A stretch of DNA of 43,385 nt from a virus (lineage: Duplodnaviria > Heunggongvirae > Uroviricota > Caudoviricetes), in the IMG/VR virus record IMGVR_UViG_2778261121_000005, positions 1 through 43,385 of that record; one strand, 5' to 3'. Under the pieces are notes generated by a model. That model was given only the letters and a program-made list of their open reading frames with translations. It had not been told where the DNA came from and ran no database searches. A program made the translations under genes and the position numbers. Every line of letters starts with the position of its first letter. Position 1 is the first letter of the stretch. This document shows, one piece after another, positions 1 through 43,385 of the stretch.

Positions 1-1131
1 CTAAGCCGCGTGCTGCGATTCAGGGTTTACAGGCTCTCCGTGGGCTAACACTGCCAGCCCGGCAGCTTTAATATTACGTGCCGCGTTAATGTCGCGATCA
101 TGGTCTGCGCCGCATTCAGGGCAGTGCCATTTACGAACATTAAGAGGCATTTTTTGCATGGTGAAACCGCAGCAACTACAGCATTTTGAGGACGGTAAAT
201 ACTGGTCAATGGCGACCACTGACCGCCCGGCCCATTTGCCTTTGTACTGGAGCTGGCGAACAAGTTCGCTCCAGCCTGCGTCAGCTATTGCTTTAGACAG
301 CTTCGGGTTGCGGATCATGTTTTTCACCTTGAGGGATTCGACGCAAACAACTTGGTTTTCGTTAATCAGTTTGCGGGACAACTTGTGCAGATTGTCCATC
401 CGGCAATCGGCGATTTTCGCGTGGAGTCGGGCGACCTTTAAGCGGGCTTTAATACGGTTTCTTGAGCCTTTTTGCTTCCTGCTTAAACGTCGCTGTAGCA
501 GCGTTAATCGCTTCGCATATTTAGCGGTGTGGCGGGGATTGTCGGTTTTGAATCCGGTATCGGTGACGAATAAATCTTTTAAGCCCACATCAATGCCGAC
601 CGTTTTAGCGGTAACAGGCATTGATACAGGTTCAAACTCACACAGGCAGGAAACAAAGTACCTGCCAGCGCTATCTCTGGAAATGGTAACGGTTGACGGC
701 GCAGATGGTAATTCTCGACTCCAGCGAACATCCAGCGGCGACTTGCTCTTTGCTATATACAACTCGCCGTCACGGTGTTTAAACGCGCTGGCAGTGAACT
801 CAGCCACCTGTTTGTGCCGTTTGCTTTTGAAAGCCGGATATGCAGCTCGTCCGGCAAAGAAGTTAGCAAAGGCGGCTTGTTGGTGGCGCAACGACTGCTG
901 GAGGGGAACGCAGGAAACATCATTCAGCCATATGTATTCAGGCTCTTTTTTGAGCGCCGTAAGGCGAGCGTTGGCCTGTAGATAACCGATCTTTTCTTTT
1001 CGCTCGTAGTACGCATCGGTACGCCAACGAAGGATGGAATTGTAGACGAAGCGCACACAGCCAAACGTCTGAGCTAAAAGCTCAGCCTGCTCAGTTGTCG
1101 GGTAAAACCGGTATTTATATGCGCGTTTCAT
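1..1131 (-). CDS. tnpB: IS200/IS605-family TnpB (OrfB) RNA-guided nuclease-like protein, complete 376 aa
   Basis: Full ORF with stop at 1..3. C-terminal CxxC...CxxC zinc finger (CCSCCG...CPECG) followed by DRDINAARNI, and a GIDVGL aspartate motif typical of RuvC-like OrfB proteins. No tnpA between its start and ybhB. Confidence 0.85.
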   Translation of the reverse strand: MKRAYKYRFYPTTEQAELLAQTFGCVRFVYNSILRWRTDAYYERKEKIGYLQANARLTALKKEPEYIWLNDVSCVPLQQSLRHQQAAFANFFAGRAAYPAFKSKRHKQVAEFTASAFKHRDGELYIAKSKSPLDVRWSRELPSAPSTVTISRDSAGRYFVSCLCEFEPVSMPVTAKTVGIDVGLKDLFVTDTGFKTDNPRHTAKYAKRLTLLQRRLSRKQKGSRNRIKARLKVARLHAKIADCRMDNLHKLSRKLINENQVVCVESLKVKNMIRNPKLSKAIADAGWSELVRQLQYKGKWAGRSVVAIDQYLPSSKCCSCCGFTMQKMPLNVRKWHCPECGADHDRDINAARNIKAAGLAVLAHGEPVNPESQHAA

Positions 1132-1239
1132 GTGTTCACATACTAAAGAGGAAAATGTGATTATGCAAAGTACAGTTAGTCGGAAAACCGCCTCCTTTCC
1201 TCCCCGGTCTGAAGGCCGAGGTTTCCCGGAGGCATTCTA

Positions 1240-1716
1240 ATGAAACTCATCAGTAACGATCTGCGCGATGGCGATAAGCTGCCGCATCGTCATGTCTTTA
1301 ACGGCATGGGTTACGATGGCGATAATATTTCACCGCATCTGGCGTGGGATGATGTTCCTGTGGGAACGAAAAGTTTTGTTGTCACCTGCTATGACCCGGA
1401 TGCGCCAACCGGCTCCGGCTGGTGGCACTGGGTAGTTGTTAATTTACCCGCTGATACCCGCGTATTACCGCAAGGGTTTGGCTCTGGTCTGGTAGCTATG
1501 CCAGACGGCGTTTTGCAGACGCGTACCGACTTTGGTAAAACCGGGTACGATGGCGCAGCGCCGCCGAAAGGCGAAACCCATCGCTACATTTTTACCGTTC
1601 ACGCGCTGGATGTAGAACGTATTGATGTCGATGAAGGTGCCAGCGGCGCGATGGTCGGGTTTAACGTTCATTTTCACTCTCTGGCGAGTGCCTCGATTAC
1701 TGCGATGTTTAGTTAA
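1240..1716 (+). CDS. ybhB: PEBP/UPF0098-family protein, host gene flanking att-lambda
   Basis: 158 aa with PEBP motifs (DPDAP, GxHRY); sits next to the bacterial B' arm of the att site; SD GGAGG upstream. Confidence 0.85.
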   Translation: MKLISNDLRDGDKLPHRHVFNGMGYDGDNISPHLAWDDVPVGTKSFVVTCYDPDAPTGSGWWHWVVVNLPADTRVLPQGFGSGLVAMPDGVLQTRTDFGKTGYDGAAPPKGETHRYIFTVHALDVERIDVDEGASGAMVGFNVHFHSLASASITAMFS

Positions 1717-1806
1717 TCACTCTGCCAGATGGCGCAATGCCATCTGGTATCACTTAAAGGTATTAAAAACAACTTTTTGTCTTTTTACCTTCCCGTTTCG
1801 CTCAAG

Positions 1807-1821
1807 TTAGTATAAAAAAGC
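1807..1821. repeat. att core (O) copy at the tailspike-side junction, flanked by bacterial B' arm and phage P arm
   Basis: TTAGTATAAAAAAGC, reverse complement of the lambda core GCTTTTTTATACTAA; preceded by CGTTTCGCTCAAG (bacterial B' arm), followed by lambda-like P-arm sequence. Confidence 0.9.
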
Positions 1822-1980
1822 TGAACGTGAAACATTAAAAACCATTAATATCAATGTGTTATAATATCTTTAGTCTAAAAAATAGACTGCATAATGCTAC
1901 AAAACACAACATATCCAGTCACTATGAATCAACCACTTAGATGGTATTAGTGACCTGTAACAGAGCATTAGCGCAAGGTG
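1822..1980. promoter_or_regulatory. attP P-arm-like region (Int arm-type / IHF / Xis binding region)
   Basis: AT-rich sequence closely resembling the lambda P arm as I recall it (e.g. ...CAGTCACTATGAATCAAC...TTAGATGGTATTAGTGACCTGTAACAG). Confidence 0.6.
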
Positions 1981-2108
1981 ATTTTTTGTCTTCTTGCGCT
2001 AATTTTTTGTCATAAAAACATGTCGCACTCCAGAGAAGCACAAAGCCTTGCAATCCAGTGCAAAGCTTTGTGTACCTTAGTTTTGTTTCATAGGTAACTC
2101 TGTGTTAA

Positions 2109-2393
2109 CTACGATGCAAGAATCCATACCAATAAGCATCCGATAATTGGGAAAGAAAAATCCAACAAACTTCCCACATCCCACACGCGTGGATCAAAAC
2201 CTCCCCACCACGGCATGTTGACACGTTTCCCTTTCCCAAACTTTTCTATCCAGCGATATTCTGCCTGGGTGTGTTCACGCGCAATGAAGAACGTACAACC
2301 GGCTATCGCACCGTAAGCCCAGTTTCCGGTAAAAAATACCAACCAGTACCTGAGCCGCAAAAGCGCAAAGCGAGTGAAGAAATGGAGTGACAT
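2109..2393 (-). CDS. hypothetical hydrophobic protein between tailspike and att
   Basis: 94-aa ORF from ATG at 2393 (track ORF begins at a TTG at 2396); hydrophobic segments; no convincing SD; sits where P22-like phages carry lysogenic-conversion genes. Confidence 0.3.
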   Translation of the reverse strand: MSLHFFTRFALLRLRYWLVFFTGNWAYGAIAGCTFFIAREHTQAEYRWIEKFGKGKRVNMPWWGGFDPRVWDVGSLLDFSFPIIGCLLVWILAS

Positions 2394-2405
2394 CAATGCT
2401 CTTAA

Positions 2406-4463
2406 TCATGAAACTTCCCCATTGGTTGAAAATATGGCTCCTCCAACTCCAAGTGTATTTCGTGTTGTGCTCAACCTAAGAGGGCTGGAGTCAGAATTAG
2501 AATATCCTGTAGCAGAAATAAAAGATCCTCCACTAATAGTCAACTGCGGAACATCGGCTATATCTGAATAAGTTCTGTCAGCAACAGTATTATTTATAGC
2601 CACATGTGATCCAAAAAAACTTCTTATTGTTTGGTTTTTAACTTTACTTCCTTCAATGGTTATCCTACTACCACAGTCGGCAATAAATCCTGAATCTGCA
2701 TCCAGCGTTGCATTCATAAAAGAAGCTTCAGATCTCTCTACATCAATCCATCTAATATCTTTTGTGGGATTTGCACCAAATACATGACAAATATTAGAGT
2801 TAAACCTTACTCCATCTTGGAGGTGCATTAATTTTTTTATATCTGTACCCCATAGCCTTGGAAAATTAACAGATGCTCCTGCATGGCAATCAAATCCCAA
2901 CTCAGCCCCTGAGATATCTACAGCCTTTCCTGAAATAACAGCACCAGTGTCTGCATTAACGGCTGTTCCACAATTGCGCATATCATTACCAGCAACATCA
3001 ACACAACCCGCACCATCAATACGCACACCAAGTGCACATCCATAAAAACCTTTTTCAATATTTGGTTCAAGGACTTTACCACTTGTTTCTGCATCACTTT
3101 CTTCAACGTCATGTCGTCTTGCATCAACATATGCTGTATGAATGCAGGTTAATCCACGATATGAGCAATGTATAGTTTTATGGTCGCGTATATTAACATT
3201 TGAACCATCTCTTACATTCCACCCTATATAACAATAGCTTGCACTTGACCCCTGAAAATCTGCTTTAACATTATAAATACAATTAACTGACGCAACCGTA
3301 CTCTCTGTGCACCGTTCAAACTTGCTTACAGGCATTGATGCCTTGACATTATTTACCAGTTGCAGGGAAGAGTATCTGCTATAAGAAAAATCACATACGT
3401 AATACCCTTCTGGCATATATGCAGCAACACTTTCCTCATCAGGAGCACATCCGGTATGATATGCACTAATTTTTGCACCAAAACTACCATGAATTCCAAC
3501 GTAGAACTTTCGAGCACCTGAATACGGATAGAAATTAAGTTCAGCTTTTTGAGTTACAATAAATGCACAAACATCGCTATCATCTCTATTTTCTTCGATC
3601 TGAATAGCAAATACAGGACTTTTTGCTGCATCGCAAATGTAAAATAAATACTTGTATTCGTAATACGTTCTAACGGTTTTAGTAAACAAACGAGTGTCAG
3701 AGAAAACCACTGAGTCTTCTGATATTATTTTAATCCATGATAAGTCACATCCTGCTGAAATTTCTATTTGCTCATTGAGCACAAAACCGGAAAGAATTTT
3801 AATTATGCAAAAGCCAATGCCATTTTTCCATAGTGGACGCAGTGCAACAGCCGAGTTTAGAGCATCACTAATAGATTTAAAATTACCATATTCCCCAACT
3901 GTTATTGTGAATGCATACCTGGAATTAAATACTGCGGCACTATCTCCAGAGTTAATAGCTGCAGATATCATGTCATAATTTGATATAAAATCATTTGGCG
4001 TGATTATTTCTGCGTTTTTATTGTGCTGGGTTCTAAGTTTTGAATTTACATGAACACTTTTAACTGCAATACGGGAGTCGTCAACAAGTATTTCATTACC
4101 CTCTGTTGCTAACTCTTGTCTTAACTGATCCGGGTCATACTTCAGCACATTCGGAAAATAGAACTGCTGTGAACCATATGCATCATAAACAGCCATAGAA
4201 TGACCCTGCACAGTAACGAACTTGGCAATCTGTCCGTTATATACCGGATATCCAGCAGCGTTAATGATGATTGGTTGCGAAACAGGAACGTGAGAACCGT
4301 CTTCGTTTTCCACATAAACCTGAATCTGGTTTTCAGGATTTACCGGGTCAGTGTCAATTTTACCGATATAAATTTTTCCATTGGCTACGGCTTTAAAAGA
4401 ACGAGCCATAGTGAAGAGTTGCGAAGGCATACTCACTACAACATTGGCTGTAATGTCTGTCAT
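2406..4463 (-). CDS. tailspike protein with P22 gp9-type head-binding N-terminal domain and divergent receptor-binding domain
   Basis: N-terminal ~110 aa ([11 protein letters not shown]...[33 protein letters not shown]...[14 protein letters not shown]...NVLKYDPDQ) closely matches the P22 tailspike head-binding domain as I recall it; the rest differs from P22. Confidence 0.9.
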
Positions 4464-4595
4464 TTAATTTGCTCCAGATACAAGGAATCGCCGCAGCATG
4501 GCTACGGTTGGTATTTGTTGCATACCGAAATGGTACTATTGTTGATTTGTACAGTAGGTTTTACGATGCCATTCCACCCATTTGGTGAGGCATTG

Positions 4596-4853
4596 ATGAT
4601 GTACAGCAAATACGATGAGGCGCAGTTCCACTTGAGGCTTACGCACGAGTTGCACGCTAAGATTAAGCAACGTGCAAAAATGAATAACAGGTCTATCAAT
4701 TCCGAAATTGTGGCTACGATGGAAGAATCACTCTCCAAACCATCACCTGTAAGCGGGTATCGTGATGAAGAAGAGAGGCTGGCCTCATTAATCTCGGAAC
4801 GAGTAAAAGAAGTTGTGGCTGATATCCTTAGAAAAGAAAAAACCCGCGATTAA
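4596..4853 (+). CDS. mnt: Mnt-like ribbon-helix-helix repressor
   Basis: 85 aa; NNRSINSEIVATMEESLSKPSPVSGYRDEEERLA resembles P22 Mnt (NGRSMNSELLQIVQDALSKPSPVTGYRNDAERLA); SD GGTGAGG upstream. The track ORF extends upstream without support. Confidence 0.8.
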   Translation: MMYSKYDEAQFHLRLTHELHAKIKQRAKMNNRSINSEIVATMEESLSKPSPVSGYRDEEERLASLISERVKEVVADILRKEKTRD

Positions 4854-4867
4854 GCGGGTTTAGTTGG

Positions 4868-5089
4868 TTAGTTATCAAAAAGTCCGTACGTTTCTTCTTC
4901 TTCAGGTGTAAGGGGAAGAATCTCTACTCTATCTATAGATACCTTTTCAATGTACCCATGAGGTCTACTTAAAATTAAAGCTCTCTCATGCCACAGAACT
5001 CCAAGAATGTGATACCTTCCAGCATCGCCTTTTACCCTGGCCCTTCCTTTGATTCTTGGCGGCATAATGCCATATTTTTTCTTTGCCAT
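4868..5089 (-). CDS. hypothetical small protein (73 aa)
   Basis: ATG overlaps the stop of the upstream gene (TAATG), suggesting translational coupling in the ant operon. Confidence 0.5.
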   Translation of the reverse strand: MAKKKYGIMPPRIKGRARVKGDAGRYHILGVLWHERALILSRPHGYIEKVSIDRVEILPLTPEEEETYGLFDN

Positions 5090-5817
5090 TATGCAACATT
5101 ACTCCCATGAATCAGGTGTTGTAGTGCTTTAACACCTTCCGCATTGTAGCGGAATGCTTCCACCTGTTTGCTGGAATGCGCAGATTTATCCAGGAAGAAC
5201 TTACCGTACTGCTCAGTTTTGAGGTTGTTTGCGTTAGCAATGCGACCAATCTTGTTGGCCGTTACTCCAAGCTGCTCTGCAACCTCCCCTGCTGAGTAGT
5301 AATGCTCTTCTATTGCTGGAAGAGGTATTGCATTAAAACCAACGATCGGGTTGATTATGCTTGCTGCCGCAGTCTGCTTTGCTTCCGGCGCAAGATTTGG
5401 CATCAGATCGAACAGATTGGTAACAGCTTCAACCGTCATTTTCAGTGTTCGCGCTTGACGATACTCAATAAGTCCACTCGCTGATTTACCGCTTTTAATG
5501 TGCTCTTCTTGCATACTTTCAAGTTGGTCTACCAGTGAGCGGCGAACGGCTTTTGACTCGCGAGCGGCAACTCGCAATGCTTGCTTGATTGACATCTCAA
5601 TGATAACCATCGAAGTTTTGTTCGCTTTTTGCACTACACTTTTTGTGTAGTGCTCTCCATCCAATTCATCTTCAATTTTCTCGATGAATTTGTTATTACG
5701 AACCTCCGGCTCACCGCACTGTCTACGAGCCTGATTTACCATCTCAAGCAGGCGCTGGCTGTCAATGGTTTTATCCGTGACAACGGATCCGATGTTTGCT
5801 ACATTCTTCAAAGTCAT
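5089..5817 (-). CDS. antirepressor-like protein (Rha-like N-terminus, KilA-C/ANT-like C-terminus)
   Basis: 242 aa from internal ATG with SD AAGGAA; C-terminal segment YYSAGEVAEQLGVTANKIGRIANANNL resembles KilAC-type domains. Domain assignment is from memory. Confidence 0.5.
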   Translation of the reverse strand: MTLKNVANIGSVVTDKTIDSQRLLEMVNQARRQCGEPEVRNNKFIEKIEDELDGEHYTKSVVQKANKTSMVIIEMSIKQALRVAARESKAVRRSLVDQLESMQEEHIKSGKSASGLIEYRQARTLKMTVEAVTNLFDLMPNLAPEAKQTAAASIINPIVGFNAIPLPAIEEHYYSAGEVAEQLGVTANKIGRIANANNLKTEQYGKFFLDKSAHSSKQVEAFRYNAEGVKALQHLIHGSNVA

Positions 5818-5905
5818 TAGGCATTCCTTATGTGGTAGTAAGGGTGTGACATAGGCCGCCAGCAGCACACTGGCGGTTTTCTTTTTGCGCCGTCCGGCGC
5901 ACCAA

Positions 5906-6532
5906 TCAATGAATCCATTCCTCGCCGCGAAGTTTTGCCAGCATTGGCTGAGCGTTCTTTACGACAAAATTGTTGGTATCAAGATTCTTCATTTCACGAA
6001 GAAGTGATTTCTTGGTTTCTTCTGACATGTAGCGAGTCTCATATGCAATATCGTAAATCCTTCCTGAAAGCTCAGAACCAATTTGCTTCATTCCTGGGTA
6101 GATGTGTTTGCACATTTGTTGACTCTTCTCCATCCACAATTGTAAGTAGCAGAGATTAACCAGTTCTTCGTCAGTAAACTGTTTTGCAATCGGTGAGCAT
6201 TCTGCCTGCCGATCCAAAATATCCAGCACCCAGCGGCGGAACTCTTTGGCTACCGGAGTGCGAGCAAACATCGCGATTAGGTGGGCACCGCGTAGTGAGA
6301 AAACTCGCACTTTTTTGCGATAATTTCCTGAGGTACTCACTTCGAGTACCTGAGTCATTCCGGCGCTAAACTCATCGTTATACTTGTTATAAATCATTGT
6401 TACTGCACGACTATTTGCGTATTTAAGTGCAGATGCAATATTAGATGATGTAAACCAAACACCATGCATATCACGGGTGGGCACCAACTCAACTCCGTGG
6501 AAGTTGTAATCTGATTTTGCTACAATATTCAT
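5906..6532 (-). CDS. ant: antirepressor-like protein with Bro-N-type N-terminal domain
   Basis: 208 aa from ATG with SD AAGGAAA; N-terminus (NFHGVELVPTRDMHGVWFTSSNIASALKY) resembles Bro-N domains; immediately downstream of the arc-like gene as in P22 immI. Confidence 0.6.
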   Translation of the reverse strand: MNIVAKSDYNFHGVELVPTRDMHGVWFTSSNIASALKYANSRAVTMIYNKYNDEFSAGMTQVLEVSTSGNYRKKVRVFSLRGAHLIAMFARTPVAKEFRRWVLDILDRQAECSPIAKQFTDEELVNLCYLQLWMEKSQQMCKHIYPGMKQIGSELSGRIYDIAYETRYMSEETKKSLLREMKNLDTNNFVVKNAQPMLAKLRGEEWIH

Positions 6533-6605
6533 GTTAGTTTCCTTGCATACGGTTACTGACATAGAGGCCCGGTTTGTGTTCGCGCACTTCCGGGCTTCAC
6601 TATTT

Positions 6606-6779
6606 TTACTGGGCATTAGCTCTTTCCTCTCTCAGGCTTTTAGCCAGTCGCTGCACAATCGCAGAGTTGATAGAAATTCCATCCATTTCAGCAACACGTC
6701 TAATCTCCTCCTTCATTCGCGCTGGCAAACGAAGCTGGAAACTTTGACTTTTACGACCAGTGTAAAGCACATCTTTCAT
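6606..6779 (-). CDS. arc: Arc-like ribbon-helix-helix repressor
   Basis: 57 aa from ATG with SD GGGAGGA; FQLRLPARMKEEIRRVAEMDGISINSAIVQRL matches the RHH beta-strand/helix pattern. Confidence 0.7.
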   Translation of the reverse strand: MKDVLYTGRKSQSFQLRLPARMKEEIRRVAEMDGISINSAIVQRLAKSLREERANAQ

Positions 6780-6890
6780 AAGTAATCCTCCCACAATGAT
6801 ACCAACTTGGTTCTAGAACCAATTTAACACCATTTATTTTGATGTCAAGTTGGTGCTATTGTTTAGCGAACATCTTTACGTTGAGGTCAT

Positions 6891-7211
6891 ATGAGCAAGT
6901 TCCCTAGTCATGAAATGGATAGGTTCAATATCAGGCTTCCTGCAGGAATGCGGGATGCTATAGCTGAACGAGCCAAACGTAACGGCAGATCAATGAACTC
7001 AGAGATTGTTCAGATACTGGAAGATGCCTTGAATGCAGAAAATACACTCGGGGAAATAGCAGATAAAATCAACAGCGTCTCGGTTCCGCTAAATGTTGAT
7101 GCGCTAGTTCAACTTCAAGCCCAGGTTATCGCCATGCAAAAAGAAATACAGGAAAAGTTCAGAGAGCAGAACGAAAAGTTGAGAGAACTGCTAAACAAAA
7201 AACCCACCTGA
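6891..7211 (+). CDS. ribbon-helix-helix (Arc/Mnt/MetJ-type) transcriptional regulator, divergent from arc-ant
   Basis: 106 aa; FNIRLPAGMRDAIAERAKRNGRSMNSEIVQILEDAL is an RHH signature; C-terminal coiled-coil-like tail. Confidence 0.75.
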   Translation: MSKFPSHEMDRFNIRLPAGMRDAIAERAKRNGRSMNSEIVQILEDALNAENTLGEIADKINSVSVPLNVDALVQLQAQVIAMQKEIQEKFREQNEKLRELLNKKPT

Positions 7212-7236
7212 CGGTGGGTTAATTTTTGCCTTTTTT
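7197..7236 (+). terminator. rho-independent terminator (possibly bidirectional)
   Basis: AACCCACC-tgac-GGTGGGTT stem followed by T-rich run; A-run on the other side. Confidence 0.7.
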
Positions 7237-7309
7237 GGACCATATTGACTACTCATAAAATGAGATCAATATTTAATCGCCCAATAACGGGTGCATGTTG
7301 AGGTATATC

Positions 7310-7489
7310 ATGGCGAAAAAACCAGGTGAAAACACAGGAAAAAACGGCGGAATATACCAAGAAGTTGGCCCGCGCGGAGGTAAGAAAGACAATTTTGCCA
7401 CCGTCAAGGACAACGAAAGGCTTCCGCCAACAACAAAGCCAGGTCATGGCTGGGTATTAGATAAGCGAACTCCAGACAGCAAAAAGTAA
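7310..7489 (+). CDS. small hydrophilic Gly/Lys-rich protein (59 aa) with its own promoter and terminator
   Basis: SD GAGGT 5 nt before ATG; upstream TTGACT-N17-AATATT with inverted repeat CTCATAAAATGAG in the spacer; terminator right after the stop. Confidence 0.5.
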   Translation: MAKKPGENTGKNGGIYQEVGPRGGKKDNFATVKDNERLPPTTKPGHGWVLDKRTPDSKK

Positions 7490-7495
7490 TAATCA

Positions 7496-7519
7496 AGCCG
7501 GGTCACTCCGGCTTTTTGA
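7496..7519 (+). terminator. rho-independent terminator
   Basis: AGCCGG-gtcact-CCGGCT followed by TTTTTG. Confidence 0.65.
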
Positions 7520-7868
7520 TATGTCGCTCGCAGAACTCAACAAGCCTGCTCATTAAGTAGCAGTAAGTCTCGTTAGCTCTTCCTGGTTCAACATCAACGC
7601 CGACCCTTGAGCAGATATCGAATGCCATGTGAGCGCACTCATGGGCAATAGTAGATAGTTTGCCATTGAACACACCTATCACATGCAAAACACCATTCTC
7701 GCTGCTCATTGTATGAGACGCTCCGTTGGCATCCGAGTCCTGCACGTCCACGCCAAGTTTTTGATGCAGGCGTTGCCATTCTGGAAAGTCTCTGCAAAAC
7801 ACAATCGTACCGCTCTCAAAGAGCGGTACGAGCATCTTTGGTACGTTTCCAATGTTAACTTTTTTCAT
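7503..7868 (-). CDS. hypothetical protein with HExxH zinc-metallopeptidase-like motif
   Basis: 121 aa from internal ATG; contains IAHECAHMAF (HExxH) with downstream acidic residues. Confidence 0.5.
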   Translation of the reverse strand: MKKVNIGNVPKMLVPLFESGTIVFCRDFPEWQRLHQKLGVDVQDSDANGASHTMSSENGVLHVIGVFNGKLSTIAHECAHMAFDICSRVGVDVEPGRANETYCYLMSRLVEFCERHIKKPE

Positions 7869-7898
7869 GGTATCCTGCACAAAACTAAGGAGGTTGGT

Positions 7899-8126
7899 GT
7901 GAAGCGATGGTTCCTCATAATTACTGTTTTCGCGATCATTTACACTATTTTCCCTGCATTAAAAGCACCAATGCAAATAATTTCACTAGCAATAATTGCA
8001 ATTGGTGCTTTCATTGCAGTATCCGTACTTGTGTTTAAGGTTTTAAAGTTTTTAGTTTGGCTATCAAAAGATGATGGATGCAAAGTTCATCAAGAAAAAG
8101 AAGGCAAAATAACCAAAGTTGACTAA
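7899..8126 (+). CDS. small membrane protein (two predicted TM helices)
   Basis: GTG start 5 nt after a perfect AAGGAGG; hydrophobic stretches WFLIITVFAIIYTIF and IISLAIIAIGAFIAVSVLVF; converges on the ejection-protein gene with a 3-nt stop overlap. Confidence 0.55.
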   Translation: MKRWFLIITVFAIIYTIFPALKAPMQIISLAIIAIGAFIAVSVLVFKVLKFLVWLSKDDGCKVHQEKEGKITKVD

Positions 8127-10246
8127 CTGTCACTAACGAGCCATGTAATAATCCCAGTGCGAGCAATGGTTTTTGCTTCATCTGTTGATAGGGTTTTCTC
8201 CCATCTCTTAAATGCCCCAGATTGCATCAGTTTCCTTTCTATTGCGCGTCTCACTTCTGCTCTGTCTACTGGTGCGTTTTGCAGGCGAAATAACATTGAT
8301 TTAAACTCAGGAGAAGACAGTAGAGCATCAGCAGCCTTTATCCTGCTTGTTTTCCCTGACATCAATGCGGACGTTATCACCCCTGTAGCACCTACACCAG
8401 GAAGACCAGATAAGCTTGTAACACCTTCCGCCGCAGCAGCTTTTGAGGCTATTCCATAAATTTTTGCTAGACTACCCTTTTCCTTCAGAAAGTTATTAAC
8501 TTGCTGATCCACAAGGCTGCTAGCATACTGCTTACCAGTATTGAGTCTATTCATAGCCTTAGCTGCTTGATAAATCGTATCAAGGCGCTTTGATGCATCT
8601 GTGCCAATAGCATCACGGAGAGCCTTCATATTGGCCCCATTGCGTGACATTCCGTTATACCATTTTACAAATCCATCAACCCCTAATTGCTGACCTGGTG
8701 ATTTAGCATAGCTGGTAAATGCTTTATTCATTGAGGTGAGCGCAACTTCCTGCCGCATATCCTTTGGAATTGACTTCATTAATTGCCTAAAGTCACCACC
8801 GTTTCCTTTTGCCATATTAACAACGGCACTTTCAACTTTTGGAATTGCTGATTGCTGAAGTTTTCTACCCAAAACGGTTACGGCATCATCTTCAATGGAT
8901 TTTCGTTTTTTTACCAACTCCTTACCAAGCGTCCATAACTCCCCTGCGCCATATTTTTCTGCGACAGCCTGTTGGTCATCTGTTATGGCTGCATATAACT
9001 TTTTAAGAACACCTGTTTCTTCATCCTTGAATGGGCCAGAGCCTTTGCCAATAGCTTGCCCAACCTGCTTTCTAGCGAGATCTAAACGCCCATACGTTGG
9101 CAAGGTGTTTGGATCAAGTCGGTTCAATGTCCGCTTCATTATTGGAGATAATTCATCAATTCCACCTATGTCATCAGCAAAATCCTCTAAAAAATTCAAT
9201 GTATTGGTTGCCTCAATACGGTCTCTTACTGGAACCTTTTCGGCAATTTTGTTGTAGATGTTATCTGACTGATTTTGTAATGATGAAATGGTTTTATCAA
9301 AATTATCTGCAAGCCTGTCAGAAACCAGTTGCTTATCAAGGTTTCCCCCAAATGAAGTTATCATTTCATCAGCTTTTCTTCCTAATTCAGTAATAAAGCG
9401 CTTATGCGCCTCACTAATCTCTGTTCCAGGGAGACTTGCCACTGCATTATCAAGAGCCCTGACAGCAGGATTATTAGAGATCATTCCTGGAGTGGCATAA
9501 TTTTCCAGTTCTAGCTCACGGATGGCATTTATCGCGTTAAAATCAGGATTAACTTCATCAGCGAAACCTTGAATAGCTCGTTGCCCGCCAATAAATTTAT
9601 TATCCATTGCGCCAGCAGCTTTCTTTAACGTTGCTTTAGATGATTTACTCCCCATCCCTACGGATGAGCGATAAATATCCCCGGCACTATTTTTAATTTT
9701 TCCTGCAATCTTCCCAAGCGCTGGACCAACAATCTCTGCTACAGGGCCAGCCACAGCGCCAATAGCAGCGCCGGAAGCAACATCGCTATTTGTTCCATTG
9801 GCTACAATAGCCCCTTCTCCAGCACCAAGCCCTGCGGCGGCAGCCAGCCTTGCCGCCCCTTTCGGAACCTGAGAAATAATCCCACCACCACTAACAAATG
9901 GCGCTGCTTGTCCAACGAACTCACCAACATCTTGTGCGGTTGATGGTTTTGCCGCTAACTTCTGCTGTAGAGACTGAATTGCGGCTTGCTCTTCTGGTGT
10001 CATATCCTGAAATAGACCAACACCTTTACCAACATCCATCAATCCACTGAGAACGCCATACATAAAACGGTCGAAACCGTTAGCATTATTAACAACATTT
10101 TCCTGTCTGGAATTTTCCTCTGGTGAAACCAAAGGTGATTGCTGCTGCTCTGGTTGGGAATCAAGCACAAAACCATCAGGAAGCTGTGAGTTATCAGGCT
10201 GATTATCGAGAACAAATCCTTCGGGTAAACCTACATCGGTTGCCAT
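8123..10246 (-). CDS. ejection (DNA transfer) protein, P22 gp16-like by synteny
   Basis: 707 aa, last gene of the 7-20-16 type block downstream of gp20-like; Gly/Ala-rich segment; N-terminal tandem LP(E/D)GFVLD(N/S)QP repeats. Confidence 0.6.
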
Positions 10247-11574
10247 TGTCCGTTCCTATAAATGAGTTTCTGACCAGTTTTAGGGTTCGTTGCCGTCGCG
10301 CCTTCTGATATCCCACTTGGCGCAGCTTTTGTCTGCCCATTACCACCTTGTGGTGTAGGCTGCGCTGGGACATCGTCAAATAGCTTGGCCTTCCTTCTCC
10401 CTAAGCTTTTTTTCAGCCCTTGAGGAATAGTATCTCCATACGTATCCAGATATTCGTCTACCTGCTGGTTAAACTGCTGCCCCATAGCGTTGGCGTTAAT
10501 TTTGGCTGCGTTAACAATGTTATCCCTCGCTTCCTGTGACAAGCCATTCCCTGCATTAAGCTGGTCTACATATCCTTTTATCTGCCCCCATATGCCATCA
10601 GAGCGCATGACCTGAACCTGTTCACCTTCGCGAACAACTGACTGAGGGTCGAGAGACTTCATGTAATTAAAGATAATCCCAAGTTGGGCAGCGCCAGTAT
10701 TTACCTTGCTAAGGGCTTGCAGAGAGTTTGCCGCCGCTCTGACAGAGTTATAATTTTTGCCAAAATTGGTAATGTCAGAATTTAATCCCTTAATTAAGTC
10801 TGCTGACGGCTTACCTTTTTGCCCCAGCTCCATTAGCTTCAATCCCATCTCATCTGAGTGAATTTGTGCTCGCTGAGCCCTGTCTAGTTGAGCGTTCTGG
10901 ATATTTGCCCATCCTCTCGCGTTCTCCATGTCAGCCTGACGGATGCTTTCATCCAATCGCCCTTTCTCTAGTTGGCGACCAACCATCTTATCCTGATAAT
11001 CCAGCATTTTATCCGGACCAACAGCCCCTAGCGTCATAGTAGTCAGCATGTGTGATAGCTGCTCTGGATTCTGGATACCTGTCTGAATCATCCAGTCAGC
11101 ATTAGCACCAACGCGATTTAACCTGTCCTTGTTGTCAGTAATGAATTTACTGTAGGCTTCCGGTCCCTGAGAAAGAGCGACGTTAGCCCTCATGGCTAAA
11201 TCGCCCATATCGTTGCGTTGCTGCTCATTAAGACCGGAAAATGCCTGTTGTGCCTGTGCAACAAACGCTGGATTTTCCTGGGCAAACTTAAATAGTCCCG
11301 ATGGGTCACCAGAAGCCCATGCATCAGCGTGAACCTTATTGAACGCACTAATAGCTTTCTGTTGCTGTTCCTGATTGTAAATATCAGCAACTCCAGCCAG
11401 ACCACGTAACGCGGTCAGACCAACGTTATTTGCACCTGAGCGAGCCAGTTCATTGTTTTCGCGGATCAGACCAAGCGTTGCGTTAATGTCGCTTGCCTTT
11501 GGCGCATTCTCATTTTGCGTACCGATGCCAGCCAGAAAACCACCAGAATTAATACCCTGTTGCCACGTAGCCAT
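10231..11574 (-). CDS. ejection protein, P22 gp20-like by synteny
   Basis: 447 aa in the conserved gp7-gp20-gp16 order. Confidence 0.6.
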
Positions 11575-11583
11575 GATTACCCC

Positions 11584-12276
11584 TTAAAACAACGAGCCAA
11601 GCAGACCAAGACCAGCACCGATACCAGCACCCCACGGAGTTGATAGCTCGAGAGCACTGGCTATGCCACCACCCAAAAGCGCACCGGATGCAGCACCACT
11701 AACCCCCTGCTGCAATGCTGACGGTCGGTTGGCGTTTGCCGCAGCCAGCGCCGCGCTTTGCTGTGAAATCTGACTCATGTTGTTGGCATATGTTTGCCCG
11801 GCGTTTGCCTGCCCCTGAAGAGCGCCAAGACCGATATTTGCCAGGTTGTTGTAATTGTTCATTTGTCCAGATAGCCATTGCTGACCAAGCGTTGGTGCGA
11901 TTGTTGCTAACTGATTACTGGTTGCGGTGGAACCCAATCCACCTGTTGCTTCCGCTGCCGCCAGACTCTGATAGCGAGCCTGACCAGCAAGGTCTTTATA
12001 CTGCTGAGAGTTGTAATACTGGTTAAGTGCCTGACCTTGCCCCTCCAGAGACGATAAGTTCTCGAGGCTGCCGACATACTTCTCAGCCAGAGGAGTAAAC
12101 GGCTTCAGGTTGTTCATGATGGTGTTGAACTGCTGATTTTGCAGGTCTGCGGCATACTTCTGAGCTTCTGCTGCATACTTTGCGCTTTTATCAGAGCTGC
12201 CACCTTTCCCGCCTTTTTCAGGGCAATAAGGTTCCTCGCCGCGCAGTTTTCTGCCCAGCTTAAATGCATATAACAT
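11584..12276 (-). CDS. ejection protein, P22 gp7-like
   Basis: 230 aa (P22 gp7 is about the same size); Gly/Ala/Gln-rich with C-terminal hydrophobic segment; synteny. Confidence 0.65.
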   Translation of the reverse strand: MLYAFKLGRKLRGEEPYCPEKGGKGGSSDKSAKYAAEAQKYAADLQNQQFNTIMNNLKPFTPLAEKYVGSLENLSSLEGQGQALNQYYNSQQYKDLAGQARYQSLAAAEATGGLGSTATSNQLATIAPTLGQQWLSGQMNNYNNLANIGLGALQGQANAGQTYANNMSQISQQSAALAAANANRPSALQQGVSGAASGALLGGGIASALELSTPWGAGIGAGLGLLGSLF

Positions 12277-12278
12277 GG

Positions 12279-12734
12279 CTATCTCCCGTGATTCAGGAAG
12301 TCGATTAGTTCTTCGCGTGTGGCGCTGTAAAACGTCACGTCATCCACGCCTTTGAAGTATTTCTTGATGGTTCCTACACGCTTAAGGCCAATCATTGCGC
12401 AGTACATCTGACCGTGGCGGAATTTGCGCGCAGCGAACGATGTGACGCACTGAACGGTGGTGTTAGTCAGAATGTATCGCCAGAACGCCAGCCCGATTTC
12501 CTTGCTGAAGCCGCGAATCTCTGGCAGGTACATGGCGTGGCAATCGAATGTCAGCGGCTGAATCTCCTGATAGTAAACAATGCCGCCGAACTGCCCGTGC
12601 ACGTTCACCTCAAAGTAACGGCATTCAGGTTTGTAGTCGTATCCATCACCGTTGTTGCTACCAGCGATAATGTCAGGGTGATTTCCGACTGCTTCGATCA
12701 GGTCGATGTTTCGCGTTGGTTTGAATGTAATCAT
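12279..12734 (-). CDS. virion assembly protein, P22 gp14-like by synteny
   Basis: 151 aa between the tail needle and gp7-like genes. Confidence 0.55.
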   Translation of the reverse strand: MITFKPTRNIDLIEAVGNHPDIIAGSNNGDGYDYKPECRYFEVNVHGQFGGIVYYQEIQPLTFDCHAMYLPEIRGFSKEIGLAFWRYILTNTTVQCVTSFAARKFRHGQMYCAMIGLKRVGTIKKYFKGVDDVTFYSATREELIDFLNHGR

Positions 12735-13435
12735 CAGTCAATCAGCCCATGTAATCTAAGTGCCGTTTCAAGCGCCAGAATACGCTGCCGCGCCTGCTGC
12801 AAACCTGTAGCGAGAGCTGCGACTTCGGATTGTGTGTACGTAGTGCCGACAGTGTATGACTGGTTAGCGTTGAATGAGCCAAGAAGTGGCGTACCTGTGG
12901 CTGCAGTCCATCCGGTATTTCTTGCTCCAACAACCTGAATTCCATCAACTGAATATGATGTTTTTACATCCAGCGGTGACTCAAGAGACTGCAATTCGGT
13001 TACGGTTTTCGATACGTAATCACTCTTAATGCCAGAGACATCGTTTTCTACGTCATCCAGTCTTTGGTCAACAGTGACCAGATGCGCCTGAATATCGATA
13101 ACCTCATCCAGCAAGTAATCAACATCGCTACGCAGTACGACTATCTTCCCTTCGGCAGTTGTTAACCTGACCTCAAGGAGATTTATCGCTTTTGTGTTTG
13201 CGGAGATTCTTGCATCGTGGTCAGCCAGTTCGACATCCTGCTCATCGTTTTTTACCTGGGCATCATAGGCGCCCTGACCAGCCTGATTTGCCTTCCCGGC
13301 AATTGCGCCAACATCAGCACCCTGATTTATGACATACAGCAGGTAAGACTGGCTGAATATATTGCGTGGCAAAATTGAAGCATCAAGGCGCGTAGCCTGA
13401 ACCGCGACAGGATTATTCAGTGATGAATCCGCCAT
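12734..13435 (-). CDS. tail needle protein, P22 gp26-like
   Basis: 233 aa; N-terminus [68 protein letters not shown] matches P22 gp26 as recalled. Confidence 0.9.
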
Positions 13436-14853
13436 TACTCAATCCTTATCTGGCAGCCAGAAAGAGTGACAGGTGACTTCGTGATAACGCGCAATTTGAA
13501 GCCGACATTTTTCCTGATGCGCCCAACTCGCTTCCACAAAACGCGTTTGTCGTAAACGAACGGTTCATTCTGCTCAATCATCTGCTCACGCCCGTAATTG
13601 ATGCCATCAGTGGTTGCCGAGAGGAACAGGCGGTCGGCGTACTGAGCTACGCCAGTGGATGATTCCACCTCCAGATCGAAGCATCTGGCGTTATCCGCTT
13701 TGAACAGTGGAGTAAACAGCAGGTGTTCCTGTTGAAGCCCATACTGGCTGCTGATATCGAACTGCAATTTGCCAGTAACCGATTCCAGCTTATCGCCGCA
13801 CGTTATCTGATTGCCTTCGTAAATGAAGTCGATAGCGCGGTACACATCGTCATACAGGCCTGTTTTCAACACACACCATTGCGGACCATTGGCGCTTGAA
13901 GATGCGTCGTACACGAGAACATGGCGAGGAAGATGGATAATCAGCAACTCATGAGCATCAAACCGCAACGATTCCATCACGCCATCAGCCAGTTCATCAG
14001 CAGTGTAGGAGCGGAGGATTCTCTCAATGCTCGCACTGGCGATTGGTGACACCTGACCGGAGCCGATGATGTATACAGACGGCGCACCCGTTGCCGGATT
14101 GCTGATGAACGCATACGAATCAGCAAACGGCGTTTTGCAGTAAGTCCCGGCGATGCCTTTTTGCACCATCAGTGATGGCTGTGCGACATACAAAGCAGCA
14201 CCAACGGTGGTTGCGCCAGTCAGGGAGAAATATTCAATAGTCGATGAACCAAAGCAGACGATGAAGTCTCGCCATGTCCCGATACCGATGATGCCGTCCG
14301 GCTGAGACTCGGCACGATATTGTGCGCTGTAACGGTCAGGATGCGATTCGTCTTCAAGGTCAGTGATAAACCATGAATCAGTGCCGTCTTTTGACCACGC
14401 ATAACGCCCACGCAAGCGCGTAATGTCGCGAACTGAACCTAACTCGTACTGTGTGAATCCGCTGTCTGTAGGCCAGTTTGAGACGGTTTTAACCGTGCCA
14501 TCATAGCGATACTCGACCAGTTGACCATTAACGCCTACTGCCTGTGATGTCCTACCGTGTGCCATTGATACGCGACCACTTCCGGCAACATCACCGACCT
14601 CGCTTTCGCCCTTATACAGCTTGCCTCCGCACACGCGATATACAGCATTCTGCGCCATGTTGTACTCGACGCCTCGCGATACGCCGTTCACGTCAGAGCG
14701 TTTGGCAATGCCCGGGAATGAGCGAAGATATCCGCTGCTGTTCAGGATTTCTTTGGGTGTAGCCAGCATATTCACTGGCAGATAGTCGATATAGTCGGCA
14801 TTTCGGAAGTCTTTGCCGACACCTTTCATGAGCGGAAGTTGCTGAATCGGCAT
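13435..14853 (-). CDS. tail hub protein, P22 gp10-like
   Basis: 472 aa, same length and position as P22 gp10. Confidence 0.8.
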
Positions 14854-14862
14854 TTATTCACC

Positions 14863-15324
14863 TCACGTACTCGGATCATCTTTCTCGATGTAAAACCGAT
14901 TCCACGTAAACGCGCTTTTGTTACCACTACCGCGAGGCATGTCATTTCGCCGCTCAAGTGGTGGTATTTTGGTTAAAGCGATACAGATTGTTTGATATGC
15001 ACTGTCAGCAGCGGTAAGGAGAGCGTCTGACGGCTGAATGACGTTATCCATGCACACTTGCACAGCGAGTTTCAAAGCGACGCCATCATTTGCCCATGCA
15101 GGGATACCTGAATCATCGTCAGGTAACGGCATGATGCCGTTTTCTGTATCAGCAAACTGATATCCAAGCTCGATACCTTTAGCCTGCCATGCTGCCATCA
15201 TGTCTTCGAGGTCATTAATGGCATCTTCAATTGCCTGAGGGTCAGCATCTGTCAACGTGGCATTGGAATACAGCCCGGCTTTTCGTAAAGCCTTTAGAAC
15301 GAGATCACCCTTCGTTTTTGCCAT
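14863..15324 (-). CDS. head-to-tail adaptor protein, P22 gp4-like
   Basis: 153 aa directly after coat and the small ORF, before gp10-like. Confidence 0.7.
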   Translation of the reverse strand: MAKTKGDLVLKALRKAGLYSNATLTDADPQAIEDAINDLEDMMAAWQAKGIELGYQFADTENGIMPLPDDDSGIPAWANDGVALKLAVQVCMDNVIQPSDALLTAADSAYQTICIALTKIPPLERRNDMPRGSGNKSAFTWNRFYIEKDDPST

Positions 15325-15493
15325 CTTCTTCCGCCTTAGCCACTTTTTGCTTCGTTGCGGTTTCTTCAGGAGTTTTTACCCAACCTTTTTTCAGGTGAGA
15401 TTTAACTTCTTCGTCATCAACAATGATGTAATCGACAGCAAACTGACCACAGGTGATCATGTTGCCCGGCTTATAGAGCATTGTTCGTGCCAT
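15305..15493 (-). CDS. hypothetical small protein (62 aa) between coat and gp4-like genes
   Basis: Internal ATG with SD GGGAGAAG; a small ORF at this position is common in P22-like phages. Confidence 0.45.
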   Translation of the reverse strand: MARTMLYKPGNMITCGQFAVDYIIVDDEEVKSHLKKGWVKTPEETATKQKVAKAEEDGKNEG

Positions 15494-15534
15494 TGTCTTC
15501 TCCCAATAAAAATGGGGCCGAAGCCCCACCTAAA

Positions 15535-16788
15535 TTACTGCCCGGCAATAACGATGCCCGTATATTCAGGAACCAGTACAGAGCAACCGTACAGAGTGGT
15601 GAAACGCGCAGTGGTTACGCCTTTGATGTGGTCGAAGGCGTAAGACATGATCAGCGTAGCGCCCTGCTCGGTGGTTGCTGTCATTACCTGTGGACCCTGA
15701 CCAGTAGGGAACGCCAGTTTGCCGTACATCAGTTCAACAGAACCATCAGCCCAGAACAGGTTAGCCGGTGCGGCATTTTTGTTGAGAATGGTGATTGCTG
15801 CGCTACTTGCCGCATTAGCATCAACGTTTGCATATGGTCGGCTGGCGACATCCGCGTTGTCAGGCGGCAGAATTTTCGGGGAGATAGTTACTGTCGTTCC
15901 GCTTACTGCCAGAACGCGGAATACCTGCGGCTGCCCGGTGGTATCTTTGGTGATCTGGTGTACAGAATTCACCCCTGCGATGGTAAACGCATCGCCAACC
16001 TGCAAACCTTCAGCAGATACCGTAATGGTCCCCTGTCGGTTATCCACTGGCATATCGTTAGCATCTTTCGCTTCAACCTTGTGCGCAGGTGCTGCTGCCA
16101 GCGTAATGGAAGTTGCTGTACCCTTCGGAACACGACCAGAAATATCGGTCTTGTAGCTATCGAAGGACGCAACCGGAGGGATTTGCGCTTTTTCGTATGC
16201 TGTCAGGGTTGCGCCCTGAGCATAGGCACGGTGACCAAGCTCGCCAGCAAGGTCTTTGTAGTTGAAGGGGTTCCAGAAAGAGCGACGGTTGATACCCTGA
16301 GGTACACCAATCGCCGTCATGGTGGCATCAATACCTGCCGCACAGTTCCACAAATCACGGCCCTGTGAACCTGTGGTTGAGTCAGCCATCGTGATCACGT
16401 TAGTAGCACGCTGCGTGACCATGGAAATCAGGTCAGAGTCAATCTGTGCAGCAAGGCGCATACCTGCGGCTCGACCAGCTTCAGTTTTATGTTCCGGGTC
16501 ACGCATTTCACGCGCATCCAGAGTGTACAGAATGTTTTTCGGCTCCTTGAACACAGAAGGAACAAGGCGCTGAACCAGTGCTGTTGGCGTTTTGCTGCTG
16601 AGGTCGAGGCCTTCCTCAATATTCATGTGGTAATGCTGCGGACGATACAGAACATCACCTGCTCGCTGCATTGCTGTATCACCGGGACGGAATTTTTTAG
16701 CGTTACGGGAAACTACGCAGGCGGCCTCAAAGCCTTCAACGTAGTTTTCGAACATGATTTCAAGGTCTTTTGCTAATTGGTTAGCCAT
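15535..16788 (-). CDS. major coat protein, P22 gp5-like
   Basis: 417 aa; several segments resemble P22 coat (e.g. KKF.PGDTAMQR and NLFWADGSVELM); follows the scaffold gene. Confidence 0.85.
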   Translation of the reverse strand: MANQLAKDLEIMFENYVEGFEAACVVSRNAKKFRPGDTAMQRAGDVLYRPQHYHMNIEEGLDLSSKTPTALVQRLVPSVFKEPKNILYTLDAREMRDPEHKTEAGRAAGMRLAAQIDSDLISMVTQRATNVITMADSTTGSQGRDLWNCAAGIDATMTAIGVPQGINRRSFWNPFNYKDLAGELGHRAYAQGATLTAYEKAQIPPVASFDSYKTDISGRVPKGTATSITLAAAPAHKVEAKDANDMPVDNRQGTITVSAEGLQVGDAFTIAGVNSVHQITKDTTGQPQVFRVLAVSGTTVTISPKILPPDNADVASRPYANVDANAASSAAITILNKNAAPANLFWADGSVELMYGKLAFPTGQGPQVMTATTEQGATLIMSYAFDHIKGVTTARFTTLYGCSVLVPEYTGIVIAGQ

Positions 16789-16806
16789 GCTTAATGCTCC
16801 GATAGG

Positions 16807-17700
16807 TTATTTTTTTGCCTTTTTAGCGGCGAAATACGGCGTCCAGTCACCAGTTTCCAGCGCCTTGGCTTTCAGTTTGTCGAGGTTGTTGATTACTGCG
16901 CCGTTGCTCCCCTTAACTGTCGGGGTTGTGGCTGCCGTGGTTTTTGCTTTTGGCATGATTCTGGCCTTCGATTCGATACGTTCCAGCAGACGACCAATTG
17001 CTACGGGGTTGGTAGCTTCTGCCAGTTGCTTGCGCAGTTCAGCGTTGCGACCGAGCGCCAGAACAACGATTTCCGGCTTCTCTGACTCAAACAGGATCGC
17101 GTTTTGTGTCTCGAAGGGGATTTCCTCGAGTACGGCCTGTTCTGCTTCCTGATAGCCAGGAACCTTGAGAGCCTTAACACGTTGCTGATATTTGGATAAT
17201 CGCTCTTGATAAGCAGCCTGAAGCTCCTGCTCCTTCTGCTTGCGAGCCATCTCCTGTTGCTGGTACTTTCCGTTATCCTCTGCCCACTTAGCCATGCGTT
17301 GCTGATAGATTTCTTCATCGAAACCGATATCCTCATCATCCAGTTTTGGCATTCGCGGTGGTTGAGTGATTGCCGGCTGCTGCTCGACGGGTTTCTGAGA
17401 CTGACGCATCAGCTCTTTCAGCTCGCGGTCTTTCTCTTTAATCGTCTTGCGCAGGTGTTTTACCAGTCCATGCTCAGCGCCATCTTCGCTGGTTGGCGAA
17501 TCCAGCTTTTCGTCACCAAAGTAGAATTCCTGTTCTGATTCGTCGTCATCAGTTTCAGTAGCCTCCTCTGCATCATTGCCTGAGGACTCACTACCATCTT
17601 CTGTTTCGACTTCTTCAGCCAGTTCGACATCATCAGGAATCTGCTCTGACGCGTCGGTTTCGATTTCAACTTCTGGTGTGTTTTCTGCCATCTGGTCCAT
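16807..17700 (-). CDS. scaffolding protein, P22 gp8-like
   Basis: 297 aa, very acidic N-terminus, coiled-coil-like Glu/Lys-rich centre; between portal and coat. Confidence 0.8.
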   Translation of the reverse strand: MDQMAENTPEVEIETDASEQIPDDVELAEEVETEDGSESSGNDAEEATETDDDESEQEFYFGDEKLDSPTSEDGAEHGLVKHLRKTIKEKDRELKELMRQSQKPVEQQPAITQPPRMPKLDDEDIGFDEEIYQQRMAKWAEDNGKYQQQEMARKQKEQELQAAYQERLSKYQQRVKALKVPGYQEAEQAVLEEIPFETQNAILFESEKPEIVVLALGRNAELRKQLAEATNPVAIGRLLERIESKARIMPKAKTTAATTPTVKGSNGAVINNLDKLKAKALETGDWTPYFAAKKAKK

Positions 17701-17790
17701 TTGTTACCCCTGTTTACTCGATGTTCAGCCCATCGGAAGGCAATAGGGTGCCAGGCCTCATAAAGACAGCCATTGCACGTTATGGGTTAA

Positions 17791-19989
17791 TTACTGCTGT
17801 GGTTGTTGCTGAGTTGATTTTTGCAGGATGCTGCTGATGTCCATGCGCTGCGCATGGCCCTGCGCCTGACTTTTCAGGACAAGCTCTGCATCAGCACGGG
17901 CATTATCTCCTTGCTGTTGCTGGAACTGTCCGAGCAGTTTCAGCGCCTCACGGATATCAGATTTTTGCTGGCTATCGGCAGATGCGAGGATTTTCACAAC
18001 ATTTGCCGCAGCAACCTGAGCATCCGTCTGTGCCTGGAATGCTTTAACCTGAATGGCTGCTTGTTCGTTCTGCGCTTTCTGCAATTCAGCCTGACCAGCA
18101 AGAAGCTGACCTTGCGCTGCAATCATAGCCGGATCCGGCTGACTGGCCTGTTGTTGTTTCGCCTGCTCAACCATCTGCTGCTCTTCTGGCGTTCTCGGCT
18201 TGATAACTCCAGACAGAAGCAACTGATTGCGGTTGTATTCTTTAAGGTCATCCATCCCTTCGCCGTCCATATTGTCGAGAATCATCGACGATACAAGGTC
18301 GTGCTTCGGCGTTCCTGGTGGGATAAGTGCCAGCATGGAAAGTAACGACTTAACCGTTGCATCACGGCGAGTAGCGAACGACTGACCGACATCGACAGTC
18401 ACTTCATAGTTACCCTGCGAAAGGTCGTTAAGCGCGATAACCTGGCCTGTCTGACGGTCAACCACTTCACCAGTCATCAGCGCCACGTCATCGCTGCCGT
18501 CCTCATTAACGATACGCATCGGCGTATCGCTGCCATAGACTTCACGAGCCATAGAAAGCCACACAACGCCAGCGCGACGCATGGATTTAGCCATGTTGTC
18601 CATGTAGATATAGGACTGCGTATCCATCCGGTTAAAGATGCTATCAACGGTATCGGTAGCAACGTTGCTCGGCATGTTCTCAAGCTGCGACGCGCCTGTA
18701 ATTTGCTGAATAGCCGTTCCGGTGTACTGCAATAGCCCGGCAAGAGCAGGAGGCATTTGTGTCGGAGGTGTATAACTGCTGACCTGAGCCTGCGCAGTAA
18801 TATCTCCGTTTTTGTTTTTCAGACTGACCATCGGCAGGAACGCCGGGCGCTTTTTGTTGCGCTCCGCCCAATGAGTGGCGAGAGGACCAGGAATCATGTC
18901 AACATCAACTACAGGAATGCCATCGCCGCCAGCCTGAGTGGCGTTATCTGCAATCATGGAAACCATCAGGTTCTCAAGACGCTGTGCATCCATCGCTTTT
19001 GCTGCGTGGCCTTCGATTCGCTCCTGATTATCAACAAATGAACGACGCCCATATACCGGGATGAGAGGAATATGTTCGCCCGGAATACGCTTCGGTTCTT
19101 CCAGCCATTCAGCGCCAGACAGAAGACCGCAATAAACTCGGCGTTTCTTCACTGTCCGCTCACCAATCAGTTCGAATGCGCCATCGGTCAGCTCGTCGAC
19201 AATATCTTTGATTTGATCTTCATCATAGATTGCCGTTTCTCCGCTAACAGGGTTACGCCATGCTGTGAGCTTCACCTTCTCTACGCGAACTTCGTAGTAG
19301 CGACCAACATAGATAGCATCAGGAGTTGACCAGTCATATTGAGTACCAGTGTCATCACGAGAAAGGCTTGCCGCAATGGAATCAGGGTATTCAGCCTCGA
19401 ACGCTTTAGGCGTCATGGAAAACATTTCCATAGCCCACATAGCATCAGAGCGGTCATATTGCTTGCTGTCCTGATCGAAGAAGACGCATGTCGCTGGGTC
19501 GTAAACAGGAAGAAGACTGATGCGTCGCTGCTCGTTACTCGGATCCATTTCATCTTCGTAATCGGCACACATGCGGAAACAACCGAATCCGCCCGTTACA
19601 GCATCATCAAATGCGTTATCACACGCTTCGCCACCGGATGTTTCCTGATAGTCAGCGCGGAATTTGCCGTTCATCTTTTCGGCTAACGCTTCCGATGCCT
19701 TATCGTCCTTCGGCCTGAATTTAACGCTGATGCGATTCTGTCGATACTCGCCAATGATGCGATCACATTCACGGGCAATCTTATTCAGTTCAAAACGCGG
19801 ATAATGCTCGAACCTGCCTTCATCAAATGAGTAACCAGCGTTTGTGCTGCCTTCCCACTGTGCGCCGGATACCCGGACGAAACGTTGAGCCTCAATAATC
19901 TGCTCACGCATATCCTGCGTTGCTGACCAGGCATTATCAAAGTTGCACAGCACCTTGCGATGCCAGTCAGTCATCTTTTTTTCTGCCAT
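17791..19989 (-). CDS. portal protein, P22 gp1-like
   Basis: 732 aa immediately downstream of the large terminase; Gln/Ala-rich C-terminal barrel-like tail. Confidence 0.85.
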   Translation of the reverse strand: MAEKKMTDWHRKVLCNFDNAWSATQDMREQIIEAQRFVRVSGAQWEGSTNAGYSFDEGRFEHYPRFELNKIARECDRIIGEYRQNRISVKFRPKDDKASEALAEKMNGKFRADYQETSGGEACDNAFDDAVTGGFGCFRMCADYEDEMDPSNEQRRISLLPVYDPATCVFFDQDSKQYDRSDAMWAMEMFSMTPKAFEAEYPDSIAASLSRDDTGTQYDWSTPDAIYVGRYYEVRVEKVKLTAWRNPVSGETAIYDEDQIKDIVDELTDGAFELIGERTVKKRRVYCGLLSGAEWLEEPKRIPGEHIPLIPVYGRRSFVDNQERIEGHAAKAMDAQRLENLMVSMIADNATQAGGDGIPVVDVDMIPGPLATHWAERNKKRPAFLPMVSLKNKNGDITAQAQVSSYTPPTQMPPALAGLLQYTGTAIQQITGASQLENMPSNVATDTVDSIFNRMDTQSYIYMDNMAKSMRRAGVVWLSMAREVYGSDTPMRIVNEDGSDDVALMTGEVVDRQTGQVIALNDLSQGNYEVTVDVGQSFATRRDATVKSLLSMLALIPPGTPKHDLVSSMILDNMDGEGMDDLKEYNRNQLLLSGVIKPRTPEEQQMVEQAKQQQASQPDPAMIAAQGQLLAGQAELQKAQNEQAAIQVKAFQAQTDAQVAAANVVKILASADSQQKSDIREALKLLGQFQQQQGDNARADAELVLKSQAQGHAQRMDISSILQKSTQQQPQQ

Positions 19990-19990
19990 A

Positions 19991-21406
19991 TCAACCTACA
20001 CCACAAGGAATTGAGTAACTGGAATAGTCGGGTTGCGCAGCCGACTCCGGGCAATGCATACACATCATCAGCGCATCAGCCAGGTTAGGAGATGGGATAC
20101 CGAGCTTCTGCTTCATTTCGACCTTAGTCATAAGCTCCAGCTTCCCGTTGTTATTGAATTTGCGCTGAATCTGCGTAAGTTCTGCAAACAGCTTCTCCAG
20201 CATCTTCTCGCCTATCGCTTCTTTGTCGAAACTCAGCATGTCGTCGGGGTCTGCATACTCACCGTGAACAACCGCCCGATATGTCAGATACAGTCTGTCA
20301 GCCAGCGCGTAATAGAATTGCGCTCGCTTATTGCGGAATACATCGCCAATAGTGCGAACGTTGTCACCCTGTACGACTTCATCAGCCCATGCTCCGGCCT
20401 GATACGGCGCATCTTCATCGAATGGCGATTCGCTACCCTTGAACATCGTGGCGGTGATTTTCTTGCCGGAGAACGCTTCCGTTGTCTGTCTGCGTAGCCC
20501 CGCACCGACGCCATCACCATCCCACAGGTAATGGTCAGCGCCGTCTTCAATCGCCAGCGAAGTAGCCCAGTCAGCACCCTCGTTGATGTCCATCAGCAGG
20601 CCTTCGGCAATGCGCTTAACAACCGAACCGTGACGCGATGCATAACCTTTAGCATCTGGCCCTGTATCTGATGGGTCATGCGCAGAGACAACAGCGCCTT
20701 TCGCTTTCCATCCGAGTTTCTTGTGCGCATCGGTTGCGGCTTCAAGCCATTCACGTTTGATGATTGCCATATCACTTGCGCTTACCGGCTCACCCAGCCA
20801 GATGTGACGATACAGTGTCGGATTTCTGCGTTTGCACTCTTCCATCTCCAGACGGAGAACTTCAGGAAAGTGCGGGTTGTCGGTGTAGTTCACCGTCAGC
20901 AGACAAATATCATCGGGAGGATTTACGACGAATCGCTGATAGGTATCGTCGAGGATGTTCTTCGGGTTAAAGCTCACCCATATTTCAGAGAACGGCTTAC
21001 GGATGGTTGGTATCAGGATATCCCATGATTCCTTTGTTACCGCTTCCGCTTCTTCCACCCAGCAGATATCAATGCCTTCGAGCGATTTAATCTTCGTCGG
21101 GTTGTTTTTGATGCCGTAGAACATGAACTCAGCATTCGTTCCGAGATGACGAATCATGGAACGCTGAATTTCAAACTCAGCCGAATACCCTTCACGCTCG
21201 ATAGTGTCTTCAAGCAACCGGATTACCGAATCGCTGATACTGTTTTGCAGTTCACGAGCGCAGAGAATACGCACAGGCTGCCGACGCGCCGCTTCAACAA
21301 GCAGCCTCGCAATTGCCCATGATTTGCCGCTACCTCGACCGCCTTTGGCGACTTTGTAGCGATGCGCCTCAATGAACGGTTCAAAGATAGGATTAATCGA
21401 GGTCAT
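19991..21406 (-). CDS. terminase large subunit
   Basis: 471 aa; Walker A GGRGSGKS near the N-terminus; overlaps the small-subunit gene. Confidence 0.9.
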   Translation of the reverse strand: MTSINPIFEPFIEAHRYKVAKGGRGSGKSWAIARLLVEAARRQPVRILCARELQNSISDSVIRLLEDTIEREGYSAEFEIQRSMIRHLGTNAEFMFYGIKNNPTKIKSLEGIDICWVEEAEAVTKESWDILIPTIRKPFSEIWVSFNPKNILDDTYQRFVVNPPDDICLLTVNYTDNPHFPEVLRLEMEECKRRNPTLYRHIWLGEPVSASDMAIIKREWLEAATDAHKKLGWKAKGAVVSAHDPSDTGPDAKGYASRHGSVVKRIAEGLLMDINEGADWATSLAIEDGADHYLWDGDGVGAGLRRQTTEAFSGKKITATMFKGSESPFDEDAPYQAGAWADEVVQGDNVRTIGDVFRNKRAQFYYALADRLYLTYRAVVHGEYADPDDMLSFDKEAIGEKMLEKLFAELTQIQRKFNNNGKLELMTKVEMKQKLGIPSPNLADALMMCMHCPESAAQPDYSSYSIPCGVG

Positions 21407-21843
21407 TTTCCGAACAGAGTGCTCATCGGTGATGTTTCAATCTGGATTGCGCCTCCGTCTTTGCCTGTTAGCTCGTGATCAACCTTGTCGCGCCATTTAT
21501 CCTTCTGTCTGTTCTTAAGCCAGAAGATGGCAGCTGTTGTATCAGGCGGGTAATACTTCTCAAGCGGAGTTTCGACAATTCTGTTTTCAATAACACGAAT
21601 ATCGATGTCTGGAGCCACGAAGCCCATAGCGCGTTGATAAAGACGGTCACTAACTTCTGCATCAGCAACGGCCTTACCCTTTTTTATGGACTCCGAAAAC
21701 TCAGGATAATCAAGCTTCCACTTGTTAATAGTTGACTCACTGACTTCGAAGAAATCAGCAAGCTCTGCATCGGTGTAGCCCAGCAAGCACAGTTTGCGTG
21801 CCTGTTCGGCGTACGCCTCTTGATACTTTGTTGGGCGCGCCAT
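21403..21843 (-). CDS. terminase small subunit
   Basis: 146 aa; HTH-like GYTDAELADFFEVSESTINKW; translationally coupled to the large subunit. Confidence 0.8.
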   Translation of the reverse strand: MARPTKYQEAYAEQARKLCLLGYTDAELADFFEVSESTINKWKLDYPEFSESIKKGKAVADAEVSDRLYQRAMGFVAPDIDIRVIENRIVETPLEKYYPPDTTAAIFWLKNRQKDKWRDKVDHELTGKDGGAIQIETSPMSTLFGK

Positions 21844-21845
21844 GT

Positions 21846-22088
21846 TTATGCTCCGGTAGTGAACAGGTCTAACGCTTCCTTCGATTTACGCACCGCTTCG
21901 ATTGTGCGGGTCGTGATATCTGAATTAGCGCCGCCTGACTGGAAGTGAATTTTGAATAGCTCAAGCTTCAGTTCGTCAGTGCCGATGAATTGAAATGCTT
22001 CTTCTGCGGCTGCGTTCTGGTTCATGACCAGCTTGTAAATCTCTAACTGGAATTTCTGTTCTTCAGTCATGGGAATAATCTCTGCCAT
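21846..22088 (-). CDS. hypothetical protein (80 aa) upstream of terminase small subunit
   Basis: ORF ending 3 nt before the terS start; no recognisable motif. Confidence 0.45.
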   Translation of the reverse strand: MAEIIPMTEEQKFQLEIYKLVMNQNAAAEEAFQFIGTDELKLELFKIHFQSGGANSDITTRTIEAVRKSKEALDLFTTGA

Positions 22089-22191
22089 TGTTGGCTCCGT
22101 TTATCCGTTAAAAGGGATATCAGTTAAGTTATCCCGTGTAGGGTATAAGCCATTATCAAAGCCACTCTGTAGGGAATGGCTTTTGTAATAA

Positions 22192-22572
22192 CTACTGTTC
22201 GCTTAACTTCTGCTTCAGCAAGTAACCTTCGAGCATCCAGATTTTGTTTACAGCATTCTGCCGGGCAATCTTCCGACCAATTTCTGCATCAAAATTTTCC
22301 GGACTTGCACAGGCACTCTCGCCGGTGACGGTGAAGCCATTCTTCAGCACCAGTACGCAGAAAGTGAGCAACTTCAATGGTGATAAATCACGATCGCCTT
22401 CTTCTGGTTTTTCCCTGCCACAATATTCGTTGCTGGAAATGGCACCATTTCGTCCATCATAAGCAGTAAAGTAATGCTCGCTTTTAATCACGTCTTCGAT
22501 GTGCTGCGGGGTGATTCGCGGAGCGGTTTTGCCTTTCTCAACGATTTCTTTTTCGATTTGCTGGTCGTTCAT
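22192..22572 (-). CDS. hypothetical protein, possibly N4 gp49 / Sf6 gp66 family
   Basis: 126 aa; family assignment from memory of similar proteins between lysis and terminase genes in P22-like phages. Confidence 0.45.
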   Translation of the reverse strand: MNDQQIEKEIVEKGKTAPRITPQHIEDVIKSEHYFTAYDGRNGAISSNEYCGREKPEEGDRDLSPLKLLTFCVLVLKNGFTVTGESACASPENFDAEIGRKIARQNAVNKIWMLEGYLLKQKLSEQ

Positions 22573-22805
22573 AATTATGACCCTGTAGAGTGGTTGCTTG
22601 ATTAGGATGTCTTTCCATCAGTCCGCCACCACAAAGAATCTTTTTTGCCATAAGGCTGGAGGTTCATCTTTCAGTGGCTGCCGGTGTTATTTCCCCACTT
22701 ACTGGCTTGGGTTGCTTCGTGGTACTGCCGTAACTGGTTGCCAAGAATAAATTCCGGTTTCATTATCAAGCCCACCCGTTGATGGGCTTTGTAATGACTA
22801 CATGG

Positions 22806-23285
22806 TTAAATGATTTGCCAGTCTTCAGCCATCAGGTCGCCAATGGATGGAACCCATGTAGCAAGGCGGTTCTGTGAGTTTTTCAATACAAGCGTGTCAT
22901 TGAAAGTTGGCTCGCCAACATATTCGCCAAAGCCATAACCCAACGCAGACGCTAATTTTTCCCCTTTCATGAGATAAACAAACTGGTCTTTCCCATTCCA
23001 TCCTGCCCGCTGCAAACTTTTGCCCTGTTTTAACGCTTCCATGGCAAGGCCGAAACTTAGTCCTGATACCGGACGATAAGCCCTTTCGAATACTTCTTTT
23101 GGACTCCAGCTAACGTAGCCATCAAAGCGATCGGTGTTAGGTTTTCCGCCATCCAGATATTCAACCAGATAGCCTTCGTCCTCGCCGTTTTCTCCGGCAG
23201 GAAGCTGCCAGCCACGAAAATCGTTATATGCCTGTCTCGTCATCGGAAAGGCGTTAATCAGTTTTACGCCAATATGCTGGGTCAT
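22806..23285 (-). CDS. hypothetical protein with DUF2829-like C-terminal half
   Basis: 159 aa; C-terminal segment (AMEALKQGKSLQRAGWNGKDQFVYLM) resembles DUF2829 proteins common in phages. Confidence 0.45.
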   Translation of the reverse strand: MTQHIGVKLINAFPMTRQAYNDFRGWQLPAGENGEDEGYLVEYLDGGKPNTDRFDGYVSWSPKEVFERAYRPVSGLSFGLAMEALKQGKSLQRAGWNGKDQFVYLMKGEKLASALGYGFGEYVGEPTFNDTLVLKNSQNRLATWVPSIGDLMAEDWQII

Positions 23286-23506
23286 AAAATCACCTATGGA
23301 GTTGGGAATAAAAAACCCCGCGAATGCGAGGCTAAATCCTGGTATTTGTAATGACTGGCTCTTATCTCAACGCAGCCCCTTACCGCGCGCCAGATGCTCA
23401 ATATCAAGCATCAGCAATGAGATGTTTAATCTGGATTCACTCCAGAAGTGATCACCACCCTGTCTACAGAGCCAGATGTGAAGGATGATGAGTAAAATTA
23501 TCGCTA

Positions 23507-23944
23507 TCATCGAAGGCATTGCGTCCTGATGTATTCCTGCAGGTAGTTAACCTGCGCGGTTATCCTGTCGATTCCACTTCTGAGACGGTAATAATTGAGT
23601 TCAGCATCTGCTGTAAGTCTTGGGCTTTCTCCATCGCCCATGCTGCTGGCTCCGGTCGTTGACTTTGCACAGGTGGCGGCGACTTGCAGGCGCTTACGCC
23701 CAGCAGAAACATCAGCACGGAGACTTTCGATAGTCGCGTTAGCATCAGCAAGTTCCTTTGTATATCTTGCGTCGAGTTCTGCTACATCACGTTGACGCTT
23801 CTGCATGTCAGCGATTGTGGATGTGGCTTTATCGCGCTGTTCTTTGTAGGCGATGGCGTTATCACGGTAATGATTAACCGCCCATGACAGGCAGACGATG
23901 ATGCAGATAACCAGAGCGGAGATAATCGCGGTTACTCTGCTCAT
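23507..23944 (-). CDS. Rz: i-spanin Rz
   Basis: 145 aa; N-terminal TM segment then coiled coil; immediately after the endolysin; contains the embedded Rz1 ORF. Confidence 0.85.
23560..23751 (-). CDS. Rz1: o-spanin Rz1 lipoprotein, embedded in the +1 frame of Rz
   Basis: 63 aa; lipobox LLGVSAC followed by proline-rich [14 protein letters not shown]; C-terminus resembles lambda Rz1. Confidence 0.8.
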
Positions 23945-24417
23945 ACCTCAATCTCTCTGACCGTTCCACCTGCTTCTTTGAATTTTGCAATCAGGCTGTC
24001 TGCCTTATGCTCGAACTGACAATAACCAGCACCCGGCAGTGAAGCCCAGATATTGCTGCAACGGTCGATTGCCTGACGGATATCGCCGCGATCAATCATC
24101 GGTAAAGCGCCACGCTCTTTAATCTGTTGCAGTGCCACAGCGTCCTGGCTTTTCGGAGAGAAGTCTTTCAGGCCAAGCTGCTTACGATAGGCATCCCACC
24201 AACGGGAAAGAAGCTGGTAACGTCCGGCTGCTGTTGATTTGAGTTTGGGGTTTAGCGTGACAAGTTTGCGAGGGTGATCGGAGTAATCAGTGAATAGCTC
24301 TCCGCCAACAATGACGTCATAACCATGATTTCTGGTTTTCTGCCGTCCGTTATCAGTTCCCTCTGACCACGCCAGCATATCGAGGAACGCCTTACGTTGA
24401 TTATTGATTTCCACCAT
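23941..24417 (-). CDS. R: endolysin (lambda R lytic transglycosylase)
   Basis: 158 aa, near-identical to lambda R as recalled ([52 protein letters not shown]...). Confidence 0.95.
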
Positions 24418-24724
24418 CTTCTACTCCGGCTTTTTTAGCAGCGAAGCGTTTGATAAGCGAACCAATCGAGTCAGTACCGATGTAGCCGATGAACACGCTC
24501 GTTATATAAGCGAGATTGCTACTTAGTCCGGCGAAGTCGAGAAGGTCACGAATGAACCAGGCGATAATGGCGCACATCGTTGCGTCGATTACTGTTTTTG
24601 TAAACGCACCGCCATTATATCTGCCGCGAAGGTACGCCATTGCAAACGCAAGGATTGCCCCGATGCCTTGTTCCTTTGCCGCGAGAATGGCGGCTAACAG
24701 GTCATGTTTTTCTGGCATCTTCAT
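24401..24724 (-). CDS. S: holin/antiholin (lambda S)
   Basis: 107 aa beginning [35 protein letters not shown] with dual-start Met1-Lys2-Met3, as in lambda S107/S105. Confidence 0.95.
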
Positions 24725-25122
24725 GTCTTACCCCCAATAAGGGGATTTGCTCTATTTAATTAGGAATAAGGTCGATTACTGATAGAACAAATCCAGGCTA
24801 CCGTGTTTAGTAATCAGATTTGTTCGTGACCGATATGCACGGGCAAAACGGCAGGAGGTTGTTAGCGCAACCTCATGCCACCCGCTTTCACGAAGGTCAT
24901 GTGTAGAAGGCCGCAGCGTAACTATCACTGATGAATTCAGGATAGCCAGTGGCTACGGCTCAGTTTGGGTTGTGCTGTTACTGGGCGGCGATGACGCCTG
25001 TACGCATTTGGTGATCCGGTTCTGCTTCCGGTATTCGCTTAATTCAGCACAACGGAAAGAGCACTGGCTAACCAGGCTCGCCGACTCTTCACGATTATCG
25101 ACTCAATGCTCTTACCTGTTGT

Positions 25123-25170
25123 GCAAACAAAAAAGCCACCGTTGCAACTTAAGAGTCACTAACGGCAGCT
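25123..25170 (-). terminator. late-leader terminator (tR'-like) directly downstream of candidate pR'
   Basis: On the minus strand an imperfect hairpin (GCCGTTAG...CAACGGTGGC) followed by TTTTTTGTTTG. Confidence 0.55.
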
Positions 25171-25174
25171 TATG

Positions 25175-25212
25175 CGAATAGTGTTGCTCATTTGCTCAAT
25201 GATGTCAACACG
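25175..25212 (-). promoter_or_regulatory. candidate late promoter pR' / Q-utilisation region
   Basis: On the minus strand TTGACA (25209..25204) just after the Q stop; -10 element is not clear-cut (AACACT/CACTAT). Confidence 0.4.
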
Positions 25213-25214
25213 TT

Positions 25215-25703
25215 CTATGCTACATGTTTAATTTTCTCTACACGTTTCCGGTTTTTAAACGCACTATCCAGAACCGGGTAAATCATAAACAACGAAGCAT
25301 TGAGGATTTCGTCAACTTCCCGGCGACAGGTTGCGAGCGATGGTTTTTGAATACGCCCGCCGCCCCGGCATAACATCTTGCGAGGTCTTGCGACACGATG
25401 ATAGTAAGATGCAATGGCATGCTTGGAAGATCCATGAGCGTAGTAGCTGAGGAGGATGCCAAAGGCTTTCTTGTCAATGTACATGACGGAATCGACGACC
25501 TGAGAAATCAACATTCCATCATCATCATTACACATTGGCCTTGTCATAACTCTTCCCGGCTCTACGCTCTCCATGAACTTCGCTATTACGCTGCTCATGC
25601 GCTTTTCCAGACGACCTGAATAAACCCATGCGCCCCACAGTTCAAGCCAGCCATTCAGCCACTCATGCTGTTCTTTGGTGAGGTTTAGTTCTCTTATGCC
25701 CAC
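25215..25703 (-). CDS. Q: late antiterminator Q (non-lambda Q family)
   Basis: 162 aa at the Q position between the nin-region phosphatase and the late promoter; [11 protein letters not shown] resembles a motif I recall from other prophage Q proteins; not similar to lambda Q. Confidence 0.7.
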
Positions 25704-26365
25704 GCGCCTTCTCCCTGTACCTGAATCAATGTGAGGTTTCCGCAGAACACTGCGCCGGTATCGATATACATTTGGTTGGCAAATTTAAGTGGTTTCACTG
25801 CTGGCGTATGACCAAAGATAAACGTGTCCGCGCCTTTGATTTCTTTTACGATCCCGTCTTGTGAGTTGCTGATTCGTTCGCGGTTCCAGATTACCTGCTG
25901 ATGATCAACTGGCTTTCCAAACTCGTATTCGTCACAAGGATAATCGGCGTGGCAGATGACATATTTTTTATCTTTGCTCACCAGTTCGATGATTAACGGA
26001 AGTTCATCTGCTTTATGGGCAAGAGCTTTAGCCAGAATTTCTTTGTCGTAATCGAGATTAAAGAACCAACTACCGCCATTAAGCAGCCAGTGATTGACGT
26101 TTCCGCGCTCTGATAAGCCATCAATCATCATTTGCTCATGGTTTCCACGTACAGCTCTGAACCAGGGGAATGTGATTAATTCCAGGCATTCAACGTTCTC
26201 TGTACCGCGATCGACCAAATCGCCAACCGAGATAAGCAGGTCTTTTTTGGTGTCGAATCCTATCGTCTCCAGTTTTTTCATCAGGTTCGTGTAGCATCCG
26301 TGCAGATCGCCAACTACCCAAATATTTCGGTATTTGCTGCCATCAATTCTTTCGTAATAGCGCAT
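25694..26365 (-). CDS. Ser/Thr protein phosphatase (lambda PPase / NinI-like)
   Basis: Near-identical to lambda phosphatase as recalled ([29 protein letters not shown]...GNHE); metallophosphatase GDLHG/GDLVDRG/GNHE motifs; start chosen at MRYYE. Confidence 0.9.
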
Positions 26366-26549
26366 CTCTTTCACTCCATCCGCGATGAACCATGAGAACG
26401 TCGTTGACTATGGCGTGCATTTTCCCGTCTTTATCATCAACGTATTTTCTGACCGTACCGCGACTACATTTCAGTCTGCGTGCCACTTCTGTCTGGTTTC
26501 CGTATGCTTCAACGAGCATGTCTGGAATGGTTTTTACTGAGAACGTCAT
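26343..26549 (-). CDS. ninH: NinH
   Basis: 68 aa, matches lambda NinH as recalled; HTH-like. Confidence 0.85.
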
Positions 26550-27157
26550 GCGGCCTCACTTCTGCTATTTCGCAGGTCTTTGAGTTTCTGTTGGTACTCT
26601 GCCTTGATCGCCTTGCACTCTTCGACAGTCCAGCGATGGCGGTTATGGTTTGATTCGATTTCGTCTACTGCTTCCTGCCCGATTCGGTTAATCAGTTCGA
26701 CGCGATACGGAACGAGATTTCCGCTTTTATGCTGGTTGCACACCACGCATTGCTTGTGAATATTGCGTTCATCAAATCGGAGTTGAGGTGCCGCAGCAGT
26801 TGTCCGGTAATGTCCAGCATCCCACTGAGCAGACGTGAGCGTTCCGCACGAGATACATGGTAAGTCGCGGTCTCTTTCTCTGATGAAGGCGTTTACGGCT
26901 TGTTGGGCTTGTTTAATCCAGTAACTGCGGGGCTTTAAGGCGAGTTTTCGAATCTTAAGTTTATCTTTCTGTTTCTGCTCCTCTCGTCGTCGTTTCTTCT
27001 CTGCTGCCTTTTCCGCTTTTTCGCGTTCTTTGCTTCGTCGTTCGAGTGCTATCTTGGTTCCACACTCTGGAGAGCACCACCACTGATTGGCGAATGCAGG
27101 GTGAAACCATTCCCGACATTCATCGTTTTTACATCGTCTTCGCGCTGGTTTAGCCAT
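26546..27157 (-). CDS. ninG: NinG (Rap recombination endonuclease)
   Basis: 203 aa; cysteine-rich N-terminus ([12 protein letters not shown]...WCSPEC) and HNH-like core; lambda NinG-like. Confidence 0.85.
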
Positions 27158-27320
27158 CGTCTTCTTCCTCGTGCATCGAGCTATTCGGATCGCTCATCAG
27201 TTCTGCGCAGCAGTGCTCACACACGTGAACTTCCAGCACATGCAGCTTCTGACCGCAGTTAGCGCACGTTAAAGCTCGCTCGACACTTCCTTGTTCGTAA
27301 CTTCGATTTTGGTCAATCAC
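27150..27320 (-). CDS. ninF: NinF
   Basis: 56 aa from GTG ([56 protein letters not shown]), matches lambda NinF; not in the ORF track (no ATG start, under 60 aa). Confidence 0.75.
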
Positions 27321-27499
27321 CTTGTTTTCCTCGCACGTTCTCTAAGCCACCGGATATCCCACAGGTGAGCTGTGTAATTGAAGGTTTTTACGTCAGATTC
27401 TTTTGGGATTGGCTTGCGTTTATTTCTGGAGCGTTTCGTTGGAAGGTATTTGCAGTTTTCGCAGATGATGTCGGTGATACTTCGTCGCTGTCGTCTCAT
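27317..27499 (-). CDS. ninE: NinE
   Basis: 60 aa [60 protein letters not shown], matches lambda NinE; track ORF extends upstream without support. Confidence 0.8.
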
Positions 27500-28023
27500 G
27501 CCGCCCTCCTGACACCCCGCCCGATCGCCATCAATGCCGCTTTGGATACGGTAGTAAACATCCGTCGAGGACTGATGAACGGTCGCCAAATCAGCAGCAT
27601 GGAGCCTTTGCTGTTTCCCTTCTTCTCCAGCCCTGTCGATGGTTCGATAAAATTAATCCGTCCATCAGTGATGATGCGAACTTCGTCGACACTCTCCAGA
27701 GCCTTGCTGAACCATCCGACTGACATATCCTCTGGCACAAGCATAACTACCGTCTGTCGCTGTTGTATGCACTGCTCAGCGGCTTTTTCCACCCACGGCC
27801 TGATATTGCTGTACGGTGGGTTATTCCAGATTGCACCGTGGCTTATCCACTCAGAATTGAGTGCGTCGTCGGCCTCAGTTAGCCAGTGAGCGCACAGAGC
27901 ATTTTTGTCGCTCGCTGCCGAATCCAGCCAGAATCCAAACTCAATATCCAGTGCATCAAAAAGCCAAAGCGGCGTTTGCCAGCAGTCCTTGTCGTGTGCT
28001 GCCGTATTTGATTTGATAGTCAT
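27496..28023 (-). CDS. phage DNA N6-adenine methyltransferase (Dam-like, orphan)
   Basis: 175 aa from ATG with SD GGGGAGA; catalytic NPPY motif (IWNNPPYS); no adjacent restriction endonuclease gene. Confidence 0.8.
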
Positions 28024-28460
28024 GCAGCCCGATCTCCCCATCGCGCTTTCCATTCGAGAGCTAGTCGCGCTTCGTCTGACCACTTAACGCCACGCTCTGT
28101 ACCGAATGCCTGTATAAGCTCTAATAGCTCCGCAAATTCGCTTACACGCATCCTGCTGGTTGACTGGCCTATTACCACAAAGCCATTCCCGGCAAGGTTA
28201 GGAACAACGTCCTGCTGCTTTAATGCTGCGGTAAACACACACTTCCAGCTTTCTGCATCCAGCCAGCGACCATGCCATTCAACCTGACGCGAAACGTCAC
28301 CAAGGCAAGCCCAAAGCTTCCGATTTTGGTCTAAGCTGCGGTTGCGCTCCTGAATGGTTACTACGATTGGTTTGGTTGGGTCTGGAAGAATTTGCTGTAC
28401 CGCGTGAATAGCGTTTTGCTGATGTGCTGGAGATCGAATTTCAAAGGTTAGTTTTTTCAT
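28020..28460 (-). CDS. ninB: NinB (Orf-family recombination mediator)
   Basis: 146 aa, same length and nin-region position as lambda NinB. Confidence 0.8.
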   Translation of the reverse strand: MKKLTFEIRSPAHQQNAIHAVQQILPDPTKPIVVTIQERNRSLDQNRKLWACLGDVSRQVEWHGRWLDAESWKCVFTAALKQQDVVPNLAGNGFVVIGQSTSRMRVSEFAELLELIQAFGTERGVKWSDEARLALEWKARWGDRAA

Positions 28461-28477
28461 GACTTCCCTCTACCCCA

Positions 28478-28512
28478 AATAAAAAGGCCTGCGATTACCA
28501 GCAGGCCTGTTA
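28478..28512 (-). terminator. rho-independent terminator between helicase and ninB (tR2-like)
   Basis: Perfect 8-bp stem AGGCCTGC/GCAGGCCT with 8-nt loop, followed on the minus strand by TTTTTATTT. Confidence 0.7.
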
Positions 28513-28533
28513 CAAGCTCAGTGATGTAGATGG

Positions 28534-29910
28534 TCATACGTCAGCCCCTTGTGCATATCGTCTGCCACGTGCAGCAGGTGTATTTGATGTTGTGCAAATC
28601 TGTCTGGCTTCATCCTGGTCACATGCAACAAAGTGTCCGTTGCAGAACCGCTGGTAAACCGTACCAAGCGAGCCAAAACGGTTTTTCGTTACGATGATTT
28701 CAGCAAATGGCGCGGCGCTACTGTTCTCGTCATATACCGCTTCCCGATAGAGCATGATGATTGAGTCTGCGTCCTGTTCAATGCTTCCTGAATCACGCAA
28801 ATCTGCGTTTGTCGGGCGTTTGTTTGGTCGCTTCTCAACATCGCGCGAAAGCTGACTCAGGGAGATAACGGGCGTTTTCAGGTCTTTCGCCATCGCCTTC
28901 AGGCTTCCGGAGATGTGAGCAATTGCGAGGTCGTTGCGGTCTGCTTTCGGCTTCTCAATCAGGCCAAGATAATCCACCATGATGAGTGAGAGGTTTGGAT
29001 TTTCCTGTTTGTGCCGTTCTGCGATTGAGCGTATTTCTTCGACCGATAACCGCGAGGCATCGACTACCCATACATCCAAATCTGCAAGCTGACTCATGCC
29101 GTTAGCAACGCGCGCCCAGCCTTCGTCATCCATCGCTGCAGGATTTCGCAGCACACTAACCGACATCCTCCCGGCGTTGGCAATGCTTCGCTCTGCAATC
29201 TGCAATGCGCTCATTTCCATTGAGAAAATCAATACCCCGCGCCGGACGTCAGAACCAGGAATAACGCGGCTTGCAACGCCTTCGGCAATCTTCAGCGCCA
29301 GTTCGGTTTTCCCCATACCAGGACGAGCAGCGATTATCACCAGGTCTTCCGCGTTCATCCCTCCGGTGATGGCATCAAGTTCTTCGATTCCGGTCTTCAG
29401 GGTATCGGACTCTTCTCCGTTCCTCAGACGCCTGTCAAGCGTGTCAGTGTAGTCAGTAATGATTTCCCCTAACCGTACAGGTTTAACCTCGTCACGGGGC
29501 TTTCTGATGGCTGAAAGACGTTTTACAAGCTCATCCATCGCCTGACTCGATGCGTCGATGGTTCCGCTCTGAATTGGTTCACGCATTTCATCCATGATTT
29601 CCAGCACCAGACGGCGGTGATAGTTATCCGCGACCATTCCGGCATATCCCTTCAGGTTTGCGGCACTCGGGCAGTTTTTGCTGGTCATCAGGATTGACGT
29701 GAAATGCTCCTCTCCGCACGCCTCGGCAACCATCAGCGCATCGATTAGGTTTCTGTTTCTCGCCTGCTTGCGGATAACCTCGAAGGCTTTCCGGTAGAGC
29801 GGAATTGAAAACGCTTCCGGCTCCAGCGTTGCCAGAACGTCGCTGGCGGTTGGTGTTAATCCACCAATCAGCAGGCCACCGATAACGCTCGCTTCGATAT
29901 CCTGTCTCAT
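28534..29910 (-). CDS. replicative DNA helicase (DnaB family; P22 gp12-like)
   Basis: 458 aa; Walker A ARPGMGKT; DnaB-like N-terminal domain; downstream of the replication initiator. Confidence 0.9.
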
Positions 29911-30728
29911 GCAATCCCCCTGTCTGCAAACTTCCCTTCCCGTACTCCCGTTAACGAATCTTCCCTCAGCAGGTAATCAAAATCAGCTGTCCAGCCCGTG
30001 TCGTTGTCTCCGAAGTAAAACGGCTTGGCCTGATGCACAAACGCCCTGACATACGCTCTGAAACCGTCCACGTTTGGCGTTTTCAGTTGCGGGATGATTT
30101 TCTTCAGGCGGCGTTTGCGTTTCTCGTTGACCGCAACAGCGTGTGGCAGTCTGTCACCGACTTCGGTGTTGTAGGCGTTCAGGAAGGATTCGTAGTCGAT
30201 TCGTTCTGCCTTGCGACGTTCAGGTTTAACCTGCCCATCGCCACCCCCGTTAGGGGGTAAGGGGGTATTTGTATTTATTGTCTTTTGTATATTGTCTTTT
30301 GTGTTTAGCTGACTTGGCTTATACCCATTAGCCGACTTGGCTAATGTTTTATTAGCTGTTTTAGCTAATGTTAAGCTGTCCTGGCTAATCCACTGAGAAA
30401 CCACCTTGTTCACTCCGATTTTCACGCCATCAGCAATGAGGAATTTACGCTCGATAAGCTGGCGCTTGGCAGCGCAAACATGAGTGTGATGAATACCTGT
30501 CATGGCTGCTATCTGCGTGTTTGTGAGTCGATCCATCGGCTTATTGAATCCGTATGTCTTGCGCATGATAGCGAGCATCACCTTCAACTGCCGGACGGTT
30601 AAATCAGCCATCAGCAGACTGTCGGTAATCTCGTTAGCAACGCGCATGAAACCATCTTCGGTATCTGCCACGCGATGCTCCACGACCTCAAGTTGAGGCC
30701 TGTAATCAGCTAACTTAACGACGCCCAT
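29907..30728 (-). CDS. replication initiation protein (lambda O / P22 gp18-like) containing the origin
   Basis: 273 aa; N-terminal O-like DNA-binding region; iteron-bearing linker encoded at 30240..30380. Confidence 0.8.
30276..30372. repeat. candidate replication origin iterons inside the initiator gene
   Basis: Tandem ATTGTCTTTTGT x2 (30278..30303), TTAGCTGACTTGGCT / TTAGCCGACTTGGCT (30305..30319, 30328..30342), repeated TAGCTAATGTT motifs; adjacent G-rich CCCCCGTTAGGGGGTAAGGGGG. Confidence 0.65.
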
Positions 30729-30876
30729 GTTTCACTCCTGCTTTGGCTAGTCTGTAAACACCAACAAGGCGCTCTGCGAACGCCCTGTTATTTGCTGCGG
30801 CTACCACTAATCCCTCAGGTGAATCAGGGTGTCGAATCTCTTCTTTTTCCTGGTATTTCTTACGACGTTTTGTCAT
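30715..30876 (-). CDS. hypothetical small basic protein (53 aa) between cII-like and initiator genes
   Basis: ATG with SD AGGAG at 6-nt spacing; stop overlaps the initiator start; not in ORF track (under 60 aa). Confidence 0.4.
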   Translation of the reverse strand: MTKRRKKYQEKEEIRHPDSPEGLVVAAANNRAFAERLVGVYRLAKAGVKHGRR

Positions 30877-30908
30877 AATTACTCCTGTGGATTGATCCAG
30901 TAATTCCC

Positions 30909-31205
30909 TCAGAATTGCATATCAATTTGCTTAAAATCCTCGGCGGCCACCGGGGATTTTTTCTTTGTGATTTCATCAAGCGCATACTTAAAAGCCCTGC
31001 TAATCGGACTGATGTCTGATGCCATTCCGAAAGCACACAAGACCGAAGCAATAAATCTCCAGTCCGTTCTGCTTATCTTCGATTCATGACAGCCAATCAT
31101 CTTTGCCAGACCGCGCTGGGTAAGCGTTGACAGGTTGATAAGTAAATCTGTTTCTGCGCGATCAACGTCGCGCTGTGATAGTTTGCTGTAACTTGTTTGT
31201 TCCAT
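30909..31205 (-). CDS. cII: CII-like transcriptional activator
   Basis: 98 aa immediately downstream of cro and nutR; HTH segment ...GLAKMIGCHESKISRTDWRF... analogous to lambda CII. Confidence 0.75.
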   Translation of the reverse strand: MEQTSYSKLSQRDVDRAETDLLINLSTLTQRGLAKMIGCHESKISRTDWRFIASVLCAFGMASDISPISRAFKYALDEITKKKSPVAAEDFKQIDMQF

Positions 31206-31269
31206 TTCTTATGATTTCCATAGGTAAATAATCACTAATACTCATCTTTCGATGAGCGATTAATTAGTT

Positions 31270-31304
31270 ACCGCGTTGTCGGCGGTGCAGATTGATAAAG
31301 AGCG
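31270..31304 (-). promoter_or_regulatory. nutR (boxA + boxB)
   Basis: On the minus strand boxA CGCTCTTTA, then boxB hairpin ACCGCCGACAACGCGGT, between cro and cII. Confidence 0.75.
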
Positions 31305-31314
31305 GATCCGCTTA

Positions 31315-31530
31315 TTAAGCGGCTTTGTGTTCCGGCGGGAACACGTCATCAAGACTGACTTTTGCGCCTAACTTGTTTAGGCACGCAACAAGAGCACGGC
31401 ATGTTTTAAGGTCTGGGAAGCGACGACCAGATTCCCAATGTCCGATAGCTCCCTGTGTGCATCCAACCGCCTTAGCAAGTGTTGTTTGAGAGATATTCAG
31501 TGACTCTCGATATTTTCGTAGGTTGCTCAT
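31315..31530 (-). CDS. cro: Cro-like repressor (HTH)
   Basis: 71 aa from internal ATG with SD GGAGGG; HTH QTTLAKAVGCTQGAIGHWESG; divergent from the repressor gene. Confidence 0.8.
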   Translation of the reverse strand: MSNLRKYRESLNISQTTLAKAVGCTQGAIGHWESGRRFPDLKTCRALVACLNKLGAKVSLDDVFPPEHKAA

Positions 31531-31554
31531 ATGCCCTCCATAGTAACCATGAAA

Positions 31555-31631
31555 CAATAATACGATATGTACTTTTGGAATGCAAACAAAAAATACATCT
31601 TGTGCATGGATGGTTTTAGTACATAGCGTAA
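31555..31631. promoter_or_regulatory. right operator/promoter region (OR, PR, PRM) with GTAC-type operator sites
   Basis: Inverted near-identical 12-mers TACGATATGTAC (31561..31572) and GTACATAGCGTA (31619..31630); minus-strand PR candidate TTTGCA-N18-TATTAT overlapping the first site. Confidence 0.6.
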
Positions 31632-31641
31632 TAATAAGGAT

Positions 31642-32301
31642 ATGAAAATGAAATGGTATGAACTGGCTAGATCCAGAATGAAAGAGCTCGGCATAACTCA
31701 AGAGAAGTTAGCTGAAGAGCTTGGTATGACGCAGGGTGGAATTGGTCACTGGTTGCGCGGATCTCGTCATCCATCTCTTGACGAGATTGGTGTGGTGTTT
31801 AAATACCTTGGTATTGATAACGTCTCATTCAACCACGACGGTACATTTTCACCTGCTGGCGAATACTCATCTGCCCCCGTTAAAAAACAATATGAGTACC
31901 CTGTTTTTTCTCATGTTCAGGCCGGGATGTTCTCGCCTGAGCTTAGAACCTTTACCAAAGGTGATGCGGAGAGATGGGTCAGCACAACCAAAAAAGCCAG
32001 TGATTGTGCGTTTTGGCTTGAAGTTGAAGGTAATTCCATGACCGCACCAACAGGATCCAAGCCAAGCTTTCCTGACGGAATGTTAATTCTCGTTGACCCT
32101 GAGCAGGCTGTTGAGCCAGGAGATTTCTGCATAGCCAGACTTGGCGGTGACGAGTTTACCTTCAAGAAACTGATCAGGGATAGCGGTCAGGTGTTCCTAC
32201 AACCACTAAACCCGCAATATCCAATGATCCCATGCAATGATAGCTGTTCCGTAGTAGGGAAAGTTATCGCCAGCCAGTGGCCTGAAGAGACATTTAGTTA
32301 A
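31642..32301 (+). CDS. cI: prophage repressor (CI / P22 C2-like, LexA-type S24 peptidase domain)
   Basis: 219 aa; N-terminal HTH ([25 protein letters not shown]); C-terminal domain resembles P22 C2 ([13 protein letters not shown]...LVDPE...FKKL...PLNPQYPMI). Confidence 0.9.
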
Positions 32302-32332
32302 CAGCCTCACCACTCTAAAACACACAACAATA

Positions 32333-32361
32333 ACCCGACCTTAGCGTCGGGTTTTCTTTTT
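32333..32361 (+). terminator. rho-independent terminator after the repressor gene
   Basis: ACCCGAC-cttagc-GTCGGGT followed by TTTCTTTTT. Confidence 0.7.
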
Positions 32362-32426
32362 CCAAAATATAAATCAATAAAATACAAAGTGTTATAAAAA
32401 ACCAACCACATTTAGAACATTTTGTA

Positions 32427-32455
32427 TTGACTCAATAAAGTACACATCGTACTAT
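32427..32455 (+). promoter_or_regulatory. PL promoter with overlapping OL operator
   Basis: TTGACT-N17-TACTAT; operator-like AGTACACATCGTACT (32439..32453) shares the GTACA.A.CGTA pattern with the OR sites. Confidence 0.65.
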
Positions 32456-32501
32456 TTAGCCATCAGCAGGAAGCTGGAAGCCAAACGGAACAGATTGGCA
32501 G

Positions 32502-32535
32502 GCTCTTTAACTTCGATGGGGCGCTGACAAAGCGC
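32502..32535 (+). promoter_or_regulatory. nutL (boxA + boxB)
   Basis: boxA-like GCTCTTTAA then boxB hairpin GCGCTGACAAAGCGC (matches P22 boxB as recalled). Confidence 0.75.
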
Positions 32536-32654
32536 AAACAGATACCAAACGAGATGGGTTTGGCGGTGATGTGAATTGCAGCTGCAACGACAGCAACCAG
32601 AAGATCAGCACCTGGCGCATCACCACCAAAGCCATTTCACATGAGGAAAATATC

Positions 32655-32963
32655 ATGACGGTAATCGTGTACGGAAAATCAACATTTGCAGGAAATGCCA
32701 AAACTCGCCGTCATGAGCGGCGCAGAAAGCTGGCTATCGAGCGTGATGCTATATGCAACATCATCGATTCGATCTTCGGCACAGACAGTGAGGAACCTGT
32801 TCAGGAAGCCCCGAGAAAGCGTTTAAGCATTTCTGAAAAAGCAATATCACTCGGCATCATTAGCAAATCAAATACAGATGCGAATAGCGGAAGCGTTTGT
32901 TTGCCTGAAGTCGCACTGTATGCTGCTGGTTACAGAAGGCAAAAACTAATTACAGCGAGGTAA
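32655..32963 (+). CDS. N-type antiterminator (P22 gp24-like)
   Basis: 102 aa MTVIVYGKSTFAGNAKTRRHERRRKLAIERDAICNIIDSIFG...; arginine-rich motif; SD GAGGAAAA. Confidence 0.85.
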   Translation: MTVIVYGKSTFAGNAKTRRHERRRKLAIERDAICNIIDSIFGTDSEEPVQEAPRKRLSISEKAISLGIISKSNTDANSGSVCLPEVALYAAGYRRQKLITAR

Positions 32964-32965
32964 AA

Positions 32966-33244
32966 ATGAAGCCTAGCATAACAATCAAGCCAGCGAGAGA
33001 TAATAGCAGGAACCGCCGCAGAGAGGCCAGGAAGGCAGAAAGAGCAGAGAAGGAAAACAAGAGCCGGGAGGAGAGAAAGGCAGAGATTTTGGAAAAAGGA
33101 GGATTGGCTGCCGTGAGGGGTGAAAAAGCAGCTGAATTAGCAGTAGCTCACGAAAAGACAGAGATTGACAATAATTCTGGTGGAGATGCAATGTTTAAAG
33201 TTGTCAATCACGCCCATCAACGAAACCCCAAAAAGAAATGGTAA
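32966..33244 (+). CDS. hypothetical Lys/Arg/Glu-rich protein (92 aa)
   Basis: ORF starting 3 nt after the antiterminator stop; highly charged; followed by a terminator. Confidence 0.45.
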   Translation: MKPSITIKPARDNSRNRRREARKAERAEKENKSREERKAEILEKGGLAAVRGEKAAELAVAHEKTEIDNNSGGDAMFKVVNHAHQRNPKKKW

Positions 33245-33246
33245 TC

Positions 33247-33270
33247 AACCCGTCCAAGACGGGTTTTTTA
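33247..33270 (+). terminator. rho-independent terminator in the early-left operon
   Basis: CCCGTC-caa-GACGGG followed by TTTTTT. Confidence 0.7.
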
Positions 33271-33371
33271 TTGCAAGCAAACCACTTATTTGAGGTGAGA
33301 TATGGAAGAAGAATTTGAAGAGTTCGAAGAGCATCCGCAGGATGTGATGGAACAATACCAGGACTATCCGT

Positions 33372-33572
33372 ATGACTACGACTATTGATAAAAATCAATG
33401 GTGTGGACAATTCAAGCGATGCAATGGATGCAAGCTGCAATCGGAATGCATGGTTAAGCCTGAAGAAATGTTTCCTGTAATGGAAGATGGGAAATATGTC
33501 GATAAATGGGCAATACGAACGACGGCAATGATTGCCAGAGAACTTGGTAAACAGAATAACAAGGCTGCCTGA
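33372..33572 (+). CDS. ral: restriction alleviation protein Ral
   Basis: 66 aa MTTTIDKNQWCGQFKRCNGCKLQSECMVKPEEMFPVMEDGKYVDKWAIRTTAMIARELGKQNNKAA, matches lambda Ral as recalled. Confidence 0.85.
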   Translation: MTTTIDKNQWCGQFKRCNGCKLQSECMVKPEEMFPVMEDGKYVDKWAIRTTAMIARELGKQNNKAA

Positions 33573-33599
33573 TGGTGGCCTTTATTTTTAAGGTGCTAT

Positions 33600-33842
33600 A
33601 TGAAAATTAAAACTATGGGCGCAAGCCCATTAAGCGGTCGTATTTTTCAAGGAACATTAAACACTGAAAAAGGAATGTGGGTAGGAAAGAAAGAAGATGT
33701 CACCGAACAGGCAGTTAAGGCAGTAGCTGAACACCTGATGATAAAAGACCAGAAATACGCATACGAAACGAAGGATGGCAAATGGCTGATAATAAGCCAT
33801 CAACTGGTTGATAAATTACCAGAAGATTTTATTGCTGATTAA
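33600..33842 (+). CDS. hypothetical protein (80 aa)
   Basis: ORF between ral and cIII; no recognisable motif. Confidence 0.45.
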   Translation: MKIKTMGASPLSGRIFQGTLNTEKGMWVGKKEDVTEQAVKAVAEHLMIKDQKYAYETKDGKWLIISHQLVDKLPEDFIAD

Positions 33843-34060
33843 AATTTTTTTGGCATAAACAACAGAATAAACACTGCACTGTGTATTCATTCCAACGAGT
33901 GAATACACGGAGCAATGTTGCTCGTAACTAAACAGGAGCCGACTTGTTCTGATTATTGGAAATCTTCTTTGCCCTCCAGTGTGAGGGCTTTTTTATATGC
34001 ATACCAATAACGCTTCACTCGAGGCGTTTTCGTTATGCAATCAAATATAAGGAGTTACCC

Positions 34061-34195
34061 ATGATGCACTTTCAGCTCGCGGGTAGCGGCGTCATGTCCG
34101 CTTTCTACCCGCACGAATCTGAATTATCACGCCGAGTTAAACAATTAATCAGAGCAGCAAAGAAACAACTGGAGGCGTTATGCGCAATGAAATAG
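34061..34195 (+). CDS. cIII: CIII-like protein (FtsH inhibitor)
   Basis: 44 aa from ATG with SD AAGGAG; ...LAGSGVMSAFYPHESELSRRVKQLIRAAKK parallels the lambda CIII amphipathic region. Confidence 0.7.
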   Translation: MMHFQLAGSGVMSAFYPHESELSRRVKQLIRAAKKQLEALCAMK

Positions 34196-34332
34196 CCATT
34201 AATCACCAGATGCTTCGTGCTGCACAGAACAAAGCAGTAATAGCCCGATTTATTGGTGATTCAAAAATGTGGCTTGAAGCAAATAAAGCGATGAAATCAG
34301 CTATCAACCTTCCGTGGTATCGCAGGAAATGA
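34180..34332 (+). CDS. kil: Kil-like host division inhibitor
   Basis: 50 aa; ARFIGDSKMWLEANKAMKSAI resembles lambda Kil; overlaps the cIII end; not in ORF track (under 60 aa). Confidence 0.6.
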   Translation: MRNEIAINHQMLRAAQNKAVIARFIGDSKMWLEANKAMKSAINLPWYRRK

Positions 34333-34413
34333 GTTTTACAGATAACTGGTCAGACGAAGAATTCATTCGTCAGATGAAAGAAATGCTCAATCAGCACAAA
34401 GAACAGGAGAAAG

Positions 34414-34725
34414 ATGATGATTCTGACTCTGAATGATAAGCGTGAAATATCGCAAATAATCGCAAGTTTTACTGATGAAGATTACGAACGAATCAACAGT
34501 GAAGTTGATCGCCTCTGCAAACGTTGCGACCCAATAAGCGAAATGCTTCGCTCATATAAACCAGATGAACACACTAAGGACGCTATCGACTGGCTGGAAG
34601 ATGATGACTGTAACTATCAGGAAAAAGCCGCTGAATGGTTCTGGGATGCAATAACCGAAAGAGTTAAGGCTGAATATGCCTTCGCAATATTCAAACGCAG
34701 ACACATTTTTGGAGAAGCTGCATGA
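34414..34725 (+). CDS. hypothetical acidic protein (103 aa) upstream of recT
   Basis: Stop overlaps the recT start (ATGA); acidic, Trp-rich. Confidence 0.5.
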   Translation: MMILTLNDKREISQIIASFTDEDYERINSEVDRLCKRCDPISEMLRSYKPDEHTKDAIDWLEDDDCNYQEKAAEWFWDAITERVKAEYAFAIFKRRHIFGEAA

Positions 34726-35633
34726 GCAATATCGTTGAATTCGTTAAACAGCAGGAGCAGTTATTCTGCGGAGCATTGACTGAACAGACGGTGACATGGG
34801 CTAAGGAAAGCCAGTTTGCAATTCAGTATTTCCAGAAAAACGATTACCTGGCTAAAACAGCACTGGCAAATCCAACCAGCGCACAGAACGCCATCATCAA
34901 TGTTGCGGCGATCGGCATCACCTTAAACCCGGCCAGCAAACTGGCTTATCTGGTTCCTCGCGACGGCATGGTGTGCCTTGATATCAGCTATATGGGATTG
35001 CTCCATATTGCAATGGAGTCTGGTGTTATCTCATGGGGTCAGGCAAAACTTGTTCATGCTAACGATACCTATGAGTCAAACGGGCTTGATAAAGCACCAA
35101 CCCATAAATACAACGCCTTCGGTGACCGTGGTGATATCGTTGGCGTTTACTGCACAGTTAAGACGCCAGCAGGTGATTATCTAACGGAAGAGATGAGTCT
35201 GGCTGAAATTGAGGCTGTAAGGAAAACAAGCAAGGCAGCATTCAGCGATAAAGGACCATGGGTAAATCACTGGAATGAGATGGCGCGAAAGACGGTCGTA
35301 AAGCGTGCAAGCAAGTATTGGCCTAAGGCATCACGCCTTGATAGTGCTATTCACGTACTAAACGAAGAAGAAGGCGTGTGGACCGAACCAGTTATGCCGC
35401 ACAAATCAGAGGAAGATATCCGCGAAGATGAACGGAAACGCCAGCAGGAAATAATGGATAAAGCACAACTTCTTTGCGATGAAATGGCTCAGGCAGAAAA
35501 CATGGATGATTTGAAGCGATATTTTGCAGAAGCATATCGCCTGACATCTGGAATGAAATTGCAGCAGAACGTACAAGCCATTTACATAGAATGCAAAGCG
35601 AAACTGGAGGTTGCCAGTGAGCAAACTGTATGA
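34722..35633 (+). CDS. recT: RecT-family single-strand annealing recombinase
   Basis: 303 aa; GPWVNHWNEMARKTVVKRASKYWP matches the conserved RecT segment. Confidence 0.85.
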   Translation: MSNIVEFVKQQEQLFCGALTEQTVTWAKESQFAIQYFQKNDYLAKTALANPTSAQNAIINVAAIGITLNPASKLAYLVPRDGMVCLDISYMGLLHIAMESGVISWGQAKLVHANDTYESNGLDKAPTHKYNAFGDRGDIVGVYCTVKTPAGDYLTEEMSLAEIEAVRKTSKAAFSDKGPWVNHWNEMARKTVVKRASKYWPKASRLDSAIHVLNEEEGVWTEPVMPHKSEEDIREDERKRQQEIMDKAQLLCDEMAQAENMDDLKRYFAEAYRLTSGMKLQQNVQAIYIECKAKLEVASEQTV

Positions 35634-36099
35634 AATTGCCAATGAATACGCAAAATTGATGGATTCAGATTTAGAACCAGAGATGATTGCTGACACAATA
35701 GAAGGCATGGAAGGAGAATTTACCGATAAAATAGAGCAACTTCTTGCCATTATTAAAAATGAATCTGGTTATGCTGAACGCCTCAAGGAAGAGGCAAAGT
35801 CACTGAATGAGCGAGCCGCAGTAATTCAAAATAAGATTGGCAGCATTATGGCGTATATAGCGTCATCGCTTGAAATGGTTGGCAAGAAAAAGATTAGAGC
35901 AGGTATTCACCAGGTAACAATCCGCAAACCGTCAGAAACTGTAGAAATCATCGACTCAAGCGCCCTTCCTCCTGAATACGTTGAGTTTGAAACGACAATT
36001 AAAGCCGACAAACTGGCAATCAAACACCAACTAAAAGCAGGAATAAATATCCCCGGCGCTCAACTCAAAGTTGGGAAACCTTCACTTCTTATCAAATAA
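35611..36099 (+). CDS. hypothetical protein, possibly Siphovirus Gp157-like
   Basis: 162 aa, acidic N-terminal half; family assignment from memory; start overlaps the recT end. Confidence 0.45.
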   Translation: MPVSKLYEIANEYAKLMDSDLEPEMIADTIEGMEGEFTDKIEQLLAIIKNESGYAERLKEEAKSLNERAAVIQNKIGSIMAYIASSLEMVGKKKIRAGIHQVTIRKPSETVEIIDSSALPPEYVEFETTIKADKLAIKHQLKAGINIPGAQLKVGKPSLLIK

Positions 36100-36110
36100 C
36101 GGTATCGCCT

Positions 36111-36425
36111 ATGAAAAAGACTCCATGGGAGAAATGGGAAGTCGATTTCTTGCGCGAAGTGGCGGCGACAATGCCAGTTGAAGTTATCGCTGAAAAACTG
36201 GAAAGGACTGAAAAAGCAGTAATGGCGAAAGCAACAAGGATTGGCGCTGACATTGTTAGCCGACTTCGTGGAAGACGCTGGACAAGAGCCGAAGTATCAC
36301 TTTTCGGTAAGTTCTCCGCAGAAGAAATAGCAATTGCAACCTGCCGCTCAATTTATTCAGTAAGAGCTATGCGATACAAGCTAAAAAAACTCGATGAAGA
36401 AAGAGCAGGCATACGAATAAATTAA
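36111..36425 (+). CDS. hypothetical protein with two internal HTH-like repeats
   Basis: 104 aa; repeated W-x2-E-V-x2-L ... IA ... R pattern ([10 protein letters not shown]...[12 protein letters not shown] and [10 protein letters not shown]...[12 protein letters not shown]). Confidence 0.45.
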
Positions 36426-36441
36426 CAAAGAGGAATTTACA

Positions 36442-36606
36442 ATGAGAGGACTTGCATACAATCCCGGCATTCTTCCGGCAGAAATGATTATTCGCCAACG
36501 CGTAAAGCCAATGCCATCGAGAGAGGAATTGCTTAAAAGAAAGAGTTTCGGTTCTGTTAATGACAACAAATATCTGAATGCGATGTGGCGGAGTGGGAAG
36601 AAATGA
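36442..36606 (+). CDS. hypothetical small protein (54 aa)
   Basis: SD AAAGAGGAA upstream; stop overlaps the next start (ATGA); not in ORF track. Confidence 0.4.
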
Positions 36607-37274
36607 AACAAATGTCACTAATTGAGATGGATGGTTTTCTGAAAGGTAAATGCATCCCAAGTGATTTAAAGGTTAACGAAACAAACGCTGAATATCTGGT
36701 GCGTAAATTTGCTGAAGCGGAGGCCAAGATTTCGGCTCTGTCCGAAGACCACCAGAGAGCGATTGAGTCAATTAAGCAGGCTGATGCGGCTGTTAAGTTG
36801 GCACACGAGAAGTTTTCGGCTCTGGCTGCTGAGAATGCTCGCTACTCAATGTCAGCAGGGCAAGCAGACCAAAGAATGTCGGAGTCGTGCGCAGTTCGGG
36901 AGGCACTTGGGTTTAATCGGTCAGCTGACGACGTGTCACCATCTGACCTGGTAGATAAAATCAAATCTATCATAGCTGAATGTGATGCTATCCGTAGCGC
37001 ACACCCTCAACCACTTGGCCCTGTAATGGATGCTGCAATCGATGCATTTAATGCAGAGGAGATGCCTGAAACCGGAATGCTTAACGCGTACTTCATCCTG
37101 CGTGACAGCATCACGGTGCAAACTCCGTCCACTGACGCCTTCCTGGCTGAAGTGCGGGCGCGTGGTGTGGAGATGTTTGCTGCCAGCCTGAAGGTTGTTG
37201 GTGGTCAAGAGCATCCATATTCATCGTTGGCTCACGAGTTCGCAACCCAGCTTCGCAAAGGAGGCAACCAGTGA
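36603..37274 (+). CDS. hypothetical protein (223 aa)
   Basis: ATG overlapping the upstream stop; coiled-coil-like N-terminal half. Confidence 0.5.
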
Positions 37275-37714
37275 GCAAGATTGATTATCAAAAGCTTCGT
37301 GAAATCGCTGAAAAAACAAAAATTGCTGGTGAAGCACCTGTAATGCCTTTCGATCAGCGAATTAATGCGCTTAACGATTTTATGAAGCACTTTTCGCCAG
37401 ATATCGCGCTGGTATTGTTGGATGAACGGGAAAGAAACCAGCAATACATCAAATCCCGCGACCAGGAGAACGAGGATATTGCGCTAACGGTAGGGAAGTT
37501 GCGCGTTGAGCTTGAGGCAGAAAAACAGCGGGCAAAGGATCTGTTTATGGAAAATGCTCGGCTTAAGTCAGGTATAGCCGGTCTGATACACCTCGGTATT
37601 CGATATGCAGATGTTGATGTCATGAAAATTGCTGGAGATGCCCAGCTTTCTACCCCATGCACTGACAGCATCATAAACAGCATTGCAACAGGCATTCGCA
37701 TCAAAGGAGAGTGA
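37271..37714 (+). CDS. hypothetical protein, possibly Ead/Ea22-like
   Basis: 147 aa beginning [15 protein letters not shown]; coiled-coil middle; typical position in the lambdoid early-left accessory region. Confidence 0.5.
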   Translation: MSKIDYQKLREIAEKTKIAGEAPVMPFDQRINALNDFMKHFSPDIALVLLDERERNQQYIKSRDQENEDIALTVGKLRVELEAEKQRAKDLFMENARLKSGIAGLIHLGIRYADVDVMKIAGDAQLSTPCTDSIINSIATGIRIKGE

Positions 37715-37715
37715 T

Positions 37716-37925
37716 ATGGCTATCGCTGCAAGTTACACCATGCATCTCTATTGTGACTGCCGCCAGTGTACGGAAGGTGTATATCCAGTGCCAGACTTCG
37801 GTGAGTATATCGGTACGTCATGGTCTGGTTGTGCAAAAGAGGCCCGTAAAGACGGGTGGCGAATAAGTAAAGACAAAACACGTGCTTTTGCGCCCGGGCA
37901 TAAAGTTTTGAGGATTAACAAATGA
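37716..37925 (+). CDS. hypothetical Cys-containing small protein (69 aa)
   Basis: Internal ATG after SD AAAGGAGAGTGAT; CDCRQC motif. Confidence 0.45.
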   Translation: MAIAASYTMHLYCDCRQCTEGVYPVPDFGEYIGTSWSGCAKEARKDGWRISKDKTRAFAPGHKVLRINK

Positions 37926-38284
37926 CCACTATTACCAAAGAACGTATCGAATTATTCATTAAAAATCCGCTTGATAACGGGCTTACCCGTGGCGAACAAA
38001 TGGAACTGGCACGAATTGCGCTGGCATCACTGGAAGCCGAACCGGTTGCAGTAAACGACGACATGGCTTACGCATTCCATCACGCATTGTCAGATTCATC
38101 GCTAGGCGCTGATGAAGTAGAGGAAATTAAGGCCGGTTTGCGTGCTGCCTTTGCCAACGTCACTATCCAACCAGAGCCGGTAGTGCCGGATGAAATCGAG
38201 CCAGACGATAGCAATACGTTTGATTATGTTGATGGCTGGAACGCCTGCCGCGCTGCCATGCTTCAGGGTAAGGGAGGTGAGTAA
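37922..38284 (+). CDS. hypothetical protein sharing an N-terminal module with the 39159..39698 gene
   Basis: 120 aa; ITKER...ELARIALASLEAEPV shared with the downstream paralogue at protein and DNA level. Confidence 0.5.
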   Translation: MTTITKERIELFIKNPLDNGLTRGEQMELARIALASLEAEPVAVNDDMAYAFHHALSDSSLGADEVEEIKAGLRAAFANVTIQPEPVVPDEIEPDDSNTFDYVDGWNACRAAMLQGKGGE

Positions 38285-38460
38285 TGCGTGTGGCATTTTT
38301 CGGCTTGTTACCGTACCCGACTCGTTTTTGGGCTTCTGCGCTAATTGCAAAGCCACATGTCCTGATGGCTGACAACATCATCCCGGCACCAAAGCGCCGC
38401 CATACCGGTATTGCAGCGGCACGACGAGCAGCAAAGAGACGCAGGAGAGCAAAGCGATGA
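38284..38460 (+). CDS. hypothetical small, highly basic protein (58 aa)
   Basis: SD GGGAGGTGA; ATG overlaps upstream stop (TAATG); C-terminus RRHTGIAAARRAAKRRRRAKR; not in ORF track. Confidence 0.4.
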   Translation: MRVAFFGLLPYPTRFWASALIAKPHVLMADNIIPAPKRRHTGIAAARRAAKRRRRAKR

Positions 38461-38645
38461 AAAACCGTAAAGCAAAGATTCTGTTAGTTCGTAGAAACGC
38501 TCCTGGCGTCTGGCAGTGGGTGAGACTCAGCAACCGACGGATGGGGTTGATGAAATATTACGGGATGATGGATTGTGGTTTTTGCAAAAAGCCCAGCGCG
38601 GCGCAAAACCGCTGGAAAAACCACTTGCGCACTAAAGGAGAGTGA
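38457..38645 (+). CDS. hypothetical small protein (62 aa)
   Basis: ATGA overlap with the upstream ORF; Cys/Trp-containing. Confidence 0.4.
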   Translation: MKNRKAKILLVRRNAPGVWQWVRLSNRRMGLMKYYGMMDCGFCKKPSAAQNRWKNHLRTKGE

Positions 38646-38646
38646 T

Positions 38647-39162
38647 ATGGCGTTAACACACCGCGAACTCTGTCAGATTGCGTATAAGTTCCTTAAGCGT
38701 AACGGGTTCAAGGTTTGTTTTCATGACCGCTTTATAGCTGTAACCAGTACCGGAGAACAGCCAGATGCTATGGGATTCAGAAATTCAGCATCATGCCTGA
38801 TAGAGGCGAAGTGTTCTCGTGCTGACTTGTTGGCAGATAGAAAAAAGCGTTTTCGTAAAAATCCATCTCTTGGAATGGGCGACTGGCGATTCTTTATTAG
38901 TGAGCCGGGAATTATTTCAGTTGAGGATTTACCACCTGGCTGGGGATTACTTCACGTTGTTAACGGAAGAGTACGGAAAGTACATGGGTGGCCCAAGGGT
39001 AATTGCTGTTGGGGTAATCCTGACGATAAGCCATTTACTGGAAATAAGCAGGTTGAATGCGATTACATGTTATCTGCATTAAGGCGCATGGAGTTGAGAG
39101 GGCACCTTAATGAAATATATGACGGTGTAATTGTTAATAAGAAAGAAGGAAACGCGGCATGA
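38647..39162 (+). CDS. hypothetical protein with PD-(D/E)xK nuclease-like motif
   Basis: 171 aa from ATG after SD AAAGGAGAGTGAT; ...GEQPDAMGF...CLIEAKCSR fits a PD...(D/E)xK core. Confidence 0.5.
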   Translation: MALTHRELCQIAYKFLKRNGFKVCFHDRFIAVTSTGEQPDAMGFRNSASCLIEAKCSRADLLADRKKRFRKNPSLGMGDWRFFISEPGIISVEDLPPGWGLLHVVNGRVRKVHGWPKGNCCWGNPDDKPFTGNKQVECDYMLSALRRMELRGHLNEIYDGVIVNKKEGNAA

Positions 39163-39698
39163 TCACTATTACCAAAGAGCGACTGCTGACAATCAAGCAG
39201 TGGCGCGAAACATACGGACCGGGTAGCAACGTTGTACTGCCAGCAGAAGAAGCGGAAGAACTGGCACGAATTGCTCTGGCATCGCTGGAAGCAGAGCCTG
39301 TAAACCAAACTTACAACTTACCAGAATTAATCGAAGGCATGGAAGTTTCCATTGATGTAAGCACTTGTGATGCTGATTTAGGTAATCGCTATTTCGGCAC
39401 CGTCACCGAGGCGTTAGAACTTGATACAGCCAAGAATGGTTACATCCTCCTGGTTCAGGACGCAGAGCCAAACTTCGATGTAAATGGCAACTCTCCGGTA
39501 ACTCCGGATGGCTGGATAAGCTGTAGTGAGCGAATGCCCCCTCAAGATGATTGGATTTTAATTTATTCAAAGCACGGCGAGTATATGGCAGGACAGGTAC
39601 AAGGGGAATACGTGGAGTTGAGCGACGGCACTTTATCGTGGTTAGGGAACGCCTTGTTCTGGATGCCGCTACCAGAACCGCCGCAGGAGGCGAAATGA
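39159..39698 (+). CDS. hypothetical protein, possibly DUF551-type C-terminus
   Basis: 179 aa; N-terminal module paralogous to 37922..38284; C-terminus (GWISCSERMPPQDDWILIYSKHGEYMAGQ...WMPLPEPP) recalled as DUF551-like. Confidence 0.5.
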   Translation: MITITKERLLTIKQWRETYGPGSNVVLPAEEAEELARIALASLEAEPVNQTYNLPELIEGMEVSIDVSTCDADLGNRYFGTVTEALELDTAKNGYILLVQDAEPNFDVNGNSPVTPDGWISCSERMPPQDDWILIYSKHGEYMAGQVQGEYVELSDGTLSWLGNALFWMPLPEPPQEAK

Positions 39699-39955
39699 TG
39701 GATGTAAAAGAGAAGGTTTTGCAGGTGATGCGTTCCCGGGCTGCCCTGCAAGATAAAGCTCTCGGCGGGGAATATCCATTCAGGATGGCAACCTGGAATC
39801 TGCGGTTGGCAATGGAGAAGGAATTTCCTGATGAAGAATGGCGTTCGGCAGATTTGCGCAAAATTCTTATGGAGCTGGCTAAAGACGGAACAGTATCCAA
39901 AGATACCCATGCCAGCCGGATTGGTCAGGCGGTATGGAGACTGGAGGTGAGGTAA
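39695..39955 (+). CDS. hypothetical protein (86 aa)
   Basis: ATGATG start overlapping the upstream stop; continues the coupled gene chain. Confidence 0.45.
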   Translation: MMDVKEKVLQVMRSRAALQDKALGGEYPFRMATWNLRLAMEKEFPDEEWRSADLRKILMELAKDGTVSKDTHASRIGQAVWRLEVR

Positions 39956-40239
39956 TGGCTAACCTGCAACTTGCCGTTAAAGGTGAATACTTCGATGCCA
40001 TGATTCGCGGAGAGAAAACGGAAGAGTATCGCTTGTGTAATGACTACTGGAATAAGCGAATTATGTTCCGTGAGTATGACCTCCTGATTATCACAAAGGG
40101 ATATCCGAAGCGCGACGATTCCAGCCGTAGAATTGATGTTCCGTATGATGGATATGAAATCAAGACAATCACACATCCCCACTTCGGCGATAAACCGGTA
40201 AAGGTATTCGCGATAAAGGTAAATATCGGCAATAAATAA
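39955..40239 (+). CDS. hypothetical protein, possibly ASCH-domain (PUA-like)
   Basis: 94 aa from ATG after SD GGAGGTGAGG; MIRGEKTEEYR fits the GxKxxExR signature of ASCH domains. Confidence 0.5.
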   Translation: MANLQLAVKGEYFDAMIRGEKTEEYRLCNDYWNKRIMFREYDLLIITKGYPKRDDSSRRIDVPYDGYEIKTITHPHFGDKPVKVFAIKVNIGNK

Positions 40240-40310
40240 CAATCCTCGCACTCGCGGGGATTTCTTTTATCTGAACTCGCTACGGCGAGTTTTGTTTTAT
40301 GGAGATGATT

Positions 40311-40610
40311 ATGGCCTGTTCAACATTCAACCCTCTAACGTTACAGAAATACCAGCCAGACCCTGAAGATTTATGCTCACTGTGTGGCGGAAATCATGGC
40401 AAAGCCGCCATGATCGAATGTAAGGACAAAATCCACATTTGCCTTAATTGCGTTGATGTCCTCGTTGATATCAAAAATGAGAGAGAAGATAAAAAGCGTA
40501 GCGAGGCTGTTCGCGCCTTAGATTCATGGATGCGAGATGGGTATAGTGCTGCGCAAATTTATGACTTAGCAATATCAAAAGGCGAAATACCAGGAGTGCG
40601 CATCGAATAA
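40311..40610 (+). CDS. hypothetical Cys-rich protein (zinc-ribbon-like)
   Basis: 99 aa from ATG with SD GGAG (alternative ATG at 40299); CSLCGG...HICLNC cysteine pairs. Confidence 0.5.
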   Translation: MACSTFNPLTLQKYQPDPEDLCSLCGGNHGKAAMIECKDKIHICLNCVDVLVDIKNEREDKKRSEAVRALDSWMRDGYSAAQIYDLAISKGEIPGVRIE

Positions 40611-40649
40611 GACGTAACCAATATTCGAATTGAAGAACTGAAAGAACAC

Positions 40650-40676
40650 CAAGCCGCCTGATGGCGGTTTTTTCTT
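40650..40676 (+). terminator. rho-independent terminator upstream of xis
   Basis: CCGCC-tgat-GGCGG followed by TTTTTTCTT. Confidence 0.7.
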
Positions 40677-40700
40677 GCGTGTAATTGCGGAGACTTTGCG

Positions 40701-40919
40701 ATGTACTTGACACTTCAGGAGTGGAACGCACGCCAGCGACGCCCAAGAAGCCTTGAAACAGTTCGTCGATGGGTACGCGAGTGCAGGATATTCCCACCAC
40801 CGGTTAAGGATGGAAGAGAGTATCTGTTCCACGAATCAGCAGTAAAGGTTGACTTAAATCGACCAGTAACAGGTAGCCTTTTGAAGAGGATCAGAAATGG
40901 GAAGAAGGCGAAGTCATGA
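40701..40919 (+). CDS. xis: excisionase (lambda Xis)
   Basis: 72 aa MYLTLQEWNARQRRPRSLETVRRWVRECRIFPPPVKDGREYLFHESAVKVDLNRP..., near-identical to lambda Xis as recalled. Confidence 0.95.
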   Translation: MYLTLQEWNARQRRPRSLETVRRWVRECRIFPPPVKDGREYLFHESAVKVDLNRPVTGSLLKRIRNGKKAKS

Positions 40920-41967
40920 GCGCCGGGATTTACCCCCTAACCTTTATATAAGAAACAATGGATATTACTGCTACAGGGACCCAAGGACGGGTAAAGAGTT
41001 TGGATTAGGCCGAGACAGGAGGATAGCAATCACTGAAGCTATACAGGCCAACATTGAGTTATTTTCAGGACACAAGCACAAGCCTCTGACAGCGAGAATC
41101 AACAGTGATAATTCTGTTACGTTACATTCATGGCTTGATCGCTACGAAAAAATCCTCGCCAGCAGAGGAATCAAGCAGAAGACACTCATAAATTACATGA
41201 GCAAAATTAAAGCAATAAGGAGGGGTCTGCCTGATGCTCCACTTGAAAACATCACCACAAAAGAAATTGCGGCAATGCTCAATGGATACATAGACGAGGG
41301 CAAGGCGGCGTCAGCCAAGTTAATCAGATCAACACTGAGCGATGCATTCCGAGAGGCAATAGCTGAAGGCCATATAACAACAAACCCTGTCGCTGCCACT
41401 CGCGCAGCAAAATCAGAGGTAAGGAGATCAAGACTTACGGCTGACGAATACCTGAAAATTTATCAAGCAGCAGAATCATCACCATGTTGGCTCAGACTTG
41501 CAATGGAACTGGCTGTTGTTACCGGGCAGCGAGTTGGTGATTTATGCGAAATGAAGTGGTCTGATATCGTAGATGGATATCTTTATGTCGAGCAAAGCAA
41601 AACAGGCGTAAAAATTGCCATCCCAACAGCATTGCATGTTGATGCTCTCGGGATATCAATGAAGGAAACACTTGATAAATGCAAAGAGATTCTTGGCGGA
41701 GAAACCATAATTGCATCTACTCGTCGTGAACCGCTTTCATCCGGCACAGTATCAAGGTATTTTATGCGCGCACGAAAAGCATCAGGTCTTTCCTTCGAAG
41801 GGGATCCGCCAACCTTTCACGAGTTGCGCAGTTTGTCTGCAAGACTCTATGAGAAGCAGATAAGCGATAAATTTGCTCAACATCTTCTCGGGCATAAGTC
41901 GGACACCATGGCATCACAGTATCGTGATGACAGAGGCAGGGAGTGGGACAAAATTGAAATCAAATAA
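40897..41967 (+). CDS. int: tyrosine integrase (lambda Int)
   Basis: 356 aa, near-identical to lambda Int as recalled (MGRRRSHERRDLPPNLYIRNNGYYCYRDPRTGKEFGLGRDRRIAITEAIQAN...); overlaps xis. Confidence 0.95.
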   Translation: MGRRRSHERRDLPPNLYIRNNGYYCYRDPRTGKEFGLGRDRRIAITEAIQANIELFSGHKHKPLTARINSDNSVTLHSWLDRYEKILASRGIKQKTLINYMSKIKAIRRGLPDAPLENITTKEIAAMLNGYIDEGKAASAKLIRSTLSDAFREAIAEGHITTNPVAATRAAKSEVRRSRLTADEYLKIYQAAESSPCWLRLAMELAVVTGQRVGDLCEMKWSDIVDGYLYVEQSKTGVKIAIPTALHVDALGISMKETLDKCKEILGGETIIASTRREPLSSGTVSRYFMRARKASGLSFEGDPPTFHELRSLSARLYEKQISDKFAQHLLGHKSDTMASQYRDDRGREWDKIEIK

Positions 41968-42040
41968 TGATTTTATTTTGACTGATAGTGACCTGTTCGT
42001 TGCAACAAATTGATAAGCAATGCTTTTTTATAAGGCCAAC

Positions 42041-42055
42041 TTAGTATAAAAAAGC
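42041..42055. repeat. att core (O) copy at the int-side junction, flanked by phage P' arm and bacterial B arm
   Basis: TTAGTATAAAAAAGC, identical to the copy at 1807..1821; preceded by lambda-like P' arm, followed by AGGCTTCA (reverse complement of bacterial TGAAGCCT). Confidence 0.9.
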
Positions 42056-42101
42056 AGGCTTCAACGGATTCATTTTTCTATTTCATAGCCCGGAGCAACC
42101 T

Positions 42102-43385
42102 GTGAACACATTTTCAGTTTCCCGTCTGGCGCTGGCATTGGCTTTTGGCGTGACGCTGACCGCCTGTAGCTCAACACCGCCCGATCAACGTCCTTCTGAT
42201 CAAACCGCGCCTGGTACCTCTTCGCGCCCGATTCTGTCGGCAAAAGAAGCGCAGAATTTCGATGCTCAACACTATTTTGCATCCCTGACACCAGGTGCGG
42301 CAGCGTGGAATCCTTCCCCGATTACCCTGCCTGCGCAACCTGACTTTGTTGTCGGCCCGGCGGGTACTCAAGGTGTAACGCATACCACGATTCAGGCGGC
42401 GGTAGATGCGGCAATTATCAAGCGTACCAACAAGCGCCAGTATATTGCCGTGATGCCTGGTGAGTATCAGGGAACGGTGTATATCCCTGCCGCTCCGGGT
42501 GGAATTACTCTATACGGTACAGGTGAAAAACCGATTGATGTGAAGATTGGGCTTTCCCTTGATGGTGGCATGAGCCCTGCCGACTGGCGTCACGACGTCA
42601 ACCCGCGCGGCAAATATATGCCAGGTAAACCGGCGTGGTATATGTACGATAGCTGCCAGAGTAAACGCAGCGACAGTATCGGTGTTCTCTGCTCTGCGGT
42701 CTTCTGGTCACAAAACAATGGCCTGCAACTGCAAAACCTGACCATCGAAAACACGCTGGGCGATAGCGTAGATGCGGGTAACCATCCGGCGGTGGCACTG
42801 CGTACTGATGGCGACAAAGTGCAGATCAATAACGTCAACATTCTCGGTCGTCAGAACACCTTCTTTGTCACCAACAGCGGTGTGCAGAACCGTCTGGAAA
42901 CGAATCGTCAGCCGCGTACGCTGGTGACCAACAGCTATATTGAAGGGGATGTGGATATCGTTTCTGGTCGCGGCGCAGTGGTGTTCGATAACACCGAATT
43001 CCGCGTGGTGAACTCCCGTACCCAGCAAGAAGCGTATGTGTTTGCACCGGCTACGCTGTCCAACATTTACTACGGTTTCCTCGCCGTAAACAGCCGTTTC
43101 AATGCTTCCGGTGATGGCGTGGCGCAACTGGGCCGCTCGCTGGATGTTGATGCCAATACCAACGGTCAGGTAGTGATCCGTGATAGCGCCATCAACGAAG
43201 GTTTTAACACAGCCAAACCGTGGGCTGATGCGGTGATCTCTAATCGTCCATTTGCGGGTAACACCGGCAGCGTTGATGATAACGACGAAGTACAGCGCAA
43301 TCTGAATGACACTAACTACAACCGCATGTGGGAATACAATAACCGCGGCGTGGGTAGCAAAGTGGTTGCAGAGGCGAAGAAGTAG
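42102..43385 (+). CDS. ybhC: pectinesterase-fold outer-membrane lipoprotein, host gene flanking att-lambda
   Basis: 427 aa, complete; lipoprotein signal with lipobox LTAC; on the host side of the att junction. Confidence 0.8.
   Translation: MNTFSVSRLALALAFGVTLTACSSTPPDQRPSDQTAPGTSSRPILSAKEAQNFDAQHYFASLTPGAAAWNPSPITLPAQPDFVVGPAGTQGVTHTTIQAAVDAAIIKRTNKRQYIAVMPGEYQGTVYIPAAPGGITLYGTGEKPIDVKIGLSLDGGMSPADWRHDVNPRGKYMPGKPAWYMYDSCQSKRSDSIGVLCSAVFWSQNNGLQLQNLTIENTLGDSVDAGNHPAVALRTDGDKVQINNVNILGRQNTFFVTNSGVQNRLETNRQPRTLVTNSYIEGDVDIVSGRGAVVFDNTEFRVVNSRTQQEAYVFAPATLSNIYYGFLAVNSRFNASGDGVAQLGRSLDVDANTNGQVVIRDSAINEGFNTAKPWADAVISNRPFAGNTGSVDDNDEVQRNLNDTNYNRMWEYNNRGVGSKVVAEAKK

Follow-up and report, generated by a model that had tools for sequence, protein, structure and literature searches.

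The closest described relatives of the region analysed here include the VT2-Sakai/Sp5-type Stx phages. According to passages of PMC4587872 and PMC10742460, the prediction of operators OR1-3 and OL1-3 in VT2-Sakai goes back to Fattah et al. 2000 (Genes Genet Syst 75:223); the operator names OR1, OL1, OR3 and OL3 had no match in the supplementary files of PMC4587872. The repressors of this group, the "Clade I" CI of Stx phages, to which the present cI belongs, are ~61% identical to lambda CI overall (PMC8951638). This type of repressor is widespread, and it matters for the induction of Stx2a phages in O157:H7 strains of the Sakai type. The sole binding data that we found are in a passage of PMC10742460, which puts the binding of lambda cI to VT2-Sakai sites at the micromolar level, and our literature search returned no footprint or EMSA of the Sp5-type repressor on its own operators. 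Among the annotated relatives, AP005153 and AP005154 are the Stx1-converting and Stx2 II phages of E. coli O157:H7 Morioka V526, and in AP005153 six sites are annotated as "putative operators", divided equally between OR and OL.

We analysed a window of 43,385 bp (the whole stretch of viral DNA under study), in which the ORF layout places cI (+) between a leftward cro (-) and a rightward N (+). This region is very probably the immunity region of a lambdoid (P22-like) prophage with a VT2-Sakai/Sp5-type cI-cro switch. As expected of a lambdoid switch, cI and cro diverge around a multi-site OR, a second operator, OL, lies at the promoter of the N operon, and dyad-symmetric operators overlap PR, PL and PRM, the overlap at PRM being with an inferred promoter. 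Over cro-OR-cI the locus is 92.9% nucleotide-identical to VT2-Sakai/Sp5-type Stx phages (PA series, Nil2, 2851, Morioka V526 Stx1/Stx2 II). An Rfam scan of the whole window gave no family at the gathering threshold, and a tRNA scan found none. The main value of the analysis is correct annotation, with the prophage placed in the VT2-Sakai/Sp5 immunity group and in the P22 N/nut specificity class; this assignment predicts which phages the prophage excludes and which antiterminators it can use.

Predicted operators and promoters of the switch

An earlier note on this DNA had singled out three near-identical 12-mers as immunity operators. We found all three in place: TACGATATGTAC at 31561-31572, which on the minus strand reads GTACATATCGTA, GTACATAGCGTA at 31619-31630 (+), and GTACACATCGTA at 32440-32451 (+), the last inside 32439-32453. 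Using the pattern GTACANANCGTA on both strands of the 43,385-bp window, we observed exactly 3 matches against a shuffle mean of 0.06, so that the motif does not occur at chance frequency. Their reading as operators holds in that they lie in the intergenic DNA between cro and cI and between cI and N, overlap promoters and match operators of AP005153; the set really comprises six 17-bp sites, however, and the 12-mers are half of a six-operator set that was already annotated, in an immunity type that was already known. The consensus proposed for them, GTACA.A.CGTA, likewise stands in part: its core is shared at OR and OL, but the central A is unconserved, being C in OR2 and T in OL2. The note had overlooked OR2, OL2 and OL3, as well as the 17-bp dyad symmetry.

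Each operator is a 17-bp pseudo-palindrome with the core TACR-N3-YGTA and the half-site W-A-R-T-A-C-R. Half-site positions 5-6 are A-C in all 12 half-sites, and position 2 is A in 11 of the 12. At OR, OR1 occupies 31558-31574 on the minus strand (AAGTACATATCGTATTA; core TACATATCGTA, 31561-31571) and covers the -10 and spacer of PR. OR2 (31591-31607, +; AAATACATCTTGTGCAT; core TACATCTTGTG, 31594-31604) matches the annotated OR2 of AP005153, and 42-43 bp separate its centre from the downstream cI start codon (ATG, 31642), the distance that lambda OR2 keeps from its leaderless PRM transcript. OR3 (31617-31633, +; TAGTACATAGCGTAATA; core 31620-31630) lies over the predicted PRM -10, TAATAA. At OL, all three sites were read on the plus strand. 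OL1 (32438-32454; AAGTACACATCGTACTA; core 32441-32451) lies over the PL -10, OL2 (32413-32429; TAGAACATTTTGTATTG; core AACATTTTGTA, 32416-32426) abuts and overlaps the PL -35 and matches OL2 of AP005153, and OL3 (32380-32396; AAATACAAAGTGTTATA; core 32383-32393) matches the annotated OL3 of that phage. The spacings are 33 bp for OR1-OR2, 26 bp for OR2-OR3, 25 bp for OL1-OL2 and ~33 bp for OL2-OL3. All six 17-mers pair one-to-one and in the same register with the AP005153 operators, with 0-3 base differences each; the few bases that differ include OR1 (TACG here vs TACA) and the central triplets. The two phages also share the order of the six operators, their overlap with promoters and a lambda-like C-terminal domain of the repressor.

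A stricter definition, GTAC-N5-GTAC, was tried and rejected, as it matches OL1 and one unrelated site at 38971 and no others; the TACR-N3-YGTA core was adopted instead. We then scored 43,369 positions with a half-site weight matrix built solely from OR1, OR3 and OL1. OL3 ranked 4th, OL2 5th and OR2 7th. The sole interloper, a match at 37938-37954, was not accepted as an operator, since it falls within an ORF and the invariant A-C is missing from one of its half-sites.

Conservation of these sites was followed in 80 IMG/VR loci whose cI N-terminal domain is 99-100% identical to that of the query, together with three phage records, a set that contains 28 distinct OR and 29 distinct OL sequences. 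Variation was seen at 5 of the 48 columns of the half-site core; in the remainder of OR and OL, made up of central triplets, spacers and indel columns, it affected 59 of 148. The corresponding Fisher p = 8e-5 is optimistic and overstates independence because the loci are closely related. All but one of the five half-site changes conform to the R/Y consensus TACR-N3-YGTA, the exception being a T-to-C change in OL1 (GTAC to GCAC) in 3 loci. Two of the conforming changes raise the symmetry, with OR1 going from TACG to TACA and OR2 from TGTG to TGTA. The half-site columns of OR1 are conserved across the 28 OR variants, and the half-sites of OL2 are invariant across the 29 OL variants. The OR2-OR3 spacing is fixed at 26 bp across variants; that of OR1-OR2 is polymorphic, at 32-35 bp, because the length of an A-tract varies.

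These data bear on whether all six sites are used. In a simpler switch with one operator per promoter, OR1, OR3 and OL1 alone would be functional, and OR2, OL2 and OL3 would be weak look-alikes. The matrix scores of the extra sites, 8-12.5 bits vs 20-22 for the strong sites, would fit such an arrangement, as would the polymorphic OR1-OR2 spacing. We nevertheless consider it quite improbable, since the extra sites are among the top seven of the 43,369 positions and all fall within OR or OL, their half-sites are conserved among variants, OR2 stands at the same distance before the cI start as in lambda, and independent annotators flagged the same sites.

PR (31557-31585, -) has its -35, TTGCAT, at 31580-31585, a 17-bp spacer and its -10, TATTAT, at 31557-31562, and drives cro, nutR and cII; the consensus scan reports it in the register TTTGCA-18-TATTAT (31557-31586). 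Its position is that of the annotated PR of AP005153. PL (32427-32455, +) was found by the consensus scan as TTGACT-17-TACTAT, and the OL 12-mer overlaps its -10, as the earlier note had it. The PL transcript probably starts within CCATCAGCAGGA (32460-32471), a stretch common to lambda and P22. PRM, whose hexamers are weak, was not detected by the consensus scan, so the predicted -10, TAATAA at 31629-31634 (+), is placed by geometry alone; the predicted PRM start is 31641/31642, which would make the cI mRNA leaderless. At PR, PL and the predicted PRM, the 12-mer sites overlap both -10 and spacer and lie about 16 bp upstream of the start, with the centre of OR1 at ~-16 from the inferred PR start, that of OL1 at ~-16 of PL and that of OR3 at ~-17 relative to PRM.

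It is because OR1, OR3 and OL1 all overlap a -10 in the same register that they look near-identical: the sequence reads CG-TATTAT at PR, CG-TAATAA at the predicted PRM and CG-TACTAT at PL. The same register would also be expected if the 12-mers were not operators but a stretch of promoter core shared near the -10 of three related promoters. This is highly improbable, as the sites are dyad-symmetric, the core also occurs at three positions off any -10, and conservation is confined to the half-sites, with variation in the 3 bp at the centre; lambda operators, too, have this same 17-bp skeleton. Chance recurrence of an AT-rich 12-mer is vanishingly improbable even though these intergenic regions are AT-rich, and is already refuted by the dinucleotide-preserving shuffles, in which three matches were reached in 0 of 100, by the conservation of the sites in >80 related loci and by the matrix ranks.

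Between cI and OL lies a strong intrinsic terminator hairpin (32332-32363, +; z = -4.65 for 32332-32353), a homologue of the terminator that stands after rexB in lambda (89% identical over 32324-32359). The rexA and rexB genes are absent at this locus, so that OL and OR are just 0.88 kb apart, compared with ~2.4 kb in lambda. In the Stx phages, unlike here, cI and OL are separated by additional ORFs of ~1.5 kb in all.

The repressor, its immunity type and its predicted action

The cI gene (31642-32301, +; ATG at 31642 or 31648) encodes a repressor of 217 or 219 aa with HTH_3 (PF01381) and Peptidase_S24 (PF00717) domains, in which an N-terminal HTH domain of its own is fused to a near-lambda-identical C-terminal domain. 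From residue 82 (nt 31891) on, the hinge and S24 peptidase have ~98% protein identity to lambda cI, and the nucleotides are 94.3% identical over 31891-32295. Residues 9-216 of the protein align with the lambda repressor 3BDN (E = 3e-96), and the features required for cleavage and catalysis are present: an Ala-Gly site (AG 92-93), GNSM and FKKL (Ser/Lys dyad). The N-terminal domain is divergent from lambda, with the recognition helix TQGGIGHW and with the N-terminal arm missing. Equivalents of lambda Q33, Q44, E34 and D38 are kept, D38 as E, the E34/D38 equivalents being E19 and E23. By analogy with known lambda co-crystal contacts, retention of Q44 would be in keeping with the A that is conserved at half-site position 2. 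Cro (31315-31533, -; 72 aa, HTH_3) has the recognition helix TQGAIGHW. The cI N-terminal domain and Cro are 35% identical and their recognition helices are nearly the same, as expected if both proteins read the same sites.

The DNA-binding specificity of this repressor is assigned to the VT2-Sakai type, its N-terminal domain being 95.1% identical to that of the Stx2a/PA-series/1717 cI. Lambda itself shares the architecture of the locus, with divergent cI and cro, a tripartite OR and OL, OR2 ~42 bp from the cI start, and 17-bp pseudo-palindromes in which A2, A5 and C6 are common to each half-site. The specificities differ, however: the recognition helix is GQSGVGAL in lambda vs TQGGIGHW here, and the half-site is ATCACC in lambda vs ARTACR here. 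In addition, OR2 is here clear of the PR -35. We therefore rejected an imm-lambda assignment, since the lambda helix and operators of the TATCACCGC type are missing and the C-terminal domain alone is lambda-like. An imm-P22 (c2) specificity was also rejected; the c2 operators are of an unrelated ATTTAAG...CTTAAAT type, and the P22 match in the cI region is just 92 bp at 74% identity, within cI. The claim of the earlier note that these operators are unlike those of lambda and P22 is borne out by the operator sequences in the lambda and P22 records, and they differ from those in the 933W record as well.

Phage 933W nonetheless offers a partial likeness, having a tripartite OR logic and an OR1, CGTACTGAAAGTACG, that is also of the form GTAC-N5-GTAC, like OL1 here. 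Its operators are 15 bp long with T or C at position 6, and A or G at this position binds poorly (PMC3317979). Operator position 6 here is A or G and is thus incompatible with 933W; the 933W repressor is 21% identical and its Cro has no detectable similarity, and imm-933W specificity was rejected. Salmonella phage g341c has an epsilon34-type C1 repressor whose N-terminal domain is 50% identical to that of the present cI. Its annotated repressor sites, ATACACATCGTAT and ATACAAATTGTAT, have the same core, TACA-N3-YGTA. It differs in its recognition helix (TKGAVSHW), in the spacing of its sites and in its host, Salmonella.

In the mechanism that we propose, cI dimers, and Cro dimers, would bind the six 17-bp operators. 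By analogy with lambda, cI on OR1 and OL1 would occlude RNA polymerase at PR and PL and so turn off cro, cII and replication functions on one side and N on the other, and cI at OR2 would probably activate PRM through the conserved acidic patch E19/E23. The position of OR3 over the PRM -10 would, again as in lambda, allow negative autoregulation and Cro-mediated shut-off, and the near-lambda-identical C-terminal domain would serve dimerisation, cooperativity and RecA-stimulated autocleavage at Ala-Gly. Transcripts from PL and PR would each bear a P22-type boxA and boxB to be read by the P22-type N. Binding of cI to the six operators is thus predicted from the sites and the protein as read in the DNA, while activation and cooperativity are proposed by analogy.

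Cooperativity may be where this switch departs from its model. Because OR1 and OR2 are 33 bp apart here, with a spacing that is polymorphic, vs 24 bp in lambda, lambda-style cooperativity between OR1 and OR2 is not assured. If a lambda-type pairwise contact needs ~24-26 bp, then at OR it would be OR2 and OR3 that cooperate, and not OR1 and OR2. The C-terminal domain shared with lambda could in addition permit mixed oligomers with lambda cI. We consider this reading as a whole unlikely. Were it true, pairing of OR2 with OR3 would give a switch logic different from that of lambda, and the mixed oligomers would provide a physical basis for the partial lambda/VT2-Sakai cross-immunity that a passage of PMC10742460 attributes to Fattah et al. 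2000.

Antitermination sites and module boundaries

Both antitermination sites of the locus are of the P22 type. In nutL (32502-32535, +), boxA is GCTCTTTAAC (32502-32511) and boxB is GCGCTGACAAAGCGC (32521-32535); in nutR (31270-31304, -), boxA is CGCTCTTTA (31296-31304) and boxB is ACCGCCGACAACGCGGT (31270-31286). The boxB hairpins had been said to match P22 nut sites, and each is indeed identical to its counterpart, nutL or nutR, in NC_002371. Both fold as short hairpins with a GACAA pentaloop as in P22, preceded by boxA. The boxA is near-identical to that of P22, and at nutR a stretch of 37 bp has 94.6% identity to P22. The N antiterminator (32655-32963, +) is of the P22 gp24 type (PF25694, E = 1.9e-38) and carries the P22 arginine-rich motif GNAKTRRHERRRKLAIERD. 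It is 67% identical to P22 gp24 overall, with residues 1-42 (arginine-rich motif) differing at 2 positions and with a divergent C-terminal half. At the nucleotide level, P22 itself is 73% identical over nutL/N and E. coli Stx phages are nearest, at 97%. "P22-type" is accordingly the name of a specificity class, defined by boxB and the N arginine-rich motif, and does not mean descent from P22 itself.

The immunity cassette and the sequences on either side of it have different relatives. The cassette at 31315-32474 (cro, OR, cI, OL and PL) is 97.7% identical to phage Dewey, which has a lambda N and a lambda nutL, and it is shared at 97.4-98.5% nucleotide identity among Dewey, Louie, vB_EcoP-683R2, vB_EcoP-720R6 and phi458. 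The flanks match SH2026Stx1, a phage with a different cI and cro, at 98% for nutR/cII (30800-31305) and 97% for nutL/N (32455-32854). Dewey thus shares the cassette and SH2026Stx1 the nut flanks, which bears out the proposal of the earlier note that repressor and antitermination specificities came from different lineages. The ends of these matches place one crossover immediately beyond the stop codon of cro and the other inside the conserved sequence at the PL start. The right-hand crossover stretch is TATTTAGCCATCAGCAGGA (32453-32471), within the overlap of the Dewey and SH2026Stx1 matches at 32455-32474. On these alignments, the immunity cassette and the two nut-bearing flanks appear as independent recombination modules.

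The same independence is seen across related loci. Of 81 loci that encode this DNA-binding domain of cI, 43 have lambda boxB types on both sides and 22 have P22 types on both sides; left and right types are mixed in none of the 81. This distribution indicates that the specificities of immunity and of antitermination reside in separate modules, the pattern of classical lambdoid mosaicism. One immunity cassette is accompanied by antitermination modules of at least three kinds (lambda-type, P22-type and HK97-like), with crossovers at short conserved linkers, and the Stx1 phage AP005153 is a case in point, having an HK97-like and not a P22-type N, and O and P that are lambda/HK022-like. P22-type nut sites beside this switch are ordinary lambdoid module shuffling, a matter of textbook modularity and no new kind of system, and the locus makes a clean example of the modular theory of lambdoid evolution.

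The exact 1.5-kb arrangement was found in 73 of 5,426 complete E. coli genomes. In E. coli W and others among these, the whole 1.5 kb, including the P22-type nutL and nutR and the start of N, is 99.7-99.9% identical to the present locus; the E. coli W prophage has a different O-like gene.

The prophage backbone and the possible import of the immunity cassette

Taken as a whole, the window (1-43385) has the look of an entire P22-like prophage, with genes for the tailspike (2406-4463), the major head protein (15535-16788), the portal (17791-19989), the large terminase (19991-21406), RecT (34722-35633), and the integrase (40897-41967), together with P22-style replication genes of the O-like and DnaB-like types. 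The P22-type N and nut sites therefore fit the backbone in which they reside, and it is arguably the Sakai/lambda-type immunity cassette, rather than N/nut, that was imported into the prophage. A perfect palindrome, CCGCTTATTAAGCGG (31308-31322), spans the cro stop codon and coincides exactly with the junction of modules on the left, which falls between 31305 and 31315; a terminator scan marked it as terminator-like on the + strand.

The cI gene is itself chimeric, sharing 94% nucleotide identity with lambda cI over the part that runs from the hinge, at residue 82, to the stop codon (31891-32301). The terminator 3′ of cI (32324-32359) is homologous to the lambda terminator that lies downstream of rexB, but both rexA and rexB are missing. 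Within the first codons of cII, the + strand contains TTGC-N6-TTGT (31183-31196), which has the same register to the cII ATG as the cII-binding repeat of lambda PRE, TTGC-N6-TTGC. This element is probably an establishment promoter directed to cI.

Operator spacing and operator-like sequences

The spacing between OR1 and OR2 ranges from 32 to 35 bp across the compared loci because the length of an A-run varies (6 in the window, 6-8 in near-identical IMG/VR loci, and shorter in Stx1 phage), while the spacing between OR2 and OR3 is constant at 26 bp. The A-tract (31586-31593) lies between the PR -35 and OR2, at the expected place of a PR UP element.

Outside of OR and OL, the half-site weight matrix yielded a single operator-like match, AAGAACGTATCGAATTA (37938-37954, rank 6), located at the start of an ORF (37922-38284). 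Since one of its half-sites lacks the invariant A-C, this match is probably due to chance. Beyond the window, OR1 of phage 933W, CGTACTGAAAGTACG (4832-4846 of L006, the 933W sequence that carries it), has GTAC-N5-GTAC in common with OL1 (GTACACATCGTAC, 32440-32452). The 933W repressor is only 21% identical to the window cI, and the shared pattern may be convergent, or the half-sites may go back to a distant common ancestor.

A Nun-like ORF downstream of N

Directly 3′ of N on the + strand is an ORF of 92 aa (32966-33244) that matches phrog_5632 (E = 1.5e-29); over 85 residues it shares 33% identity with HK022 Nun. We identify its predicted product as a homologue of Nun, the HK022 transcription-termination and exclusion factor. 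The two functional ends of the protein, the arginine-rich motif (SRNRRREARKAER in the ORF, SRDRRRIARWEKR in Nun) and the C-terminus (VVNHAHQRNPKKKW), are both kept; no full-length match to the ORF was found among 50,697 phage records. The arginine-rich motif resembles those of Nun and lambda N, unlike the P22-N type, which raises the possibility that the protein might act selectively, terminating transcription of superinfecting phages whose nut sites are of the lambda type and leaving the prophage's own P22-type nuts unaffected. Among loci sharing the immunity cassette, the ORF is present in 4 of the 24 with P22-type nuts versus none of the 45 with lambda-type nuts, a difference (p = 0.012) that is confounded by linkage.

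Follow-up and report, generated by a model that had tools for sequence, protein, structure and literature searches.

A mosaic run of small, tightly packed genes before xis and int in a probable lambdoid prophage and improved annotation of three of its proteins

INTRODUCTION

Both the exo-xis region, known from lambda and the Stx phages, and the 'ea' region of P22 lie immediately ahead of xis/int within the pL operon (PMC8614690, PMC10834534). Published work has characterized the exo-xis genes as early genes that are non-essential and mosaic in make-up (PMC8614690, PMC3824215, PMC10834534). Phenotypes in lysogenisation and induction were described for exo-xis genes of lambda and Phi24B, namely, ea22, ea8.5, orf60a, orf61, and orf63 (PMC3824215, PMC7093339, PMC10789677). 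Variable regions of prophages also often carry defence genes (PMC9122126). Among the proteins relevant here, MmcB has been described as an SOS-regulated PD-(D/E)xK endonuclease protecting against mitomycin C, and a role in tolerance to crosslinking agents under SOS regulation is known only for the Caulobacter protein (PMC9578287).

The run of small genes analyzed here lies at 37716-40610 of a 43,385-nucleotide stretch of viral DNA (the window) and is followed by xis and int. A sequence-only reading had described it as nine ORFs in one translationally coupled operon, in which a nuclease and an ASCH-type protein could act together on nucleic acids of the host or of a competing phage. The ORFs are designated p1 to p9 in order of position, with p0a and p0b preceding them; all features given below lie on the plus strand.

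RESULTS

Genomic context of the run

Upstream of the run, on the same strand, Pfam families identified cI, N (PF25694), Ral (PF11058), RecT (PF03837), and Gp157 (PF05565). Downstream, the ORFs at 40701-40919 and 40897-41967 correspond to 98.8% identical DNA annotated in RefSeq as excisionase and tyrosine recombinase, respectively, which agrees with the earlier placement of the chain just upstream of xis/int. We take Xis and Int to be of the lambda type, by recognition of their sequences; the integrase marks the prophage end, and a chromosomal ORF comes after it.

The accessory run is thus flanked by recombination genes (RecT, Gp157) on one side and by xis/int on the other, as are the exo-xis and ea regions, and it has in common with them small, tightly packed, non-essential early genes, an Ead/Ea22 member (p0b, PF13935, 78.8 bits), a DUF551 domain (p6, PF04448, 41.7 bits), and mosaicism. 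The recombination module differs, being RecT/Gp157 in the window and Exo/Bet in the exo-xis system used for comparison. Beyond p0b, no protein of the chain matched the Pfam families linked to the region (taken by name, zf-dskA_traR and Phage_P22_Eai), a comparison made by profile; these two families mark neighbouring genes in related loci. We consider it probable that the chain belongs to the accessory, non-essential portion of a lambdoid prophage's early-left (pL) operon, with genes that are independent cassettes, and that the region is equivalent to the lambda exo-xis and P22 ea regions.

The only recognizable anti-restriction gene of the operon by Pfam, ral (33372-33572), lies approximately 4 kb upstream, outside the studied chain. 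Models of Rfam and NCBIfam gave no match in the chain. PHROGs and RefSeq already contain p1 to p9 as proteins of unknown function.

Layout of the coupled chain

Eight of the nine ORFs, spanning 37716-40239, were linked by stop/start junctions of -4, -1 or +1 nt. The distance from the previous stop was +1 for p1 (start at 37716, TGAtATG) and p5 (38647), -1 for p3 (38284, TAATG) and p8 (39955), and -4 for p2 (37922, ATGA), p4 (38457), p6 (39159), and p7 (39695), and a Shine-Dalgarno sequence of the GGAG/AGGAG type precedes all eight starts by 7 to 14 nt. The coupling reaches two genes further upstream, to 36585, as the gene at 36585-37274 (p0a) overlaps that at 37271-37714 (p0b) by GTGA and p0b stops 1 nt ahead of p1. 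Ten consecutive genes at 36585-40239 combine an overlap or gap of at most 1 nt with internal Shine-Dalgarno sequences, a layout that ends at the p8-p9 (71 nt) and p9-xis (90 nt) intervals. The nine-ORF operon proposed earlier stood for p1 to p8 and lost its ninth, Cys-rich member, which lies 71 nt away behind terminator-like hairpins; its proposed beginning at p1 moved two genes upstream, with p1 itself coupled.

Two tandem hairpins resembling intrinsic terminators, each followed by a U-run, were found by the terminator scan at 40241-40292 (40241-40262 and 40273-40292). The predicted RNA fold of this segment has -27.3 kcal/mol (z -5.1), and none of 200 shuffled sequences was as stable. A further terminator-like hairpin lies between p9 and xis (40651-40670). 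To judge by this arrangement, the two tandem hairpins close the coupled chain, and p9 appears as a separate single-gene cassette behind them. Since ten genes are packed stop to start with internal ribosome-binding sites, the products of the chain most likely come from a single pL transcript under N antitermination, along which ribosomes would move from gene to gene; pL transcription, read-through of the hairpins by antitermination, and coupled translation are what we infer from this layout.

The motifs quoted in the sequence-only reading were all found: the 171-aa protein contains GEQPD...LIEAKC, the 94-aa protein G19-E-K21-T-E23-E-Y-R26, the 58-aa ORF RRHTGIAAARRAAKRRRRAKR, and the 99-aa protein CxxC-x18-CxxC. 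Substitution patterns favour coding for p1, p5, p8, and p9 (pN/pS 0.03-0.12).

Mosaicism and distribution

Co-occurrence was analyzed in the 80 best-scoring IMG/VR loci, all at least 99% identical in p5, a sample that includes many contig fragments and is not phylogenetically balanced. Beside p5 genes of this identity in viral contigs, the upstream genes p3, p4, p1, and p2 were present in 23, 22, 5, and 4 of 63, and the downstream genes p8, p7, p6, and p9 in 14, 9, 8, and 3 of 60, respectively. The separation between p5 and p8 took 16 different values, the smallest being 499 and the largest 1946 nt, so the intervening genes differ. The genes p7 and p8 separate freely, as do p5 and p6.

BLASTN breakpoints clustered at gene junctions (37691-37714, 37922-37944, 38270-38275, 38456-38476, 38625-38634, 39159-39181, 39659-39703, 39950-39966, and 40226-40313), and one more cluster, at 39290-39304, marks a domain boundary within p6. 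A 24-nt junction sequence (repeat D2) occurs twice, before p1 and before p5. The rarity of p8 beside p5 (14 of 60 contigs), together with breakpoints at the junctions, indicates that the genes are independent cassettes. Judged from these patterns, each gene, and in p2 and p6 each domain, behaves as a cassette that phages exchange at conserved junction sequences.

The same genes were found recombined variously in Stx phages, P22-like and lambda-like prophages, and P1-like phage-plasmids. The block from p0b to p8 is 98.8% identical on E. coli plasmids of about 97 kb that carry phd/doc, humD, and a gene for the late promoter-activating protein, and that we presume, from these genes, to be P1-like. 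Parts of the region were present in 539 phage records and in 3644 of 5426 E. coli genomes.

The PD-(D/E)xK protein p5

The 171-aa protein p5 (38647-39162; PHROG 631/9263) belongs to no Pfam family and is predicted to be an MmcB-like PD-(D/E)xK nuclease. Its model, of moderate confidence (pLDDT 72.9, with the C-terminus below 60), has a restriction-endonuclease-like alpha/beta core, and it resembles the solved SPO1766 (3DNX) over its full length in both structure and profile. In the catalytic motif, D40 is invariant, and in alignments reaching as low as 34% identity E37, E53, and K55 keep a conservation of at least 90%. The PD-(D/E)xK fold read earlier from the sequence was thus recovered with its catalytic residues conserved. 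No Pfam match was obtained for p5 at E <= 0.1, and the gathering score of PF06319 was not reached; among 40 distant relatives, 6 weakly touched PF06319 (best E 2.9e-4) and as many touched Hjc. The family comprises over 3000 diverged clusters under strong purifying selection, and its distant members likewise occur on phage-like contigs, within long series of small ORFs. Fusion partners in the long family members examined were TniB, dATP/dGTP pyrophosphohydrolase, and DUF551.

Most likely, p5 is a DNA endonuclease that requires Mg2+, recognizes particular DNA structures or damage, and belongs to the MmcB-like branch within the PD-(D/E)xK superfamily. In comparison to the MmcB-like proteins (PF06319; SPO1766, 3DNX; Caulobacter MmcB), it has an additional conserved GMGDWRF / GWGLL segment, and it is phage-borne in a pL operon, whereas MmcB is a chromosomal SOS gene.

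The ASCH-like protein p8

The 94-aa protein p8 (39955-40239; PHROG 625) has a PUA-like beta-barrel fold whose closest solved structures are all ASCH proteins, and its GxKxxExR signature shows no variation at G19, K21, E23/E24, or R26 across 28 homologues. Fold and signature together support the ASCH assignment made from the sequence, and close homologues are already named 'ASCH domain-containing protein' in RefSeq. The match to PF04266 reached 15.3 bits, under the gathering score of 21.2, and covered residues 6-48 only; a sequence search of the PDB with the family profile retrieved no ASCH chain. In comparison to described ASCH proteins (PF04266: YqfB, ZmASCH, E. faecalis 3IUW, and PH0355), p8 has the same fold and signature and is minimal in length, scoring under the Pfam gathering score.

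The ac4C amidohydrolase YqfB uses the catalytic residues Lys21, Thr24, Arg26, and Glu74 (PMC9599836). With the octapeptides in register, a comparison that covers positions 21, 24, and 26, p8 keeps K21 and R26 but has an invariant Glu at position 24 instead of the catalytic nucleophile Thr24, and does not fit the YqfB-type residue set. As an ASCH/PUA-like protein, p8 most likely binds nucleic acid or a modified base.

The ClpX-type zinc-finger protein p9

The 99-aa protein p9 (40311-40610; PHROG 3680) carries a ClpX-type C4 zinc finger at its N-terminus and varies in its C-terminal half. Its start lies 71 nt past p8, or 59 nt if the alternative ATG at 40299 is used. The four cysteines (C22, C25, C44, and C47, CxxC-x18-CxxC) are nearly invariant, being at least 90% conserved, and pN/pS was 0.06. 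The protein aligned with residues 1-60 of E. coli ClpX over 38 columns (hhalign, probability 90.7%, E 1.2e-6). Its match to PF06689 (zf-C4_ClpX) reached 15.7 bits, under the cutoff of 27, and sub-threshold matches to this family were obtained in 16 of 23 p9-family members (best E 1.3e-3). The Cys-rich protein that had been called zinc-ribbon-like is accordingly a zinc-finger protein of the ClpX C4 type.

The N-terminal zinc-binding domain of ClpX (PF06689; 2DS5-2DS8, 1OVX) and p9 have identical CxxC-x18-CxxC spacing and the common motif [IV]-x-I-C-x-x-C-V-D-[LV]; unlike ClpX, p9 is free-standing, lacks the AAA+ module, and has its own conserved YQPDPEDL lead-in and variable C-terminal half. 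Lambda Ea8.5, a hybrid homeodomain/zinc-finger protein (PDB 2M7A), is likewise a small zinc-finger protein whose gene is the last of the accessory genes ahead of xis (PMC8614690), whereas the finger of p9 is N-terminal and of the ClpX type. The structure 2M7A and its relatives were absent from PDB searches with p9 (E up to 10) and with its family profile (E up to 1). Homologues of p9 sit 1 to 2 genes ahead of the excisionase, alongside differing excisionase and integrase types.

Other genes of the chain

The upstream extension consists of p0a (36585-37274), an ORF for a 229-aa hypothetical protein whose stop overlaps the next start by GTGA and which matched neither Pfam nor PADLOC, and p0b (37271-37714), a 147-aa Ead/Ea22-like protein (PF13935, cutoff 27). 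The 69-aa, Cys-containing p1 of unknown function (37716-37925; PHROG 926, E 9e-37) gave no match in Pfam or PDB and has a pN/pS of 0.03 in the annotated frame. The 120-aa p2 (37922-38284; PHROGs 60, 660, and 3323) and the 179-aa p6 (39159-39698) have in common an N-terminal module of about 45 aa (57% identity over residues 1-48, BLASTP E 1e-8), a kinship also visible in the DNA repeats D1 and D3. In p6 this module is followed by DUF551 (residues 118-176, Pfam cutoff 22), and the homology breakpoint at 39290-39304, present in 49 loci, coincides with the end of the module; DUF551 is a portable domain. There were no ungapped full-length variants from which to compute pN/pS for p6, and substitutions in p2 and p4 were too few to judge selection. 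The 86-aa p7 (39695-39955; PHROG 2814, E 9e-53; 'eaa protein' in RefSeq) showed a pN/pS of 0.38, giving weak support for coding, and its PDB match to TPR repeats was judged spurious. The 62-aa p4 of unknown function (38457-38645; PHROG 1380, E 1e-40) usually accompanies p3 and, when present, directly precedes p5, with identical p4-p5 spacing in 28 loci.

The coding status of p3 (38284-38460; 58 aa, Arg-rich C-terminus; PHROG 13831) is the weakest of the set. Its pN/pS of 0.94 in the annotated frame, the lack of constraint in any frame, and the lack of a Pfam or NCBIfam match would suit a non-functional spacer sequence that merely stays open. This is a rather doubtful account of an ORF that is intact in 12 of 12 variants, starts with ATG or GTG at one position behind a strong GGGAGG site, and is both a PHROG family and annotated in RefSeq. 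Moreover, the basic C-terminal half (PAPKRRHTGIAAARRAAK+R+R) is kept in a copy with a diverged N-terminal half, and the deletion of 21 nt (7 codons) in one variant stays in frame.

DISCUSSION

The tight coupling of the genes in the window, the anti-restriction gene ral in the same operon, the nucleic-acid-related folds of both p5 and p8, and the conservation of p0b-p8 as a unit on the P1-like plasmids could all suggest that the chain co-operates as a single anti-defence or host-takeover system. In it, nuclease and ASCH protein would act jointly on nucleic acids of the host or a competitor, possibly along with the basic mini-protein. We regard such a system as very unlikely, as p8 accompanied nearly identical p5 in less than a quarter of the informative viral contigs and at widely varying distances, p7/p8 and p5/p6 come apart freely, breakpoints occur at every gene junction, and no p5-ASCH fusion was present among the long p5-family members examined. 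The comparison of gene content across related prophages that the sequence-only reading had called for hence spoke against its suggestion that nuclease and ASCH protein act together. The converse notion, that the genes are defence or superinfection-exclusion functions shielding the lysogen from other phages, draws on the frequent presence of defence genes in variable prophage regions (PMC9122126), on the combination of a nuclease with a modified-base reader, which are typical defence parts, and on the moron-like position of p9 between terminator-like hairpins on both sides. It is highly improbable: PADLOC defence models gave no match at E <= 0.01 for ten proteins (p1 to p9 and p0a), the chain sits downstream of N within the pL operon, which is repressed in a lysogen, and the promoter scan placed no site before the chain or p9 (2 found versus 7.4 expected, neither at a gene start).

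A role in modulating the lysis-lysogeny decision and prophage induction, rather than as nucleic-acid enzymes for repair or takeover, is suggested by the genomic position, by the Ead/Ea22 family gene heading the chain, by the published exo-xis phenotypes, and by the persistence of p9 beside xis/int across differing excisionase and integrase types. We hold it to be unlikely for the set, because those phenotypes are region-level or come from overexpression, beyond p0b no protein of the chain matched another Pfam family linked to the region (by name, zf-dskA_traR and Phage_P22_Eai), and the intact catalytic motif of p5 under strong purifying selection points to an enzymatic role. That p5 might be a selfish, homing-type endonuclease cassette, patchy through its own mobility and not through benefit to the phage, would accord with the very different flanks of near-identical p5 genes and with the 24-nt junction sequence just before it. 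Every neighbouring gene behaves as a cassette too, however, so the patchy pattern is not special to p5, and with a family of over 3000 diverged clusters under strong purifying selection and a repair-type protein, not a known homing enzyme, as the closest fold, the homing explanation is extremely improbable.

For p5 itself, we tentatively prefer a role in processing damaged or branched phage DNA, which is possible by analogy with one bacterial protein and would fit expression directly upon prophage induction by DNA damage.

As an exo-xis/ea-type accessory region, the run is an ordinary finding, and the useful gain is improved annotation for three proteins. Products of the pL region would each act separately, in the first minutes after infection or induction. 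For p9, the resemblance to ClpX raises the quite unlikely idea that this free-standing protein, made early from its gene beside xis/int, imitates the zinc-binding N-terminal domain of ClpX and acts as a decoy. Such a decoy would dimerise with the N-domain of ClpX, or capture the adaptor or substrate tails that this domain normally recognises, and ClpXP turnover of phage or host regulators would then be altered during the lysis-lysogeny and excision decisions.

Position and layout of the early-left accessory region

In the lambdoid prophage of the window, the run of nine small ORFs, p1 to p9 (37716-40610, plus strand), makes up the accessory, distal portion of the early-left (pL) operon, as follows from the gene order. 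The genes for a CI-type repressor (31642-32301), N (32571-32963; PF25694), the full-length anti-restriction protein Ral (33372-33572; PF11058, 162.5 bits), RecT (34722-35633; PF03837) and Gp157 (35611-36099; PF05565) precede it on the plus strand, and the excisionase (40701-40919) and tyrosine integrase (40897-41967) genes follow on the same strand, ahead of a chromosomal ORF. The Xis and Int sequences were recognized as, and are taken here to be, of lambda type. The early-left accessory stretch of lambdoid phages is a well-known variable region, frequent in prophages of pathogenic E. coli, and most of its genes lack an explained function. In P22 such a pL-distal stretch is known as ea, and its name in lambda and Stx phages is exo-xis (PMC8614690, PMC3824215). 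The recombination module at 34414-36099 consists of RecT and Gp157, and no exonuclease partner of the Exo, YqaJ, or RecE type was recognized among the early-left ORFs scanned. On the minus strand at 1-28000, the late region has large ORFs of 732, 471, 417, and 685 aa, whose sizes and order would suggest an arrangement of portal, terminase, coat, and tailspike as in P22; in that case a P22-like virion module would be joined to a lambda-type integration module in this prophage.

Gene junctions were read straight from the window sequence. p1 (37716-37925) and p5 (38647-39162) start 1 nt after the preceding stop, p3 (38284-38460) and p8 (39955-40239) at -1 nt relative to it, and p2 (37922-38284), p4 (38457-38645), p6 (39159-39698), and p7 (39695-39955) at -4 nt, all on the plus strand and all with a GGAG-type ribosome-binding site within the preceding gene. 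The tight packing reaches upstream of 37716, where the ORF at 36585-37274 overlaps by GTGA a gene of the Ead/Ea22 family (37271-37714; PF13935, 78.8 bits), whose stop lies 1 nt before p1. The last gene, p9 (40311-40610), is uncoupled and starts 71 nt past p8. The spacer contains two terminator-like hairpins (40241-40262 and 40273-40292, plus strand), both with a U-run behind them and with folds far more stable than those of shuffled sequence (z -5.1), and a third hairpin lies between p9 and xis (40651-40670, plus strand). Based on the junction distances, the packing of the two upstream genes and the hairpin-bearing spacer, the coupled chain reads as ten members, eight of them within p1 to p9, with p9 as a separate unit. 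The single coupled operon of nine ORFs proposed in the sequence-only reading thus holds for p1 to p8 and does not extend to p9.

Cassette mosaicism of the region

Phage records with parts of the region numbered 539, and 3644 of the 5426 complete E. coli genomes had such parts too; the entire 2.9 kb was found in none of these phage or E. coli records. The closest match to p1 to p8, with 98.8% DNA identity (window 37716-40227, plasmid locus L001 6001-8504), was on E. coli plasmids of about 97 kb from O111 and others; the same locus also has a homolog of the Ead/Ea22 family gene (5556-5999, 99% protein identity). These plasmids carry phd/doc, humD, and genes for Pol III theta and a late promoter-activating protein and are apparently P1-like phage-plasmids. 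With this block of p1 to p8, the lambdoid prophage and P1-like elements have recently exchanged an accessory module.

Co-occurrence was analyzed in 80 viral contigs with p5 at least 99% identical. In those whose flank measured 3 kb or more, a sample skewed to close relatives and giving counts rather than a formal statistic, the downstream neighbors accompanied p5 in 8 (p6), 9 (p7), 14 (p8), and 3 (p9) of 60 contigs, and of the upstream neighbors p3 and p4 were found in about one-third and p1 and p2 in less than one-tenth of contigs. In the contigs with p8, 16 different p5-p8 distances were counted. Clusters of BLASTN homology breaks fell on every gene junction and also on 39290-39304, where an N-terminal module common to p2 and p6 ends. 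Both p1 and p5 are preceded by a 24-nt junction sequence (…AAAGGAGAGTGATATGGC) that coincides with the commonest breakpoints and is therefore a likely recombination linker. The two copies of this direct repeat (CGCAxxAAAGGAGAGTGATATGGC; 37697-37720 and 38628-38651) are 92% identical and run at both junctions from the last codons (KGE and stop) through the ribosome-binding site into the first codons (MA).

The region is a case of the classic cassette mosaicism of lambdoid accessory regions, and on the available evidence p1 to p9 do not belong together as one set. The comparison of gene content across related loci, a check already proposed in the sequence-only reading, found genes exchanged singly with breaks at their junctions. 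The combined action of nuclease and ASCH-like protein suggested in that reading did not stand as an obligatory pair, with which the counts and distances for p8 and p5 are incompatible.

p5 is a predicted nuclease of the MmcB-like branch

No match to p5 (171 aa, PHROG 631/9263) was obtained in Pfam, NCBIfam, or a direct PDB sequence search. Its family is large (3304 clusters at 50% identity, E ≤ 0.001). Alignments that extend down to 34% identity show an invariant D40 and conservation of 90% or more at E37, E53, and K55. Owing to this conservation, the segment QPD...IEAKC, proposed earlier as a nuclease core, is a conserved catalytic motif. The structure 3DNX was found by sequence with a profile of distant p5 relatives (E 4.9e-5), aligned over D...ExK-SR-DF; SPO1766 is taken here to be the solved member of the MmcB-like family. 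Several neighbors in the viral structure database already carry the name "MmcB-like DNA repair protein," and weak matches among 40 distant relatives were to Pfam MmcB-like (6/40) and Hjc (6/40). Considering the motif, the profile match, the named neighbors, and the weak Pfam matches, p5 is a predicted PD-(D/E)xK nuclease of the MmcB-like branch, formally outside PF06319.

p5 would act as a metal-dependent DNA endonuclease, structure or damage specific. Caulobacter MmcB is described as a PD-(D/E)xK endonuclease under SOS regulation, with a protective effect against mitomycin C (PMC9578287). By analogy, processing of damaged or branched phage DNA is the preferred role for p5, put forward tentatively and at rather low confidence; a repair-type role would fit expression right after the DNA damage that induces the prophage. 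Of 55 p5 loci compared for a link to the recombination module, 47 had a 6-kb flank free of recombination genes, and the remainder had RecT-type or Bet/Exo-type modules.

Among phage-like contigs, distant p5 relatives are likewise found within extended arrays of small ORFs. In a 59-kb contig of this kind (L086; positions 166-447 and 6001-6507), one relative lies within a run of about 20 small ORFs that also encodes a DUF3850 protein, resolvase, integrase, RNA ligase, and YqaJ exonuclease; DUF3850 is presumably an ASCH-related family. A fusion of p4 with p5, or their annotation as a single gene, appears to occur in some phages, as judged from PHROG 9263 (230 aa), in which positions 1-61 match p4 and 62-230 match p5 (window 38457-39162), and from the RefSeq label "frameshifted" for the p5 copy on the plasmid locus L001.

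ASCH-like protein p8 and ClpX-type zinc finger protein p9

The score of p8 (94 aa, PHROG 625) against Pfam ASCH was 15.3 bits, under the cutoff of 21.2, and no ASCH chain or structure was found by sequence in the PDB with the p8 family profile, so the ASCH call rests on fold and motif. The GxKxxExR signature noted earlier is present and its residues G19, K21, E23/E24, and R26 are invariant. When the octapeptides of p8 and of YqfB-type amidohydrolases are set in register, p8 has Glu at the position of the catalytic Thr24 (PMC9599836), and for this reason ac4C amidohydrolase chemistry of the YqfB kind would not be expected from p8. The protein would most likely bind a nucleic acid or a modified base.

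The p9 family (99 aa, PHROG 3680) is small, with 36 clusters in Enterobacteriaceae. Its N-terminal half is nearly invariant (YQPDPEDLCSLCGGN-x-GKAAMIE-x-KDKIHIC-xx-CVDLL) and its C-terminal half variable. The four cysteines, CxxC-x18-CxxC, are spaced as in the N-terminal zinc-binding domain of ClpX. Pfam zf-C4_ClpX matched 16 of 23 family members, all under threshold, NCBIfam gave weak ClpX matches for p9 and nothing else, and the hhalign probability for the family with residues 1-60 of E. coli ClpX was 90.7%. The Cys-rich protein read earlier as zinc-ribbon-like and chain-borne is, by cysteine spacing and hhalign, a zinc finger of the ClpX C4 type, located outside the coupled chain.

In prophages of E. 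coli, Enterobacter, and Klebsiella, p9 homologs are found one to two genes ahead of the excisionase, next to excisionases and integrases of different types: HTH_17 with Phage_integrase, DUF1233 with an Arm-DNA-bind_2 integrase, and, in an Stx2a phage, an integrase of 436 aa. The lambda gene ea8.5 has the same position and also encodes a zinc finger protein (PMC8614690); homology of p9 to Ea8.5 was rejected, as sequence similarity was not found, and the likeness is kept as a positional analogy. As a ClpX-type zinc finger, p9 would work via protein-protein contacts; that it serves as a decoy of the ClpX N-domain is improbable.

Selection on the ORFs and features of the remaining proteins

The pN/pS ratios computed from substitution patterns among related loci supported coding of p1 (0.03), p5 (0.04), p9 (0.06), and p8 (0.12), with weaker support for p7 (0.38). 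There were too few substitutions in p2 and p4 for a verdict, and ungapped full-length variants of p6 were absent from the sample. For the poly-arginine ORF p3 (58 aa), pN/pS was 0.94 and constraint was not detected. The position of its start codon, ATG or GTG, is unchanged, one variant has an in-frame 21-nt deletion, and the basic C-terminal half is retained in a copy with a diverged N-terminal half. From its sequence variation, p3 is probably real and weakly constrained. Its conserved part (38380-38460) is the arginine-rich stretch PKRRHTGIAAARRAAKRRRRAKR, which resembles the arginine-rich RNA-binding motifs of N proteins, TRRHERRRK in the N of this prophage.

The C-terminal part of p6 is DUF551 (41.7 bits), described as a portable domain that occurs also in some Ea22 variants and in YfdS (PMC10834534, PMC4776307). 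An N-terminal module of about 45 aa is common to p2 and p6 (DNA repeats D1 and D3). This module, MxTITKER...ELARIALASLEAEPV, has 89-91% DNA identity between the two genes (38003-38046 versus 39258-39301 and 37922-37944 versus 39159-39181), and in 49 related loci p6 homology ends exactly at its end, followed by a different C-terminal domain. Matches of p1, p4, and p7 were confined to PHROG families without known function, and single-sequence PDB searches with p1, p5, p6, and p8 gave nothing meaningful. Two candidate assignments were rejected, p7 as a TPR-like repeat protein, for which the match was the sum of four repeat matches, none of them significant, and p4 as a C2H2 zinc finger, for which a weak zf-C2H2_jaz match had one His only after CxxC.

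Predicted action and significance of the chain genes

Expression of the chain would start at pL, with the transcript antiterminated by N and translation coupled from gene to gene, during the first minutes that follow infection or induction, and each product would then act alone. Anti-defence roles of the chain genes are possible, and the same operon carries ral, located about 4 kb upstream of the run and the sole anti-defence gene recognizable in it. Apart from the weak NCBIfam matches of p9, searches with PADLOC defence-system models, Rfam, and NCBIfam gave no match, and these families are unmentioned in the exo-xis modeling paper and in the phage accessory-gene screen (bioRxiv 10.1101/2023.04.06.535777).

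All nine proteins are already in PHROGs and the type of region is well described; in RefSeq, their close homologs carry the labels hypothetical, ASCH, DUF551, or "eaa" protein. What is new is annotation, by which three widespread "hypothetical" phage proteins are described more sharply: PHROG 631 is MmcB-like, with a family of more than 3000 clusters, PHROG 625 is a minimal ASCH protein of non-YqfB nature, and PHROG 3680 is a ClpX-type finger, proximal to xis/int whatever the integrase type. As the genes are exchanged singly, they call for functional testing one by one and not as a single system. Repair of damaged prophage DNA by p5 following SOS induction, or interference of p9 with ClpXP, would, if real, bear on the induction efficiency of Stx-type prophages.
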